Source: a virus
Taxonomy: Duplodnaviria > Heunggongvirae > Uroviricota > Caudoviricetes
DNA: 6,787 bases
Reading direction: 5' to 3' (one strand)
Virus record (IMG/VR): IMGVR_UViG_2711768058_000003
Shown here: positions 1 to 6,787 of the stretch, in pieces
Layout of the letters: every line of letters begins with the position of its first letter
How positions within the stretch are numbered: the first letter of the stretch is position 1
Notes under the pieces: generated by a model
What the model was told of the DNA's origin: nothing
What the model saw: only the letters and a program-made list of their open reading frames with translations
Databases searched by the model: none
Position numbers and translations under genes: made by a program

Positions 1-1
1 G

Positions 2-445
2 ATCGAAACCCTGCTGGACTTTTCGGGGCTGGAGGACATCAGCCGCGATTTGCAGCTTCTGAGTGGTGCGGAAAATAACCGGGTGCTGCGTGAGGCAACC
101 CGTGCGGGTGCGAATGTGCTGAAAGAAGAAGTGGTGTCACGGGCACCGGTACGCAGGGGAAAACTGCGCCGTAATGTGGTGGTCCTTTCCCGGCGCTCCC
201 GCGATGGCGGGATGGAATCCGGTGTCCATATCCGTGGTGTTAATCCGGACACCGGTAACAGCGATAACACCATGAAGGCGGATAACCCGCGCAATGCTTT
301 CTACTGGCGGTTTGTGGAAATGGGTACCGTGAATATGCCACCGCACCCGTTTGTGCGTCCGGCGTTTGATGTGCGCAGTGAACAGGCAGCGCAGGTGGCG
401 ATTGCTCGGATGAACCGGGCCATTGATGAGGTACTGAGACGATGA
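2..445 (+). CDS. Tail completion / neck protein, HK97 gp10-like family (5' partial; frame is open from the first base of the window, and the TTG at 50 in the ORF track is probably not the true start)
   Basis: Reading frame is open from nt 2 to TGA at 443-445. The C-terminal part (FYWRFVEMGT...PPHPFVRPAFD) resembles the HK97 gp10 family as I recall it. It sits two genes upstream of the major tail gene, and its stop overlaps the next start (ATGA at 442-445). Confidence 0.6.
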   Translation: METLLDFSGLEDISRDLQLLSGAENNRVLREATRAGANVLKEEVVSRAPVRRGKLRRNVVVLSRRSRDGGMESGVHIRGVNPDTGNSDNTMKADNPRNAFYWRFVEMGTVNMPPHPFVRPAFDVRSEQAAQVAIARMNRAIDEVLRR

Positions 446-786
446 CGGAGGCGGATTTGTATCCTCATCTGGCGCATCTTGCCGGCGGGCAGGTGTACCC
501 GTATGTGGTCCCCCTGCTGGATGGCAGGCCGTTGGTGGCGCTTCCGTGGGTGGTTTTCAGCCTGATTTCATCGGTGTCAGCGGACGTGATGGGCGGGCAG
601 GCGGAGTCCTCAGTGTCGGTGCAGATAGACGTTTATGCCGGGACTGTGACGCAGGCGCGTCAGATACGTCAGGACGCCCGTGAAGCCATAATGCTGCTGG
701 CCCCGGGATCCGTCAGTGAAATGCAGGACTATATTCCGGAAAACCGCTGTTACCGTGCAACCCTGGAGTTTCAGGTCACGGTGTGA
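442..786 (+). CDS. Small tail terminator-like protein (functional analogue of lambda gpU; likely DUF3168-type), 114 aa
   Basis: ATG at 442 overlaps the upstream stop (ATGA), suggesting translational coupling. Size and position immediately before the major tail gene fit the usual neck / gp10-like / terminator / major-tail order. No detectable similarity to lambda U itself from memory, so the family assignment is tentative. Confidence 0.5.
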   Translation: MTEADLYPHLAHLAGGQVYPYVVPLLDGRPLVALPWVVFSLISSVSADVMGGQAESSVSVQIDVYAGTVTQARQIRQDAREAIMLLAPGSVSEMQDYIPENRCYRATLEFQVTV

Positions 787-812
787 CTTTTTCTTTTTTT
801 CTACAAAACCAT

Positions 813-838
813 ACCCCGCCGCGTGCGGGTTTTTTATT
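813..838 (+). terminator. Intrinsic-terminator-like hairpin: stem CCCGC (815-819) / GCGGG (825-829), loop CGCGT, followed by TTTTTTATTAT
   Basis: Seen directly: GC-rich 5-bp stem (6 bp if A813-T830 pairs), 5-nt loop, then a T-run at 830-836. It lies in the 65-nt gap between the terminator-like gene and the major tail gene. Confidence 0.4.
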
Positions 839-841
839 ATC

Positions 842-848
842 AGGAGGC
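842..848 (+). promoter_or_regulatory. Shine-Dalgarno AGGAGG for the major tail protein gene
   Basis: AGGAGG at 842-847 lies 4 nt upstream of ATG 852; it is the strongest SD in the window, consistent with the most abundant tail protein. Confidence 0.7.
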
Positions 849-851
849 AGA

Positions 852-1568
852 ATGTCTGCTTTGTATGAACGCTCACAGCTGACGCAGGTGATGATTTCAT
901 CTGCCCCGGCGACTGCTGAAACTATGGATAAGGCGGAATATCTGCGCCTGGACTGCACCATCAAGGAAGTCCAGTTCACCGCCGGTCAGAAACAGGATAT
1001 TGATGTGACCACGCTCTGCTCCACAGAGCAGGAGAGCATCAACGGTCTGGGGGCGTCGTCTGAGATTTCCATGTCGGGTAATTTTTATCTGAATCAGGCC
1101 CAGAACGCCCTGCGTGATGCCTATGACAATGACGCGTTGTATGCGTTTAAGGTGCTGTTTCCGTCCGGTAAGGGCTTTAAATTCCTGGCGGAAGTGCGTC
1201 AGCACACCTGGTCATCCGGTACCAACGGTGTGGTGGCTGCAACGTTCTCACTGCGTCTGAAAGGCAAACCGGTGTCCTTTGTGGTACCGCTGGCGTTTGT
1301 GAAAAATCTGGATAAGACACTTACCGTGAATACCGGTGCGCTGCTGACAATGTCAGTCAGTGCCAACGGGGGAATGCCGCCGTATAAATACGCCTGGAAG
1401 AAGGATGGTCAGCCGGTTGACGGGCAGACGACAGACACCTTCAGTAAGCCAGGTGCGCAGTCCGCTGATGCGGGGAAATATACCTGCGTGGTGACCGATT
1501 CGGCAGAGAAAGCACAGAGTGTGACGTCTGTTGAATGCACCGTGACAGTGAGCGCAGCCGCCGGATAA
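852..1568 (+). CDS. Major tail tube protein with C-terminal Ig-like (I-set-type) domain, 238 aa
   Basis: ATG 852 follows a perfect AGGAGG SD; stop TAA 1566-1568. The C-terminal ~85 aa carry an Ig-like signature (YKYAWKKDGQ ... ADAGKYTCVVTD, i.e. W-x-K-D-G and D-x-G-x-Y-x-C motifs). Position directly upstream of the G/T chaperone pair and tape measure gene. The ORF-track start at 783 is an upstream in-frame ATG with no SD that overlaps the terminator hairpin. Confidence 0.85.
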   Translation: MSALYERSQLTQVMISSAPATAETMDKAEYLRLDCTIKEVQFTAGQKQDIDVTTLCSTEQESINGLGASSEISMSGNFYLNQAQNALRDAYDNDALYAFKVLFPSGKGFKFLAEVRQHTWSSGTNGVVAATFSLRLKGKPVSFVVPLAFVKNLDKTLTVNTGALLTMSVSANGGMPPYKYAWKKDGQPVDGQTTDTFSKPGAQSADAGKYTCVVTDSAEKAQSVTSVECTVTVSAAAG

Positions 1569-1582
1569 GGGGATGGGTCATC

Positions 1583-1957
1583 ATGAAAAAGGATCTGAAA
1601 ACGCTGGCGCTGGCCAGACTGTCAGGGTTTCGTCATAAAACGGTGAAGGTGCCGGAATGGGGGAATGTCAGCGTGGTGCTGCGGGAGCCTTCGGCAGAGG
1701 CCTGGTATCTGTGGCAGGAAGTGCTCAATGGTGATGGAGAGGATGACGATACCCTGTCGGTGGTGGCGAAAACCCGCCGTAACCTGGAAGCGGATGTGAC
1801 GCTGTTCTGCGATGTCCTGTGTGATACGGACCTGCAGCGGGTGTTCACTCCGGACGACCGTGAGCAGGTGCTGGCCGTCTATGGTCCGGTACATGCCCGG
1901 TTGCTGCGTCAGGCACTGGAACTGATCGCTGATGCAGAGTCGGCCAGAAAAAAGTAG
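1583..1957 (+). CDS. G: Tail assembly chaperone, lambda G-like, 124 aa
   Basis: ATG 1583 is preceded by AAGGGGA (1568-1574). The ORF ends in the slippery heptamer A AAA AAG followed by TAG. Acidic small protein immediately upstream of the tape measure gene, the canonical G position. The ORF-track start at 1535 overlaps the major tail gene and lacks an SD. Confidence 0.8.
   Translation: MKKDLKTLALARLSGFRHKTVKVPEWGNVSVVLREPSAEAWYLWQEVLNGDGEDDDTLSVVAKTRRNLEADVTLFCDVLCDTDLQRVFTPDDREQVLAVYGPVHARLLRQALELIADAESARKK
1948..1954 (+). promoter_or_regulatory. Programmed -1 ribosomal frameshift slippery heptamer A_AAA_AAG (G-T fusion site)
   Basis: Zero-frame codons are AGA AAA AAG TAG (1946-1957). The -1 frame is open from 1933 through 2262, with no stop between the slip site and the ATG at 1981. 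The X_XXY_YYZ heptamer is the same as the classical dnaX-type site. Confidence 0.75.
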
Positions 1958-2262
1958 CCCGCCAGGAAATTCGCTTTCTGATGCGACTTGCGCTCCGTCT
2001 GGGGCGCACCTTATCCGAACTGCGCCACAGCCTGAGTGCGAGCGAGGCGATGATGTGGATGGAGTTCGACAGGATATCCCCGCTGGGTGATGAGCGCGGG
2101 GATATCCGTAATGCACAGATCGTGAAAGCGGTTTTCGGGGCACAGGGGATGAATGTTGCACTGAAGGACGTCATGCTCTGCTGGGGCGAGGATGAGGATA
2201 AGCCGGAGGTGGATCCGTTTGCGGCGCTGGAAGACGCGCTGAGCTTTGCAGCACAGTCATGA
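1954..2262 (+). CDS. T: Tail assembly chaperone T-like segment, expressed as a G-T fusion by -1 frameshift (fusion spans 1583..2262, roughly 226 aa); the ORF-track ATG at 1981 is probably not used independently
   Basis: Frame continuity across the slip site was checked codon by codon. Stop TGA at 2260-2262. The conserved G/T frameshift arrangement upstream of the tape measure gene is established for lambda and most long-tailed phages. Confidence 0.75.
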   Translation, partial: VARQEIRFLMRLALRLGRTLSELRHSLSASEAMMWMEFDRISPLGDERGDIRNAQIVKAVFGAQGMNVALKDVMLCWGEDEDKPEVDPFAALEDALSFAAQS

Positions 2263-2267
2263 ATGAT

Positions 2268-2292
2268 GAGAACCGCTGAGGCGGTTTTTTTA
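2268..2292 (+). terminator. Intrinsic-terminator-like hairpin between T and tape measure gene: stem AACCGC (2271-2276) / GCGGTT (2281-2286), loop TGAG, then a T-run to 2291
   Basis: Seen directly: perfect 6-bp stem (extendable to about 9 bp with G-U pairs), tetraloop, and seven consecutive T (2285-2291). It lies in the 47-nt gap 6 nt after the T stop codon. Confidence 0.45.
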
Positions 2293-2309
2293 CGCCCGGA
2301 GAAAGGTGA

Positions 2310-5300
2310 ATGGCGACGTTACGTGAACTGATTATCAAAATTTCGGCAAATTCACAGTCATTCCAGTCGGAGATCCAGCGGGCGTCCCGTATGGGCAGTG
2401 AATATTACCGGACCCTGCAGAATGGCGGACGTCATGCCGCTGCTGCCGCACGGGAACAGCGCCGCGCCCTTGCAGAACTGAACAGTCAGTTGACGGAAAT
2501 TCGCGGTTCTGCTGTCGGAATGGCTGGCGCATTTGCCGGTGCCTTTGCCACCGGACACCTGATTTCGCTGGCCGATGAGTGGGGTTCCGTGAATGCCCGT
2601 CTGAAACAGGCATCTCAGTCATCGGATGAATTCTCGTCATCACAGAAAGTGCTGATGGATATCAGTCAGCGAACAGGTACCGCGTTTTCGGATAATGCGG
2701 CCCTGTTTGCCCGTTCGGCTGCCTCGATGCGTGAATATGGTTACAGTGCTGATGATGTGCTGAAGGTGACGGAGGCCATTTCGACAGGACTGAAACTGTC
2801 AGGGGCTGGAGTTGCGGAATCCGGTTCGGTGATCACCCAGTTCAGCCAGGCACTGGCACAGGGTGTACTGCGTGGCGAAGAATTTAATGCTGTTAACGAA
2901 AATGGCGACCGGGTGATCCGCGCGCTTGCTGCGGGGATGGGTGTGGCCCGTAAAGATCTGAAGGCAATGGCGGATGACGGAAAACTGACAGCGGATAAAG
3001 TGGTCCCTGCGTTAATCAGCCAGCTGGGGATATTACGTGATGAATATGCGGCCATGCCGGAAACGGTTTCCGGTAGTATCACGAAGGTGGAAAACGCCTT
3101 TATGGCCTGGGTGGGCGGAGTGAATGAGGCCTGCGGGGTGACAAAAACGCTCTCCGGCGTGCTGAACGGTGTTGCCGGACAGATTGATAATGTGGCAACA
3201 GCTGTGGGGGCGCTGGTTGCCGTCGGGGTTGCCCGGTACTTTGGCAATATGGCCTCCGGAGCGATGTCTGCCACGGCAGGACTTGTGACGGCTGCACGTA
3301 ATGAAGTTGCACTGGCGGAAGCACAGTTCAGGGGAACGCAGATTGCCACGGCGCGGGCAAGGGCAGCCGTGTACCGTGCTCAGCAGGCCGTGGCGGCAGC
3401 CCGCGGGACGGAGATGCAGATTGCTGCAGAGGCCCGTCTGGCGGCCACACAGGAACGCCTGAACAGAAATATTGCTGCCAGAAGCGCCGCCCAGAATGCG
3501 CTGAACAGTACAACGGCGGTGGGCTCACGTCTGATGAGCGGTGCGCTGGGGCTGGTTGGTGGCGTACCCGGACTGGTGATGCTGGGGGCTGCAGCATGGT
3601 ACACGCTGTACCAGAATCAGGAGCAGGCCAGGGAGTCTGCGCGCCAGTATGCACTGACGATAGATGAAATCGTGCATAAAACGCCGTCAATGTCTTTGCC
3701 TGAAGCCTCAGATAATGAAGGACGAACACGGGCGGCGCTGACAGAGCAGAACCGGCTGATTGATGAACAGGCTAGTCGGGTGAAATCCCTGCAGGAAAAA
3801 ATCGCAGGATATCAGTATGTTCTGGCGAACCCGGGCTGGACGACCGGTGACGGATTCATGATAAACCATCTGACCTCGGTGAAGACCGTAACGGAAGGGC
3901 TTGCTCAGGCAACAGAGCAGCTTGCCGTTGAGCAGTCCCGTCTGGCACTGATGCAGGAAAAAGCGCAGTCCATTCAGGATGTGCTTGCCGGGCTGGAAGA
4001 CCGTCGTGTGGCGTTAATTCGTCAGCAGGCGGCAGAGCAGAATAAGGTGTACCAGTCCATGCTGGTTATGAACGGTCAGCATACGGAATTCAACCGTCTG
4101 CTGGGGCTGGGTAATGAACTGCTTCAGCAGCGGCAGGGACTGGTGAATGTGCCGTTACGGCTGCCACAGGCCACTCTGGATGATAAACAGCAGAGTGCCC
4201 TGACAAAAACAGAGCGTGAGCTGGCCCTGTCCAGACTGAAAGGGGAAGAAAAAGAGCGTGTCCGACTGGGGTATGCGGCGGATGACCTCGGTTTTGTGGG
4301 TGATCCGTATCAGGAGGCGAGACAACGTTATATCAGTAATGCCCTGGAAGCCTGGCGCAATAACGAGGCGAATAAACCCAAATCCCGGGGTGGAAAATCA
4401 GAGACGGAAAAAGCGGAAGACAGTTTTTCCCGGCTGCTGAAGCAGCAGAAAGAGCAACTGGCACTGGCGGGGCAGAATACAGAGCTGGCGAAGCTGAAAT
4501 ACCAGACTGCGCAGGGCGAACTGAAAACCCTGACGGAGATGCAGAAGCAGGAACTGCTGCGCAATGCGGCCCTGATTGACCAGCAAAAAATCCGGGAGCA
4601 GTTGCGGTCCCGGGAAGAGACCCTGAAGAATGATAATGTGGCTGCGCGTGCATCAAATGAAGCGGAACTGCTGGGGTACGGGCAGGGAGAGCGGCTCCGT
4701 GAACGCATGCGGGAGTTGCAGCAGATCCGCGACAGTTTCCGCCAGAAGGATGCGGACCTTCAGTCTCAGTATCAGACCGGGGATATCAGTGAGGATTTTT
4801 ACAGACAGGCTCTGGCACAGAACGCGCAGTATCTGAGTGAACGTCTGAAAGAGCAGGAAGCCTTTTATGCCGAATCGGATGTGCAGCGTGCGGACTGGCA
4901 TAAAGGGCTGCAGGAGGGATTCAGTAACTGGGTGGATAATGCGTCCGATTACGCCTCACAGGCAGCACAGCTTGCGACGGAGGGTATCTCAGGGATGGTG
5001 AATAACATCACGGAGATGCTGAACGGAAATAAAGTGGAATGGCGCAGCTGGGCCTCATCAGTGCTGCAGGAAATATCAAAAGTTCTTATGAATGCCGCGA
5101 TTGTCAACGGGATCAAGACGGCGGCAAACAGTATGTCCGGAGCGGGAGGATTTATCGGCAGTATTGGTAGCTGGCTGGGCGGTGCGGTGGCCAATGCAAA
5201 AGGCGGTGTGTATACCTCGGCAAACCTGAGTGCGTACAGCAACAGTATTGTGGATACGCCCACGTACTTTGCCTTTGCAAAAGGGGCGGGACTGATGGGG

Positions 5301-5552
5301 GAGGCCGGTCCTGAAGCCATTATGCCCCTGACCCGGGCGGCGGATGGCTCGCTGGGTGTGCGAGCGGTGGGCAGTATGAACGGCAGTGCAGGTCTGGTGT
5401 ATTCCCCGGTCTACCATATCGCCATTCAGAATGACGGGACTAATGGCCAGATAGGTCCGGAAGCTGCGGGCAGCCTTGTGCAACTGATTGACCAGCGGGT
5501 GCAGTCGGTGATGCTGTCCATGCGACGTGACGGAGGAATGCTGAGTGGCTGA
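2310..5552 (+). CDS. H: Tail tape measure protein, lambda gpH family, 1080 aa
   Basis: ATG 2310 is preceded by GGAGAAAGGTGA. It is the longest ORF in the window and follows the G/T pair. The C-terminal region (NDGTNGQIGPEA ... MRRDGGMLSG) closely matches the lambda gpH C-terminus as I recall it (NNDGTNGQIGPAA ... MRDGGLFSGGGR). The central part is rich in Q/E/R/L coiled-coil-like sequence and includes Gly/Ala-rich hydrophobic segments. Confidence 0.95.
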   Translation: MATLRELIIKISANSQSFQSEIQRASRMGSEYYRTLQNGGRHAAAAAREQRRALAELNSQLTEIRGSAVGMAGAFAGAFATGHLISLADEWGSVNARLKQASQSSDEFSSSQKVLMDISQRTGTAFSDNAALFARSAASMREYGYSADDVLKVTEAISTGLKLSGAGVAESGSVITQFSQALAQGVLRGEEFNAVNENGDRVIRALAAGMGVARKDLKAMADDGKLTADKVVPALISQLGILRDEYAAMPETVSGSITKVENAFMAWVGGVNEACGVTKTLSGVLNGVAGQIDNVATAVGALVAVGVARYFGNMASGAMSATAGLVTAARNEVALAEAQFRGTQIATARARAAVYRAQQAVAAARGTEMQIAAEARLAATQERLNRNIAARSAAQNALNSTTAVGSRLMSGALGLVGGVPGLVMLGAAAWYTLYQNQEQARESARQYALTIDEIVHKTPSMSLPEASDNEGRTRAALTEQNRLIDEQASRVKSLQEKIAGYQYVLANPGWTTGDGFMINHLTSVKTVTEGLAQATEQLAVEQSRLALMQEKAQSIQDVLAGLEDRRVALIRQQAAEQNKVYQSMLVMNGQHTEFNRLLGLGNELLQQRQGLVNVPLRLPQATLDDKQQSALTKTERELALSRLKGEEKERVRLGYAADDLGFVGDPYQEARQRYISNALEAWRNNEANKPKSRGGKSETEKAEDSFSRLLKQQKEQLALAGQNTELAKLKYQTAQGELKTLTEMQKQELLRNAALIDQQKIREQLRSREETLKNDNVAARASNEAELLGYGQGERLRERMRELQQIRDSFRQKDADLQSQYQTGDISEDFYRQALAQNAQYLSERLKEQEAFYAESDVQRADWHKGLQEGFSNWVDNASDYASQAAQLATEGISGMVNNITEMLNGNKVEWRSWASSVLQEISKVLMNAAIVNGIKTAANSMSGAGGFIGSIGSWLGGAVANAKGGVYTSANLSAYSNSIVDTPTYFAFAKGAGLMGEAGPEAIMPLTRAADGSLGVRAVGSMNGSAGLVYSPVYHIAIQNDGTNGQIGPEAAGSLVQLIDQRVQSVMLSMRRDGGMLSG

Positions 5553-5886
5553 GATAAAAACGCTGCATCTGGTACCGCGTGAAGGGATGCAGGTGAGTGA
5601 GAAACCGTCGGTGGCGAGGGTACGGTTTGGTGACGGTTATGAACAGCGCCGCCCGACGGGACTTAATGCCCGACTGAAGACGTTTCAGGCGGTGTTCCGG
5701 GTGACGGATGAGGCGACCCGGCGATGGCTGGAAGAGTTTTTATCGTGGCATGGTGGTTACCGTGCCTTTTTGTGGCGACCGCCGAAACATAACCGGACGG
5801 TGAGGGTGGTATGCCGGGAGTGGAGCGTCACAGATAACGCCAGGTACAGTGATTTCAGTTGTACGATTGAGCAGGTGGTGAACTGA
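5545..5886 (+). CDS. M: Minor tail (tip) protein, lambda gpM family, 113 aa; GTG start
   Basis: GTG at 5545 is preceded by GGAGGA (5532-5537) and overlaps the tape measure stop (5550-5552). The protein (VRFGDGYEQRRPTGLNARLKT ... FLWRPP ... EQVVN) matches lambda gpM as I recall it (VRFGDGYSQRAPAGLNANLKT ... FLWTPP ... EQVVN). An in-frame ATG at 5587 is an alternative start. Confidence 0.9.
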   Translation: MAEIKTLHLVPREGMQVSEKPSVARVRFGDGYEQRRPTGLNARLKTFQAVFRVTDEATRRWLEEFLSWHGGYRAFLWRPPKHNRTVRVVCREWSVTDNARYSDFSCTIEQVVN

Positions 5887-6584
5887 TGCAGGATATTCAC
5901 GAAGAAAGTCTGAACGAGTCGGTTAAATCAGAGCAGTCACCGCGGGTGGTACTCTGGGAAATCGACCTGACGGTACAGGGCGGTGAGCGGTATTTTTTCT
6001 GTAATGAGCTGAATGAAAAAGGGGAGCCGGTCACCTGGCAGGGGCGTAAGTATGAGGCGTACCCGATTGATGGCAGCGGCTTTGAAATGAACGGGAAAGG
6101 CAGCAGTGCCAGACCGTCGCTGACGGTGTCCAATCTGTTCGGCCTTGTCACCGGGATGGCGGAAGACCTGCAGAGTCTGGTGGGGGCCACGGTGGTCCGC
6201 CGCCGGGTGTATGCCCGTTTTCTGGATGCGGTGAATTTTGTGGCGGGCAATCCGGAAGCGGACCCGGAGCAGGAGCTGAGTGACCGCTGGGTGGTGGAGC
6301 AGATGTCGCAGCTGACAGCCATGACGGCCTCGTTTGTGCTGGCCACACCGACCGAGACGGACGGGGCGCTGTTTCCCGGTCGTATCATGCTGGCGAACAC
6401 CTGTATGTGGACCTACCGCACTGATGAGTGTGGTTACACGGGCGGGGCTGTGGCGGATGAGTTCGATAAACCCACCACGGATATCCGTAAGGACAGATGC
6501 AGCAAGTGCATGCGCGGGTGTGAACTGCGCAGGAATGTCGGCAATTTTGGCGGTTTCCTTTCCATTAATAAACTTTCGCAGTAA
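5886..6584 (+). CDS. L: Minor tail (tip) protein, lambda gpL family, 232 aa, with C-terminal cysteine cluster
   Basis: ATG 5886 overlaps the M stop (TGATG). Near-colinear similarity to lambda gpL from memory (MQDI ... VVLWEIDLT ... GGERYFFCNE ... NEKGEPVTWQGR ... VGNFGGFLSINKLSQ), and the same length as lambda L (232 aa). Confidence 0.95.
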   Translation: MQDIHEESLNESVKSEQSPRVVLWEIDLTVQGGERYFFCNELNEKGEPVTWQGRKYEAYPIDGSGFEMNGKGSSARPSLTVSNLFGLVTGMAEDLQSLVGATVVRRRVYARFLDAVNFVAGNPEADPEQELSDRWVVEQMSQLTAMTASFVLATPTETDGALFPGRIMLANTCMWTYRTDECGYTGGAVADEFDKPTTDIRKDRCSKCMRGCELRRNVGNFGGFLSINKLSQ

Positions 6585-6594
6585 ATCCCGGTTT

Positions 6595-6787
6595 ATGACA
6601 CAGACTGAATCAGCGATTCTGGCGCATGCCCGGCGGTGTGCGCCTGCGGAGTCGTGCGGCTTCGTGATAAGCACGCCGGAGGGGGAGTGGTATATCCCTT
6701 GTGTGAATATTTCTGCAGAGCCGGAGGCGTATTTTCGTATCGCACCGGAAGACTGGCTGCGGGCAGAGATGCAGGGGGAGATTGTGG
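6595..6787 (+). CDS. K: Tail tip assembly protein, lambda gpK family (JAMM/MPN plus NlpC/P60 type), 3' partial; only the first 64 codons are in the window
   Basis: ATG 6595 lies 10 nt after the L stop, with no strong SD, so it is possibly coupled to L translation. The N-terminus (MTQTESAILAHARRCAPAESCGFVISTPEGE ... CVNIS ... EDWL ... EMQGEIV) matches lambda gpK as I recall it. The frame stays open to the window end. Confidence 0.85.
   Translation, partial: MTQTESAILAHARRCAPAESCGFVISTPEGEWYIPCVNISAEPEAYFRIAPEDWLRAEMQGEIV

What the first reader, a model, noticed from the sequence alone, without database searches (positions are those of the whole stretch)
1933..2262. G-T programmed -1 frameshift at A_AAA_AAG (1948-1954)
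The G-like ORF ends ...AGA AAA AAG TAG, and the -1 frame is open from 1933 to the TGA at 2260-2262. A -1 slip on the AAA-AAG tandem lysine codons would therefore give a fusion ending ...ESARKK-VARQEIRFLMRLALR.... The fixed low ratio of GT to G is known to be needed for tail assembly in lambda. The ATG at 1981 used by the ORF track would give a truncated T with no obvious SD, so automated annotation is likely to miscall this gene. I saw no obvious stimulatory hairpin or upstream SD-like element, but did not fold the region.
Basis: partly seen in the sequence, partly recalled or inferred. Interest (0 to 1): 0.5.

Follow-up and report, generated by a model that had tools for sequence, protein, structure and literature searches.

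The report
Known phage tail-chaperone frameshift site
This is the well-known programmed -1 ribosomal frameshift that makes the long (G-T) form of a phage tail assembly chaperone, here in an HK97-like tail module of an E. coli prophage; a cassette one base different was already measured at about 7% shifting, so it is real but ordinary.

Summary
A 124-codon chaperone gene (1583-1957) ends AGA AAA AAG TAG. A_AAA_AAG lies at 1948-1954. The -1 frame is open from 1933 to the TGA at 2260-2262.

The upstream ORF is Pfam Phage_TAC_1 (1e-61) and the -1 frame is Phage_tail_T (2e-19). The predicted 226-aa fusion aligns across the junction without a gap to HK97 gp14 (60% identity), which GenBank annotates as "translated due to a -1 frameshift". 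It also matches a PHROG profile of full-length fusions in one stretch (2e-84).

In relatives from many Enterobacterales genera the shift-prone A_AAG sits at the same position. In some, the two frames overlap by only 10 nt (AAAAAAGTAG). The nine codons between the slip site and the annotated ATG 1981 keep their amino acids while third positions vary, so they are translated in the T frame.

Antonov et al. 2013 cloned window 1928-2002 with one mismatch and measured 7% frameshifting in E. coli.

I found no conserved stimulatory hairpin or SD-like element; the adjacent stop codon is the only candidate stimulator. Public annotation splits the gene in two.

Verdict: already known, low interest.

The parts
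852..1568 (+). Major tail (tube) protein gene with a C-terminal Ig-like domain. It is the upstream neighbour that fixes the G/T position in the tail module.
   Evidence: Pfam Phage_TTP_11 and Phage_tail_2 (both just under their curated cut-offs) plus Ig_3, Ig_2 and I-set above cut-off. PGAP starts 'major tail subunit' at window 852.
1583..1957 (+). G-like tail assembly chaperone gene: 124 codons plus TAG, the product of standard decoding.
   Evidence: Pfam Phage_TAC_1 1.1e-61, covering 1-124 of 124. phrog_344 'tail assembly chaperone' 9e-47. 63% identical end to end to HK97 gp13. AAGGGGA at 1567-1573 lies 9 nt before the ATG.
1933..1957 (+). Overlap of the G frame and the open -1 (T) frame. 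Any productive -1 shift must occur within it.
   Evidence: T-frame stop TGA at 1930-1932 and G stop TAG at 1955-1957.
1948..1954 (+). Slippery heptamer A_AAA_AAG. tRNA-Lys re-pairs from AAG to AAA, alone or in tandem with the tRNA-Lys on the preceding AAA.
   Evidence: The AAAG core is invariant at this column in 17 of 18 diverse junctions. The same heptamer was in the cassette that gave 7% frameshifting.
1955..1957 (+). G-frame stop codon TAG directly after the heptamer; a candidate 'shifty stop' stimulator (inferred).
   Evidence: A stop directly follows A_AAG in the window, in the Evi-type loci and in loci from Serratia, Symbiopectobacterium, Brenneria, Pectobacterium, Buttiauxella, Providencia, Morganella, Xenorhabdus, Zophobihabitans and Klebsiella. 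It is absent from the HK97 and Burkholderia types.
1954..2262 (+). T segment read in the -1 frame after the slip: 102 codons plus TGA. The predicted GT product is 226 aa.
   Evidence: Pfam Phage_tail_T 1.6e-19, residues 28-98, i.e. nt 2035-2247. tblastn to HK97 covers residues 1-101. The fusion matches phrog_14766 over 2-225 against 2-224, 1.6e-84. 60% identity to HK97 gp14 with no gap at the junction.
1981..1983 (+). ATG used by public annotation as the start of a separate 93-aa 'tail assembly protein T'. It is more likely an internal, conserved Met codon.
   Evidence: Annotated as a start in NC_011356 and in E. coli SHP24. Met is invariant in 28 of 28 distinct junctions, but the nine codons before it are conserved with synonymous variation.
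1990..2007 (+). Hairpin GCGCUCCGUCUGGGGCGC, 35 nt after the heptamer. Probably a by-product of the conserved protein motif A-L-R-x-G-R, not a frameshift stimulator.
   Evidence: Folds (z -1.9 and -0.7). RNAalifold on 18 junctions gave 6 pairs and 0 compensatory changes, and 4 sequences each break one pair.
2268..2291 (+). Terminator-like hairpin plus U-run in the gap between T and the tape measure gene.
   Evidence: Fold -10.8 kcal/mol. HK97 has annotated putative terminators at the equivalent place.
2310..5552 (+). Tape measure protein gene. It is the downstream neighbour and the presumed binding partner of G and GT.
   Evidence: Pfam Phage_HK97_TLTM 3.7e-90, TMP_3 2e-56, Tape_meas_lam_C 1.2e-17.

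Best explanation
The window is the tail module of an HK97/lambda-like E. coli prophage, 99.6% identical over 1500-2400 to Stx phages YYZ-2008 and 2851.

Most ribosomes translating the chaperone gene stop at TAG 1955-1957 and release the 124-aa G protein. A minority, probably about 5-10%, slip one base back on A_AAA_AAG (1948-1954). They then read GUA at 1954-1956 and continue in the -1 frame to 2262. This gives a 226-aa GT fusion, ...ESARKK-VARQEIRFLM....

Two routes give the same protein. In one, the two tRNA-Lys slip in tandem. In the other, the P-site tRNA-Lys slips from AAG to AAA while the slowly decoded UAG sits in the A site.

By analogy with lambda, G and the G part of GT coat the tape measure protein, and the T part recruits the major tail protein. 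The fixed G:GT ratio set by the slip frequency would then be what tail assembly needs.

Status of each step:
- Shown here: sequence anatomy, family membership, colinearity with a known frameshift product, positional conservation of the site, and T-frame coding constraint upstream of the annotated ATG.
- Shown by others: 7% -1 frameshifting on a cassette one base different.
- Inferred: the P-site versus tandem route, the role of the stop codon, and the assembly function.
For: Position and families: the two ORFs lie between the tail tube gene and the tape measure gene, and match Phage_TAC_1 (1e-61) and Phage_tail_T (1.6e-19).

Homology to a known frameshift product: HK97 gp14 is annotated 'translated due to a -1 frameshift'. 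The window G is 63% identical to gp13, with K124 aligned to the K at the HK97 slip. The predicted fusion is 60% identical to gp14 over 225 residues with no gap at the junction. The fusion matches phrog_14766, a 224-position profile of full-length fusions, in one stretch at 1.6e-84.

Comparative survey of the relatives fetched from genomes and viral contigs:
- The heptamer ends exactly 32 nt before the L codon of the LALRxGR motif in all Enterobacterales relatives, HK97 included.
- A_AAA_AAG plus a stop is found in at least 10 genera.
- In Evi-type, Brenneria, Pectobacterium, Buttiauxella and Zophobihabitans loci the frames overlap by only 10 nt (AAAAAAGTAG), which pins the site.
- Burkholderia phage KS9 has an annotated join at A_AAA_AAG.

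Coding constraint: between the slip and ATG 1981, Ala uses 4 codons, Pro 4, Gly 3, Phe 2 and Leu 3, while the amino acids are kept. In the stop-adjacent loci this stretch is non-coding in the G frame.

Experiment by others: Antonov et al. 2013 (PMC3711429), Table S2. Cassette Phage_TAC 15618692 equals window 1928-2002 with 1 mismatch and gave 7% +/- 0.79 -1 frameshifting in an E. coli GST-MBP reporter.

Background: A_AAA_AAG is the most shift-prone heptamer in E. coli, and the lambda G:GT ratio is crucial for tail assembly (review PMC5009743).
Against: - Nothing was measured for this exact sequence. The window differs from the tested cassette at position 1964, 10 nt after the heptamer.
- The reporter assay does not separate ribosomal from transcriptional slippage.
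- No conserved stimulatory element was found, so the efficiency in the native phage mRNA is uncertain.
- ATG 1981 is invariant and could add some free T by re-initiation.
- In the only 100%-identical genome inspected, the prophage has a portal gene annotated as frameshifted, so this copy may sit in a defective prophage and never be used.
- The assembly role is taken from lambda, not tested in this family.
Confidence: 0.93

Rival explanations
1. T is made as a separate 93-aa protein, as annotated. Ribosomes would initiate at ATG 1981 independently, or re-initiate there after terminating at TAG 1955-1957 only 23 nt upstream. No fusion would be needed.
For: - ATG 1981 is invariant in 28 of 28 distinct junctions.
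- It lies 23 nt after the G stop.
- The window has AGGA at 1964-1967.
- Every public annotation inspected for this lineage uses this start.
Against: - The nine T-frame codons upstream of the ATG are conserved at the amino-acid level with synonymous variation. This cannot be explained if translation starts at 1981.
- The AGGA is 13 nt from the ATG and is absent (CGGA) from all close relatives.
- Burkholderia relatives have no Met at this position, and in KS9 the gene is annotated as a join.
- HK97 gp14 is an annotated fusion.
- A fusion product was seen in the reporter at 7%.
- This route could still add a minor amount of free T.
Confidence: 0.04
2. The -1 frame is reached by transcriptional slippage. 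RNA polymerase would add one extra A on the A6 run (1948-1953), so a fraction of mRNAs encode an in-frame GT.
For: - The site is a homopolymer run.
- Relatives have longer runs of 8 or 9 As (Evi type, L107).
- The published reporter assay cannot tell the two mechanisms apart.
- Natural run-length variants that fuse the frames exist (L113, L019).
Against: - The run here is only 6 As. Runs implicated in transcriptional realignment are longer than 7 As (Antonov et al.).
- HK97-type (G_GAA_AAG) and Klebsiella-type (GCA_AAG TAA) relatives shift at the same position with only 4 or 3 As. This fits tRNA-Lys slippage on A_AAG, not polymerase slippage.
- The third base of the second Lys codon is G in 17 of 18 junctions, as expected for ribosomal slippage.
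Confidence: 0.03

Closest known systems
Phage HK97 gp13 / gp14 (tail assembly chaperone and its -1 frameshift extension; GenBank AF069529)
   Same: - Same gene position, between the major tail gene and the tape measure gene.
- G 63% identical and T 57% identical.
- The fusion is colinear at 60% identity with no gap at the junction.
- The slip is at the homologous codon...AR(K/E)K|V....
- Same Pfam families; the tape measure protein also matches the HK97 family.
   Different: - The HK97 heptamer is G_GAA_AAG, not A_AAA_AAG.
- HK97 G continues for 6 more codons after the slip, whereas here the stop follows the heptamer directly.
- HK97 carries a moron (gp15) between T and the tape measure gene; the window has only a 47-nt gap with a terminator-like hairpin.
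Phage lambda G / GT (Levin, Hendrix and Casjens 1993; Xu, Hendrix and Duda 2004, 2013, 2014; cited through review PMC5009743)
   Same: - Same architecture and logic: low-level -1 frameshift near the 3' end of G, T read in the -1 frame, and position before the tape measure gene.
- The T part belongs to the lambda gpT Pfam family.
- No strong RNA stimulator. That lambda lacks one is from my own knowledge.
   Different: - The G part hits Phage_TAC_1 (PF06222). It gave no other Pfam hit at E <= 0.01, so it does not match the family I recall as holding lambda gpG.
- The lambda heptamer is G_GGA_AAG (my own knowledge) and its G:GT ratio is about 30:1. The near-identical cassette here gave 7%.
Antonov et al. 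2013 'Phage_TAC' GeneTack cluster (41 fs-genes), cassette 15618692
   Same: Its 75-nt listed insert equals window 1928-2002 except for one base. It has the same heptamer and the same adjacent TAG.
   Different: - C instead of A at window position 1964 (Pro instead of Gln in the T frame).
- It was tested in a GST-MBP reporter, not in the phage.
E. coli dnaX gamma/tau frameshift (A_AAA_AAG)
   Same: Identical heptamer and the same single tRNA-Lys (mnm5s2UUU) slippage chemistry.
   Different: - dnaX has an upstream SD-like stimulator and a downstream hairpin and reaches about 50%.
- Here the upstream anti-SD pairing is at background, -3.3 kcal/mol.
- There is no conserved hairpin at stimulatory spacing.
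- The efficiency is about 7%.
Minimal A_AAG -1 sites (for example IS1222 G_CGA_AAG) and 'shifty stops' (Weiss et al. 1987)
   Same: - Klebsiella and Raoultella relatives keep only GCA_AAG followed by TAA at the same position. This shows that single tRNA-Lys slippage next to a stop is sufficient in this family.
- The review describes A_AAG as the minimal -1 site.
   Different: The window has the full tandem heptamer. The contribution of the stop codon is untested.

Membership tests
Conserved G/GT tail assembly chaperone frameshift of long-tailed dsDNA phages (Xu, Hendrix and Duda 2004) | Two overlapping ORFs located between the major tail protein gene and the tape measure protein gene | tested here: met
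   Tube gene 852-1568, G 1583-1957, T frame 1933-2262, tape measure gene 2310-5552.
Conserved G/GT tail assembly chaperone frameshift of long-tailed dsDNA phages (Xu, Hendrix and Duda 2004) | The downstream ORF is in the -1 frame relative to the upstream ORF, and a slippery sequence lies in the overlap | tested here: met
   The T frame is the G frame minus 1. A_AAA_AAG at 1948-1954 is the only X_XXY_YYZ heptamer in the 25-nt overlap.
Conserved G/GT tail assembly chaperone frameshift of long-tailed dsDNA phages (Xu, Hendrix and Duda 2004) | The arrangement and the slip site are conserved in diverged relatives | tested here: met
   The intact relatives surveyed keep a shift-prone site at the same alignment position: A_AAA_AAG, A_AAA_AAA, G_GAA_AAG, GCA_AAG, A_AAA_AAC or G_GGA_AAC. 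Two A-run length variants (L019, L113) are the exceptions.
Conserved G/GT tail assembly chaperone frameshift of long-tailed dsDNA phages (Xu, Hendrix and Duda 2004) | A fusion protein is actually produced at a low, fixed frequency | not testable with these tools
   Literature only: a cassette with 1 mismatch to window 1928-2002 gave 7% +/- 0.79 in an E. coli reporter (PMC3711429).
Conserved G/GT tail assembly chaperone frameshift of long-tailed dsDNA phages (Xu, Hendrix and Duda 2004) | G and GT are both required for tail assembly, bind the tape measure and tail tube proteins, and are absent from virions | not testable with these tools
   Known for lambda (review PMC5009743); inferred here by homology.
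HK97 gp13/gp14 subfamily (Pfam Phage_TAC_1 + Phage_tail_T; phrog_14766) | Full-length sequence similarity of both parts, and colinearity across the junction | tested here: met
   Phage_TAC_1 1.1e-61 over 1-124 of 124; Phage_tail_T 1.6e-19. Fusion against phrog_14766: 2-225 to 2-224, 1.6e-84. 60% identity to gp14 with no junction gap.
HK97 gp13/gp14 subfamily (Pfam Phage_TAC_1 + Phage_tail_T; phrog_14766) | Same slippery heptamer and the same G C-terminal extension as HK97 | tested here: not met
   HK97 has CGG GAA AAG TCT ... TAA, with 6 codons after the slip. The window has AGA AAA AAG TAG. This is a variant within the subfamily and is shared with Evi-type phages.
dnaX / IS911-type stimulated A_AAA_AAG frameshift | SD-like element about 10 nt upstream of the heptamer | tested here: not met
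   The best anti-SD duplex in the 30 nt upstream is -3.3 kcal/mol, which is background. Some relatives have GAGG or GGAG, but it is not conserved.
dnaX / IS911-type stimulated A_AAA_AAG frameshift | Stable hairpin or pseudoknot 5-9 nt downstream of the heptamer | tested here: not met
   The only consensus hairpin starts 35 nt downstream, has 0 compensatory changes and is broken in 4 of 18 sequences.
Transcriptional realignment (polymerase slippage) sites | Homopolymer run long enough for RNA polymerase slippage (more than 7 As) | tested here: not met
   The run is 6 As, 1948-1953. The threshold is as quoted in PMC3711429.

The most novel reading that the evidence does not exclude
In this sub-lineage the only stimulator of the shift is the stop codon that abuts the heptamer. 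The G:GT ratio would then be set by a race between RF1 termination at UAG and backward slippage of the P-site tRNA-Lys. The Klebsiella variant GCA_AAG TAA, where tandem slippage is impossible, points that way. Tail assembly would become directly sensitive to host RF1 activity and to the thiolation state of tRNA-Lys, which differs from the lambda and HK97 arrangement where G continues past the slip site.
Probability: 0.3. Interest if true: 0.3.

Novelty: already known. Interest (0 to 1): 0.1.

Why it matters
Biologically it adds nothing new. The G-T frameshift has been textbook phage biology since 1993-2004, and this sequence, one base apart, was tested in 2013.

The practical value is for annotation. 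The gene pair is present in 1246 of 5426 complete E. coli genomes and in many Stx-phage records. In every record of this lineage inspected it is annotated as two separate CDS, with T starting at the internal Met-1981. The exact 226-aa fusion is absent from a 15-billion-protein collection, while the two split products are seen on hundreds to thousands of contigs.

The comparative table of junction types could serve as a small rule for annotating ribosomal slippage in HK97-like tail modules. The types are A_AAA_AAG plus stop, G_GAA_AAG, GCA_AAG plus stop, and A_AAA_AAG without a stop.

Tried and rejected
- Downstream stimulatory structure, single sequence. Folds gave z -1.9 and -0.7.
- Downstream stimulatory structure, comparative. 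RNAalifold on 18 diverse junctions found only a hairpin 35 nt downstream, with no covariation. The conserved A-L-R-x-G-R codons explain it. Rejected.
- Upstream SD-like stimulator. An anti-SD duplex scan gave background in the window and variable values in relatives. Rejected as a conserved feature.
- Independent SD for ATG 1981. The AGGA at 1964-1967 is 13 nt away and is unique to this window and its exact match; relatives have CGGA. Rejected.
- NCBIfam gave no hit for either part.
- Xu et al. 2004 is not in the held library. Whether that paper lists this prophage family could not be checked.
- Antonov et al. Figure S5 (internal initiation blots) is held only as a legend. Their result on re-initiation for this cassette is not retrievable.
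- The terminator scan missed the hairpin at 2268-2291. I folded it by script instead.
- Not used, because the question was already settled: the large homology searches (search for homologous proteins, the representative search), structure prediction, and the metagenome scan.
Full report
WHAT THE WINDOW IS
The 6.8-kb window is a colinear phage tail module on the + strand:
- an HK97-gp10-like gene, 50-445
- a tail completion gene, 442-786
- the major tail protein gene with a C-terminal Ig-like domain, 852-1568
- a small chaperone gene, 1583-1957
- an ORF in the -1 frame ending at 2262
- a 1080-codon tape measure gene, 2310-5552 (Phage_HK97_TLTM 3.7e-90, TMP_3, Tape_meas_lam_C)
- homologues of the lambda M and L minor tail proteins

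Region 1500-2400 is 99.6% identical to the Stx-converting phages YYZ-2008 and 2851 (genus Pankowvirus). Region 1583-2262 is found in 1246 of 5426 complete E. coli genomes, with up to 7 copies per genome.

CHECK OF THE OBSERVATION
The coordinates are right. The G frame reads AGA (1946-1948), AAA (1949-1951), AAG (1952-1954), TAG (1955-1957), so A_AAA_AAG occupies 1948-1954. The -1 frame has a TGA at 1930-1932 and is then open to the TGA at 2260-2262. A -1 slip gives ...ESARKK-VARQEIRFLMRLALR....

The real start of G is ATG 1583, preceded by AAGGGGA; PGAP uses it. The mechanical ORF start at 1535 is not the real one.

Within the 25-nt overlap (1933-1957) the heptamer is the only X_XXY_YYZ motif in the G frame. 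No ATG, GTG or TTG occurs in the T frame before ATG 1981. The heptamer by itself is not statistically remarkable: 2 found against 0.61 expected in the window. The case rests on frame, position and conservation.

WHAT THE TWO FRAMES ENCODE
- The G ORF matches Pfam Phage_TAC_1 over its whole length (1.1e-61).
- The -1 frame matches Phage_tail_T, the lambda gpT family, at 1.6e-19 over residues 28-98.
- PHROGs gives 'tail assembly chaperone' for G.
- phrog_14766 is a 224-position profile built from full-length fusion proteins. G maps to positions 2-122 and the T frame to 127-224.
- The predicted 226-aa fusion matches that profile in one uninterrupted stretch, 2-225 against 2-224, at 1.6e-84.

THE CLOSEST CHARACTERISED RELATIVE
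A tblastn search with the T-frame peptide found HK97 with the alignment starting at residue 1, the Val created by the slip. In the HK97 GenBank record, gene 14 is a two-piece CDS 'translated due to a -1 frameshift', overlapping gene 13, 'tail assembly chaperone'.

The window G is 63% identical to gp13, with K124 aligned to the Lys at the HK97 slip. The predicted fusion is 60% identical to the 224-aa gp14. Its single one-residue gap lies far from the junction. Burkholderia phage KS9 also has an annotated join, at A_AAA_AAG.

COMPARATIVE SURVEY
I fetched 32 loci from one-genome-per-species bacterial genomes and 80 from IMG/VR with a T-domain alignment. I then analysed every junction by script.

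In all Enterobacterales relatives, HK97 included, the slip site ends exactly 32 nt before the Leu codon of the LALRxGR motif, so the site is positionally homologous. Four junction types occur:
- (A) A_AAA_AAG followed directly by the G stop. This covers the window, all roughly 60 close relatives, Evi-type phages, and loci from Serratia, Symbiopectobacterium, Brenneria, Pectobacterium, Buttiauxella, Providencia, Morganella, Xenorhabdus and Zophobihabitans. One locus has A_AAA_AAA TAG.
- (B) The HK97 type, G_GAA_AAG, with six more G codons after the slip. One locus has CAG GAA AAG, which shows that GGAAAAG is the conserved core.
- (C) Klebsiella and Raoultella, GCA_AAG TAA. Only single tRNA-Lys slippage next to a stop is possible here.
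- (D) Burkholderia and Achromobacter, A_AAA_AAG or A_AAA_AAC with no adjacent stop, plus a Pseudomonas locus (and an identical short contig labelled Mycobacterium) with G_GGA_AAC.

In several type-A loci a T-frame stop lies immediately before the heptamer (TAA AAA AAG TAG). The frames then overlap by only 10 nt, which leaves no other place to shift. Across 18 diverse junctions the bases AAAGT are invariant or nearly so, while the flanks vary.

EVIDENCE THAT TRANSLATION IN THE T FRAME STARTS UPSTREAM OF ATG 1981
Among 28 distinct junctions, the nine T-frame codons between the slip and the annotated ATG keep their amino acids while third positions vary:

| Residue | Kept in | Codons used |
|---|---|---|
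| Val | 27 of 28 | 3 |
| Ala | 23 of 28 | 4 |
| Pro | 26 of 28 | 4 |
| Gly | 20 of 28 | 3 |
| Phe | 28 of 28 | 2 |
| Leu | 27 of 28 | 3 |

In type-A loci this stretch lies after the G stop. The constraint can therefore only come from T-frame translation, and with no start codon available that translation needs the frameshift. This argues against the annotated 93-aa T being the main product.

STIMULATORS
- Upstream: anti-SD pairing in the window is at background, -3.3 kcal/mol. Some relatives have GAGG or GGAG 8-12 nt upstream, but this is not conserved.
- Downstream: single-sequence folds are unremarkable, z -1.9 and -0.7.
- Downstream, comparative: RNAalifold on 18 junctions finds only GCGCUC/GGGCGC, 35 nt past the heptamer. 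It has no compensatory change and four sequences each break one pair. It is explained by the conserved A-L-R-x-G-R codons.
- The only recurrent local feature is the stop codon abutting A_AAG in types A and C. A 'shifty stop' effect is plausible, but that is inference.

PRIOR EXPERIMENTAL WORK
Antonov et al. 2013 (NAR 41:6514; PMC3711429) found a GeneTack cluster 'phage tail assembly chaperone' of 41 frameshift genes similar to an HK97 protein. They tested two of them in a GST-MBP reporter in E. coli.

[quoted passage not shown] This is window 1928-2002 with one mismatch, A instead of C at 1964.

The review by Atkins et al. 2016 (PMC5009743) makes three relevant points. G-T frameshifting is widely conserved in long-tailed phages and the lambda 30:1 ratio is crucial for tail assembly. 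Neither product is in lambda virions. A_AAA_AAG is the most shift-prone heptamer in E. coli, because the single tRNA-Lys pairs better with AAA than with AAG.

MECHANISM
Most ribosomes terminate at UAG and release the 124-aa G. A minority shift -1 on A_AAA_AAG, read GUA, and make the 226-aa GT. Tandem slippage and P-site slippage against the stop codon give the same protein and cannot be told apart from sequence alone.

Transcriptional slippage is unlikely, for two reasons. The run is only 6 As. Relatives with 3-4 As shift at the same place.

By homology with lambda, G and GT bind the tape measure protein and the T part recruits the tail tube protein. This step is inferred.

ANNOTATION
RefSeq phage records and PGAP annotate two CDS: 'phage tail assembly chaperone', and 'phage tail assembly protein T' or 'DUF4035', starting at ATG 1981. 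The exact fusion is absent from the 15-billion-protein collection. The split 93-aa and 124-aa products occur on 582 and at least 1000 contigs.

VERDICT
The feature is an already known programmed frameshift, an HK97-family member with the A_AAA_AAG-plus-stop variant of the site, and a near-identical cassette has already been tested. Interest is low. The residual open point is what sets the efficiency: the adjacent stop codon versus nothing at all.

Noticed in passing
window 2268-2291: A terminator-like hairpin (AACCGC-UGAG-GCGGUU) plus a U-run, -10.8 kcal/mol, sits in the 47-nt gap between the T stop and the tape measure start, inside the late tail operon. HK97 has annotated putative terminators and a moron (gp15) at the equivalent place; here the moron is absent. 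The consensus terminator scan missed it.
   Followed up: partly
window 773-850: Terminator-like hairpins lie between the tail completion gene and the major tail gene: 815-829, CCCGCCGCGTGCGGG plus T6, and another at 773-789. This suggests that the GTG 783 start used in RefSeq phage NC_011356 is wrong and that ATG 852, used by PGAP in E. coli SHP24, is the real start of the major tail gene.
   Followed up: partly
window 1365-1565 (major tail protein residues about 172-250, numbered from GTG 783): The major tail protein carries an in-frame C-terminal immunoglobulin-like domain (Ig_3, Ig_2, I-set; E 1e-7 to 2e-8).
   Followed up: no
window 1964: The window has A (CAG, Gln in the T frame). All roughly 60 close IMG/VR relatives and the published test cassette have C (CCG, Pro). 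Pro is kept in 26 of 28 distinct junctions. The change also creates an AGGA 13 nt before ATG 1981. E. coli SHP24 is 100% identical over 1583-2262.
   Followed up: partly
L113 about 1480-1504 and L019 about 1490-1504: These are A-run length variants at the slip site: 7 As in L113 where its relatives have 8, and 9 As in the Symbiopectobacterium endosymbiont locus L019. Both put G and T in one frame. They could be sequencing errors, decay, or real fixed fusions.
   Followed up: no
L118 1-737 (E. coli SHP24, upstream of the region matching the window): In the genome that matches 1583-2262 at 100%, the prophage portal gene is annotated as a 'frameshifted' pseudogene. That copy of the prophage may be defective.
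   Followed up: no
L022, L024, L025 (Klebsiella and Raoultella), about 1474-1489: These relatives have a minimal junction, GCC AAA GCA AAG TAA, with a 16-nt frame overlap. Only single tRNA-Lys slippage on A_AAG next to the stop is possible there.
   Followed up: partly
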